Origin: Calcarisporiella thermophila CBS 279.70
Lineage: Eukaryota; Fungi; Calcarisporiellomycota
Length of the DNA stretch: 64,000 nucleotides
Assembly (NCBI RefSeq): GCF_041956535.1
Contig: NW_027192205.1
Location: forward strand, 594,877 to 658,876
Direction of reading: 5' to 3'
The translations under genes were made by a program, and so were the position numbers. A model generated the notes under the pieces. It saw only the letters and a program-made list of their open reading frames with translations, had not been told where the DNA came from and made no database searches. Positions 1-64,000 of this stretch are shown here, one piece after another; positions within the stretch are counted from its first letter, which is position 1, and each line of letters begins with the position of its first letter.

Positions 1-49
1 TTGGTAACCATACGACAACTCTGGTACCGACGTGGACACGAGCTAGATC

Positions 50-1473
50 ATGCCGGAGCTACCTGAGGTTGAAAGAGCCAGACTTCTCTTGGAAGAGAAC
101 TGTGTAGGCCGGTAATACCATTCTAATGCCATAAAAATCGCAAGGGAGCGGGCACATTAACTGTGATTGTAGCACCATTTCAAAGGCTGAAGCGGTCGAG
201 GATAAAATCGTGTTCCAAGGCGACATTACACCTGAATCATTTTCTAGTACGCTTACAGGGCGGCGCGTAGTGGGAGTCCATCGCTATGGCAAGTATTTTT
301 GGATGGAGCTGGATGAAGGCCCCGGGCTAGTTGCCCATTTCGGAATGACTGGCAACATTCAGGTAAAGGGCAGCGGCTATCCACCGCGCACTATCTCTAT
401 GGTTGTTTGGCATCAACTTACTTCTACCTGTCGGCAGTTCGAGCACCTCCCTCCTCTACAGTATCGGTCGAAAAAGTCGAGCGACGGTTCTTTCCCTCCC
501 CGATTCCACAAGTTCATTATCACATTCTCTTCTGCTCCCTCTTTTCCTGCTGAGATCCATCTTGCATTCACGGATCCACGTCGCTTAGGACGCGTCCGGT
601 TTGTCAATCATCCTCAGAAGGAACCACCCATCTCGCTGCTGGGCTTTGATCCTATATTGAGTATGCCGAGCTTGGAGGAATTCAGCAAGCTTGTCCAGAA
701 AAGATCAATGCCCATCAAAGGCCTCTTACTAGATCAAGGTTTCTCAGCTGGCGTTGGGGTGAGTACACTAACTAGCCAGCCCAATTGGATTAATTGGAGG
801 CATCTATAACTATATGAACGACACTATTTTATAGAATTGGGTCGCCGATGAAGTCCTATTCCAGTCCAAGATACACCCGGCACAGCCCGCCAACACACTT
901 TCGGATGAGGAATGCGCTACATTACATGAAATGCTACAATATGTTTGTAATACTGCGGTTTCCGTGAATGCAGATTCATCGCAATTCCCAGAACACTGGA
1001 TCTTTTCGCGGCGATGGGGTAAGGGGAAGGGCAAAGGAGGCGGGATGACGGCCGATGGAAATAAAATTAAATACGAAACCGTAATTATCAGAGTGGATGG
1101 AGTGATTGAATTTAGCGGACACTAATATCGAATATATCTAACTATCCAGATCGCTGGGAGGACAACAGCGATAGTAGAGAGCGTGCAAAAACTAAGAAAG
1201 AGAAAAGCCAACCCCAGCACTACCGAGGATAAAGGTACTAGCGAAATGGAGGAAGACCCGGTGGCCACCAACCAGTCGAAGCGCAAACGTACAGTAAAAG
1301 CTGAGCATTTGAAGAAGGAGATCACAGCTGAGGCTTCAGAGGAGTTGAACATTCCAACTGATACAAAGGCCGATAATGCCCCAATTAAAAAGACAAAAAG
1401 GGTAAGAGTCGAAGTGAAAAAAGAAAACATCGAGGGACTTCGCCGATCTGCACGGCTATCAAAGGTCAAGTGA
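50..1473 (+). CDS. fpg: Formamidopyrimidine-DNA glycosylase (Fpg/MutM, eukaryotic zincless type), multi-exon
   Basis: N-terminal MPELPEVE catalytic motif at ATG 50; RYGKYFW, HFGMTG, DPRRLGRV, LLLDQ..SAGVG/NWVADEVL (H2TH) and IAGRTTA motifs; basic disordered C-tail; GT-AG introns at 112-172, 363-437, ~760-834 and ~1081-1149. Confidence 0.93.
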
Positions 1474-1907
1474 ATCCTGTCCTTGCCTACTGTAATTGAA
1501 TGGAGATATATAATGTATTAGACCCGTGGTTTATGGCGTGTTGCATAGTCATATTTTGGTTTTGTGTTTGATCTTTTATTTTGGTGAGAAAATATATGCG
1601 ATAGAACTTATAGTCTCTGGTTATGATGAAAATATAGCCAAAAGTGTGCTGAGCTTAGATAGATCGAGCTCTTCTCAATGCAAGATTCATTATGTGATAG
1701 GCAAGATCTCGATAAGAAAGTAGATACGAACTTGGATCAAATTACTTTAGAATAATTGCTTACTATATTTGTGAATGAGAGCAGTCAATTATAGATGAAA
1801 AAGGGGTGGCGTCATCAAATGTGTAGAGACGCTTATTTCTAATTGAAAATAGTTTTATCTCAGCCATCAGAATATATAATAAGGATTGACTAAAATTATA
1901 AAAAAGA

Positions 1908-4114
1908 ATGGCAGATGCATTTATAGGATTAATTGTGAAAGTTCTATTACATAATGGAACGACACTTCGTGGGATGGTGTCTCGTGTTGATCAGCATACA
2001 CAGTTTCTTACCCTACTAGACGGTACCTAGTTTCACAATGTAATCTGAGATCTGGAGAGTATGAATGCGATCTTTTTTTTTCTTAATCTACTAGTCGTCG
2101 TTGATATACCCGGATGTCGCTCCCAAAGTATTCCAACCTATGAGGTGCCAGGGTCGGACATCAAAGATCTCAACATTCTAAAGGAGAAGGCCGTAAGCGA
2201 TACACACACACCACAACTCCACCATCCGCAACCAGTTTCGCATACACTTCCATTATATATGGTTGATCCCGCCATTGTATCGGTAAATCTCCTCGAAATT
2301 AGGGAATATGGTGGAAGAGTAACAAGGCGAATCTTGTATTGGCTCTCTATTTTAGTACTCTCAAAATACCGCTAGCGAGAATGCACAGCAGAAGCAATCT
2401 ACCATTGAGCATAGGTTTTTAGCATGACATTGCTATTCCTCCATTCCTATTCATTGACGATTTTGCTGGCTGAATAGTAAATCATTTTCCCGCGATCTCA
2501 ATAATACTATACAGACATCATTTCCGCCTCCCCCTTCCTCCCTCAGTAAGACCCAATTAACCAACGTGGGTGACAGCGATGTTGATGTTACACCAAAATT
2601 CAAAACACTTCCTGGAGGTATTCTTCCTGCGAAAACGTCTACCATCGGAACCCCCGAGGTACTAGATTTTGAGCGATTGACCGATGCGGCCAACAAGATG
2701 ACGCTGAATAGCGGTGAAGAGGAGACCATGCGAAACGGACAGGATTGGAAGCTGCTCAAGAAAAAGGGCCGGAATTACCAACAGTATAAATCCCCTGCTT
2801 CTTCGCCTGCTAAACGTTCGGGCAACCGGCGACGACAGATGGTGTATGAATGGGGTGGAGATGTTAATGAGTTTAAAGAGGAGGAGTTTGATTTCCAAGG
2901 GAATTTGGACTTGTTCGACAAGGAGAAGGTGTTTGCAGAGATAAGAGTAAGTTTCTACTCTACAAACTGTTTCACTTGGAGTGTTTTGTCGGTGTGTTAA
3001 ACGGGATCTTCCCAAAATTCAGCAACTAGACGAGACGGCGCCAGAAACTCTCCTAGTCAATTTGAACCGTAATCCGGATCGCGCTCAAATACTTGCCAAC
3101 GGCGTGGACTTACACCACGTCACAAAATTGGCCCCACACGAAAACGTGCTGGAGGACGCACGTGTCTACCATAAAGAGGCCACCACAGAAGAGGATATGG
3201 AGAGCGACGACTCCTGGACCGCCCCGATCAAGAAGAAGAAGCATCAGCAGCAGCAGCAGCAACAGGGAGCTTGGTTGAAGCGAAAGGCAGCGCGGATCCG
3301 AACGGTGAGTGACGGCGTCATATGCCCAGTGGTCACTGCGGTGCAAATGGTTGAAGTCGAGCGTATCTGCGCCACGGAAACAGGGCCCAGCGAGGCAGGG
3401 ATGATCGAGAACGCCGGGCGTAGTGCGGCCCAAATGGCTCTCCAGGCATTGGGGGGCTCGCGTCGCATTCAAGCAAATAACCATAATGCGGCTCCCCTGG
3501 TCATTGTGCTCGCAGGCAATAACAAGACTGGCGCCTATTCCCTCTGTTGTGCACGACACCTGGCCAATCGTGGTGTTCAGGTTGTGGTGTGCTTGGTGGG
3601 GAGGGAGTCGGAATGGGGAAAAACGCTGAATTATCAGCGTAGAATCCTCGCTTCGACGGATGCAAAAATTGTACATACCCTCGCCGAATTACCGCGTGAA
3701 CGCAACACACCCGTTGACTTGATTATCGATGCTCTCCTGGGCTACCAGTTTACCTCGCTTGACCTTCCAGACGATGAGCGAAATCGTCGACTCGTACGCG
3801 AGTTGATTGGATGGGCGAATCGCAACAAGGCACCGGTTATGAGCCTGGATGTTCCTAGCGGTGCCAACGCCCTGGAACTTGAGGACGAGGATGAAATTGA
3901 GGATGGAGATGGGGACGAGGACGGGGCTTGCATCAAGGCCAAATGGACGTTGTGTCTGGGGGCTCCAAAAACTGGGTGCCGTGGACGTTCAATGACGGGC
4001 GAAATATTCCTGGGAGATATTGGAATTCCGCGGTGTTGCTGGAGAAAGGTCGGAGTGAAGGGCTGGAATATTCCGTGGGGAGCCGAGTATGTGGTTGGGT
4101 TAGAGTACGAGTAG
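1908..4114 (+). CDS. EDC3: Enhancer of mRNA-decapping protein 3 (LSm + FDF + YjeF_N), multi-exon
   Basis: Exon 1 MADAFIGLIVKVLLHNGTTLRGMVSRVD (LSm-like); DPAIVS; EEEFDFQGNLDLFDKEKVFAEIR (FDF); YjeF_N motifs MIENAGR, LAGNNKTG, ARHLANRG, DLIIDALLG, SLDVPSG. Confidence 0.92.
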
Positions 4115-4614
4115 GCCAACTTTCTTGCATATGGCGAAGCTTCTTTGCTCTGTAGTTCGTCTGTTATATTTTCATATTTTTGCTTTCTCTCCTTGTTTAC
4201 ACATGCAATTTATATATACGTATATATACTTTGTCATCCTCTTCGTACCCCCTTCCTCCTATCCCTTTCACGCTACATGATGGATTTATTTTGATTAATT
4301 TGTGGATATATATGGTCGTTTATTCTTTTTTACGTTTCAGCAAAATGGTAGCAATGGGGAACCTCGCCAGTGCTTTAATCTCTTTTCCAGTCCTAGGATG
4401 GAGAGCAATATCAATACAAGTTTCTTTCAAATTTCTTTTGACCAAAGGCCAAGATGGGGCGAGATTTTTGTGGGAGAATGGATCCGGTGAGATTTGCGGC
4501 TTCCACATGAAGCGCCTGCATGCAGGTCAGGGTCGAGCAACCTGTATGCCTTGAATCTTTCTGGGCATATTATCCTCAGAATGGACAACTTTATTTACAG
4601 CACTTTATTCTAAA

Positions 4615-4995
4615 CTACAATATATTGCAACAGAAACCTGAGCACCGCAAGTTCTGTTCCCTCCAGGCAATGTCTGCATCGATTAGAGTCGACCGCCACA
4701 CATATTCATAGTAAGAGCATTGGTTACAGTGGGCCGTGGCTAAGTATGGGGAGCGAAAAAGAAAGGTAAGGCGAATCCATGCGGAAATCAAGGAGGGAAG
4801 CGAGAAAAAAAAAACGAATAAGAAGGAAAAATTACCTTGATCCTTGTCGTAGAAAATCATATGGCAGCCGAAGCAGGTGTACGCCTCAACATAGGGTGGG
4901 ATGTAGACGCCGTGGTAGCTGGCCAAGTGCATGGCCCAGTGAGAAAAGGGAACACACTGCGTGCAATAGCCACAATAATAGCTTGGGGGATACAT
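4615..4995 (-). CDS. Small (94 aa) Cys/His-rich protein with two zinc-finger-like motifs, 2 exons
   Basis: ATG at 4995 in tcaacaATG context; YYCGYC..HWAMHLASYH and YTCFGC..ATAHCNQC after removing a GT-AG intron at 4835-4740 with a polypyrimidine tract; C-terminal CSGFCC. Confidence 0.65.
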   Translation of the reverse strand: MYPPSYYCGYCTQCVPFSHWAMHLASYHGVYIPPYVEAYTCFGCHMIFYDKDQGNFSFLFVFFFSLPSLISAWIRLTFLFRSPYLATAHCNQCSYYEYVWRSTLIDADIAWREQNLRCSGFCCNIL

Positions 4996-5942
4996 TGTTG
5001 ATACAGGGGGCACCGATATTATACAAGAAACGCTGGCACTATTTTCTGCTAGACGTGAGAGACTATGGCGAGTGGATTAACAAAAATATGGGTGGGAACT
5101 AGCTGGGCAAGAGGAATCGCGATGGAATGGTCAGGTTGTCAAGGGATGAAATAAATGAGAACACAAGCCAGTTGCCAGCGGAAGAGCTGGCTTTACTACC
5201 CTGACGTCGCTGCCGACAGCGAGGTTCCGGAAAGAAACAGAATACTTAGGGGGAGACAAAGAGGGACGAGAAGAAGACAAAGAGTTCAAATGCAAGCCAA
5301 TCATTTCAGATTCCAGCTGACCAACAGACGTCTCCTCAGATCCAGACAGGTGGTAAACCTTGTTTCCATGAATCTTGATTCTAGATGTGGAGAAGCGCGG
5401 GATTACGGGAAAATTCCCCAGATTTGCCGCCGTGTTCTATGTTGCAAAAGCCGGCTAGCTCAGGTATATCCAGAATTCATTAATCGGGAAAGCTCGCGTC
5501 ATCATGCGAACGGATCGCGCTCTGATGAGTCGTACGGCCCCCCTTAGTACCACACCTGTTACTAGATCACCGAATAGGGGCGCATCATCATTTGATGCCA
5601 CCTATTCCATGCTGACATTTTGCAGGGCGTGACCATGATTTATAGAATAGCATCAAAAATTTATTCAGGCTTTATCCCGTTAGGGCAAGTTTAGGAGATA
5701 AGTTACATGATATAAAAGAAAAAGAGGGAGAAGGCAAAAGGAAATAAGGAAAATGTAGGGGAAGAAAAGGCAATGAAATAATGAAAAGGGAATACCGATT
5801 CATACCTAATAGCTGCTAAATTTTTTCCAAGCCTATACAACATAAATATAACATATATATATAACCCCCAATATATAAAAGGAGAAGAGAATAAGAGGGG
5901 AAAAAATCAACCAAATCAACCAAATGCACTCAGAATTGGAGG

Positions 5943-7193
5943 CTATTCGATGGCGGAAGAGCGCTGAATTAACTCCTCTAGGCGTTGCTGGCTAGTTCGT
6001 CTAATCTCAAACTCGGAGGCACGAAAGGTCGTGGTCATACGTGGAGCGGAGGGACGATGTATCATGGACGAATCCACCACTGTAGAAGCGGACACGTGCA
6101 CTTCCTTTGGGTGGGCAGCGGCCATGATCTTGCCGATATTGTTCTCATTAATGCCTGCCCGCAAAATAATGGGTTAAATGAAGAAAAACGAGGAAAAGAG
6201 CACGTCTAGGTTTTTATTACCGGCGCCAGGCATGATGGACACTCGGTCTCCAGCTTGTTCAATCAGCTTTGTGATCAGCTCCAGGCCCTCGTAGGCTGAG
6301 TTTTCTTGGCCGCTATAGAACACTTGTGGGCTTAATGGAATACAAGAGATGGCCGTATAATCTAATGCAAACCTGGTCAACACACGATTCACGCCAAGCG
6401 ATATCAAATCCTCCAGCGATTGAATTGGGTCCTTGGTCATGTCGAAAGCACGGTGAAAGGTTACCTGCAACGGCCGCGCATAGTTTATGAGGCTATAGGA
6501 GAAATCATGTCTTATGGAGATGACCATACAGCCAGCAACACATAAGCCCAACTTACATCTTTGTCCTTTCCTTATCTACACTTCCGTCGGGCTTGAGGAT
6601 ACCGAAGACAACGCCATACGCGCCTAAAGATTTGGCCATCTTATGGGATGCATGGGATCAGGGAAAACGGAGGGATGTAGAATGCACGCGCCAATGTCTA
6701 ACTCACCTCGATATCGTATTTCATCGCCTCGAATTCCTCTTCGCTGTAACAAAAATCCCCTCCTCTATAAAGGGGAGTCAAAAAGAATGCTTTTCTCCAC
6801 TCTGCTGAAGAGGCACTTACCGAGGCCGAATCATAACCTAGGCATGATAAGCGAGGAAATGAAAAGAGTAAAATCAGACATTAATAAGTGATCTAGCTCA
6901 ATCCCTAGCAATTCATTCACCATTATAGGGATGTTCACTTTCTTTCTGCAAACCGAGATCATGCCTATCAAAATTCAAATCCAACCAGCCATTAATTCCT
7001 CAGACCCTTCACCGTCCCGGGAACAAAAAAAAAGCGAGGGTTTACCGGCGCTGGGTGTTGTGCCCCCCTCCAGCAAATTATTGCAGAGCTCTACTCGCGC
7101 CGCACCAGCGTTTTCAGCGGCGATCGCGCCCTCAACGCTGTCGATGCACACCTCGAAATCGCATCCGATATCGTAGTTGGTATTATTATTCAT
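5943..7193 (-). CDS. cutC: Copper homeostasis protein CutC, multi-exon
   Basis: [78 protein letters not shown] motifs; includes a 17-nt micro-exon (VMIRPR). Confidence 0.94.
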
Positions 7194-7488
7194 ATTCAAG
7201 GTATCGCAGGAAAATACGCTAAAAGATCATGGAGCAGATAACGCGTTATTATTTCTTGTTTTATTTTTCAGGAGAAGAGGGTGGAGATATCAGGTGTGAA
7301 CAAAGCGAAAAAAAAAAAATAAAATAAAATAAAACAACTTTTCTCACAGAATTAAGTAATTATTGGTCGTCCCAAAAACTTCCAAATCGATAAAATGCAG
7401 GAACACACGAAGGGAAAATAAAATAAAATAAAGCAAAGATAATGGAGGTTGTCTTGTTGGGCCAAAGGTTCCATTGCCAAAGAGGGCC

Positions 7489-10400
7489 TTAGTGGAAGTA
7501 CTTGTCCAGGCTCTCTCCCAAGTACTGCTCGATCAGCCGCACAACCTCTTGCGTCTGTTTTTCAACTCTGTCGTCCTCATCCTCCATCAATTCCGCCAGG
7601 AATGGAATTGTCTCCGGGAGCAAGATCAGGAATTCCTCGCCCAACCGAGAGTAGAATTCCTCCACCACCTTCAGCGCACCCAGCCGCACCTCGGCGGAAT
7701 CGTGACGCGTCTTCATGAGCACGCGATGGCTGAGCGGCTTCCAGTGGGCCTCGTTTCCGGCAGTGACGGCAAGCTGACCCAAGCAAGTGACCAGCGCGGG
7801 GGGGCATGTGATGGAGAGCTGGTCGACCAGCGGCCCGATGAGCGCGTCGAGTTTGTCCTGCCAGAAGCCATCGTTGTCGTAGAGTAAGCTCTTGTGCAGC
7901 GCCTCAATAACAAAGGCCCATAGCGGCTCCGAGGCATCTCGTTTCTCCTGAGCATAGGCGTTCAGGAGACCAATGCAGTGGTCGATCACATACCCAAAGT
8001 AGGGCGCGACGATGGATTTGAGCTTGTTGAGAAGTCCGTCCAGCACATGGTAGAACACCGTCAAGCGGGCGTTGGAGTCCTCCGGCCCCTCCACGCTTAC
8101 GGTGGCCCAGTCGACAAGCTTCAGGAACATAGGCTTGAAGCGGGACTCGTTCAGCTTCATTACCAGCTCCAAGAACGCGCCCAGCGTGTGCTCCTCAGCC
8201 TTGTCAATGTAAGCAAGGTTAGGCTTAGCCCGGCGGAGATCAAACATGGAGAGGAGATGTTTGAAGAGAACGGCCTGGTGCGCGGCGATGGCGTCGCGTG
8301 GCATCGCCACAACGGCTTCCGTCAGCGTGTCTAGCATGGTAAGCAGAGGGAGCTCGTGGTCGGTGAGTTGGTTGAAGCAGGCAAGCAGAGGCGGCAGGAA
8401 CACGCGCGGCGGGACCTTGGTTGCCATCAGGGAAAGCATCTGGCGTGCTCGCTCTTCTGCCTGCTGCTTCTTGCCATCATTCCCTTCGTACCCCATCAGC
8501 TTCGGGTGCAGTGCAATACCCAGGATGCGCGTCAAATAGGGGCTTACGAAATGCGGCAGACAGCGAACGACCGTCTCCAGCGCCACCGTGCCACTCAGCT
8601 GGAGGACCACGGTGGATCGCTCGCCCTCTTCACCTTGCGTCGACTTTAGGGTCTCCTCCACAATGCCCAGGATGATAGGCATGAACTGGGGCAGATACGG
8701 CACAGCGTGTGGGCCAAGCTCTTGGCACATGGTGCCCAAACACACCAAGCTCGAAACACACACCTGGGCGCTGGGGTGCTGCATAGTGGCCAGAAGCTGG
8801 GGCATGGTGTCCGCAAACGCTTTGGGCGCAGTCTTTCCGAACCGATTGGCCAGCGTCGTCAAGCAGACGAGTGCGGTCTGCTTGCCGACCACCTCGGTCT
8901 CGTCTTGAGAGTCGGATGCTTTCCCTAGAATGTCCCCGAGTTCTTTGGCCATTTCAATAAAGAGGGCCTGATCCTGCTCTCCGGCGTGGGATCGCGTGGA
9001 AGCCACCTTCTCGTTGAACAACACCATGGCTTTACGGCGAACAGAGAACTCGTTGTGGTGGAAGAGCTCCTTCATGATGCGCACAAACACAGGCAGCGAC
9101 AACATGCCATTGACCTTGTCGAGCACGTCATGCGCAACCTTGACAATGCCGCGCCAGAATTTCACTACCGGTGGGACGCTGTTGTCGCGGGCCGCATACG
9201 CCTTGTGGTGCTGGCCGAAGTAGGCAATGAGTTGTAGCAAGAGCTCGGACATTCTGAGATAGAGTGCATCCCCCTCCTCGATGGAAGTGTGGGCGGACTT
9301 GCTGGTGAAAGCCTTGTTGACCAGAAGCTGACCAGCGAAGTTGAGCGTAGCAAGCTTGAATTGCCGCAGCTGCTTGTCGGAATGCTCTGCCAAATCGAAG
9401 AACGTTTCCGCCGTCTCCACCTCCATCTCCATCGTCCGCGCCGCATTTTTCTTTCCTCTGGTCTTCTTCTCCTGCTCGACGAGCTTCTCGTTCGGGAGCT
9501 TGAGTAGACTTTCGAATAGAGAGATCAGGGATTTCATCTGGGAGAGGGGCGCAAACTGGTTCGAGACGGTCAGGCAGAACTCGCACAACGACTCCGCCTC
9601 GGAGTTGTGTCCTTTCTGGAGCTTCTCGGTGTACTTCTCGAGGAGGAGGGTGAGGACAGCGTAGAGGAACTCGGTCTCGCCGAGCGTTTGGATCAAAATG
9701 GTGAACAATCTCAGGCGTCGATGCTTGGGTATATGGAATAGCGCATCCACGAACACCTTGATGATGGGTTTGACCTGGGGAACAAAGTGGTCGTCCTTCT
9801 TCTCTGCAGCACGACGGTGGCTGGCCACGAGGGGAGGAATCACCTTTTCCAGAGTCTATAGGAAGGGAAAAAAAACAATTAGCCATTCACTAAGGAGCAC
9901 AGAGTAGAACCTAGGCGTACCTGTTGAATCACGTGGAAACTGTAGTTGTCATCTTGGCGCAGTACATTCGCACCCATGAAGGTGAACACGGGCATGATAT
10001 TGTGCAAGACACGCTCGGGAAATCGTGGCGCAATGGCAGCCATTAGCAGCAGGGCTTGGTTGTGGGTCTGCGGGTTGCCAGTCGCGCGGATGCACTGGAC
10101 CAAAAGATCCACCCTGATGGCGTTCTCCTCCACACTCTCACATTCTCTCAGGATGGAGGTGAGTGACGACATGACCAACTGGTTCACATACTCGAGTGAA
10201 ACGGGGGTATCCTGCCATTCGCCGTTGAAGATGGTGGCTAACAAATCGAAAAGAGCGGGCACAAGGATCACGTCCTCGCGCACTGGCTTGTACTCCAGCA
10301 TCTCCAATAGGGTGATCAGGCGATAGAGGGGCTGTAGGGCTTCGTTGTCGGGGGTTGTGCGGCGCGTCTTCTTGATGACCTCAACCTTGACGAGCTCCAC

Positions 10401-13352
10401 CAGCGCCTCCTGCACTGTGGCGAGCTCGCCCGCGACAAGCTGTGCATGGATTGGCAACTGTTTCAACACCCCCTTCACCGCCTTGACAATCTCCTGCTCC
10501 GCGTTTGTGGCGAGCTCTACCAGCTCGGCGAAGAGCTCAGCCTGTTTAGCCGGACTGAGTGCTTCGAAGAGAGCAGGGGTGATCTGGGCCAGAGCTGCCC
10601 TGCGCACCGCATTCTCGTTCTCGCCTCCCTCTCCACTTCCACGGAGAAGCCCCAAAAACACCTTCATATAGGCGGTATTCTTTCCGTCCAGCAACGATGC
10701 CGTCGCGGGAGTGAAGCATTTCACGAGGGCGATCATCAACTCCGTCTCGCGGCGGGACTTTTGCATCAATGGCAGGAGAATCGTCAGTTTCATTGGAGAG
10801 CGCACGCAAGCGGTGAGCTGCACGAGGCGAAGCTGTGCGACGGGTTTGTGGAATGCAAGAACGTGAGATCCGATGAAAGAGAGGAGGGTTTCTTTCTTTG
10901 AAACGGTGGCGCGGGTATCATTGGACTCCTTGTTGAGGCTCTGCCCCAGGAATTGGGAGACGTAGTCGCCACTGGTAAGGAACTCTTCCTTCGCTTGCAG
11001 GATTACACGGACAAATTCTGCCACCACACCAGCCGGCAAATACTGGAGCTCTTCCGACGCCGAAAGGCCATAGAAAGCGTCCAGCTTGAAGATCGGCACA
11101 GAGGGAGTCGCTTTACGCTTACGCGAAGTTTCTGTGGGAAGCTTGAAGTTGGAGTACAATTTGGAGAGGGTTTGAAGGCAGGTCACCGCGGCCTGACGCA
11201 CGGGCTTGGAGGGACTTCCGAGAGCGAGGAGCAGGGAGGGTATCACGATCTGGAAGTCGAGGGTGGAGTTCTGCTCGGCGTGTGCGGCGAAAAACACGTT
11301 CGCAATCTGGAGCGAGCGAGCTTGCACAAGCACGGGGGTTTGGATGACATCGTCTGTCCAGAATTTGGCCAGAAACTCAATCACGTTCTCGCCGATGTGC
11401 TTCTCAAGCAACCGCTGGATCTTCTCCTCGCAGCTGGCAAAGTGGGATCCAGATGCAAGGAAGCAGTAGAGCCTTGCCACGGTTTTCTTGTAAGCGACCA
11501 CCTCTGCACTCTCACCCGCTTCATTCAGCCATGCCATGGGCGCCTTGGGGGCCTTTAAGCCTTGGAGCACCCCGAGAACACCAAACATAAACAGCCGCTC
11601 CGTGTCGATCGGCCTCTTGAAAGCGTTGTCCGGGGGCAATCCACCCTCTTGTAGCTTCACGCCCTCGTTGACGTCACGCAATCTGGTGAAGAGAGCGGTC
11701 AGGAAGGGTGCCACGACCGCGTTCTGCTTGTCCCCCTCTAAATTCCATATTAATCGCGTGAGGACAAACACGGCGGTGACGCGCTCACTGTATTCGGTAC
11801 TGTTGACAGCGGCCAGCAGCTGGCTGACCTCTGTCTCCATCGTCGCACTCGTTAACAGCGTATCGGCGATTTTTTGGATGCTCTTCACATCCGTCACTCG
11901 CACCTTTAGTCGGGAGTCCTCCTCGGCCTCATCCTCCGACGCGGCGTCCACCTTTTCATTTTGGAAGATCAGGCTTGGCACCATCACGCTCAGCCTCTCC
12001 TTCGTCTCCGGATTGTCCACCAATTTTTGGAAGAAGTCCTGGGTGGTGTCCTGCCGTTGCAGAATCGCGTCCAAAATCTTGGAGTTATCCCGGGCTTTCT
12101 CCTGAATTAGGCTACTCACAAAGAGGGCCATGAAGCGGTCCGACTGATATTTGCGGCAAATTTCGCCCAACATTTCGGGCAGGCCTTGCACCTTTACCAG
12201 CCTTGCGGCCGCGCGCGCCGGGAACGCATCGAGCGACTCTTGTGTCTGGCAGACATGGACCAGGAAGAGCAGCAGTTGGATGATGTGCTCAGCCGCGGCG
12301 TGTTGCGTGGCCGTCACCAAAATGGCGGTGGCTGCCTCGTTGGAGAGGGTGGCGCGGACACACACCTGAGAGAGCACGATATAACTTGCCAGCTGGAATT
12401 CCGTTTTTGACTTGAGACCATGCAATAAATGGGGCAGAATGGTGGTGAGGATGTCGTCCGTCACCTTGGGAACGGCTTGGATATAGGCGACAAGGGTGGA
12501 GGCATGAAATGCGAAGAGAGTCCGGAAACTCAGCCGCTTGGAAGAGGCGGTGGAAACCAGCTCACACACAAACTCGAGGAGAGCACGGTCTTTCACCAGG
12601 CGCTGCACAAGATTTCCTCGCTCAAGGGGGTGTTTGGATTTTTTCAGTGGGAGCAGGAAGGACCACAGGCTTCCCTCTCTGAACAATGGACAAAACAATT
12701 AGCATCAGGGTGAATTCGGGCTCATGATCACGGCCAAAACTTACTCTATCTGCAGAAGGTTTACCATGGTTACAAACTGCTTGGTTTCGTGGTAGGGTAA
12801 AATACATTTCATCACGGCATCCACATTAAACTCGTGAATGCTAGCATGGACAACATGAGGAACGTCAGATTTTCCAATCCAAAAAAGTTTAAATCCAATT
12901 GTAAGCCTTACCGAAATCTTCGAATGAGCCATTCTAATGCCTTCCCGGCAGGATTTAACAAAAAATGAGGTGAAAGTTGTCGTAAAAATGTCTCGATGCT
13001 TTCGTCCAATTTCGAATTTTCTTGTTTTGTCTGTTGCCAAGTTGGAAGGGAGTGATAAATAAACGATGCCACATTCCATTCCAAGTATATTTGAACTCAC
13101 TTGTAATAATCGATCTACACCCTTCATACTCTCTGAAAAGAGGGTCCGTTCATAGGCTGCAAATCTCTCGTCCAGCTCCCGCAGCTCCGCGAGCCCAGCA
13201 ATCCCGATGGTGTATATGGTATCGAGGTCCTGGTCTGCGGCCTGCTTTGCATCAAATAAGAAAGAGGCGCGGAAGCGTTGGCTTTTGGCCAGCGACTTTT
13301 GCCGCTGGTCAGCAACACCTATCGATTTTAACTGCTGGGAAAGTGATGACAT
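7489..13352 (-). CDS. UTP10: U3 snoRNA-associated protein 10 (UTP10/HEATR1/BAP28), multi-exon
   Basis: N-terminus MSSLSQQL..RASFLFDAKQAA; ILPYHET; LHNIMPVFTFMGANVLRQDDNYSF; C-terminal BP28CT KLNESRFKPMFLKLVDWA and LLPETIPFLAELMEDED. Confidence 0.96.
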
Positions 13353-14401
13353 AGCAGCTAGAGCCCTAGTGATGCAAACCGAGGTAGGGCAGGAGAAGAA
13401 AACGGTATCATCTTAAAAACTTGAACTTCGAGTGGCTTGGATATCGTAAACAAAACCTCACCCAATGAGCCCTACGGAATGTGACTTGCACTTGGTTGCT
13501 ATTTTCGAAGAGCACTGATAGCCCAGCCACGTAGGGTCTAAGGACTAACCTGTGGGCGGCATCGATACTTAGCGTTTAATATGTAAACATGGCCCCCACG
13601 AGTCCAGCCTCGGGATTGCACTGAGCTCCAGAGAAAATTGGAGCTGAAAGGCTCCCTTTACATAGGGGCGTCCAAATTCGGCTTTGGCATCCGCCCCTAT
13701 AACAGCTATGGTTTGCCATACAAACCTAGGCCAGAAATCCCTCTCTGATTGGCAAGCCAATAAGACCCGATTTACCAAACCGGTTGAGCGCATTCATGAC
13801 ATTTCTTAGGCCTCACAAAGAACCGCCCTTTCAAACTCAATGGAGTCACGTGTAATACCACCATATTTGGCCACCGAAGAATGGGTGATTACACTAGCAG
13901 CAGCAGTGTATCGCCTTAGTAATTATTTTTTTTTTCATGCCTCTGGATGGCTCCATCCCAGTTTGGCACGGCTAATTTGGGGACTGAAGAGGGAGGTCCA
14001 TGACGTGCGGACTATAATAAAGGAAAACATTTCAGTTAAGGTTTGTCTGTGGCTGGAATGCAGTCACAGTGTGGAGTCAAAGAGCACGAGGATGGATTTG
14101 ACTCTTAGGGAGGCAGGAGCCCTCTCTCGCCATTTCATCCCCCCTCCTCTTGAGTCAAATAACTTTATCGTGGGCCTTATTAAAAGCAATTATACGGTTG
14201 CTATCTGGTAAGCATGTTGACATTACGAGGCGGTGGAGTAATGTTGCGATGTCCCGTGACGGAAACTTCCTGCAATAAAGATAGACCCACTGTTTCTTTC
14301 ATATACTAAGGATAGAATTCCCGAGGCATTCATTAGATTCCCTTCTCAATCCCTTTCCTTCATTAACGTATCTTCCCTTTCCTCCATCTTTCCCATACTC
14401 T

Positions 14402-14672
14402 ATGTCTCATAGCACAATAGAATACTTTGCCACTTGGATTACACCGAAGTAAGTGTTAGCTGTTCCGCCTCCTGAGTAACTTGAAATATCAAACCAATGT
14501 GTTGGCTACGGTCTACAGATTAACCTCTCAAAAAAAAAAAGGCCTGCTTCAGCTGACAAAACATCTCTATCCCCAACTTGACATATTCTTGAGCGATCTA
14601 CTCAGACTGTATCCAACCTCTAAACTCAAAACTCACTTTGAACCTCTCAAACGTACCCCATCTAACGATTAA
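14402..14672 (+). CDS. Putative 66-aa spliced micro-protein
   Basis: ATG 14402; consensus gtaagt donor at 14449 and ctacag acceptor at 14518 join in frame to the 14481-14672 ORF; no recognisable domain. Confidence 0.3.
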
Positions 14673-14815
14673 AGAAATAGGTAATCGTACTAAGCAACGG
14701 TGTCAATCCACACAAACCAGTGATATATAATCAGCTCCACTCTCTCCCTGAAAAGCTCACAGGGGCCAAATAATTGACTCTAAAGGATCCTCTACGACGA
14801 ACTTACATTGGCTAA

Positions 14816-15497
14816 ATGCCTACCCCGCAACCTCCTCCCCCTCCTCCGCACACCACCAGTACCTCAGGCAAGCGGTTTGGACGATTGTCTGCTCTCGGGA
14901 ATCGCTTTCGTCGCTCTTCATTTCTCTCAAAGGATGGCATCTTCAAACGGATGCTTCATGATAATGACCCGTATTATTACACCCACCCACCCTATAACGG
15001 CTATACGTCCTCGTATCCATCCAGCATGTGGTATAAGCGCTACCAGGATTCATATTGGGGCCTGGCGAGGAACGGTATCTTTGACTCCATTTTTAACCAT
15101 TCAACGCGCGCACCCAAGATCGGGCCACCGATATACTCGACCGGGCTGAAGTATTTCGTACTTTCCCTACCTATATCCATAGATGTCACTAATGAATGGG
15201 TCCATTTCTTGAATGTAATTTAGCGCGCCTGCGGCCCAGGTCACATCCGCCGTCCTAGGACTCTCTACCAACGGCATCTTTGATCATGCCTTTAACTCCA
15301 AATGGCGCGATTATGAATTTCAAAACAGCTGGCCCTCTGCGATGGGAATAGGGTACCCGCCGTTTTCCGGCCATCTACCCTACGGATCCTTTCCTTACTT
15401 CGCGAGCAACGTTGACCTAGTTTCACCGGGTAGTCCCGCCATGATGCTTCCGCTGTACCGGTATGGAAGCTATCAGTACCCGTACTATTTCCAATAA
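14816..15497 (+). CDS. Orphan Tyr/Pro-rich protein with a thrice-repeated L-x-x-[DN]-GIF motif, 2 exons
   Basis: TATA-like gatatataat at ~14722; intron 15151-15223 restores frame to TAA 15497; repeats LSKDGIFKRMLH / LARNGIFDSIFN / LSTNGIFDHAFN span both exons. Confidence 0.65.
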
Positions 15498-15824
15498 TTT
15501 CATATCCATCGAGGCAAGAAGTCTTTTGTAGGCGTATATCGGAACATAGTATTATAATCATTGCCATGATCTCTTTTTTTCTTGCACCCTATGGGCTTCA
15601 TAAATGTGACTCATCTAGCATTGGTTTGTCACCTCCCCCTCCTTTTTCCAAGAAAACTGGCCTCTTCCACCTATCTCCTGGGATTCTGAATGCCCACCCG
15701 TGATGCTGCACCATTGTAATAATAGGTTGAGCTTTCATGCCATTAGGGATGCGAAAAAATTAAGCGTATGCGTTTATTTTTACTTTAAAGACTAAAAAAC
15801 AATATAAAAAAGGTCATTTCTACT

Positions 15825-16381
15825 CTACTGCCTCTGATGCTCCTGGGTCTCTTCGGGGGTGAACTCCGGCTCTGAGTGTTCCTCAGAGGCCGAGGAGTCC
15901 TCCTGAGAATGCTGCTGCGGTTGCCGCAGAATGGTGGCCTCGTCTATAAACTCACAAAATTTAGCCTCTCTTTTAGTCTGATGCCATTCCATGTATACTC
16001 ACGTTGCAAGATGGATGTCTGAACCCGCTCCTTACCCTCTGCATCCGTCATGGTCCTGTATTGAATGCTTCCTTCAATGCACACCAGAGCTCCCTTGCGT
16101 ACATTCTTTCCAACCCACTCGACTGCTCCAGGACTGAAGTTCATAATGCGATGCCATTGTGTAGTACGGACCCAGTTACCATCGCGATCCTTACGCGAGT
16201 CGCTAGTGCCAACGGTGTAGAATGCACCCTTGCGGCCATCACGGAGCTCGCGGACCTCGGGGTCGCGTCCGACATTGCCGATAATGATGGCGCGGTTAAC
16301 GTGGCCGCGTGACGCGGAGGTGGCAGAGAAATGGCGAACGGAGGAGCGGAGAGTGTGTGCGAGCGATTTAACGGCAAACAT
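15825..16381 (-). CDS. RIM1: Mitochondrial single-stranded DNA-binding protein (SSB/Rim1 family), 2 exons
   Basis: Basic amphipathic presequence MFAVKSLAHTLRSSVRHFS; SSB motifs NRAIIIGNVGRDPE, TQWHRI, RKGALVCIEGSIQYR; acidic C-terminal exon. Confidence 0.92.
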
Positions 16382-18022
16382 ATTTTTTACAGGAACCTTT
16401 TTTCGATTGTGATCCAAAAGTTGACCGATTGAACCATTTTCATCTTTGTTGATATGTGGCTTGGCTTGCTTTCAATCAGAAATTCATAGAAAATCGACGG
16501 GAAAATGGGGATTTCTTCGGACCTAAGTATTGACCGTTCACCACCGGTTTAATATACTGCAATGCATATTTATTTAGAGTGACAAGTGACCCGTCACCCG
16601 ATAAGTTGGAGAGGGTATTCAATGGAGTGCTGATTAATGAAGCTACTTATAGCCTCAAAGATAGCACTGATAGAACGGCATCATATTCATTGTCATTAAT
16701 GCAAACTGTCTTTGATCAATATATATTTGTCTCCCTTGGACTTCAAAATAGAATATGGAAAGTAGCATGTGTGCTTTACAATAATTGCGTTCAGCAGAGG
16801 CTCGGGGCAAGAAATCAACCTTGGCTAAAGAAATACAACAAAGCAAAAGTAGTTTTTGTAACCTCCGTCGCTTACTTGCTCTGAGAAGCACGTCAGATCG
16901 AGTTGTATCCTTATCCTAGGAGCCATTTATTGAGTGCGCATCGAATAGTGTGCGGCTCATTTTTTTGTTAGTTGAAGATGCGTAATAAATCTATGTTCTC
17001 TGTCGTGAGCCAATTTCAATATAGTGCACTTTAACCTTGATATGCCATAGCGCCTGGGCCAACTATTGCTACTGTGATCCCCTCAGGGTCATCATGGAGT
17101 ATAGACTTTATTGTTATATTGCTATAGTATGAGCCTGTTTGTGTTGGGGTACGCTGCGAGCATAGAAGGCTTGCACTACTTGGAAGAGTCAGGTGTTTTC
17201 ATTCTCTTTATAACTACCCGAGTTCAGAGGAAGTAGCAAAGAGAATGCAATCACCTGGCTATACTAATTATAGAGCAATTTTCAGCCTTAATGTTACAGA
17301 CTTTAAACATCGTCCTCATTCTTAGAGAATATCTTAGTGCGATCTCTCACGGGATTCCAAGAGTGAAAGGGTAGAGGGTAGTAATGCCAAGAGCATCGGG
17401 CACCAAGTGATAGCCTTCAATAACGCACTCGGGGTATTATGGAGAATAAAGAAGCCCAAAACGCGTGTGAACCAGGTGGGGATTGCTTCTCTTGGCGGTC
17501 CAACAAAAAGAGCGGGACAGGGCGGTTTGGGAAAGTCCTGACAGGAGTGGCTAAAATGGATGTAGAATAGTTGGGAAGAGGAGGGGCCTCCAGTGGAATT
17601 TTTCTCCGGGCCGGACGGATAGGAGCGCTCGATTTTGGGAAAGCCAGACTCATATTAATTGGGGGAGGGTAATACAGCAGGCCTTGTCCGATCCCCTTTC
17701 AACCGTTGTCAAACTTAGCGCAATAAAAATTGGCGCGAGTGCTAATCACAAATTAGAAATTTTCAAGGGGTCAAATGAATTCAATTAAAGTTGTTGCAGT
17801 TTCATTTATACGCGCTAAGTATATACCCGATGATTTAATATTCTTGTTCCATCTATATATTCTCTCTCTCGCACGGCGAGATCAGCCGCGCTTCTCCCCC
17901 TTCCGTCATAGAGTCTCTTCCTCTCCTTGTTTTACTCCCCATCCGCTAATTGCCTCTGTGTCTGTTGTGTTTGTCTCTATCCACATCCTATTATCCAACC
18001 TGTAATTCTTCGACTTTCGACA

Positions 18023-18623
18023 ATGAAGCTCCCGTTGCTTGTTTCCTTGTCGCTCCTCTTTGTCACCCTGCCGACGGTGACCCACGCCTCTGAATGGCGC
18101 ACAGCTCGAGCCTCAGTGGGGCTTCACTTTTCCTCCTCCCTTGAAAAACGGGGGAAATCCGAGGGCCATGGCCGTAAAGCACCCTCTAACACGCATCGAA
18201 CCACTTGGTACAGCGGTCAGGACCTTCGCAATGCAGCCTGCTACGGACGCAAGGGCCTAGCTGCTTACAACGCACAGGATTCCTCGATGATTGCTGCCTT
18301 TAAGGGCGGCCTTAATCTCTGCTACAAATGCATCGAGGTGGCGGGAGGAAAGGGTACTAACGGTGGGAAGATGGTGGTGAAGTTGGTGGATCAGTGCGCC
18401 GGCTGTTATCGAGACAATGATATTGACTTGACCAAGGCCGCCTTCAAAAAGCTGGCTCCCTTGGATCGGGGCGAGGTGGAAGTGTCTTGGAGGCCGTTGA
18501 CCAAGTGCCCTCGGGAAGGCAAGGTAACCTATTCATCGTCTTAACTAGCCCCGCCCTTCCCCCTTCTTACTGACTCCCCTGCTCTTATTCTAGTGGCCGA
18601 CGAGCGAGGGTCGCAGGAAATGA
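18023..18623 (+). CDS. Secreted RlpA-like double-psi beta-barrel (expansin-like/loosenin) protein, 2 exons
   Basis: Signal peptide MKLPLLVSLSLLFVTLPTVTHA; LEKR Kex2-like site; TWY..AACYG, CYKCIEV, VKLVDQCAGC, DIDLTKAAFKKLAPLDRG.VEVSW. Confidence 0.88.
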
Positions 18624-19439
18624 ACATTTGCTCTTGGACAGGATCCATATACCATCGTTACTACATTCTCACTCTTATCTGCTTAAGTCCTCTATTCTCT
18701 CTCTGATTAATTTCTCACTTTCTCTGCTTCGTCAGAGCATGATTTTAATAGTAATAACACTCTTGTTGCACTCAGCAGCAGGCGTGAATGGATTATGAAT
18801 AAATATCCACGCCGAAATAATGGCATAGATAAAACGAAATCTTAGAGAGCAAATGGTTTGGCACACAAACGCAGCAAAGAACACGTTTTTCTGATTACAG
18901 CCGATAGAAGGGGTAGTGGTGAAATGCTTTTATGGGGATACTCACCTGTATCTATCCTATAAGCGAATCCACGCCACGTTGGATGCTAAATCTATGATTT
19001 CGCATTCCAGGAGAATTTGAGGGCCTAGCTCTTATGATAGGAATTGGGCCTATCCTAGGATAGCGCACTGTAGTGGGCTAAATATTAGCGAGGCGCTGGT
19101 CGTTTTTTTTTTTTTTTGCTAAATAACTCAATTTTATTACTATTATGGGGGAAAACACAACTTCCCATTAACAAGCGTTAAATAGCAAAATCCAATCCAC
19201 CTGTATCATAGAAATGAAGCAGCTTTAAGAGCCTAGTAAAGAGACATTAGCACAGAGGTGTCAATAGAAATAGAATTTAATTATACTCAAAGAGAACAGG
19301 GAATATGGGAACAGAAAAGGCAAACCAAAAAAGAAAAGCTATGTACACAATGGAGAGAGGGAGGGAGAGATGAAAGGGGAACAGCAAGAGGAGAGGGGGA
19401 CGGGGCAGAGGGAAGGGAATCGCCATCACGGAGACAGCA

Positions 19440-20924
19440 CTAGGTGAAGGGGCTGGGGCATTTAGCATTGCCGTTCGTTTGGTCATACATTTTGGGCCGA
19501 TAGCCAAACCAGGATAAAACCCAGATCTCTAGCGTCAACTCGAATTTCAGGTCGAGCTTAGGGCTCTCCTTGCCTGACTGCTGGAAGCCACACGTAGCCA
19601 GGCCCTGCGAATTGTTTTGTGCCGAGGGGACCGCCACCTTGAGGGGAATTGAGAGCTCCTGCTGTTTCTCCTTCGCCATAAGGGTCACATCGTTGAGCTG
19701 GCCGCTTCCGACCTTTTCGTTGGACTGCGCGTCGAACGTAGCCACCTGCAAGGATCTCAGCTTGACGGGGATCCAGTTTTGCGAGTTATCGATGGTAAAC
19801 TGCAGCTTCCACTCCTGCGTGGCCGTGGAGTCGCCACTGGTGGAGGCGGCCGGCGTGTCGGACGACAGGGCCTTGAAGTGGGCGGAGGGCACGCGAGGCC
19901 AGCAGAAAAAGATCGTGACGCCCAAGCCAAGGAGGAGCACAATGGTGGTGTACAGGCAACTACGGGACCGGCAGCAGCCGCACCATCGCCGCCGGGGCTT
20001 CTTCGCGAGCATGGCGGGGGGGAGGGCAGAGGTGCCGAACGAGCTCGACATGGGCACGGCCGAAGAGGGCTTTACCCCGGGGGGGAAGGCAGACTCGGGA
20101 TGCTCCGAGATGTTGGCAAGGCCAATTCTGTCCGGTTCGTAGGCATGGGGGTTTGCCGTGTAGTAGGGGGGCTGGTCTCTCAGAGTGTCACCCCCCTTTA
20201 GATCACGCATGTCCTCCACCCGCTCGTCATAGTAAAGCATTTGGGCGGGCGGCGGCGAGTAGGGTTCCGAAGAATGATTGCTGTAGGGCAGATACGAATT
20301 AGTGCGGCGAGTTCCGGGGGCGGCGGTGGCGTCGACAGGATCCCGAGTGGTATAAGCGTCGTATGCATACTCGTGATCGCGAGGACCAGGTTGAGAGTTG
20401 GGCGCATTGTACATCGGGTTACCGCCTGGGTGGTGTGTGTAAGCGTCGTAGTGAGGATGGCCGTCATAGTTGGTGTCGTGATATCTATTGTTTTCAGGAG
20501 CCAATGATGGCCAATTGGCCGCAGCATTGGGATCGTTAATTGCCCGATGGCCGAGATATTGATCTGTGGAGAATTCAATACGGGAGGGTGGATGACATGA
20601 GCGCTATTTACTAACATAATACACCCATTCAAAGCTACACTCACCGTAGGCGTGGCCATGGTCCATTTCCCGCCGCATCCACATGTCTCGCTCATTGTAT
20701 TCATCGTATCCGTATTGCCCGTGGGCACCTCGATGATCTGCTTGCTGCGGCGCATAATAATCTTGCTCGTAGTCCAAATGATCCTCTGCATAGTCGGCAT
20801 TGTGCCTTGACGGAGAAGTCGAGGCCTGCAGGAATGGGGGGGATGACTGCGAAGGCGATGACGGCAGCATGGCACGGTGAGGGGGGGCCACAGGCGGCGA
20901 GAGGGGGCGCTGATAATTACTCAT
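19440..20924 (-). CDS. Single-pass membrane protein with LEA-2-like C-terminal domain, 2 exons
   Basis: Tyr/Pro-rich disordered N-terminus; RRRWCGCCRSRSC then a hydrophobic segment ending FFCWPRVP; beta-rich domain (FTIDNSQNWIPVKLRSL); intron ~20644-20565 joins in frame. Confidence 0.75.
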
Positions 20925-20999
20925 GGCTGAGGATATTAGATTAGTGCCAGCACGGAATATTAAAATAGAACTAAAGTCAGAGGGAGGTGATAAATAGGG

Positions 21000-21720
21000 A
21001 AGGGGGAGGGCCGCTTCTCAGGGGGGAGGCAGCGCAGGAGGGGGCGAGAAGGGGCGGGGGCTGCTGAATCAATCAGGAGAAAGACGAGGGAGGAGAGATG
21101 GATGGGCTAGAGCGTCGGCGGAGGGCGATGGTGCCAGAGCTCATCAGCAGGGGCAGAGGCTGAGGAGGGAGGAGAACGCGTTGTGTGAAATCCGAAATTT
21201 CTCGCCTGTTCTTGGGCCGCAATTCGCTACGAGGGGGGTCCGGGAGGAATCTTGCGCTGACCAATGGCAGCGTCCGCAGCACAACCTTTCACGCGGGCAG
21301 GACGTAAGCAAAAGCCAAAGGCCCAGAATGGAGAATGGGCTACGTAATAAACTTAGTTGCGTTGTGCACGCTGGCCTCACTCGTCCTCCACTCTCCCCGC
21401 CGTGCCTGGGGTGCATATGAGCGTGTTTTTTCTAAGCCCCAGCTCAGCGCGCGCTTTTTTTCGCTTTCTGCGGAGAATTTTCGCAGCTTTTCCGCGGGCC
21501 AGATCCTAAGGTCGGGTGCTCGACTAGGCCCTCTCCCCGGCCTGGCACGCGTGAAATCGCCCGCCCTATAAAGTCCAAGCCAGGGTGGGAAGCCAATCTG
21601 CTGCGGCGGTCTGCTGAGCTCGCATCTACAGCGAAGATTTATGTTGTACTCCTTTTTGTGCTTGGGGACTCTGCCCAGTGCCGTGCATAAGTTCGTGACG
21701 TCCCGCCGTGACGTCTTCTC
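21000..21720. promoter_or_regulatory. GC-rich divergent promoter region between the LEA-2-like gene and adenylate cyclase
   Basis: GC boxes, CCAAT (~21261, ~21593), ACGCGT sites, TATAAA 21567-21572, tandem TGACGTC at 21696 and 21709. Confidence 0.45.
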
Positions 21721-23040
21721 TGGCGGCTATGGCGAATCTATTCATAAGTGGCCCGGCTTCGTGTCCTGATCCCTCTTCGATTCTAGATCGCACCTCTCTT
21801 CCAGCCAAAGCCTAACTAAGCGCGACTTGCAGGACTTACCGTAGGATTCGATCATGCTCTGGAGGCGGTCGTTCCGATAGGGCATTTCTTTCTTGTATAT
21901 TAGCCCTCCACGAACGCAAATTTCCATCGTTGGATGCCGTTTTCAGAAGCATTGTGACGCCTCTCTCCCTCTTTACGTAATAGAGCTCAAGCACCAAAAA
22001 GAGTTGCCATTGAGCCCATCTTATCCTATATTCTTGCGTTGTGGTGATGCTGCAGGATACAGGCTTATCCTTCTCGCCAAATTTGTATTAAATGGACCTT
22101 CAGCCCGAACCCTGATTTTTGGGTCTCGGTTCGAAATGGTAGTTGGTAATGCGCTAGAAATGTTTGAGCTCTTAGTGCATTGGGGTATGCAGATTGCCTA
22201 TTAAAGATCATTCCTTGGGTGGTTTTTTTTTCCCCTTATCTACGTGCTTATATTGAGCTGTGGCTCTAAATGAGATGAGGGACCAATGGCATACAGACCA
22301 TGTAAAATTGCTTGTAGGCAATCTCCTCTGCTTGATGCATTCTTGGCGCAGAATAGGTCTAGTTCGTGGGCTTGACTCGGATGGTGAAGATACCGCTGCA
22401 TCTATCTACCTTGAGGCTTGATTGTTAGAGGAACCACGGCGGATGATCGAGTAATCCCTAAAATTAACGGAGCTGACCACGCTATCCAATGCCAGCCTAC
22501 TTGTCCGAAGTTGGATCAAGGACGGCGGCGTAGCTGGCTGCCCACTTAGATCCTCGCTGTTCTCTGATTTCAGCGGTTGCTAGAGAGCGTGGGCTGGGCC
22601 AAGCCAAAAGCCATGATGGCCGGCGATCCATACGGCCAAGGGCTGGGGTTGGGGCATTTCCAACCGTTCCTCCACGGTGGAGGGAGGGGCATGCCAGCGG
22701 GTAGCTGCAGCCGCATTTTCTGATTCAGATCGGCCCCGTGATGAGCTGTGCGCATCCTATCCTGATGCAGCATCGTGGAACAGCACGGCTTGATTGAACA
22801 AGGGAGCCGAGCCTTTGGGAAATTGCGAAATAGAGACACCAAGCGCTAATAATTTTCGTTTCAATCGTGCGGCTTGTATCCTCGAAATGGATCGTGAAAT
22901 TTTCCTCTTCTCTTTGACAGAGGGATTTCCAATTGGATCCAGTTCTTTGTGCCAGAGCATTTTCATTCGCAATCCCAATGTATTAGTGAGTTCACGCATT
23001 GTAGCCGTCGAATTCGCTTTCTTGTAAAGTATCCATCCCC

Positions 23041-26000
23041 ATGTCGAGCCTAAACCTCACCAGAGAAGGCGGATCTACCGGCTCACTACATAATCCCGAG
23101 CAGTCGCACGAACATACCAAGCGCAAGAAATCGCGCGATGGGGCCGAGTCATTGCTCTCGTATATATTTGGCGGATCCCTTTCCTCGTCTAATCAGCGTC
23201 CGCCCAACACTCCTGCAGCCATGTCTGCTGCTTCTGCGTACGTCCACGAAAAATCTCACCTCAATTCGTCGGATTGGCCCCGCTCAAACAGCTTTCAGCA
23301 GCTGCCTTACTCGCCGGCCGATGGCTTCAAGCGGCATCGCAAAGAAAAATCAGTTGATTCGCTGGTGGTGCCGAGCGCGGTCGATAACGCGCGTCGGCAT
23401 TCGAACGAAAGCTCTCGACAATTATCCAAGACGCCCTCCTCGAATCCTCCTCCCTACACCTACGCCCCGACCCCAGCCAAATCTTCGCATACCTATGCCA
23501 CCCTCGCCTCGGCAATGCATCTTCCCCCCGCACCTCCCAGTCGCACCAACTCGCGTTCTCGGACGGCTTCTCATTCGACGGATGAGCATCGGCGCAGCAG
23601 TACTACTTCAGACATCGACGAGCAACTGATAAGAGAAATGCAAATGATTGCCGAGCACTCTAGGAGAGTTCCAGACGTGTATTCGCCCCCCAATGTCGAT
23701 GCAAATTTTGCCCAAGAGTATTTCCCCCCTCCGAAGAGCACTCCCCAGAAAGAGAAGCGTGGGTTGCTGTCTCGGTTTGGAAGAAAAAAGAGTAAAGAGC
23801 CTGAAGGTGGATACTGCCGCTTTTGCTTACCCTGTTTTATTGACTAAACCAAACCTTATTTTTCCCTCTCTACCCAACTTGTGGGTCTTTTTTAGCCGAG
23901 CGCGCCCATAGAGTCTCCTTCGACTACATTCCTCCCTATGGTAGCCAATCTCGGGAGGGCTCCATCAGTTCTTACACGGGAGGTAAGGGGTCAGTGGCAT
24001 CCCCTCCATCCGCAGAGCGCGACAATCCCTTTGATATTCCAGCCCGACACTTTGCAGACAAACGCGAAGATAGAACGCGGTATAATGCCAACGCTTTAGC
24101 GGTAGATCAAGGTTGGTTGCAGTCATGAATAGAAAAGAGTCTCTTTCGGATCCATCCTCATTTTACTTTCCACTCCATCGGCAGATTACGATGCTTCACA
24201 CCCCGGAGACGGAGGTTCAAAACACACTGCTCTGCTTGGTTTTCATCGCCCTCGCCAACGTCAGCAAAAATATACGCCCGCCTCTCACCAGAGCCAGTAT
24301 TTGGACGAGAGTTCACCCGAGGTCGAAGGAAACGAGACGGTCTTTCAACGACAGATCTATGAGATAGCGCCTTGGCTGTCGGACTCGAATTTGCCCTCCG
24401 CTTTGCGAGGCCAACCTGCCATAGAGGCATGGGCCACCCCTAGTTCTCTCGAGGGGGGCGATGCCGAAAAGGCGGGCAGTGTTGCGCAGGGAGAGAATCG
24501 CGACGTTATGGCTAGAAATGTAAGTTGTTTTCTCAATTTCCAAGCGTCAGAATGCTTGTCTGAAGTGAGGTGCTTGTGTGTTTTCAGTATTACATCCGAG
24601 TTCATCGCCATGACGGAACCTTTGCCACCGTTTTGATAACACTCCACACTACCGCTGAAGAGCTTCGCCAGATGCTAGCCAAGAAAACATTTATCCCCGA
24701 TATCAGCAAATTTAACATTTATTTTAGCCATAATAACCTGGGTAGCCCTCCCTCTGTTTTACCCTGCGAGTTGTTTATGCGAAAATTAACTGCTTACCCT
24801 ATTTTTTTTTTCCATGGTAGAGCGCGCACTGCACCCACATGAAAAGCCCGCTCTCCTTTTAAAAAATTGGCTAGAGCAGATGGGCTACACTGAACAAGAT
24901 CGAATGGAGGACTTGGGTCGTGAGGATAACTCGAATCTAGTCAAATTCACATTTAGACCCGCCACGATGATCCAGTTATTAGTAAGCTTTCTTCCCTCCT
25001 CCCTCCTACCCTGATAACCATCTCAATCACCTTTATCCTTCTTTATTATTTTATTTATATTAATTTTGTCTACTCTCCTTGTAGGAGGAACACTTGGGTC
25101 TAGAAAGCTTTCAACATATCGATCTGCAAGGCCAGAATCTCCCCACCATCCCTTTCTGGCTCTATCGCCATGCCGAAAATATCGTGACCCTGAACGTGTC
25201 GCACAATCTGGGCGCTGATTTTCCCGAAGATTTTGCACAGGAGTGCATTTCTCTTAGGGACTTGCGGCTCTCCTCCAATGGACTACAGAGGGTGCCCGAG
25301 GGGATCCATCGAGTGTCGACTCTCATTCATCTAGATTTATCGAGCAATCGATTAAAGAATCTTGCCGGGACCGGCATTGAGAGTTTAAACGCGTTGACGA
25401 GCCTCTGGCTCTACAACAATTTGCTGGACACCCTCCCCCTCGCATTCAGGCAGCTGCAGCATTTGTGCACGCTTGACCTGTCGAATAATGAACTTCGAAC
25501 GTTCCCCACCGCGGTCACCAACATCCTGAGTCTCCAAGAGCTCGACCTCGGCCACAATGACATCGAAGAGCTCCCCGACACAATCCGACGGCTAGGGAAT
25601 CTGCGCCACCTGGTGCTCATCGGCAATAGGTTGCGTCACCTCCCAGAAGGCATCTCGGGGCTGGTGCGATTACAGACCCTAGACTTGCGCCAGAATTTAC
25701 TCACGGACACAGAACGGCTGCCGATGATCCCGGAGCTAGAGAAGGTGCAGCTGGACGACAATTTGATAGAACGAGTGCGGGTGCCTCGGTCTCTTCATGA
25801 AATGAGACTCGCCCGTTGCCCCATCTTGGCATTCGATTTTACGGGGGACTCGCACTTGCGCTATCTGGATTTGACGGGATGTCATCTCACCCTCCTTCCA
25901 GACGCCCTCTTCCTCCACCTTCGAGAGCTGGAGCACTTCATCCTGGATGACAACCGGCTCACCTCCCTCCCTCCCCTCATAAAGAATCTCACTCGCTTGG

Positions 26001-29000
26001 TGCGGTTGAGCTGCAACGGCAATGCGCTCACCATGCTCCCCTCCGAAATCGGAGCCCTTAAGACGCTGAAGGAGCTGGAGGTACAGCGCAACAGCCTGAA
26101 AACTCTGCCCCGGGAGATCTGGACCTGCGGCGCCCTGGTCACCCTGAATGCCAGCTCGAACCTCTTGGTGAATTTTCCTGCGCCTCCCATCAATACCTCG
26201 GCTGCAGCCGCATTCGCCTCCACCGTGAAGGCATTCCCCCCCTCCTCCCCCTCCTCCTCCCCTTCTGCCTCGGCCGGCATTTCGCCCTCGGGCCGGAGCG
26301 AATTCGATTTCTTCGCCCCCGGGGCTATGACCGGCTTCAGCTCGGAGCCTAGCTCCGCGGTGGACGACCCCGGGGACGTCAAGTTCAACCCACCCTCCTT
26401 CTTCTCCTCTCCGCGCAATCACCCGCCCCCGCTCGCCTTCTCACTCAACCGCCTTCTCCTCGGCGACAACGGCCTCACCGACGATGTGTTTGGGCCGCTC
26501 TCCCTCTTCACCGAGCTGCGCGTGTTGAACCTGGCGTGGAATGATCTCTATGAGATCCCCGTCGATGGATTGTCCCACCAGCAGCTGCAGGAGCTGCACC
26601 TGTCCGGGAATCAGCTCACCTCGATCCCCACCGACCACATAGAACGGCTGAGCAGTCTGAGGCTGCTCTGCCTCGACGGAAACAAGCTGCAGACGGTGCC
26701 GGCCGAGCTGGGCAAATTGCGCCGCCTCTTGGTGTTGGACGTAGGCTGCAACTCACTTAAGTACAACATCACTAACTGGCCCTACGATTGGAACTGGAAT
26801 TGGAACGTTGGCCTGCATTACCTGAACCTCTCGGGCAACAAGCGCCTGGAGGTCAAGTATCACCATCGGCCGGGCGACGAGGTTCCCCAGGAGAAGCATT
26901 TAGCGGAATTCGACGCGTTGACGCAGCTGAAGGTGTTAGGCCTGATGGACGTCACGCTCATGGTGGGGGTGCCAGATGAGACGGAGGATAGGCGTATTCG
27001 CACGACCCCATCGGAGGTGAACTGCATGACGTACGGGATGGCCGACACACTCTCGGCCTCCAACCGGTTGGCGACCTGGGACCTTGTCATCCCGCGGTTC
27101 CGCGGGCGGGACGACGAGTGCTTGTTCGCGTTGTTCGAAGGCCGGCTCAGCGGAGGCGGCAGCGGTGGGTGCAAGCTTGCCAAACAGTTGAATGATTCCC
27201 TCCACTACCGCTTCAGCGACGAGCTGGGCCAGGGGGAGGAGGAGGAGGAGACCACGGATATCCCCACGGCACTGCGGCGCACCTTCCTGGGCCTGAACCG
27301 CGACGTGGCGGCGATCGGAATCGCCGAGCGGTCGGGCGCATGCGCGGCCGTGGCCTACATCAAAAAGACGCGCCTCTACGTGGCCAATGTTGGCAACGTG
27401 CAAGCGGTGCTGGCGCGTAAAGGCAGGGAGACGGTCACCCTGACGCCGGAGCATCTTCCGCGCGTCGAGCGGGCCCGAACGAGAGGGGCCGGTGCGTATC
27501 TGACGCGGGAGCAGCTGTTAAACGGGGAGCTGGACGTGTCGAGGGCGTTCGGGCACTTTTCGCACTGCCCAGCCATCAATGCGAACCCGTCCGTGACCAC
27601 GTGGGAGCTGACGGCCCAGGACGAGTTTCTGATCCTGGGGACGGCCGGGCTCTGGTCGCAACTGCCGCCCTCGAACGCCGTCGATGTGGTGCGGACGGAG
27701 CGGGAGGATATCATGCGTGCTGCGCACAAACTGCGCGACTTTGCGGTGGCCTACGGGGCCGACAACGTCACCGTCATGATCATCGGAGTGGGGGGCCTTT
27801 TCGAGGAGAACCGCAAGCTCGCCCGCCAGAAGGTCGACCCCCAGACCAACTACGGAGCCAACACCGTGGGGCGGTTGATCACCGACCCGGATTTTGCCCA
27901 CCATGGCAAGCGTCGGCGCGTGCGCGAGGGGGCCGCGGCCGGCGATTTGATGCTACGCGAGGTCGAACCGCCCGTGGGAGAGGTGGCCCTCGTCTTCACC
28001 GACATCAAGAGCTCGACGGCCCTGTGGGACGCCGTGCCCACCGCGATGCGCTCGGCCATCAAGGAGCACAACGCGATCATGCGCCGGCAGTTGGACGCGA
28101 TGGGGGGATACGAGGTCCGAACGGAGGGCGACGCGTTCATGGTGTCATTCCCGAGCGTGACTGCGGCGATGCTCTTTTGCTTTACGGTGCAGCTGGAGCT
28201 GCTGAGGGCGGATTGGCCGGTGGAGATCTTGGAGACCGAGGAGTGCCGTGAAGTGGTGGAGGAGTTGGATGAGGAGGAGAAGGAGGACGGGGAGGAGGAG
28301 GTGGCGGCGGCGGAGGAACTGGTCGACGAGAACGGCCATGGCAACGGGTCCTCGGCGGAGGAGTCCGGCAGTGGGGTTGCGAATGGGGCCATGGGGCCGG
28401 ATCAGGGGGAGGCGAGGGACCGGCGGTCAAATCGCGAGAATGGCTCGCTCTCCAACTTGGCGAACGGGCACCGGCCCAGGGCTAGGAAAGGGGCTACCCT
28501 GTACCGCGGGCTGTCGGTTCGCATGGGCATCCACTGGGGCTCGCCGGTGTGTGAGGTAGACCCCATCACCCAGCGTATGGGCTACTTCGGGCCGATGGTG
28601 AACCGTGCCTCGCGAGTGTGCAACGTGGCGGATGGGGGTCAGATTAGTGTCTCGCGGGATGTGATGGTGGAGCTGCATGCGATCGAGGAGGCCCTGGCCT
28701 CGGAGGGGTCCCAGGAGGAGGAGGAGGAAGAGGAGCAGGATCGAAGGCGCCGGAAGCTGGCGCGGGATGCGATTGCGCTGCGCGAGCTCGGGGTGTGCAT
28801 CGTGCATCTGGGCGAGCGCAAGCTCAAAGGGCTTGAGACCCCCGAGGACGTGACGCTAGTGTATCCCCGGGCGCTGTCGGGGCGAGTGAAGCGGGTGATC
28901 GGCGAGAATCGAGTGTCAGCGCAAGGCCTGGTGGAGTCGGATTCCTTCAAGGCGAGCTGCATCAACCTGTTCGGGCAGGCCAAAGCCCCCCTCGTGGATC

Positions 29001-29326
29001 CGGAGCTGGTGCGGACGCTCGGCTACCTTTGTTTGCGCCTCGAGCGTGTCACGGCCGGCAACCCCTCCAAATCGTCTCCCCGGCACGACTACATGGGCCG
29101 GATGATGACGGCCCACATCAAGGAGGAAGCGAAGGAGGAGGATCTGCTGCGGATCCTGGAGAATCTGATTGGGCGCGTGGAGAACATCACCAGCACCCTG
29201 TATCTGGCGAAGGTGGGCAGGTTCGTGCAGACGCTGCAGGAGGTCGGGCAGGCCGCCGGCATGGATGGGGCAGCCGTGTTGAGGGCGCTGGTTGGAAGCG
29301 CCCAGGCGGAAGAGCTTTTTGGCTAG
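23041..29326 (+). CDS. CYR1: Fungal adenylate cyclase architecture (Galpha-binding IAPW, Ras-association, LRR, PP2C-like, class III cyclase), multi-exon
   Basis: EIAPWL; RA domain YYIRVHRHDGTFATV; many LRRs; YNITNWPYDWNWNWN; PP2C-like region; catalytic VALVFTDIKSST, TEGDAFMV, GLSVRMGIHWG, YFGPMVNRASRV. Confidence 0.95.
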
Positions 29327-30004
29327 AAGATTTTCACACCTGTACGATACATACACACTTCTCCTCCATGGTTCAATTCTTTTTTTTTTTTCGTGGGGGA
29401 GAGGGGGGGAGGGCTAAGTTGTTTACTGTTCTATTTATGCTGTATTTCTTCGTTTCTCGCTTTCCCTTCTTCCCTCTCTCTTATTTGTGATGTGTTATTT
29501 CTTTGGTGCCCTCTTGTCTGCGCTGTCTTTTTCTTTGGAATTCCTTCTATCTTTTTTTTTTTGTTGTTTTCACTCTTAATTTAGCTTAAGCAGCCCTATT
29601 TAACTTGTGACAAGCCTGTTTATTAATGTTATTTCGCCAGTGTTTCCTATTTATTATAAGATAGAGTGGTTTGCTGCTATTTCTTCTAGAACGCTCAGGC
29701 ATTGCCGAAAAGTCGAGAACGCATCCATCCTTAGCGAGATATGATTGAAAGCAACCCTTCCTAAAGAGGCTTAAGTGTTATTAGGTAGATTCGCCTCTTC
29801 AAGACTCTTACGAAATTGCCACCACAACTGGAAAAAAAAGCCTCCGCTCTCTCTTGTGATAAGAGTATTATTGATCATAGAACCTTGTTTTCTGAAGAGA
29901 AGGGGGACCGGTTGATTCTTTCGTTGTTTCCCAGTCTTTACCTTGCAGACGCCCTTACCACACACTCGCCGACCGTTTCACCCTTGCTGCACCCCGCATG
30001 CTCT

Positions 30005-32236
30005 ATGGATCCTAGCAGCCCGCTCAACTCCATCACATCCATATCGTCGACTAGCACCTATCTTGATCACGCCTCTACCGCCAACTTCCCCTCCAGCCTC
30101 AACCGATCCGGGAAATATCCCCTTGACGAATCGCTGGTTCGCGAGTGGCTCTCCACCTCGGCCCACGATCCATTCCTGCCCCTGGCCAACCCTGTCTCCC
30201 GCAAATCCTATGCCCGACTCATCGCGCAGATGTCACGCCTCTGCTCCCATGTTTACACTAAAGGCCTATTGGAGGCCCAAGGATTCGATGTTGTCATCCG
30301 CATTCCGGCCTGGAACAAGGAGTTTCGGCTGCACAAATTGGTGCTCTCGCAAAATGCCTTCTTCGATCGGCTGCTGCTGGGCCGATGGAAGGAGGCGGGG
30401 GAGGAGTGCGTGGAGCTCCACTTTGATGACACCAACATCACCCCTGAGGTAAGCTGCCTCGATTTCAAGCTCGATTGAAAGTATATGAGCTGCATGCTCA
30501 AATCGATTTTATTTTTATTTCCTGAACCCCTCTTGTTCGCGCAGTCCTTCCATATAGCGATAGGAAAGCTCTATGGCCGCCTAGAAGACCCAATCCATGA
30601 CCAGAATGTATGTTCCCTCCTTGCAACCGCCTGCTTCCTGCAAATGGACGATTTCTCCGACGCCTGTGCCGAATATATCCTGCGTACTCTGTCGCCCTCC
30701 AATGTGGCCAAGTACCTGAGTTTTGTCGACGGCCATTGCTACGGTTCGGTTTCGGCGCGCATCGTCGAGGCGGCTTTCACCTATCTGTGCCGGGATGCCT
30801 ATTCCGATCCGAGGTTGCGGAGCGCATTGGTCGAGATTCCGATCCAATGGCTCCAGCGACTGGTGGAATCGGATTTTTTTTGGGTGCCTGGAGAGTACGA
30901 GCGGTATAGCTTCGTGAAAGAGATCGTGGGTCTGCGCAGGGAGAAGCTGCGCTTGAGAAAGGCCAAGGGAGGATCGAAAGCGGCTTCAGGCCGAGATACT
31001 AATAGCCGCGTGGGTTCTAAGGGAAATGAGGGTGGAGTGAAGGAGACGAGTGAAAGAGTCAGCATGGAGTGTACCAAGGAGCAACATTGGGTAAACATGG
31101 GTAGCATGAGTGGGGAGGGGGAGTCGACTCCTCAGAAGGAGAGGAGGGAAGACGGTGGAGGGGTGGAGCATGTAGAGAACGCAGAAGGATTGCACAAGGA
31201 GGAGATGGCTGTGGAAGAGGAAGAAGAAGGAGAGGAAGAGGAGGAGAAGGAGGAGGAAGATGAAGACGAGGCTGAAGAAGACGAGGAGCCATTTTACCTC
31301 GAGATGTTTGCCCACGCCATCATCTATGCCCACATGTCATTCGAGGAGCTGAACTCGATTAAACGCGATATCGATCCCGCCACCGGCAAGCCATACGTCC
31401 CTGACGACATCATCAAGGATGCGCTCTGGCAACAGGTCGAGCTTCGCACCCGTATCATGGCAGCGTCGGAGACCGACGAGAAACTCGGGATTGTCGTCGG
31501 CGAGCACGAACCACACCCCACCCGCCATATAATTCCCGATGCAGATTACACCAAAGTTGGGGAGAGCATTGCGAATGCCACGTCTGCGTCCCACCAGCAC
31601 CAGCACCAGCGCCAGCAGGATGAGAAGGAGAAGCCCCGCCGGGAATACTCGCGGTTTGCCCCCTTCCGGTTCAGCATCGAGTTCACGGACGTGAGTGCCC
31701 TCAAGGAGAAGCACCGGGTCTACTCGCACACCGTCTTCTATGCTGGCTCCAACTGGAACCTCTACATCCAGAAAATACGGGGGCCGCGACGAAACATGCA
31801 GCTTGGCGTGTATCTCCACCGGCAGAGCTCCTCTCCCGATTCAGCGGCCGGCGAGCTGGTGGTGGTGGAGAGAGAGCTGGATGGGACCACAACGACCACA
31901 AGGACCTCGCTGGGGGGCTCCGGGACCTCGCACTTCTCCCTCTACACCGATCGGCGGCTCCGGGTGAAGACCTGGTTCAAGATCGTGTGCGCGTCCCACG
32001 GCCCTAGCCACATGCTAACGCAGTTCCAGAGCACTCCTGATGATTTCAAGCTGATGCAATCATGGGTAAATGGGGGATGGAAGGAGGAGGGGGAGTCAAA
32101 AATGATCTCATTCTAATGCCTATTTTGCTTTTCTTCATAGGGCTGGAGAAGCACGACTCTGTGTAGTGAGGACTATTCCGCGTCGGAGGGAAATCCGGAC
32201 GTGCTGCGATTCTCCATAGTGATGGGGCATGTGTAG
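30005..32236 (+). CDS. BTB/POZ-domain protein (germ cell-less-like) with C-terminal MATH-like domain, 3 exons
   Basis: EFRLHKLVLSQNAFFDRLL..WKE..LHFDDTNIT; LLATACFL; PFRFSIEF, VFYAGSNWNLYIQK, QLGVYLHRQ, PDDFKLMQSW/GWRS, LRFSIVMGHV. Confidence 0.88.
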
Positions 32237-32328
32237 ATGCTTGCGTCGTGTGAGGGGGGGGAATGATGAGTGTCTCTGTAAACTAGGCCATGTATATAGA
32301 CAAATACACGTATACGCACACCCACCTC

Positions 32329-32375
32329 TATAATATATAAATATATAAATATATAAATATATAAATATATATAAA
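32329..32375. repeat. (ATATAA)n microsatellite in the 3' region of the BTB gene
   Basis: Tandem atataa units read directly. Confidence 0.8.
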
Positions 32376-33052
32376 AACATATGTGTATGTTTATCAAGTT
32401 TATCAAGTTGACTCTAATTTAATATGGAATTGGTTAATAAAGTATGATCGAATCCTGTTTCTGCTGAGAATCAATCAATCCCGGCGTCTAGCACCGCCGA
32501 CCTAAGCGGTATTTGTGCGGCCGCGAAGGGTTGCGGGAAAGCGGGGGGGGGGGGAGTGGCTCGCCGGCCCGCTCCAGAACACCCTCTCCTCCCGAGGGGA
32601 GCCAAGAGAGGGCCGCGATGCGGGGCTCGGTCGGATGGCCAATCCCGCGGTTTAAGGTTTGCGGGAAACTCGGGGGCAAAGTTTGGCCCGATTACCTCGA
32701 TCAGGAACGGCTGCATAACAAAGGGTGGCTTCTTTGTTGATAGCCCCAAGGCCCTTGGCCCATTGGAAAAGGTTTAGCCAAGGGGACGACTTGTTATTTG
32801 TTATTTGTTCGCTGCATCCTCGCGGCTGCGCGGTTTGTTGATGGAGGTTTGTTTGGGCTGTGGCCGGTGGGCCGTGGCAGAGGCCTGTAGGCTTGGGGGC
32901 TATAAATGGCGATGGTGCAAAAAATTTTTCTTTGCCTCGCGCTTGTTTCTCCTTTTGGCTCCCTGCCCTATTTAACTCCTCCCCCCCACTTACCCCGCAC
33001 TTGTGAAGCTCGACTCGCCTCATCCCGCCACGCTCTTCATTGCCTGCTCGCC

Positions 33053-33121
33053 ATGACAAAGGACCCCTATCCCCTCCCCAACATCCCGCTTCCTCCGAAG
33101 CCGCATCCTCCCTCGCAATGA
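33053..33121 (+). CDS. Candidate 22-aa Pro-rich micro-protein MTKDPYPLPNIPLPPKPHPPSQ
   Basis: TATAAA 32901, pyrimidine-rich leader, ctcgccATG context, followed by T-rich UTR-like sequence. Confidence 0.35.
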   Translation: MTKDPYPLPNIPLPPKPHPPSQ

Positions 33122-34849
33122 CGGGCCATGCTCAGCATCTCCATCTCGCTCTCCATGCCATGTGTTCCCCCGGTTTCTTGTCAGTCACGCTTTTCCATGA
33201 CTCTTCTCCTTGCAAAAGGAATCACTATTGGATGAAGTGTTCTCTTTTGTACATTTAATCTACTCAACCCCTCTTTCCGTTGGGCTTAATTTCTCTTGGG
33301 CATTGTCGTCTTATGGACTCTTTTTCTTTGTGTTTAGCTATCTATTCTTGTCATTCCTGTGTGGATTTTGTTTTCACTTTAGCTCATTTTGCAATATTAG
33401 ATTTTGCCTTCTCCTCTATGTTCGCCTCCTCTGGTTGAGGGAGTCTGCTGCTTGACACGAAAGACTCGGGCTTCATGTTGATAAACTTGCATCGAAAATT
33501 GAAACCGTTCGTGGGGGACGGGTGTGAGAATTAAAAGCATAAGTGGAAGCTTCCTCCCCCCTTCCAGGCGTGCTTACGGGAGGCCTCTGAAACTGAAGCT
33601 GAAGGATAGCCCCGGCCGACCTGGGCAAAGTGCAGCCGCACTGTCCAAGACAATTTAGCATGCCACGGCTTTTTCAGCGAGAGCAGAGAAGGTGATAATC
33701 TAATCAGCTAAGAGGTTTCTCCCTGATTTGAACTCAGTAGAAGACCGTCGCTGAGAACCGGTGCATCTCAAGCAAAGGCCCAGGAAGCCTTGAACAATAA
33801 TAGATTTGCCACAAGAACACTCTTGTTTGTAGCCCCTGAAGATCGGGGCAAAAGATGGACGTCTGCATGGCCCGGGGGGTGCGCAGATTTTCGTCCCCTT
33901 TAGCCGGCACAATTAAGGCAGAGGAGCATCCGCGGATGAGCAGGGTACCGCGATGGTCCTCCGCAGAGAGGTCTAATGACGCAATCAAAACAAACCAGTC
34001 AGCAGCAGGATTTGGTTTGTGAGTACGGCCGGTTGGGCGGGCCGAGAGGGTTGGAGAGAGGGGAGGCTTTGGCCAAGCTTCACCCTACTTACGTTTCCAT
34101 GCTTAGTATCGAAGCTAAACTGGGTTAGATGCAAACCACCCAGCCTCGGGCGGGCAAAGAAAGCAACGCTAGACAATAATGGGAGAACGACTGGATTCAA
34201 AAGCTAGGGCGAAATTACAACCTCAATTTCAAAACCCAGAGGATATCGCGCTTGAAAATGAGCTTGCTGGCTTAGTTGATTCACCTCGTTTTAATCGTGC
34301 TGAGGGGATAGGGCACCGGGCAGAAGGAGTGTGGACATATGAAGGGGGAGTTAGATATGGGCCTAGTTTTTTATGGGTTCTAGTCGTTTTCCACTCTTTG
34401 CCAAGGCAAGCAAGCTGGACCTTTTCGTGGGGGAGGTGCAGAGATCTCAAACCTCTCTTGCTTATGCAACAACCTCTCTAAGCAGGGGCTAGGATGGACA
34501 ATAGGTAAGCAGGATAGGAACAGAACAACAGATACTCTCAATGGCTCATTTTGTTAAGATTCGGTTAATACTCATCTCTATCTGACATTTTCCTCGCATT
34601 TGGCACCTTTTGTTAATTGCATTAAGTCTCCCATTGGCTGCCCAAATATAATGGCGGTGATTTGCCCAATTTTCATTCTTCGTTACGCGACGCGTTTTTT
34701 TTTCCTAAGCGGTTTATTTCATCAAGTAGTAATAATAAGGGAGATTGATCCCGTGCCATCTCGATTAATCAACGGCTACTTCTTTCTTTCCAGTCCATTC
34801 TCCGAGTGTCCTCACATAGCGCCCATGTTTTCACGGGAACATAGGCGCG

Positions 34850-36814
34850 ATGAACTCGGCAGGCTCAAAATCCGGAAAACCTTCCCCCCTCATAGCTCCA
34901 AACCCAATCCCCCACGTTGCTTCGTCTATGACCTCCGATTCCAATGTCACTCCATCCAAAGATTCCACCCCCTATGATGAACTCAAACGACAAGCGCTTG
35001 AAGTGTATCGTGCTAAAGACTATGCCCAAGCCGAGCTCCTCTTTACCCAGCTGCTTGCCCGCATTCCTAAAACAAAATCATCCCACGCCGGCGACCGATT
35101 CGTCATCCTCGATGCCCGTGCGGCAACGCGCATTGGCCTCGGCCATTTCCAGGCGGCATTCCGCGATGCCAAGCACATGATCGAGTTGTACCCCGAGGAG
35201 GCAAGAGGATACCTTCGGGCCTCAAAGATATGCATGCGCCTGGAAAAGCACGGGAAGGCTTTGCACATTCTCCAGGTTGCGCTTCAGAAAAAATGCAAAG
35301 ACAGCACCCGAATAGAGGAAGCTATCCGGGCCATCCGATGGGAGATGAGCCGACCTCAACGCCGCGACCCCATCCTCACCTTGCCGACCGAGATTTTGTA
35401 CGAAATATTCGAGCGGGTGGATTTCCGCACACGCGTGGTGAGCACTGGCGTCTCCCACCGCTGGCGAAACTTTCTCCTCGGGGCACGTACTCTTTGGCGA
35501 GAAATGGATTTTTCCTCAAGAAAACGGGCCCCTGGTGTGTTCGACGCGACCGCGGCCCACAAATGGGTGAGTCGTGCGCCTCCTACACTGGAAGCTCTCA
35601 ATCTAGGAGCCATTTCAAAGCTTGCCAGGAAGGGGAAGAGGGGAATCGAAACGTGGGGTGGAAGGTGGCCTCATCTGCGCAAATTTGCTCTAAAAAATAA
35701 TCGCGATGTCGAGGCCGCCCTATTGCAAAGATTTTTGCAAGGGGCTCTGCAACTGGAGGAGCTGGATTTGGCAGGGTCATGCGTCAACGATTCTGTAGTG
35801 CACGCAGCGCTGTCCAGCTGCCTTAGGCTAAGGGTGTTTAATCTGGCCGACACAAAAATAACCGCTGCCGGCTTCGTTCCAGCCAAGATGGCAGGGACTC
35901 TGCAGGAACCGGCTGAGCCGACCGGCCCCTCCTCGGTAGGAGCGTCGGAGGAAGCTTCCATGAGCGCTGGGATCGACCCCAGCTCGAACCACCCTCCACA
36001 CCCAAACCTAAACTCCCTCTACCTAGATCGCTGCCCTTTTGTTGACAACCTCCTCCTCAACCGCGTCTCGGGTCATGCTGGGCTCCGGGTGCTTTCCCTA
36101 CGAGAATGCAATGCCTTCACTATGGCGGGACTGGTCTGCGTGGTGGAGCGCCTCACCAATCTCGAGGAGCTGTATTTCTCGGGCCTGCACCTTAATACCC
36201 CTTCGGCAGATTTAACCAATACCGACTGGTGTTTGCCCAGGCTACGGGTGCTTGAGATTTCCGATTGGACTCGCCTTGCGGACGAAGAGGTTTTCCACAT
36301 GGTGCAAGGAAGCCGGTGGTTAGAGGTGCTGCGTCTTCCTGGCTGCAGCAGTCTGACGAGTAGCTCGATCTGGAGTCAGAACACCTCGGGCCCCACTATC
36401 GCAACGCTAAAACGACTGCGTGAGCTCAACCTGATGGGGTGCTCGAGGGTGAGCTCGCTGAGCCTGTGTAAATTTTTGGAGCACGCGGGGGAGCAGCTGG
36501 AGGTGCTTGTGTGCGGGGGGAACTTGAACGTGGAGAGCGAGGTGCTGGCGGCGGCGGCCAAGGGGTGCCCTCGGTTGGTTGAACTAGACGTGAGCCACAC
36601 GGCCGTCACCAGCGTTGGGTTAAAGTGGCTGCTGCAACCCAAGGACGCCGCGGGTGCCCCAATGCTGAAGCGCCTCAATTTGAATGGCTGCACGAGCGTG
36701 AGCCCCGAGGCGGTACAGTGGGCGCGGGAGGAAATCTTCAAGCGGACGAGGGGCACTGTGAGCTGTTTGTTCGAGGAGGACAAGAGACGACGGCGGCGGC
36801 TGCCAGCCTATTAA
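34850..36814 (+). CDS. TPR + F-box + LRR protein (Pof3/Dia2-like), single exon
   Basis: TPR motifs (DYAQAELLFTQ, LDARAATRI, YPEEARGYLRASK); F-box DPILTLPTEILYEIF..VSHRWR; Cys-containing LRRs. Confidence 0.9.
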   Translation: MNSAGSKSGKPSPLIAPNPIPHVASSMTSDSNVTPSKDSTPYDELKRQALEVYRAKDYAQAELLFTQLLARIPKTKSSHAGDRFVILDARAATRIGLGHFQAAFRDAKHMIELYPEEARGYLRASKICMRLEKHGKALHILQVALQKKCKDSTRIEEAIRAIRWEMSRPQRRDPILTLPTEILYEIFERVDFRTRVVSTGVSHRWRNFLLGARTLWREMDFSSRKRAPGVFDATAAHKWVSRAPPTLEALNLGAISKLARKGKRGIETWGGRWPHLRKFALKNNRDVEAALLQRFLQGALQLEELDLAGSCVNDSVVHAALSSCLRLRVFNLADTKITAAGFVPAKMAGTLQEPAEPTGPSSVGASEEASMSAGIDPSSNHPPHPNLNSLYLDRCPFVDNLLLNRVSGHAGLRVLSLRECNAFTMAGLVCVVERLTNLEELYFSGLHLNTPSADLTNTDWCLPRLRVLEISDWTRLADEEVFHMVQGSRWLEVLRLPGCSSLTSSSIWSQNTSGPTIATLKRLRELNLMGCSRVSSLSLCKFLEHAGEQLEVLVCGGNLNVESEVLAAAAKGCPRLVELDVSHTAVTSVGLKWLLQPKDAAGAPMLKRLNLNGCTSVSPEAVQWAREEIFKRTRGTVSCLFEEDKRRRRRLPAY

Positions 36815-37130
36815 GGAGGACGGAGTTTGGCAAGAAGAATCCTTTTCTAATATCTATTGGAATCATCTAGATATACAGGCAACCGCCAGGAAGAGTATAA
36901 AAAGACAAACAAGATGGAATATAGTCAAATAAATATCATCGACCTCTTCTCCTCCCCTTTTCTCCATCTTCTCCTCCCCACCTTCAACCCATCGTGGATC
37001 TAAAAGAAGAGTGAAACAGATATTGGATAGGCGTACATATCAGTGAATAAATTCTATACAAGGATGGATATATATATATGTGCGTGTTTGCATGTGTGTA
37101 TAGAGCGCTGGGCACCCTCCCCTTGCCCAT

Positions 37131-38833
37131 TCATTCATCTGCCCGCGTCGGCAACCCGCGTGGCCTCAATTGTTTCAACCTGTCTCGGGCGGCCTCTACC
37201 TCCTCCGCCCAGTCCAAGCAGAGCACCCTCACCAACAAGATCCCGGCATTCGCCACGGATGAGATGGCCAGCCCGATCCAGAGGCCGCTCAACCCCAGCT
37301 TGAACGCGAGGTGGAGTACGATCGGAATCAACCCGTAGTAGGTCATGAGGTTCGTTTGGGCTACAAAGGACTGGCGGCCACAGGCATAGAGCACGGAGCG
37401 GCACACCACGGCGAGCGTCAGACCCATGTGCACCACCGCCACCAGCGGGACCACCTGTCCCACGTACTCGTTCACGACCTTGTCGGCCCCGATCCAGCGG
37501 GCAAGCCCTAGCTTTCCCAGGAGGACGAGGAAAACGCCCCCTCCGGCGGCCATGAGGCCCGCCCCCGCCACGGCCCAATGCGCCACCTGCTGTGCTTTTT
37601 CCGGCTGCGCAAGTCCCAGGTAGTTGCCCACGCGAACCGTGGCGGCGGTGCCAATCGAGAAGGACAAGGGGAAGAGGAGCGCGATGCCGGACACAAGCAT
37701 GGACTGGGCGGCAAGGTTCCCCCGCCCGAGCCCCCCGGCAATGAGCATGGCGAGCTCGAGATGCCACTCCATGGTTTCCGCCACGATCCCCGCCATCCCC
37801 AGCTTCAGGAAAGGCCAGAGCCCCTTCCAGCCCAGACCCTCTCCAGCAAGGGCCGGTCCGCCCCGCTCCCACAGGCCGTGTGTAAACACGTAGGCTGCAC
37901 TTCCCACCGCCAGGGCCCAGTATGTGGATGCGAGTGCGATCCCCGACCCTACCAGCCCCAGTCGTGCCCATCGCACCCATATGAAGTTTGAGAGAACACT
38001 CACCGGGATTGCCGCTATCAGGACAAGGGCAACTCCCCGCATATGCCCCCTCACTTGCATGTATTTTCTTAAACACACATATGCAAAATTGGCCCACAAT
38101 CCAAACCACACAGTCCAAACATAGTCTCCCACGAGCTTTGCGATCGGGCCCCCTAATCCCAGCCGAAGCAGAATTCGCCCCGAGAAGAAGAACAAGATAG
38201 TGGCCGGCAGGAAAATCAAGAGCGTCACAAGCACGAGCGTGCGCTGGAGGAGCAAGGGTAGGAGAGAGGGTATGGTGAGAGACTGGACGCAGTAAGTGTC
38301 AAGGGAGGTGGAGAGGCCCCAGCCGATGGCAAAGGCAGTGAACATCATGTAAATGCTTCCAATAGATGCGGCGTACAATTCTAGTTACCCGAAAATTAAA
38401 AGAATAATGCCAATGGCAATGATACAAAAATAGGGTAAAACTGGGTCAGCACTACTGATATAGACACCTTTTCGAAGCAACGGTACACTACCAGAAGGGC
38501 CCAAGCTTCCTAATGTACCAGCAGCGAAACAAAAAAAAAAAAGATTAATCAGTAGCCCACACTAATCCAATGATAAGGGTACTAACGCAGAAAGTAAACG
38601 TCCACAAGCCGTAGCACGATCTGGACGCTATACCCCAGAATCAACGGCAAGCACCACTCCACCAGCACGCGTGCCTCCGAGTCCAATTTGGCTAGACGAG
38701 CCATCCTATCCAACCAACTTTCATGCCCCACCTGAAATCGCTCGCATTCCGAGGCTTGTAGGAGAGGGGTTTGTTCGCCGAGTGCGGGAGAGGGGGAAGG
38801 AGACGCTGGCCGCATTCCATGTCGGCGAAGCAT
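37131..38833 (-). CDS. MATE-family efflux transporter, 3 exons including an 18-nt micro-exon (38492-38509)
   Basis: EQTPLL N-terminal motif; GLSTSLDTYCVQS, LRKYMQVRG, GLVGSGIA, AATVRVGNYLG, GLSGLWIGL; many hydrophobic segments. Confidence 0.92.
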
Positions 38834-39127
38834 CTTTGCGGTGATGGGGAGTAGAGAGTTGGTGCGCTTGAGTTGGAGGTCGACTTTGTGGAGCTAGATG
38901 CGATCAAAGGAGAATCGGTCTCATGACTGCTTTTCAACACGAACCTTGCAAAATGCTAATTTGGGTTCGAACCAATTTTAATATAACCATGCCACCCATA
39001 TTTATTACTCTGCCTAAGCTCACAGACACCCCTTCTCCTTTCCTCTTTTCTATTTCAACATTCAACCTGGTCCGGGGGTGATCTCGGTATTTAATCACTT
39101 GTTTTGTCATATATTAGGCTCAACTCC

Positions 39128-39397
39128 ATGGAATTCTCCCTCCTCACATCCATCCTCCTTGCTCTCCTCGTCCTCGTCTCCCTGGCCGAGGTTCGAGCCA
39201 GCCCCATGCCCCCCACCGACACCTTTGACTTCTTTCTCGACCTGAACAGCAGGGGCAAGCTCGCATTGTTGCGGCGCGTGCTCGAAAACGAGGAATTCTA
39301 CAATCTCTCGCCCAGCGAGCTGCAGGCCCTGAAGGAGGACGTGTACACGCGACTCGAGGAGCGCAATGACATTATGGCAGAGATTTTGGCCGAGTAG
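39128..39397 (+). CDS. Small (89 aa) secreted acidic helical protein, orphan
   Basis: Signal peptide MEFSLLTSILLALLVLVSLAEVRA-SP; GC3-rich codon usage; no Cys. Confidence 0.7.
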   Translation: MEFSLLTSILLALLVLVSLAEVRASPMPPTDTFDFFLDLNSRGKLALLRRVLENEEFYNLSPSELQALKEDVYTRLEERNDIMAEILAE

Positions 39398-39658
39398 ATA
39401 GGTCGGGTGGCGTCCACTCTGGTGCCCGAGGGAGCTGTTACTCAATGGCTTAATTACATGCAGAAGTAGATGGGTGGATGGCGATGGCGATGGCGACTAG
39501 GCTGCTCTTTGGCTCTGTTGTGATTTTTCATTGTACAGAATGGGGGAGATGGAAGACAAACATAGATAGTATATAGAAAAGCTATTTTTTTTCTCGTGTT
39601 CCTCAAATTTTTCCATGAATTAGAATAAAACTAGCATATAAGGAAGGAAAAGGGGGAT

Positions 39659-41843
39659 CTACTGTTTTAAGAACACCTCCAAATTGAATTCCAAAGCAGA
39701 TACCGCATAACCAATCTCGAACTTCTGCAACACCTCGGGATGTATTGTCCCGAAGCTGCCCACCTTGACCACCGACCTCTCGACCGGACCATTGACCTCC
39801 CCCATGGCCTTGGCCACCCGCCGGTACAGCACGTCCGCACTCCGGCCCGGGAAATACGTCGGGTTGGCCGACTCCTCGATCCAGTACCCGCTCTCGTCGC
39901 CGTGCTTGTCAACCAGCTTCACCCCCATCTGGCTCATGATTCGATTCAGGAGGCCATGCGTGATCTCAAACCCGGAGGTCTTGCCCGCGTAGGCCGCGCA
40001 CACCCGCCGTTCGTTACGGGTAAGGCGATCTTGCGTGGCGTCCTTGAAGGCCACCTCCGACACCTCGAACACCTTGATGGGGAGCGGGTATTTCTTGTTG
40101 TGCGAGATGGTCTTCAGCACACCCGGCAGAAGGGTGGTGCGCACCACCTGATATTCAATCGTCTTGGGATTCGCGAGCTTGATGGCCTCATCCCCCTTGT
40201 CCTCGCGGTTAAGGAAGGCGAAGTTCTCGTCATGTGAGCACAGGATCAGAGGCATGACCTCGTAAAAGCCCGCGAGGGCAAGCTCCATCCGGACCCGGTC
40301 GGCAAGCTTGTTCACGGGAAGTGAACTGCCAAACGTGTTCACGGAGGGGAACTTGCGCGGCAGATTGTTGTAGCCATAGGCAATGGCCGCATCCTCCATC
40401 AGATCACATGCGTGGAGAATATCGCTGCGCGTCGGGGGGACCTTGACGACAATCTCGTCCTCCTGTGCAGTGGCGTCCAGCGACATGCGGTTGAGCAGCG
40501 ATGCAATATCTGACGCGGAGAGGCCAAGACCCGTGCACGAATTGATGTATTCTGTGCTGACCTTGGTGTCTCGGGGGGTCAAGTCGGGCGTCACCATCGT
40601 GGTTCCGTCAGGGTAGACCACCTCCACCGGCTCCACGGTGAACGGCTTCTTGCAGTATTGCGAGAACATGGTCACAAGGGTGTTCACCACGATGTTTGCC
40701 TTTGTCAAGTCGGTGGCTGTCACCTCGATGAACACGTTCTTGGTTTGCAGGGTGATTTTGGAGTGGTCGCTATTGATGATAGGTGGAAGTGAGAGTACGG
40801 TGCGTTTCGAGTCGTAGATGATCGGGTAGACGGGCGAATCTCGGATGATGTGTAGGAACTTTCCGAGGTGTTTATCGGCCTACGATCCCAAGCGAGCGAT
40901 AAGCATCAAAGGAGTGTTAAACAAGTAGAAAATGGGGGAGGAGGAGGAGGGTATAGGTGATTCGCCTCACCTCATAGAACTGCATTAATGCCTCGCCATC
41001 CATTGACTTTGATTGATTTAGCGGGATAAAGTTAATCTCTTTAGGGGGAAGTGCCTCGTATGTGAAGGGGCCTTGGATAGTATCAAGATCGTGAGTGCCC
41101 ATCGAGGCCAACGTTCGCTTACTATAGTGAAAAATCCATAAAAAGATTAGACCCAGTTATCCTAAGGAAGCAATAACCCAAAAATCCGAACCGGCAGATG
41201 TTCATGTGCAATTTGTCTTGAAGTGCAATAAAGTTATCATAGTTCATTTCGTCAAAGGTTATATCACGTAGAATAGCGGCCACAACGAAGGGTCGAATTT
41301 GCTTTGTCTATACGTGTTAAACGGGTTAGATTTTGAAAAAAAAAAAACCGGGAAAAGAAGGCAGAGCAAGAAAATGTATACCTCTGGTTTGACGATGAGT
41401 TTTTGGAGAACATTGTTCGGAGGACGGACAGTGGTATATTTTGGCGCGGCGCCATTCTTCTGGAAAATATTAAGAGCACGTGCAATACCCTCAGGACATA
41501 ACAGATCATAGCGATTTGCTGGAATGTCGATCTTAAGTGTGGGTCGACCAGGAAGGGGTTTGCCGGATTCATCCAAAAGTTCTGAAGACTAGAAATCGGA
41601 AGAAATGCGAGAAATTAAGTTAGGGGCTGTAGCAGATTGTATGGCAGCAAGAAAAAGGGGGGCTCCCGTACATCTTCCTCCAGCTCAATACCGAACTCGA
41701 AGCATAAATCACGGAACTCGTCGGTCGCTAATCATACAAAGAGATGAAGATTGCGCAAGTCAACAAAGGGCACCAAGGGGCTTACTGTATTCGCGGCCCA
41801 ATGATTTATAGAGTTCTTCCTTATCAACAGTGACGGTCGGCAT
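39659..41843 (-). CDS. FRS1: Cytosolic phenylalanyl-tRNA synthetase beta subunit, multi-exon
   Basis: [78 protein letters not shown]. Confidence 0.96.
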
Positions 41844-42247
41844 GATGGAGGCGGGTCTATGTCTAAATCTATAGGGTAGCTTTGAAACGCGATGCAGTAG
41901 CTTGAAATTTTATCCCCATTCACTCATTTTTTGTTGGTGTTGATACAGGAGCCAAGCCACCCGCAGCACCTCTATGCTCGTCGAAATTTACGAATGACAG
42001 CCAATACTGTCAAAGTGAGAACGTTTCGAATGAAAGAGCATGATTGGTCGGATTAATTTGAGTCATAAGAATTTGTATTTATTTCGCTCGGAGAAGGGAT
42101 CAGAGATAAAAGACAAACGGGCTTTTTGGTCTCCACTTTTTTTATCACACTGTCTTTGTCGCATATAAACCCTCCTCCTCTTTTTCTGTTGTCATATAGT
42201 CTTATTATAGCTCTCCCCCATTACCTCTCACAAACAACTCCACCAAC

Positions 42248-43697
42248 ATGGTAGTCGAAGCACAGAACAAGAAAAAACTCATTGTATTTGACACTTCTCT
42301 CCGGGATGGCGAGCAGGTAGGAAACCAGAATGGGCCCAAACTAAATCAAAAATCACAGACTTACCAGAGATTATTGCTCTCATCGAATAGTCGCCCGGAG
42401 TAACCCTCACCACCGAAGAAAAGGTGGAAATTGCAAAACAACTCTCAAAACTAGGAGTCGATGTGTGTGAAGCAGGATTTCCGGTGGCGTCAGAGGGTGA
42501 TTTTGATGCAGTCTATCGCATCGCAAAGGAAGCCGGCCATCTCATGGAAGGGCGAGAGCATATAGGAACGCCAATGGTAAAGAAATAGCTTCTTCGTAGC
42601 CTTTTTTTTCGAATGCATAATGGCTTAAGCTTTGCGAAACTCTATTTTTCCAGACTATTGCTGCCCTTGCCCGCGCAACACCCAACGATATTAAGCGTGC
42701 GGCCCAAGCGCTCGAGCCTGCCCCCTCCAAACGCATCCACACGTTCCTAGCCTCCTCCGATATCCATCTTCAATACAAACTTAAGATCTCACGTGAAGAA
42801 TGCATTCGCCGTGCAGTAGCCGCGGTCGAGCTTGCTCGCACCTTTGTAGAGGACGTAGAGTTTTCTCCAGAGGATGCGTCGCGGAGCGACCGTGACTTCT
42901 TGTGTCAGCTGCTGGGCGAGGTCATTAAGGCCGGTGCAACCACCCTCAATATTCCCGACACAGTAGGATACAACACGCCTGCAGTATATGGCAATCTGAT
43001 CAAATATCTGCGCGAAAACACTCCTGGGGCTGATAAGGTAGAGTTTAGATAAAAACAACGTTTAGCCGCCTGTCACCAACTCTAATTTATTGCTTGCTCT
43101 TAGGCTATCTGGTCCACTCACTGTCACAATGACCTAGGGCTTGCGACGGCAAATACCCTTGCGGGGATTGAAAACGGGGCCTGCCAGGTAGAGGTGGCCA
43201 TCAATGGAATTGGTGAGCGCGCGGGCAATACCGCGCTTGAAGAAGTGGTCATGGCAGTTCACACCCACCCGGGCCATTATCCCGTATATCACACAATTAA
43301 TACGCCCTTTATCTTCGAGACCTCGCAGCTTGTCTCACGTTGCACGCAAATGCATGTGCAATGGAACAAGGCTATTGTCGGGCGCAACGCATTTTTGCAT
43401 GAGAGCGGCATTCACCAGGACGGGGTGATTAAGCATAAGCAAACCTACGAGATCATGGATCCGGCCTCAGTAGGGGTGATGGTTCGCTCGACGCTCGTCC
43501 TCGGGAAGCACTCCGGCCGCAATGCATTTAGACAGCACCTTATCGAGCTGGGCTTCAAGGACCTGAAGGAGGAGGAGTTTGAAAGTGCCTTTTCAACATT
43601 TAAGCGCATGTGCGACACAAAAAAGCAAGTCACCGATGCAGACATTCTGAGCATCATTTCCAAACAAGTCCCTGGAAGCTCAGTAATTAGTGTTTAA
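42248..43697 (+). CDS. leuA: 2-isopropylmalate synthase (plant/bacterial LeuA type), about 410 aa, lacking the C-terminal regulatory domain; 4 exons
   Basis: [75 protein letters not shown]; exons 42248-42316, 42391-42576, 42654-43037, 43104-43697. Confidence 0.92.
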
Positions 43698-43705
43698 ATT
43701 ATTGA

Positions 43706-43760
43706 CCTCTCTTCCTCTCTTCCTCTCTTCCTCTCTTCCTACCCTCCCCTCCCCTCTTCC
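43706..43760. repeat. (CTCTTCCT)n pyrimidine repeat
   Basis: Tandem units read directly after the leuA stop. Confidence 0.75.
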
Positions 43761-44930
43761 AGCCTTTTTCTCGAATCTTTGTTTGTACTGTTAAGTCCAT
43801 GTGTTTTGATTTACAAAAACAAAAACAATCAAATAATAATCTTGTCCATTTGCTGTTTCTTTAACCGACTTGGAAAGTTGATGTCATGCCTGTATTAAAA
43901 GGGAAAATTAGGTGCACCTAGATATAGAGGCGATTGCTTGGAATAAGTCGTGCAAATAAGCATTACAGGTAGATTATTAGCGTTTCATCACAGACTAAAT
44001 AAAAAATAGCTTGGGCAATGCACCCAACTTGTCATCAATAGGATCTTGTTTAGGAAAAATAAGAGATTATATTAGTGTCTTTTTGGATAATAGACCGAAC
44101 GCAACAATTTGGAATATAGAGTCCCAGTAGTAACTGATATAAATAAATATTATCCAAAACATCCCAACTTCAACACAGTTGTACCAAATTTCTTACGCTT
44201 ACCACTTTTTCTTATCCTGGATTCTATGGTTTATCATCCCTTTCATTTGATGTATTAATGCAATTTATAAATATGAAAAATTAGTATTCCTTTTAATAGG
44301 TAGATATATTCTTTATTTAATCACTTTATTATATCCTTTATTGATATTACACTCTCTCCTTCTGCACGTATTTCTTCCTAGTGCATTCTTCAAATATTTC
44401 CGCCTCCTGTCTTCCACTCTTGTTACTACCTAAAAGCTATCTTGTCACTACATGGTTTCCGTTAATTTTTATCTTTTTTTTTATCTTTTTTTTCTACATT
44501 TTTTTTAACAAAGGACTTTTATTGAAAAGTGTCCTATCCTGTTAAAAAGGTAGGGTAGCTTCTACGTCAAAATCACCCAGGTAATGCTCCTGGCCTTCCT
44601 TGCAGAATTTGGAGAATAGACGGAAAAAAGGAAGGAAGAAAAGGATTTAAGTGTAAGAGGAAGAGAGAAAAGGTGATGAGGAAAGAGCTAGGAAAGTATG
44701 GAAACAGCAATTAGCTTAATAAAGAAGGGGATAGGAATAACTGTAAGAGGGGGGGGATAAAGGTTGTGTGCAATGGTATTAAGATAGGCTACTTATGTAC
44801 ATGAAATAACGAAAAGAACTTTTTTCTACAGGTTATTGAGGTGTTTCTTTCTAAGATCCCGCTCAAAAAGAAGAAAAAAGGATGGATCTGCCATTATAAT
44901 TATAAAGAACTAGGGTGATGTGAAAATTTT

Positions 44931-45002
44931 TAGCGACGAAAGGTTTCGATCCTTTGACCTTCAGGTTATGAGCCTGACGAACTTCCACTGTTCCACGTCG
45001 CT
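44931..45002 (-). tRNA. tRNA-iMet (CAT), initiator
   Basis: Cloverleaf AGCGACG..CGTCGCT-A; A1:U72 pair; anticodon arm TCAGG-CTCATAA-CCTGA; initiator-type T-loop GATCGAAAC. Confidence 0.95.
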
Positions 45003-45020
45003 TCAACATGAATATCGTAA

Positions 45021-45535
45021 TTCGAGTCACATATCAAGCCAACTCTAAGATTCAAACTCCGACGCCAATTAAAAACTGGTTTTCTGTGGAGGTGGTTTAT
45101 CAGGCTCCAACAAAAGATCCTCGATAAGCCCTGGACAAGCATGCATAAGTACGAGAAACTCTTCGAATTCCACGAGGAGACGCGGGGCAAAGTTCAACAA
45201 GTCTCCATGTGGTTACACGACATCATGGTGTGGAGTATACATAAGACCAGGATTGCAATTGTAATGGACAACCAAGACCACGAGGACATCGCATTCAAGT
45301 GTATCCTTTTATCAGATCTTATCATAGCAATCAAAGGACAATGGATACAGGCACAGAGGAAAAAAGACGAAGAAGGGCTCAAGCAAAAATGGGGATAGAG
45401 CTCGCTAATCCAGATCGATGACAGCCAAGAAGTAGCCTTCGTTTTCGAGGAAGCCAAGAACACCTAATCTATCAAATTCCTTTACTAACAAAAAAGGATA
45501 CTTCTTAATAAAAATCCTCCAAAAATAAAAAATAC
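45021..45535 (+). mobile_element. 5'-truncated non-LTR (L1/Tx1-like) retrotransposon remnant: ORF2 C-terminus plus A-rich tail
   Basis: Frame reads FLWRWF...MVWSIHKTRIAIVMD...LKQKWG*, resembling the post-zf-RVT LWxW / WxIWKxRNxxVF / FxxxW tail; in-frame TAG at 45396; A-rich 3' end. Confidence 0.6.
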
Positions 45536-45799
45536 TATATTCCATGGGCAAACTAGCCTATCCTGCCCTCACCAGATTCTGGATTTTTCAAATATTACTG
45601 TTTCTTAATTCTCCTGTAACTCCCTCCAGTATTGGGTTATATCCTGCACAAAGACACTCGTTCTGTGATTTTATTTTTCAAGATTGCATATATACTCTGT
45701 TAAAGAGGTTTTAAATTTCACATAAATTCTGGCTAGGAGTACTAGCTAGGTGGTTTTGACGTACTAATTATATATGATATTTCAGTCTATTCAAGAAAT

Positions 45800-46210
45800 T
45801 TCACAGAACATTTGAAGCATCTTTGCGAAGTCATTGTCAAAATGTGAGCGAGCTATTTCCCGAGTAAATTTGAATATCATCAATAAATACTACCACGTGT
45901 TTCCACAGTATTCCATCTAGTATTCTTCTCATGAGTCGCTGGAAGATGACCGCCTCGTTGGTGAATCCAATAACATTACATTAAATTGGTAGCCACTCTG
46001 TCTCGTGATAAAAACCGTTATGGTTTATCCTCGTCCTTCATGGCTACTTCTCAGTAACCGCTATCAGTGTATAGCACCAAAAAATCGTGAAACCATTTTG
46101 TGAGTGCTGATACTAAGAATCTCACATGGGCGTCCGTAGTTAATCAGCATATCTTGATACAGGAAGTTAGCGATGGTTTCTTTAATTGCTTCAAGTTAGT
46201 AATTTTACGC
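45800..46210 (-). mobile_element. Degenerate Ty3/gypsy retrotransposon fragments (RT and integrase core)
   Basis: Minus strand: DSGY*EVAMKDEDKP/TVFITRQSGYQFNVM/GFTNEAVIFQRLMRRILDGILWKHVVVFIDDIQIYS with a stop and frameshifts; ETIANFLYQDMLINYGRPCEILS (rve-like). Confidence 0.85.
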
Positions 46211-46952
46211 GCCTTAAATGGGGAGGTTTCATTGCCTTAACATAATCTTGAGTTAGTGCTATCTAATAAGCGTAGCCAAATGCATCCATTTCCGTTTCGT
46301 GAAATGAACATGAGTATTGAATAGTATGGCACTGATGGTTATTAGAAGGTCGAACTGGAATAAGGCAATCTTGTTGTAAATTGGAACCTCTATTTATTAT
46401 ACAAGATGGTACTATGGCATATTCAAAGGTACCATTTCTGTTTGTGCATGGTATTTGTCAAATATGGACATCAAGCATATGTTCGAGTGCTCAAGATGAA
46501 GAAAGACGAAAACTGAATACAAACAAATGGATAGCATCCGAAGAAGTAACATAAAGTAACGAATTGGCTAAGATCGAATAGCTATAAAATATTTAACGTT
46601 TATTTACAGATTTGCTTATATTAGGTCTACGAATTCTCCTTCTCTTTTCGACCTTTTGATGCCCACAGTTAGTATTCCCTTTCCCTTTGTTTTACTACGA
46701 CCTTCATTATTTTCTTTTTACTTAAAAATAACTTAGTATTCACTATTTTACACTGATCATCTATTTCACTTAGCCATTGCTCTCCTTTTTTATATTTTTA
46801 TTCCATTGTTTGCTAATGTATTTAATGTGTATCATCATGATTTTTATTTTCAGTAATTTATACTTTAATGTTATAAAAAAAAATAAATTATATTTAAAAA
46901 TAGTCATTCAGCTATCTAGAATTTTGTTAAAGATAAAAAATCAAAAGTCAAT

Positions 46953-47025
46953 CGCCCATGGCAGGACTCGAACCTGCAACCTTTAGATCCGAAGTCTAAC
47001 GCGCTATCCATTGCGCCACATGAGC
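46953..47025 (-). tRNA. tRNA-Arg (TCG)
   Basis: GCTCATG..CATGGGC-G; anticodon arm TTAGA-CTTCGGA-TCTAA; GGTTCGAGTCC B-box. Confidence 0.95.
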
Positions 47026-47231
47026 TTACATTTTTGGATGTAATAAAAAATAAATATATAGCAAAATTTAAAAAAACTTATATTGTTTTTTATTGTCAGA
47101 ATACAAAAATGAAATAATTTTATTAATTACACATAATATTCAATACTCATATTAATGTTTAAACTTAAAATTCTTTATTTTTTTTGTTTTTTCACGACTA
47201 TAATTAATCTAATCTCTCCAATCGGTGTAGA

Positions 47232-47305
47232 GTTTTCGTGGTGTAGTTGGTTATCACGTACGCCTCACACGCGTAAGGTCTCCGGTTCGAACCCGGACGA
47301 AAACA
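47232..47305 (+). tRNA. tRNA-Val (CAC)
   Basis: GTTTTCG..CGAAAAC-A; anticodon arm TACGC-CTCACAC-GCGTA; GGTTCGAACCC; oligo-T terminator follows. Confidence 0.95.
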
Positions 47306-47461
47306 TTTTTTTACTCTTTAAACCATTGACAAATATTTTTTATTACAAAAATATTTATATTCTTATATTAATTAATTCATCGATTTATATCCAATATAAA
47401 CAAATCGAAGTCCTTAAGAGGAATATATATATTATGATTGTCAATTTATAATTCTCTCCAA

Positions 47462-49715
47462 CTAGTGGTGGAACAAGCGGAGGTTCGTCATACAATAAAC
47501 AATGCCATATCCGTTCGCGGCTTGAATGACCTGTTCGTCTTGAATGCTACCGCTAGGTGCTGCGATATAGGATACTCCACTTTGACGTGCACGGTGCACA
47601 TTATCTGGGAACGGGAAGAAAGCATCAGATGACAGAGAAACGCCACTTAATTGATCCAAATGCGCACGGCGCTCCTCTGCGGAGAGAGGTTCTGGCACAG
47701 TATTAAACATTGATGCCCAAGCTTCATATTCTGCGCCTTTGCCGATTTTGTCGAGGATATAAAGATCGATTGCGTTTGATTTATCAGCACGCTTTGCTTC
47801 TTTTTTGAAGTCGAAGTTGAGAATCTTTGGATGATGACGAAGCCACCTATTAAAATAGAGTAGCCAACATAAAATTGAGAGCAACGATCCTGTTTATCCG
47901 TATGAAATTACCAGTTATCTGCCTTGTCACCTGCGAGGCGGGTGCAGTGAATACGTGACTGCTGGCCGGCTCCCAAACCGATTACCATTCCGTTTTTGGC
48001 GTAGCACACGGAATTCGACTGCGTATATTTGAGAGCAATGGTTGCCACTACTAAATCGATGACTGCATTTTTCGGCAGGTCCTTATTGCTACTGACAATG
48101 TTTTGGAAGAGCGAGTCATCTATCTTGGCATCATTTCGTTTCTGCTCAAGGTACAGGCCATAGACTTGTCGCTTTTCCATTTCCTCGGGGACATAGGCTG
48201 GGTCCATCTTAAGCACAGTGTATTTACCAGCCTTCTTCTTTGAAAGAATCTCAAGCGCCGCGGGTTCGAAATCAGGAGCAATCACTCCGTCAGAGACTTC
48301 ACGGGAAATAATCTTGGCGGTGAGAACATCGACTTTGTCACTTAGGGCAATCCAGTCACCGAATGAGGACATGCGATCAGCACCTAGAGATATTGAGGAG
48401 TTGTTAAAATCGATCTCGTTACGAGATTTCTACAGCATTGGTGTTTTTGGCCACCTACCACGAGCACGAGCATATGCACAAGCCAATGGTGTAAGCTCTG
48501 GCAAATCGTCGACAAAATACACTTTTTTCTCTACATCACTCAATGGCAATCCAACAGCAGCACCTGCGGGGGATACATGTTTGAAGGAGGCAGCAGCAGG
48601 AAGTCCAGTGGACTCTTTTAGCTCTTTAACAAGTGCCCATGAGTTCAAGGCATCTAATAAATTAATGTATCCCGGAGAGCCCGACATGACTGAAACAAAA
48701 AGCTATTTAGCAAACGTTAAAAAACATTTTAGGAGAAAGTTTACCTTCAATGGGCAAATTCCCATCTTTGACATAAACTTGCGCAGGCTTTTGATGAGGA
48801 TTGGCTCCATAACGCAGGGTCAATTGAGAAGTCCCAGCAGCATATTGCTGGCGGAAATACCCAGAGATAGCATCATCGTAATCGGCCGTGTGGTTGAAGG
48901 CCTAAGTATCCGTTAATATAAAACGTCCAGAGGTGTTTCGGAATTATAGAGGATATCTCACTTTAAGAGCAAACAATTTACGGGTAGTATCCGAAACTCC
49001 ACCCGATTTCAACTCCTGTACAAACTGGGCATAGTCCGATGGATCCGAGAGAATTGTCACTCGGTCATGGTTTTTTGCAGCGGCGCGTAGAAGTGTCACA
49101 CCACCTTGAAGCGAATAAAATTATCAGCAATATTCGTAATAATAATTAAGAACACCTACCTATATCGATCTCTTCTACAGCTTCTGGGACTGTTACTCCT
49201 GGTTTTGCAATAGTTTCCTTGAAAGGATATAGGTTGCACACAACAAAGTCTATCTTAGCAATTCCCTGCGTAGCAAGGTCCTTTTCATCACTAGGTATAT
49301 TACGTGCAAGGATACCACCATGCACGGCAGGGTGTAGGGTCTTAACACGGCCACCGAGAATTTCAGGGGCTTTGGTGATATCAGAAACATCACTAAGTAT
49401 ACGTGTATAAAATGATTTAGAAAAAAGTAACATATCAACTTAGGGGTGCATTTACCCAATTGGAATTCCTGCCTCACGAATCATACGTGCAGTACCTCCA
49501 GAGCCCAAAAGACGCACATTTTGACCATGGAGCTCCCTGGCAAGTTCAAGAAGACCAGTTTTATTGTAAACCGAGAGGATGGCTAAAAAACACGAAGATA
49601 TTAAGACATTAGGAATCCATCTTAGGAGTATGTATAATATATGCAAAAATAATGTAAGCTATTATTAAAAACTAAAAGAATATGGAAATTATGTACCAAT
49701 TTTTTGGTCCGACAT
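47462..49715 (-). CDS. ADE17: Bifunctional AICAR transformylase/IMP cyclohydrolase (PurH/Ade16-17), multi-exon
   Basis: [82 protein letters not shown]-terminal LRLFHH. Confidence 0.96.
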
Positions 49716-49890
49716 GACAAAAACGCAATTGCTTTGAAAAAATTCAGAAGATGCTTGAGCTTGTCAAACTGTTTGGATTTTCTAAAATGAAAAAAAAATT
49801 TCCCCGAGATTACTGAGGTAAGCCACGGATGTTGGCAGTCACTCAATACTTTTGTTACTTTTTGTGGAGAGAAAGTCTGACAAGAAATTA

Positions 49891-52800
49891 ATGACGAGTG
49901 CGACGGCTCGCTCACCTGTCTCCTTATGGAGGCAATCGCGTCAACAGCATCCCGAAGTTCGTGCGTATACGCGTACTGTACTCCATAACCCGGTAATCCG
50001 TCAGGTAGCCTTGTGCGCCTTAAGATCTCCAGTGGCAAAAGATGTAATTTTCTCAAAGGTATTTAGCACTATCCATTTATCTAATAGAAAATGTTTTCTA
50101 ACTTTGTTAATTAATAATACTTTATTTTAACAAGGAAACCTCTTTAGAGCTCTTAGAACTTCAGGAAAACTTCACGCTCAGTTCTCTGCTAGAGCAGCCT
50201 ACCTTTGGTATTGTCAAAGATATGCGTGTACTGCATTGCTTCTTCAATGACGACAGGGTAGCTGGCGAACTTTCTCAGAAATGTACCACTATTCCTGGTG
50301 AAGATGTACTCGTTTTTCTATCCGACTCTGGCATGCTCTCATTTGTAACTTGGAAACCGCCAGAAGATGGAAATAAGGGTCGTTTTATTGCGGCTGCGCA
50401 GGTATCATCGTAATATTGGTCAGCCACCATAATATGAAGTACCTTAATAATCCAAATATCTTGTATTCATATTACCAGCATCCTATTTCTCGACCTGGCT
50501 TTCACTTCAAGGATACTCAGCGACTGCTATGCATTGACCCTTTGTAAGCGATTAACACTTCTAGTTTCTTAAAGTTTCCATATTAATAAGATACCTTACT
50601 TGGTCCTAGATCAAGAGTCATTGCCGCAGCCCCTTTTCAAGATTCTGTTACTATAATTACTCTAAACACACTAACTCGAGAGAACTTTGATCCCGTCAAA
50701 GAAGTAAAACAAATTTTATGAAAATTAAAAAACCTTTAACTAATCCCTTTCCATCTTATTAGGTAAAACATATTGCTTTCGAGGGAGTTGTCCTCGATAT
50801 GGCATTCCTTTTTCCTTCTGATGGCCAAGAAGAATTCGCATACCTCGTAATGGCTTTTGCAGGGTGAGTGCAATAGATTCTATGGTATCTATGTTTTAGA
50901 AAGTGCTGACCCGTTTTTTATAGTGATGTGGATAAATCAATGAATATCAGCATATATCAAATAGCAACCAGCAAAATCCTGGAGCATTCAAATTTATATG
51001 CTAATATGACACTGTACCATGGTACTACTTATTCTTTAGTTTTTAATACCCCGATGTAATTTGAATTATTTTATGTCAGGTGGCCCGATTTTATTGCGCG
51101 TTATTGCAATTCCAGAATACCCGGAAAACTTCTTAGTGTTTTCAGTTAGTTAACCTATATCATTTAGAGGTTTTTTTTTGTTCCATTTAGCATTTAAATT
51201 CCTTAGGAAACTGAAGCAATGCTACTTCGCGTCTCACAAGTGGTTTCAGCAGTAACCGATTATCCACGGTGTGTCGTTCTTTCCTCTGATAACGATGGTA
51301 AGCAGACATATTCAAAGCTTATGCAGTAGTTCTCTAATGTTTTTTCATTTTTATAGCTATATTAACAGCGTTTACTTCAATCCAATCTTCTAACGGCTCA
51401 CAATATCTCTATGCAAGCAGCGATGAAGGCACAATATTCAAAATCAGCCCCTCGTTGGACTGTGGAATACAAGTTTGTCGGGTAGATGACATATTTCCCG
51501 TTGGGCCTACAATGGCTTTACTCTCCTCTTCAGAAGAGTTCGGCGATATACTAGCTGTTACAGGAGAAATGTGTGACGGAGCTGTTATATCGGTTGGTCC
51601 ATTATATTTGCCTCACTTAGTCAAGGTTTAATGTAATTTACAAAATGTTTGGTTTATGCTAGGTACTTGGTAGCCAGAAAATTTCCCAACTTCAAACTAT
51701 AGCAAACTGGTCCCCAGTTGTTGATTTTCGTCTTGTCGATACTTACCACTCCAAATTCAATACCGCCTATTTGTGTAGTGGTCGGGGACGGTACGGAGCC
51801 ATACGAGAAGTGCGATTTGGGATTGGAATTGAGACAACAGCTACCACTGCAGCGGAGTTTAATGGGTAGGCTAATTTTTGCTGCAATATGCTTTGATATT
51901 TCAACTTATTTTGGGCTGATAGGATTACCGGTATATGGAATTTAAAAAATCGACCAGAAGACAGCAACGATACCTTTTTGGTGCTTTCATTTGTACGAGA
52001 GACGAGACTCATGGATTTAGGAAGTAGGTCAATTCGAATTTTAATGCAACAGATATGTGCTGAGCATATTTCTTGCTTTTCTTTACAGCTGGTGAACTGG
52101 AAGACATTACAGATACCAGTGGCTTCGACATGAACATGAGCACGATCTATGCCTCGACACTCCCTGAAGCTCCGGGGTATCTGATGCAAGTACATAATGA
52201 TGCGATTGTTATTACGCAACCAAGACGGAAGGAAAATTTAGATGATATCAAAGAGCAAGAAGTGATCCGTTGGACTCCGCCATTTGAGTGGAATATCGTG
52301 CTCGCCACAAGCGGCGGTATGAGAGTTTTCCTGTGTCTAGCTAAGGGATATAAAAATACTCTTTGCATATATACAGTGACTTTAGATGGTCATAGGTTCG
52401 AATAATTGTGTGTTACTTACCAATAAGGCTGGCGATATTAACAATTCTCGTTTTCTGATAATTAAGAGAAGCACTTTCTCTGGAGGTGTCTAAGAAATTG
52501 CAAGATGAACCTAGCTGTATTTCCTGGTGCCCCTCAGAGTAATCCTTCTCGTTGCGATTCTTTATTAAGTCCAATCAATTTTCTAACCATGCCTATTAGC
52601 GATGAATTCTATCACACATTCATTCTGCTCGGAAACCACGCCCCCTCAGTTGACATTTTCGCGTTGGGGAAAACCGGATATTTGACGCCTCACAAAAGAA
52701 TAGTTTTAAGTATATACCTCATGGCTTAGAGTAACTCTGATGATTTGGTTATTTATCCTTGGTAAAATAGACGATTATGCACTCAGACTCATCAATGTTC

Positions 52801-54948
52801 CCCACTCTGTATTTTTAACTTGCCGTGACGATCATCGCCAGTCATATCTTGTTATTGGTCTCCGTGAAGGGAGCGTAGTTTACTTTGATGTGGATTGGGA
52901 AGAATATGGCATGCCTACATATACAAACCCGGTCATACGTCGCGTAGGAACTCTACCTGTACGTCTAATACCCGGAGAGAGAGGAGAGTTTTTAGCGCTG
53001 TCAGACCTGGAATGGAAAGTCTCATTGGGTTGGACTAGTCTTGAGTTTTCAAGAATTTTACTTGATAACCCACAGCAGGTAAGTACTCTTTTGAAAATTA
53101 CATTAATTTTATTTATTTAATCCTGGTGTTAATCCTGAATAGATAACGATGGCTACCCCCTTCTCTTACAATGATTCCATCTCCACCTATATGATTATTA
53201 CCGATGATGGCCGTCTTCACTTTGCCTCTCTTCGCGAGCGACCTCGATATAAGATGCGGACCATTCCATTGAACGAAATGCCCAGACGTCTAGTGTATGA
53301 TGAGAAAAGTGGAAATCTGGTAGTAGCGTGCTTGGGTCGCGAGGCAATGATAAAAGTGGTTGATCCGAAAAGGTAGACGATGAAATAATCCATTTGTAAA
53401 GTAGAGGTGTGCTGACTTTTACTCTGACTGCAGAGGAAAAATCTTGCACGAAAAGAATTTATTTGAAGAGGAGATATATTGCATGATAGGTAGGCAATAG
53501 TTTATCCTCCCTTATTTGACTCGTAGATAGTTGCTTCAACTACAATGCTTTTTAGGGTGGAAGTTAAAATCCGACCACGGCTGCAAAGAGATTATTGTCG
53601 TTGGAACAGGAGTACGCACATTTTTTGATTTCAATGTTCCGCCGTCGCTGGGACTCTGCCATTTATTCGAATTGGAGGTACTTCACTTTTATTCACTTAT
53701 AATTTCTCCCTGCTAATTGTTGTTCATTAGGAAAATGAACAAAAAGAAGTGCGACTTACCGAGATCTGTCACAATGATTTTCATGAGGGAGCGGTCCATG
53801 CAGTGTGTCCCCTAATGGATGACTATCTTCTCATATCGTCCGGGAAAATATTGAATATTTATCAGTTTAATTTTGAAAACAATACGTAAGCATATTTATT
53901 TGTTGTTCGATCTTTGCCAAGGGCAACTCAATTCTGCCACTTTACTAGTCTCACGCTTATCCACCGTAAGATTCTTCGTTGTCTCATCACAAGCTTGAGT
54001 ACATATGGCAATCGGATCTGCGTCGGCACACAAAAGGATTCCCTCTTGCTTTTTTCATTTAGTTCTACTCCAGTGGCACCTTCTTCCGCCCATGCTGCTA
54101 ATATTACTCCTACCTCGACTACAACCCTCACATTTCTTAAGAGCGAGGCCAATTCACGCATGATTGACGATAGTCTGATGCTTTCAGATAGCCTTGTAAT
54201 AGCCTCTGATAAGATGGGCGGAGTATTTGGGATGGGATGTCCGGTGGATGGCAGGCGAGAGCGAGGAGATGATGAAAGTAGGGAAAGGACAACTAATAGT
54301 GGATGGAATGGGGGCGGAGTAAGTAAGAGTGTAGGCCCGTATTTTAGTGTTGGACGTGGTGAAGTCGTCCCTCGGTTTCGCGTAGGTTCACTGGTATTTC
54401 CGCATTGGAACAATACTATGAGATTAGATCTGGGTGAAGATGATTATGAGAAGGCGAGGAAGGAAATCACCTTAAGTTGGCATCAAGGATGGGATGGAAA
54501 GGGAGAAAAGGAGGGTGGTAAAGTAGACGACCAAGGGGAGAGTGTTGTCGGATGCACCGTGTTAGGAGGATTACAAGTATGGCTCCGTCTTAACCAACAC
54601 GCATACGAAATACTAGTGCTTTTGCAGCGCGCCCTGGAGCGCCATTCAGGGACCAGCTTACTTCTGTCCAATCAACATTCGCGCCCGGCGCGCCACTCGT
54701 TTTCCCACGCTATAAATGGCGACTTCGTGACCTCGTTCTTATATCTTTCAGCCAGAGAGCAAGAGGAGGTCCTACTGAGATATCCGGACTTGGTAGCAAG
54801 GGTAGTCGAACCGGATGCTTGGGGCTTGTTATTGGGAAACGAAAATCGAGATATCCTGTTTGGGATAAGCGAGGTTGGGAGGAGAGTAAGAGCCATAGCC
54901 AAAGGGTTATGTGCACTGCTAGAGAAACTAGAAGGGAAATGTGTATAG
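49891..54948 (+). CDS. DDB1/Rse1/Mms1-family multi-beta-propeller protein (MMS1_N + CPSF_A-like), about 19 introns
   Basis: DVIFSK/ETSLELL, EQPTFGIVKDM, VFLSDSG, IANWSPVVDF, VCSGRGRYGAIREVRFGI, GITGIWNLK, LVLSFVRET, GLREGSV, INGDFV. Confidence 0.82.
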
Positions 54949-55715
54949 ATAAAATTATACCGTCATATTGAAACGGATTTTCTTTGTAATGCACTATTTT
55001 ATTAAAAGATTGCTGGAAATCTAAAAGGTAAAGACGTATAGGTCATCGTACATAAAGTGCTGCTGTATTTACAACAAGATAATTGAGAATATCTCAACGA
55101 TAAACAATCTGGCTTTTCGCGTGAGGCTCTCCTAGGGATGAATACTACTCGCAGTAATGAGCAAAAGAATTGAATCTTCAAACATATTGCACTTATTGAT
55201 CTCTCCACTTACCGCATGTGTAACTTCTATTGTCGGTTTACCTGGACAACTAATATCGAGGATATTTCATATGTTTCAGTTAAATTCTATTAACAATTAG
55301 TTTGCAATTATGCCTTACATTCTGAAAAGTCTTGGAAAAGGAGAGCAAACAATCTTGTTTGGAACAAGTTTGCATTGGTATTGAACAATCTCAGCGAGTC
55401 TGCACTCCTCCTTTACATGTTGTTTGGGTGACGGATCAACTTGTGTAGACATGCTGACGAATGACAAGTTTTTTTTCCAAAAGAAAAGTTGATGATCGCA
55501 GGATTGACGTCAGCATAAAGGGATTTCAATAAGTTAGTCTCTGCTCTCTTGCTCCTCTTTACGCTGAAAGAGAATCAAAAAAAAAATAATTTATTCACAC
55601 ACGCATTTTTTCTTGTTCCTTTCTTTCTCTTCTTCTTCTCTCTTCCCTCCTCTATATATACATATATATTAATTTCACTTTATTCAAATCCGCAGAAAAA
55701 AAAATTGTCAAAAAG

Positions 55716-57013
55716 ATGCATTCGCAACTTCAACAATACCTTCAATATCAATCGTCGATCCCGCAGCCATTGCCCACGCAATCACTTGCCTCTCAGCTCC
55801 AGGCTCTTCAATCGGGCGGAGGGAATACAGCTATACCTGCTGGACTCAATGACGCGTTCTTCCATCCCTCTACTCTCCAACAGCATCTTCAGCCGCCTAA
55901 TATTTCTCAGCCACAACCTTCTTCACAGCAACAACAGCAGGCCCAGCAACAACAACAGCAGCAACAACAGCAACAACAACAACAACAGCAGCAGCAGCAG
56001 CAACAGCAGCGGTTACTCGAGGAGGAGCGAATCTACCAGCTGGTGTTAGAATTACTCAATCCTCCTGTGCGCGAACATGCTCTGTTGGAGTTGAGCAAGA
56101 AAAGAGAGCAACATCCAGATTTAGCATTGGTGCTCTGGCATTCTTGCGGTAATCTATTGAATTGATCGATGACATTTCCTAATTATGAGCTCATTTGTAT
56201 TTTTTTGTTGTTAGGCATTATGTCTGTTTTACTGCAAGAGATTGTTTCCATCTATCCACTACTCTCACCGCCTAACTTGCAAACCACTGCATCTAACCGA
56301 GTTTGTAATGCTCTGGCCTTGTTGCAGTGCGTGGCAAGTCATAATGACACTCGTACCCTCTTCTTGAACTGTATGTTTGATATTCATTCATTGGTTTTTC
56401 TTGATACATAATGTTTATTATGTTTTTAGCTCATATTCCGCTCTTTCTTTATCCGTTTTTAAACACGACGAGTCGCTCTCGTCCTTTTGAGTATCTACGC
56501 CTGACAAGTCTTGGTGTAATCGGTGCATTGGTGAAGAATGATGACCCCGAGGTTATCAATTTCCTGTTGAGCACAGAAATTATACCTTTATGTCTACGCA
56601 TAATGGAAACTGGGAGCGAGTTATCCAAGACGGTGCGGACCAAAATGCTATGAGTTTCTTATATTGGTACTAATTCTCATGACCCTTTCTAGGTGGCAAT
56701 ATTCATTGTCCAGAAGATCCTCCTTGATGAAGTTGGCCTCAGTTATATTTGCCAGACTTATGAGCGGTTTTATGCAGTTGCTGCGGTACTCCAGAACATG
56801 GTTGCACAGCTTGTTGAGACCCAAGCCGGTGCTCGCCTCCTTAAACATGTAGTCCGCTGTTATCTGCGGCTTTCGGATAATCCTAGAGCGCGTGAAGCCC
56901 TCCGTGAATGTCTACCAGAACCGTTACGCAACGGGACGTTTGCACCGATGTTGAAGGATGATATCACAACGAAACGATGCCTAGCGCAGCTCCTGCACAA
57001 TCTTGCCACATAA
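55716..57013 (+). CDS. CAF40: CCR4-NOT subunit Caf40/Rcd1/CNOT9 with polyQ N-terminus, 4 exons
   Basis: [75 protein letters not shown]. Confidence 0.96.
55926..56009 (+). repeat. CAG/CAA trinucleotide repeat (coding polyQ)
   Basis: Read directly within exon 1 of CAF40. Confidence 0.9.
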
Positions 57014-57851
57014 TTGCGTTCCACTAATGGTAATGGGAACAAGAAAAGAAATATCAAAATATATATATTTCGTTTGGAAATTTATTTGGTTTTTTTTTAT
57101 TTCGAATTATTTTTTTGGTTGATAAGAGTGGGAATTCGGAGAGAGGAATAGAACTTTTTTTTTTCCCTTTTTTCTTTGTTGTGTTTATTTTCTTTTTTCT
57201 GTATTTTTTTTTCCCTTTTTTATTCTGCTCTTTATTTTCATTTAAATCTCCAGATTATATATTCTCTTTTATATTATAATAGGCAATGTTGTCTTTTGAG
57301 ACATTTTTCTTTCTCCCTTGCTTTATCATGTATGTTTAAACTTTCAAGGATCCTCTATGAGTTTTTTTTTTTTTGTGCTCTTTTTTCTTCCTCTCCTTAT
57401 AATATTCATATTTTCCACTTTTTTATGGGAGTGTGGATTTTTATTTCATTAGCGTTCTAAAAGTTTTTAAATCCTTCATTATTTCTTCCCAATAGGTCAC
57501 ATAAAAGGGTATTTTTGCTTTCATTATTCACATGCTCTTCATGAAATGTAGTTAGACGAGAGCTTGTGAACCAGTCGACAAAGTTCCAGTAAGAGTAGTG
57601 ATAGCTTAGGTCTTAACGACCCGTGACTAAAGCTCAACATCCTACGTATACTCTAAATTGTCTACTAGGAAATAGAGTAATTAACAGCCACAAGTTAAAT
57701 CGAAAAAATATTCAAAGTTTTGATCAAAAGGAGACAGATTTGATAATTTTTACGGCGCAGCTTCAGCGAAAACATAATAACGAATCGAAAAAACTAAAAA
57801 TTTAGAGTGCTTTTGCCACTCTTGCCCTCAATATTGTATTGCTTATGAAAA

Positions 57852-60202
57852 ATGACAGTAGCAAACGAGCAAAATGAACATGAAGATGCCAAGAGCGCCA
57901 TTCGAAATACTGGATATCAACCTATATCTTTACCTTTTGATATCTCCGACACTTCTCTTCGGATAATCGAACGCTTGCCCGGCATGGACTCTTTGGTACA
58001 TAAAATCTTGAAGGATATCTTATTTCATGCTAAAACAAGGCGTGGAGGCGGTGGTATAATAAACGGAAAGCCTGGAACAGGAAAATCGGCATTAGCTCGC
58101 TGCATTGCTGGTATATATTTCCATAGTTTAAATTGTAAATAAGAATGAGAATGCATTTCGATTTATAGAGAGCACGGGACTAGGATATAAGATTGTCAAC
58201 TGTCCAGATATATTTCAAACTGGTAATCATTTCCTCTCTTTTTCTGGTTCATTCTAGCGTATCTGATTGTATAAGTTTAGATGAAGGAGAGAGTGAGCGC
58301 AAAATTGAAGAAATCTTCAAAGCTACAATTGAGTCTCCGGTGCTCTCCATTGTAATCCTGGATGAGATCGATGTTATTGCAGCTGCCAACCACCGCACAG
58401 GTATCTCTGTCGCAGAACTCAAGTATTTCATAGGAAATCCTCATATATTTAATATGATATCAACTAGGCGTCGAAGGTCGTGTCTACTCTGCGCTAGTAA
58501 ACGCACTGGATGATGTGGTTGAGAAAGGGAACGTATTTGTGTTGGGAATTACAACCCGTGCACATGTGTTGGACAGAAGCGTGACGCGGCCTGGAAGATT
58601 AGATCGCGATTATGCTATTGGATTATTGACAGCAAAAGAACGGTACAAAGTGTTGAACTTACTTACCGAAAGTAAGCTAGAGCTGACAATTACTATTCCA
58701 AATACAATGATTTTTGGAAACAAATTAAATGTTATAAACCTGATAAATGACGGCTATTTTTCTTGATCCTTCGTTGATATAACTAGAAATCCCATTTGAA
58801 AAATCAGAGCGCGAAGGCATTCTCCAGGCAGTAAGTAAACGGACGCATGGTTTTGTGCCAACTGATCTGCAGAATCTTTGCACGCAAGTCGCTCTTTCCT
58901 TAATTTCTTCCCATAAATCAACCATCGCCTACTCTGACTTCGATAACGCCCTCCAATCTATTCGCCCTTCCGCCCTCTCCGAATTTCATGTTCCAATTCC
59001 TCCTGTACGCTTTAAGAATCTCTATGGAGTTAAATCTATTATAGAGGATCTGCAAGCTTCCGTCGTACGGCCCTTCGAGCACCCAGAGCATTTTCTTAGC
59101 ATGGGGATTGCTCCTCCACGTGGGGTTTTAGTATATGGTCCACCCGGAGTAGGGAAAACAATGCTATGTTGTGCTCTGGCCGCAGAAACTGGTTTAAATT
59201 TCATGCATGTGGAGGCTTCACAAATTCGATCAAAGATAGTTGGAGAATCCGAGCGGAATATTGCAAAGATGTTTGCTGCAGCAAAAGGTAGCGCACCTAG
59301 CATATTGTTTATTGATCAGGTATGCGGTTACCACACTCAAGGCGCCAATTTAAGTATTACTGAAAAGACCTGGCTTACATGCAGATAGATGTGCTCGCGC
59401 CAAGGAGAGGAACCAGTACTACCTCGGAGAATACAAGCGACCGGATAGTGACTGGGATATTGACAGGTAATATTGCTCTTGTTCCCAATAATCGTGCACA
59501 GTTATATGGACTGGACCTGTATTAGAAATGGATGGTTTCTTCACTGATAACCAGGAAGTGAACGTACTGCTTATTGCTGGTGAGTGGATACACCCACGTG
59601 TCAGAAATGATTTTCTATAGTTATTATTTTACCTTTTATGCATCAACTTAGCATCCAATAGACCCCAAATGATTGACCCAGCACTGCTAAGACCTGGAAG
59701 ACTTGATATACATGTGTATATGGGACCGCCGGATGCTCAAGTAAGCCAAAGTGGCGTTAAGCAGTAAAGAATATTGACTAAGTTAAAGCCCTTCTAGCAA
59801 CGGCTAGAAATTTTCCAAGGAATTGCTAGTACGATGCCTTTGCAACTAGACGACAAGCAAATGCGATGGTGGGCGGAGAAAACGGAAGGATGCTCCGGTA
59901 AGTAGAGCCGCAATCGCCTTAATGAAATCGAGGTAGCCAACGGATGAGTCTACTTTAGGAGCGGATATAGAAAATTTGTGTCGCGAGGCGGCACTATTGG
60001 CCCTTAGAGAAAGCATTCAGGAAGATAAAGTATATGCACATCCAATCTTGCTATCTGGATGCCGAAGTTATTACACGAGCTAATAACGCTATGCAATAAT
60101 TAGGTAACTCATGAAAATCTGCTAAGAGCACGAATTGGAGTTCGACCTTCTCTTCTTGGCTACATTCCAAGCCACCCTTATGGAGCACTTCATCCATGTT
60201 AA
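57852..60202 (+). CDS. Tandem (type II) AAA+ ATPase of the CDC48/AFG2-like group, no N-domain, about 10 introns
   Basis: D1 GKPGTGKS / IVILDEID / RPGRLDR; D2 [16 protein letters not shown] / VGESERNI / ILFIDQID / [11 protein letters not shown] / [13 protein letters not shown]. Confidence 0.88.
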
Positions 60203-60673
60203 TAAAATAGTTCACTTCACACGATACCTTCACTATTGAATAAATTTGTAACCTTGCCTTGGGCCAGAGGCTATGGAAAAAGCTACCAATCTTTGGTTAG
60301 GCGCATCAGACTCCATTCCAAAGTTAGCCAGCACGTCAAATGGACGTAGTAATTGACCGTTCAGCTTTTGCTCTAGGTTTACTCTATTTATGGCTTGTTG
60401 TTTCTGAGCAATTTGACATAATTATTCGGTGGCAAATTTTCAAATTTATCACTCGATAGATTAACTGTGCGCGACACGCCATATGTTACTGCTGCCCCAA
60501 ACTAGTTATTTTTTTTTTTCATTCCCTTTTTTCTTTTTTTTTTGAAATCATAAGAGTTCATCTTGCTTTCTTTTTGAAGTCATTATTATTGAAACTACTC
60601 GAGTTAAACGCTGGGTTATACCTACCGGACTTATATCTACCAAGAGTTTGCAGACAGTTTATCACCATAAGAT

Positions 60674-63600
60674 ATGGAGTTAGAACCCGGCAAGAGTGAA
60701 GCGGACCAAGAGTGTCAGCTAGCCCGCACAGGTGATTTGCTTCTCATATTTCCTTCTTGAAAAATCTCTATATTTAAGCAACAATGCATGGTTAGACTTG
60801 GAAGTACAGAAACCTGTGCCCGCTGACAAAACGCCGACTTCTCTACCAGAAGGAATCCCTTCGCGTCCTCATGAGAAAATGCCAGTTACTGGGAAGGAAT
60901 ATTTTATTACACAGGAAGAACCATTCAAACTGTCGAAATTGGTAAAGGAGTTTCTAAATGACGAGAAGGATGGCGACATGCAAAGTGAGCATATTAAGCA
61001 AGAAGAAATAAGCAGTATGCCGCCGCAAAAAGAGAGTGCGAGAAATGAATACATCGAGTCCATGGATGACAGTACTACTACAGTAACACCTGGAGAGCTC
61101 TCCGAATTGAAATCAGTAAACGTTGATGCCGATACGTACCCAGAAGTATATGATGGACTAGCTGGACATGACTACGAAACCAGCGGCATTTGGCATGCTG
61201 ATATTGGATCCAAGATCGAGAAACACAATGAATTGGCACGTTTCTTGGACGAAATACCAAAGGAAACTACGAAGGAGAACATTTACGAGGTTTCCGCTCA
61301 TGAAAACTCGGCTCACGATATTGACGACGAAAGCTTACAGTTTAAGAAACTCGCTACGAATACTCCACCCGACGATTCTGAGCTCATGCCAAGTGCAACA
61401 CCCCACCAAAACTCGAAGTCTAATGAGACATTTGGGTTGGAGACCATCGACTTGGCCCCGTCCAACGTTACAGTCAACATCCCAAAACGAGATAACATGG
61501 AATTACCGGCGGATTACCCTGAAAAAGAGAGCCACAATTCGGAAGGAGCCAAAGAGCTAGATTTAATTGAGTCTACGCAGGACGAACCTCCCGGAGTAGT
61601 CGGAGTTTACGGTGTTAGAGACAGCGCTAAAGATCATCCCACGCTTGATGAAGCTCCTAGTACTCTCGAAATTGCGGCAGAAACTCCCACGCTTGCAGAT
61701 ATACCCGTCACTAATGACCCCTTTGCAGTGGATGTACAAGCCATTTTTGATGAGGCTGCTAATTCAACTAGCAAACCTGCTTCCGATATGAATGAGCATA
61801 ATTTTGTAGAAGATAATTCGCCAGACGAAGATATGAAGCGCAGCTCAGTAGTAAGCGAAAGTGTTAGAGAGCCAGCGACCGAGAGAGATGACAATAGTCA
61901 CAATAAGATGTTGAATGCCCATGGCCCACTATCAATTGAGGATAAGTCAATTTCCGGGGACCTATACCAGGGTGAAGAAGATATGGAGGATGGATCCAAA
62001 GAAGAAAGCGTGAGCTTGAAAGAATCGGGTGTTAGTGAGCCGAGCCCATCAGCTGTGAAGGCGAATCCTGAAGAGAGAGCTATAATTGATTTGCCCAAAC
62101 CCCAAATTCAGAATGAAGTAGGAGAAACAACCGCAGAAGTATCAGTGCTATTTGGGGAGCTCATAGATCAAGATTGCATTGAAGAGGATCCAAAAATGGT
62201 CGATAAAAAAAGCGAGGCAGTTCTTGGTCCCAAGTTGGAAGAAGCTACTGATGAGACGTACGAGATAAATTATGAACAGGGCGAAGAAATGAAAAGACTT
62301 GTGGATTTAGCAAGAGACAATGAGCCAGCGAAAGAAGTGATCCATGAAATCTCTCTGGATTCAATCGAAAATCCGAGTAATATCGAAGAACCTCTGGAGG
62401 AAAAGAGCTCAGTCTTGGATAGCGCTGAATATAAAGAGGGTGCATCTACTGATATAAATTGCGCAAGTGAGGATATTGACGCTTCCAATAACATCAATAA
62501 CCCGAAGGCCGCCGATGATGTTCTTTGTCTATATGGAAAGGATGTGGAGACGAACGAAGAAGCTACGCCTGAATTAAATAGAAAGGTTGTATCCTCAGTT
62601 GTCGACAAAGAGGCAAACCAAGAGTCAAACCCTGATACAAATATCGAACCACGGGTCACTAGTGAAAATAATGATGCTGAGATTTCCGGTATCACTGAGG
62701 ACCTTGAAACTATTAATGAGGTTCTCGAACCCTGCGATGAAAATATAGAACCAACCGATGAGGCGAAGCCGGATTTAAAAGTGAGATTTGAGCCAGCGGA
62801 TTTTGGCGAGAAGACCGGTGATTCCAATGACCCGACGAAAAATCCAGAAACAGCCAAGGAGATAGAAGAAGAGGTTGCAGTGGTTGCAGAAGATGAATTA
62901 GATGCAAAAAGTTCAGATATCGACCCCGTTAATACCGAGAAGGAGACTGAGTATGTTCATAACCCCGAAGTGAATGAAGAAGGGAAAGAGAATATGCTAA
63001 CGGTAAAAGCAGGGGATCATGCATCATTTGGTCTCGAGCCCGTCACTGCACATGTGTCCAGAAAAGAGACAGAAATAGCGAAAGGTATCCCAGAGAGTAG
63101 AACGGAAGTGATAGAGCACGAAAGAGATGAATCTTTTGAGCTACCTGTCGTTGATGAGAAAATCGAGGAGTTTTCAGCTAATGTTGAGCACCAGATTATT
63201 GAGAGTATGTCCAGAAATCAGAATATAGAGGAGATGGAAACGGAAATGAAGGATGAGACAAGATATGAACCGCATTCAACCGGCTTAGCTCCTACCACTG
63301 AGTTTGGACAATCTGTCGAGTCTGTCGAGCAGCAAGAGGGGCAGCATCTTGCCGTGTTTCATGAGAAAATACAAGAAAATGATAATGAGAAGGATCCTGA
63401 GGTGAACTTAAGCGCTGAAAAGGCCATCGATGAGATCAAAACGGGAGCTATACTCCTACCCGCCGAAGAGCATGAAGTCAGGATTCTCTCCCGTGGTCAA
63501 ATCGAAGAATTGCCGGTTGACAAGGAAAACAACTTGTCTACGGAAGAATCTCTTACGGAGGTGAGGAAAGAATCCCAAGCTGGTCCATTGTGTCCAACGA

Positions 63601-64000
63601 GCCAAGAAAGCGAGATTACTGATGGGTTGGCTCAAAATGGGAGTGTCAAAGCTCAGGGTATTACATACGACAATGAGTCGACCGTAGCTAGCCTTGATAT
63701 CACCCAACCGGTAACGCGAGACAATAGTATTGATGAAGCTGATCTCGACAGAGAAGGATTGGAGAAAAATAATGACTCTACTGCCGAAGTAACGAACAAG
63801 GAATTCAAAAAGGCAGAAGTATTATCTGATCGACAGGAGCCAAGTTTGACAGCCAATAATGAATTGCTCAAGGTGGAGAATGTGCTTAAAGATATATCAG
63901 GTGACAATACAGAATGTTTAGCAGCAATTTCTGCAGGACACAGCACAGAGCCGAAGATCGACCCTCGTGAAGCAATTACGGCAGATTTGCGGAAGACATC
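60674..64000 (+). CDS. Large acidic, low-complexity protein (partial; runs off the window)
   Basis: ATG 60674, intron ~60732-60796, then an apparently uninterrupted Glu/Asp-rich frame of more than 1000 codons to the window end. Confidence 0.75.

Follow-up and report, generated by a model that had tools for sequence, protein, structure and literature searches.

A Cyr1-type cyclase paralogue of Calcarisporiella thermophila with Arg and Gly in place of the Lys/Asp pocket pair

Fungal Cyr1/Cdc35 adenylate cyclases (e.g., Candida albicans Cyr1p) share one domain order: an RA domain, leucine-rich repeats, a PP2C-like domain, a class III cyclase domain, and a conserved C-terminus. The family consensus around the nucleotide pocket is GGYEVKTEGDAFM and RMDYFGPvVN, and cAMP signalling in fungi is usually pictured as depending on one Cyr1 with an invariant Lys/Asp pocket. 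Guanylate cyclases have Glu at the first of the two specificity positions and never retain Asp at the second (PMC4215837). When the Asp of Ma1120 was changed to Gly and the Lys was kept (D157G), the enzyme retained its cyclase efficiency and its preference for ATP, and it bound GTP less well, its Km for GTP rising about 16-fold (PMC4215837).

The Lys has also been linked to CO2 sensing. C. albicans Cyr1 needs its Lys1373 to bind substrate and to respond to CO2, and the bicarbonate/CO2 site proposed for Cyr1 is at this residue (PMC2987819). The K1373A mutant, which has Ala there and not Arg, was inactive alone, while heterodimers of wild-type and K1373A Cyr1 were active with a reduced CO2 response, and the second site was proposed to be regulatory through Lys1373 (PMC2987819). 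This role is disputed, as Rv1625c K296A and Slr1991 K177A remain CO2-responsive (PMC2613629). The thermophilic fungus C. thermophila departs from the usual picture, and here we describe how.

Gene structure and nucleotide pocket of VTP21DRAFT_2857

The window, which is the whole stretch of 64,000 nucleotides analysed, contains the gene VTP21DRAFT_2857 of C. thermophila at 23041-29326 (+), and the window gene is a 100% match to the public gene model. Its features are listed below.

23041..29326, + strand: whole gene VTP21DRAFT_2857 (P0001, 1957 aa), Cyr1-type cyclase paralogue (tblastn of P0001 on the window)
~23041-23805, 23895-24116, 24184-24981 (intron(s) within) and ~25067-29326, + strand: exons (tblastn of P0001)
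24570..25011, + strand: RA domain, interrupted by an intron (Pfam RA_3 and RA_2 on two ORF pieces, E 1e-7 and 5e-15)
25334..26699, + strand: leucine-rich repeat region (Pfam LRR_8, LRR_4, LRR_14, E 1e-29 to 1e-38)
27164..27766, + strand: PP2C-like domain (Pfam PP2C, E 1.6e-40)
27971..28678, + strand: class III cyclase catalytic domain (Pfam Guanylate_cyc, E 7e-26; AF2 core pLDDT >90; Foldseek)
28001..28003, + strand: first metal-binding Asp (VFTDIK), codon gac, kept (reading frame, alignment)
28118..28120, + strand: Arg, codon CGA (YEV-R-TEGD), replacing the invariant base-/bicarbonate-contacting Lys, the equivalent of C. albicans Lys1373 (alignments)
28130..28132, + strand: second metal-binding Asp (TEGDAF), codon gac, kept (reading frame, alignment)
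28220..28507, + strand: loop between DWP and GLSVRMG, 96 aa against a family median of 22
28580..28582, + strand: Gly, codon GGC (QRM-G-YFG), replacing the invariant adenine-N6-contacting Asp (alignments)
28601..28615, + strand: transition-state Asn (28601-28603) and Arg (28613-28615), VNRASR, kept (reading frame, alignment)
28679..29323, + strand: conserved C-terminal region with the LGYLCLRLERV motif, common to other Cyr1 proteins (aligned with P0002 and P0186)

Pfam matches, the gene model, and the C-terminal alignment place the RA, leucine-rich repeat, PP2C-like, and cyclase domains and the conserved C-terminus on a single protein, which is the Cyr1-type architecture. The catalytic domain lies in an unbroken frame of 1,410 codons (ORF 25094-29326, +). 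It matched the class III cyclase family (PF00211) with 91.4 bits against a cut-off of 21.9, and its AF2 model has the cyclase fold: the best Foldseek matches were 1FX4/1FX2, Rv1900c, and Ma1120, with a probability of 1.00 to 1FX4, 1YBU, and 4WP9. An NCBIfam search of the protein gave nothing beyond a sub-threshold LipJ match. The long DWP–GLSVRMG loop holds an acidic and Gly-rich insert of about 74 aa, which AF2 predicts to be disordered next to a confident core fold, and homologues with Lys/Asp (K/D) also carry large inserts in this loop.

The protein keeps both metal-binding Asp and the transition-state Asn and Arg of class III cyclases, and it has Arg and Gly at the two base-contacting positions (hereafter, the R/G copy). 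When aligned with the solved Trypanosoma brucei GRESAG4.1/4.3, the Arg falls on the K of YEVKTVGD and the Gly on the D of YDYYG. K and D are invariant in the alignment of 117 other Cyr1 cyclase domains. The signature DKDDNR, found in 298 of 306 single-domain relatives, reads DRDGNR in VTP21DRAFT_2857, and among these 306 Cyr1-like proteins only VTP21DRAFT_2857 (R/G) and the protein of Bifiguratus adelaidae (R/D) depart from K/D. Thus, as the initial annotation had claimed from the letters, both residues that select the base by the fungal norm are replaced, and the frame of the ORF confirms the two codons together with the intact metal Asp and Asn/Arg. The pair is not the Lys/Asp (or Lys/Thr) of adenylate cyclases. 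By the published rules for guanylate cyclases, Arg is not the Glu of the first position, and Gly belongs to the non-Asp residues (C/S/T/H/A/G) of the second (PMC4215837).

The double replacement is genuine in this assembly and far from typical. A sequencing slip is unlikely, since CGA is two bases away from AAR and the ORF runs through all 1,410 codons without a break. Both codons rest on a single assembly, but an assembly or base-calling artefact would need three base differences across two separate codons (28118-28120 and 28580-28582), nothing disturbs the neighbouring frame, and the public record has an identical gene model. We give an artefact almost no credence.

A divergent paralogue under constraint

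The C. thermophila genome contains exactly two cyclase domains, and a profile search found no third PF00211 domain even at E 10. The second domain belongs to VTP21DRAFT_5944 (P0002) on contig 24. This protein has the same architecture as VTP21DRAFT_2857 and shares 55-56% identity with it over the PP2C-like domain, the cyclase domain, and the C-terminus; it differs in its canonical DKDDNR, its short branch, the lack of the insert, and introns at aa 1080/1081 and 1444, which VTP21DRAFT_2857 does not have. In trees built with a quick method on 42- and 30-row subsets of 118 homologues, with long-branch rows flagged, the two were sister paralogues (SH-aLRT 96-97) within the Mucoromycota Cyr1 sequences. 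The end branch of the R/G copy was 1.27-1.36, about three times longer than that of the K/D paralogue (0.47). The initial annotation had suggested an alignment with Cyr1 homologues and a search for a second, canonical K/D copy; the copy is present, and the alignment marks R/G as belonging to a constrained, divergent paralogue.

The R/G copy keeps 47 of the 49 columns that are invariant in the 117 other Cyr1 cyclase domains, and the K and D columns are the sole differences. Over the PP2C-like domain, the cyclase domain, and the C-terminus together, the corresponding figure is 96 of 99. The pairwise dN/dS is about 0.15-0.18, with dS near saturation. Since this ratio is low, the R/G copy is constrained and not decaying. 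As the initial annotation had argued, the two substitutions look specific rather than a sign of decay, since they are the only two of 49 invariant columns altered. We also considered VTP21DRAFT_2857 as a pseudogene and rejected this on the same constraint (columns and dN/dS).

A milder form of drift has to be weighed as well, in which a redundant duplicate under relaxed constraint and GC bias became a weak or near-inactive cyclase and acquired no new function. The two replacements (AAR to CGA, GAY to GGC) both go from AT to GC and would be the easiest such changes in a very GC-rich exon, whose GC3 is 0.80-0.88 against 0.65-0.69 in the K/D paralogue. The GARP amino-acid share of the R/G copy is near the family maximum, the tree run flagged its composition as deviating from the remaining alignment, and Arg was the most frequent substitute for Lys in degenerate cyclase domains elsewhere (431 domain matches). 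However, many further invariant codons could have shifted toward GC and did not. The retained columns (47/49), a dN/dS of at most about 0.18, and the intact frame of 1,957 codons also argue against drift, and we regard it as highly improbable.

Possible roles of the altered site

The account that we favour, tentatively, is that VTP21DRAFT_2857 is a functional, specialised Cyr1 paralogue with a remodelled base/bicarbonate pocket that probably still makes cAMP. It would be a lineage-specific duplicate of the Ras-regulated fungal adenylate cyclase Cyr1 whose rate of change has been about three times that of its canonical sister, with the entire catalytic apparatus retained. Like any class III cyclase, which must do so, it would act as a head-to-tail dimer, and in each site one subunit would supply the two metal Asp and the other the pocket pair and the Asn/Arg. 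Since the Asn and Arg are purely catalytic in role and are retained, the R/G site presumably still binds and cyclises an NTP, and the product is most likely still cAMP. Base discrimination may be weaker or relaxed, and regulation may be altered at the pocket that serves the CO2/bicarbonate response in Cyr1. Against ordinary ATP use is the invariance of K/D in about 300 Cyr1-type domains, some of them more divergent than the R/G copy; because of this invariance, R/G is unlikely to be equivalent to K/D for normal ATP use. Judging from the sequence, the R/G copy may be regulated differently or may accept another nucleotide, and a product other than cAMP is not indicated so far.

The initial annotation had gone further and proposed a possible non-cAMP cyclase, perhaps with a pyrimidine product as in Pycsar systems. 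The first proposal found no support, as guanylate cyclases have Glu and not Arg, Ma1120 D157G stays ATP-preferring, and the K-to-R change is also present in the full-length Cyr1 of Bifiguratus adelaidae (OZJ05762.1, P0186), the only copy found there. This Cyr1-type protein has GGYEIRTEGD, keeps the catalytic residues, and is also long-branched (1.41), but the Asp is still there (RMDYYG). As the protein is not the sister of VTP21DRAFT_2857, its K-to-R change arose independently. Two protein searches, whose length windows covered models of 425 aa or more, found no second Cyr1 copy in B. adelaidae. The comparison with Pycsar lent the pyrimidine proposal no support. The Pycsar cyclase PycC shares the class III fold and the catalytic motifs with VTP21DRAFT_2857; a specific kinship with PycC was rejected, as the similarity is marginal (~15 bits, E 0.002-0.005) and the K/D paralogue scores the same. 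Two alternatives were absent from the initial annotation: the pocket Lys as the bicarbonate/CO2 site proposed for Cyr1, and R/G domains that elsewhere partner K/D domains within one chain.

A new or widened specificity, in which the R/G pocket takes GTP, a pyrimidine NTP, or several NTPs and yields a Ras-controlled messenger other than cAMP, seems doubtful to us. The altered invariant columns are only the two base contacts and all catalytic residues are kept, and the canonical VTP21DRAFT_5944 is left to supply cAMP. The Cya2 guanylate cyclase (E/G) has Gly at the second position as VTP21DRAFT_2857 does, although its first position is Glu and not Arg; as noted above, guanylate cyclases never have Asp at the second. 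Arg can donate hydrogen bonds to guanine O6/N7 or to pyrimidine carbonyls, so that on general chemistry it could contact these bases here. In the diplonemid Sulcionema (P0233), moreover, only one half-site has both Asn and Arg, and its pocket is R/G. On the other side, the first position of known guanylate cyclases is Glu rather than a cationic residue, the GTP Km of Ma1120 D157G rose, and the similarity to PycC does not separate the paralogues. ATP is also far more abundant in cells than other NTPs. No clear cGMP-specific receptor was seen in the C. thermophila genome, where RAAT stands at the PKA-R-like sites. A single protein that combines two cNMP domains with an F-box and LRR has RTAS, which is ambiguous for cGMP since RTAS is also present in cAMP-preferring channels. 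If the substrate had been switched or widened, a Ras-regulated Cyr1 paralogue in a non-flagellated fungus would make cGMP or another non-cAMP product, and with the same R/G solution reached independently in the multi-cyclase proteins of diplonemids the pair would be a new specificity pair for class III enzymes; this, too, strikes us as improbable.

Somewhat less doubtful, though still unlikely, is a role as the dedicated heterodimer partner of the canonical paralogue. Such a dimer would have one K/D catalytic site, to which the R/G copy contributes the metal Asp and the canonical copy K/D/N/R, and one mainly regulatory R/G site for bicarbonate or another ligand. It would be an early stage of the path from homodimer to pseudoheterodimer seen in mammalian membrane and soluble cyclases. 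In diplonemids, YEVRTEGD/RMGY domains share a chain with DKDDNR domains (P0246 from Diplonema papillatum, P0157, and P0124). Gly occurs at the Asp position only alongside Arg (6/39 versus 0/392 in 431 domain matches), although the diplonemid counts are phylogenetically non-independent. The regulatory second site proposed for Candida Cyr1, together with the active but less CO2-responsive wild-type/K1373A dimers (PMC2987819), is also consistent with this role, as is the retention of both metal Asp in the R/G copy, which the role requires. However, the R/G half-site has kept its Asn and Arg on a branch that is about 1.3 changes per site long. In diplonemids, most R/G domains lack one of these two residues. 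When the R/G and K/D domains were modelled as a complex, the score was 0.06, which speaks neither for nor against pairing.

Relation to described cyclases

VTP21DRAFT_2857 is a natural duplicate in which exactly the Lys/Asp pocket, and no other invariant position of the cyclase domain, has been altered while the canonical copy was retained. The R/G and K/D pair thus bears on whether the two residues of Cyr1 serve base selection, CO2/bicarbonate sensing, or both, and on how a homodimeric cyclase starts to become a heterodimer with one regulatory site. Arg/Gly, which recurs in diplonemid cyclases, is a possible third specificity pair. Should cAMP prove to be the sole product, the case would limit the trust to be placed in predictions of cyclase specificity from sequence.

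The nearest solved structures, both in sequence (E 6e-25) and in fold, are T. brucei GRESAG4.1/4.3 (PDB 1FX2, 1FX4). They have an extra subdomain at the loop where VTP21DRAFT_2857 has its insert, but they are receptor-type K/D enzymes with about 25% identity to it. The R/G domains of the diplonemid tandem cyclases (D. papillatum KAJ9450158.1, P0246; Sulcionema P0233) have the same local motifs, GYEVRTEGDAFM and GRMGYxGP, and belong to the same class III subfamily as GRESAG4 and Cyr1. They differ in lying inside multi-cyclase chains, mostly beside a K/D domain, in their separate origin, and in that most of them are without the Asn or the Arg, both of which VTP21DRAFT_2857 keeps. In our literature searches, which covered part of the actinobacterial cyclase survey, none of the class III enzymes that have been assayed carried Arg in place of the Lys.

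The closest described relatives are the fungal Cyr1 enzymes, with which VTP21DRAFT_2857 shares the domain order given above and the motifs GGYEV-x-TEGDAFM and RM-x-YFGPMVN. It differs from them in the Arg at the Lys1373 equivalent, the Gly at the paired Asp, the insert of ~74 aa, and the ~3 times longer branch, and it is a second Cyr1 copy, while most fungi have one.

Arg and Gly at the base-selecting pair

The identical public protein for the window gene is VTP21DRAFT_2857 (1,957 aa; Calcarisporiella thermophila, Mucoromycota). Its Pfam matches comprise an RA domain interrupted by an intron, leucine-rich repeats, and PP2C-like and class III cyclase domains, which is the Cyr1 architecture. The catalytic motifs VFTDIK, YEV-R-TEGDAF, and QRM-G-YFGPMVNRASR are all in the last exon, and the two replacement codons reported in the initial annotation were read there as described:

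25094-29326 (+): ORF of the last exon of the cyclase gene, which starts at 23041
28118-28120 (+): Arg codon CGA, replacing Lys, in the frame of this ORF
28580-28582 (+): Gly codon GGC, replacing Asp, in the same frame

The AlphaFold2 model of the cyclase domain has a confident core and, among solved folds, lies nearest to the T. brucei GRESAG4 cyclases, Rv1900c, and Ma1120. In the sequence alignment to GRESAG4.1/4.3, Lys of YEVKTVGD stands where the window copy has Arg, and Asp of YDYYG where it has Gly, and thus the replaced residues are the base-selecting pair. This pair is Lys/Asp in adenylate cyclases and Glu with C/S/T/H/A/G in guanylate cyclases, Cya2 having E/G (PMC4215837).

The window copy kept 47 of the 49 columns that do not vary across 117 other Cyr1 cyclase domains, and the only two changed are this Lys and Asp. 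Across the PP2C domain, cyclase domain, and C-terminus, it retained 96 of 99 invariant columns and deviated at 31 of 260 columns of at least 90% conservation; ten other family members in the same alignment, each with Lys/Asp, deviated at a greater number of them. An assembly error at the two codons is unlikely. Of 306 single-domain relatives collected from 1.84 billion representative proteins and through two word-index searches, 298 have DKDDNR at the six key positions (metal Asp, Lys, metal Asp, Asp, Asn, Arg). Lys or Asp was replaced in just two, the window protein (DRDGNR) and a protein from Bifiguratus adelaidae (DRDDNR). The window copy also has a long loop between DWP and GLSVRMG (96 aa; family median 22), which abounds in Glu and Gly and is disordered in the model. 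Since a few Lys/Asp homologues have still longer inserts in this loop, the insert need not affect catalysis.

The Bifiguratus gene encodes a full-length Cyr1 (RA-LRR followed by PP2C-cyclase) that reads GGYEIRTEGD and retains the Asp. It is annotated as a partial protein of 773 aa, with the upstream RA-LRR exon outside the model.

MVBO01000010.1, locus L022:5102-10398: Bifiguratus Cyr1-type gene

Its branch in the tree is long as well, and it does not group as the sister of the window copy; the Lys-to-Arg change thus arose twice. A second Bifiguratus cyclase was found in neither of two protein searches; should Bifiguratus have no cyclase but this one, ordinary cAMP synthesis would be compatible with Arg at the Lys position.

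Duplication, constraint, and base composition

A second, canonical copy, which the initial annotation had proposed looking for, is present on contig 24: VTP21DRAFT_5944 (1,875 aa), with the motifs YEV-K-TEGD and QRM-D-YFG. No third cyclase domain was found in the 28.2 Mb genome, even at an E value of 10. The two copies are sisters (SH-aLRT 96-97) in trees of the region from PP2C to the C-terminus, and thus the duplication is specific to the C. thermophila lineage; the placement of the window copy is to be read with caution, since it is a long row and both trees were made by a quick method. Its best identity, 55-56%, is likewise to its own paralogue. The end branch is 1.27-1.36 for the window copy vs 0.47 for the paralogue, and the amino-acid composition of the former was flagged as unlike the remainder of the alignment.

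The initial annotation had argued against decay, and both the invariant cyclase columns kept and the pairwise dN/dS between the copies (~0.15-0.18, with dS near saturation) agree with it; the window gene is not in decay but evolves under purifying selection. GC3 climbs from 0.66 to 0.88 along window 25094-29323 (0.80-0.88 is also given for the gene) and is 0.65-0.69 in the paralogue. The same stretch is the most GC-rich of the window (0.636 vs 0.48 overall), and the Gly/Ala/Arg/Pro share of the protein is nearly the highest in the family. Both pocket replacements are AT-to-GC changes in this stretch, as drift under GC bias might produce, but the constraint in the rest of the protein argues against such drift, which is improbable.

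The LRR, PP2C, and cyclase domain of the window copy are in one intronless 4.2-kb exon (25067-29326). In the paralogue (L003, G000:C24), introns fall at aa 1080/1081, ahead of NWNLGLKYLN, and at aa 1444, and the Bifiguratus gene is likewise interrupted at the NWNL position. From this comparison, the window copy lost at least two 3' introns and retained its 5' introns, which suggests loss of the 3' introns via cDNA.

No Pfam match was obtained for the long ORFs on either side of the cyclase gene (354, 225, 220, and 543 aa; window 19440-20875 (-) and 29816-32116 (+)). Elsewhere, the C. thermophila genome (G000) contains four class I cyclic-nucleotide phosphodiesterase genes (C22:347453, C26:326747, C19:24068, C21:298796) and two PKA-regulatory-subunit-like genes (C4:444449, C4:803407); the whole cyclic-nucleotide toolkit of C. 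thermophila is duplicated, not the cyclase alone. The genome also has the following gene:

L021:3017-5691 (-), G000:C8 ~720000-722700: two cyclic-nucleotide-binding domains, then F-box and leucine-rich repeats

This gene has the phosphate-binding cassette FGEISVLTNVPRTASIRA and adjoins a G-alpha gene (L021:1092-2249, -) and a trehalose-phosphate synthase/phosphatase gene.

Substrate and regulation of the window copy

In Ma1120, D157G lowered kcat ~2.7-fold, did not lower kcat/Km for ATP, and raised the Km for GTP ~16-fold (PMC4215837), and thus Asp-to-Gly on its own makes no guanylate cyclase. Lys1373 of C. albicans Cyr1 is exactly the Lys replaced in the window copy (the mutagenic primer reads G-Y-E-V-A-T-E-G-D), and K1373A alone was inactive (PMC2987819). 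The authors proposed that Lys1373 binds bicarbonate in the second site of the Cyr1 homodimer; wild-type/K1373A heterodimers retained basal activity and their CO2 response was reduced (PMC2987819). The role of this Lys in CO2 sensing is disputed, as the response was lost in a CyaB1 K646 mutant but kept in Rv1625c K296A and Slr1991 K177A (PMC2613629). No assayed enzyme with an Arg/Gly pair was found in the literature searched.

The observation of the initial annotation, Arg and Gly at the base-selecting pair with the catalytic set intact, holds. Its interpretation is partly supported, but the D157G kinetics and the Glu, not Arg, of guanylate cyclases speak against the non-cAMP product it had suggested. 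A real change of product is unlikely, having no positive sign other than the position of the two replacements.

The window protein retains everything but the pocket pair. From the roles of Lys and Asp, Arg would preserve the positive charge and hydrogen-bond donation of Lys and might hydrogen bond with other bases, and Gly would leave the amino group of adenine without its acceptor. Our leading, still tentative reading is that the window copy may continue to use ATP, discriminate less, and respond differently at the Lys-dependent regulatory site. A class III dimer has two sites, each with two Asp from one subunit and the pocket pair and Asn/Arg from the other (PMC2987819). The main alternative, somewhat unlikely, is a heterodimer with the canonical paralogue in which the Arg/Gly site is a dedicated regulatory site. 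In an idle half-site, Asn and Arg, which serve catalysis only, would be expected to drift over ~1.3 changes per site; both were kept, which argues against a merely idle half-site.

Comparison with diplonemid tandem cyclases

Diplonemids (Diplonema, Sulcionema, and others) have multi-cyclase tandem proteins, and some of their domains, mostly adjoining a DKDDNR domain, carry GYEVRTEGDAFM and GRMGYxGP, the motifs of the window copy. Six diplonemid and metagenomic proteins (P0246, P0233, P0157, P0124, P0131, P0135) contain two to six tandem GRESAG4/Cyr1-type domains, in which canonical DKDDNR alternates with degenerate domains, several of these with the Arg/Gly pair; the second domain of P0233, from Sulcionema, is DRDGNR. 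Among 431 domain hits, Arg was the commonest replacement of Lys, and Gly at the Asp position occurred exclusively with Arg (6/39 vs 0/392; the counts are not phylogenetically independent). Most diplonemid Arg/Gly domains have lost Asn or Arg and in this resemble degenerate halves of pseudoheterodimers. Unlike them, the window copy retained both residues on a long branch, and thus we infer that its Arg/Gly site turns over a nucleotide.
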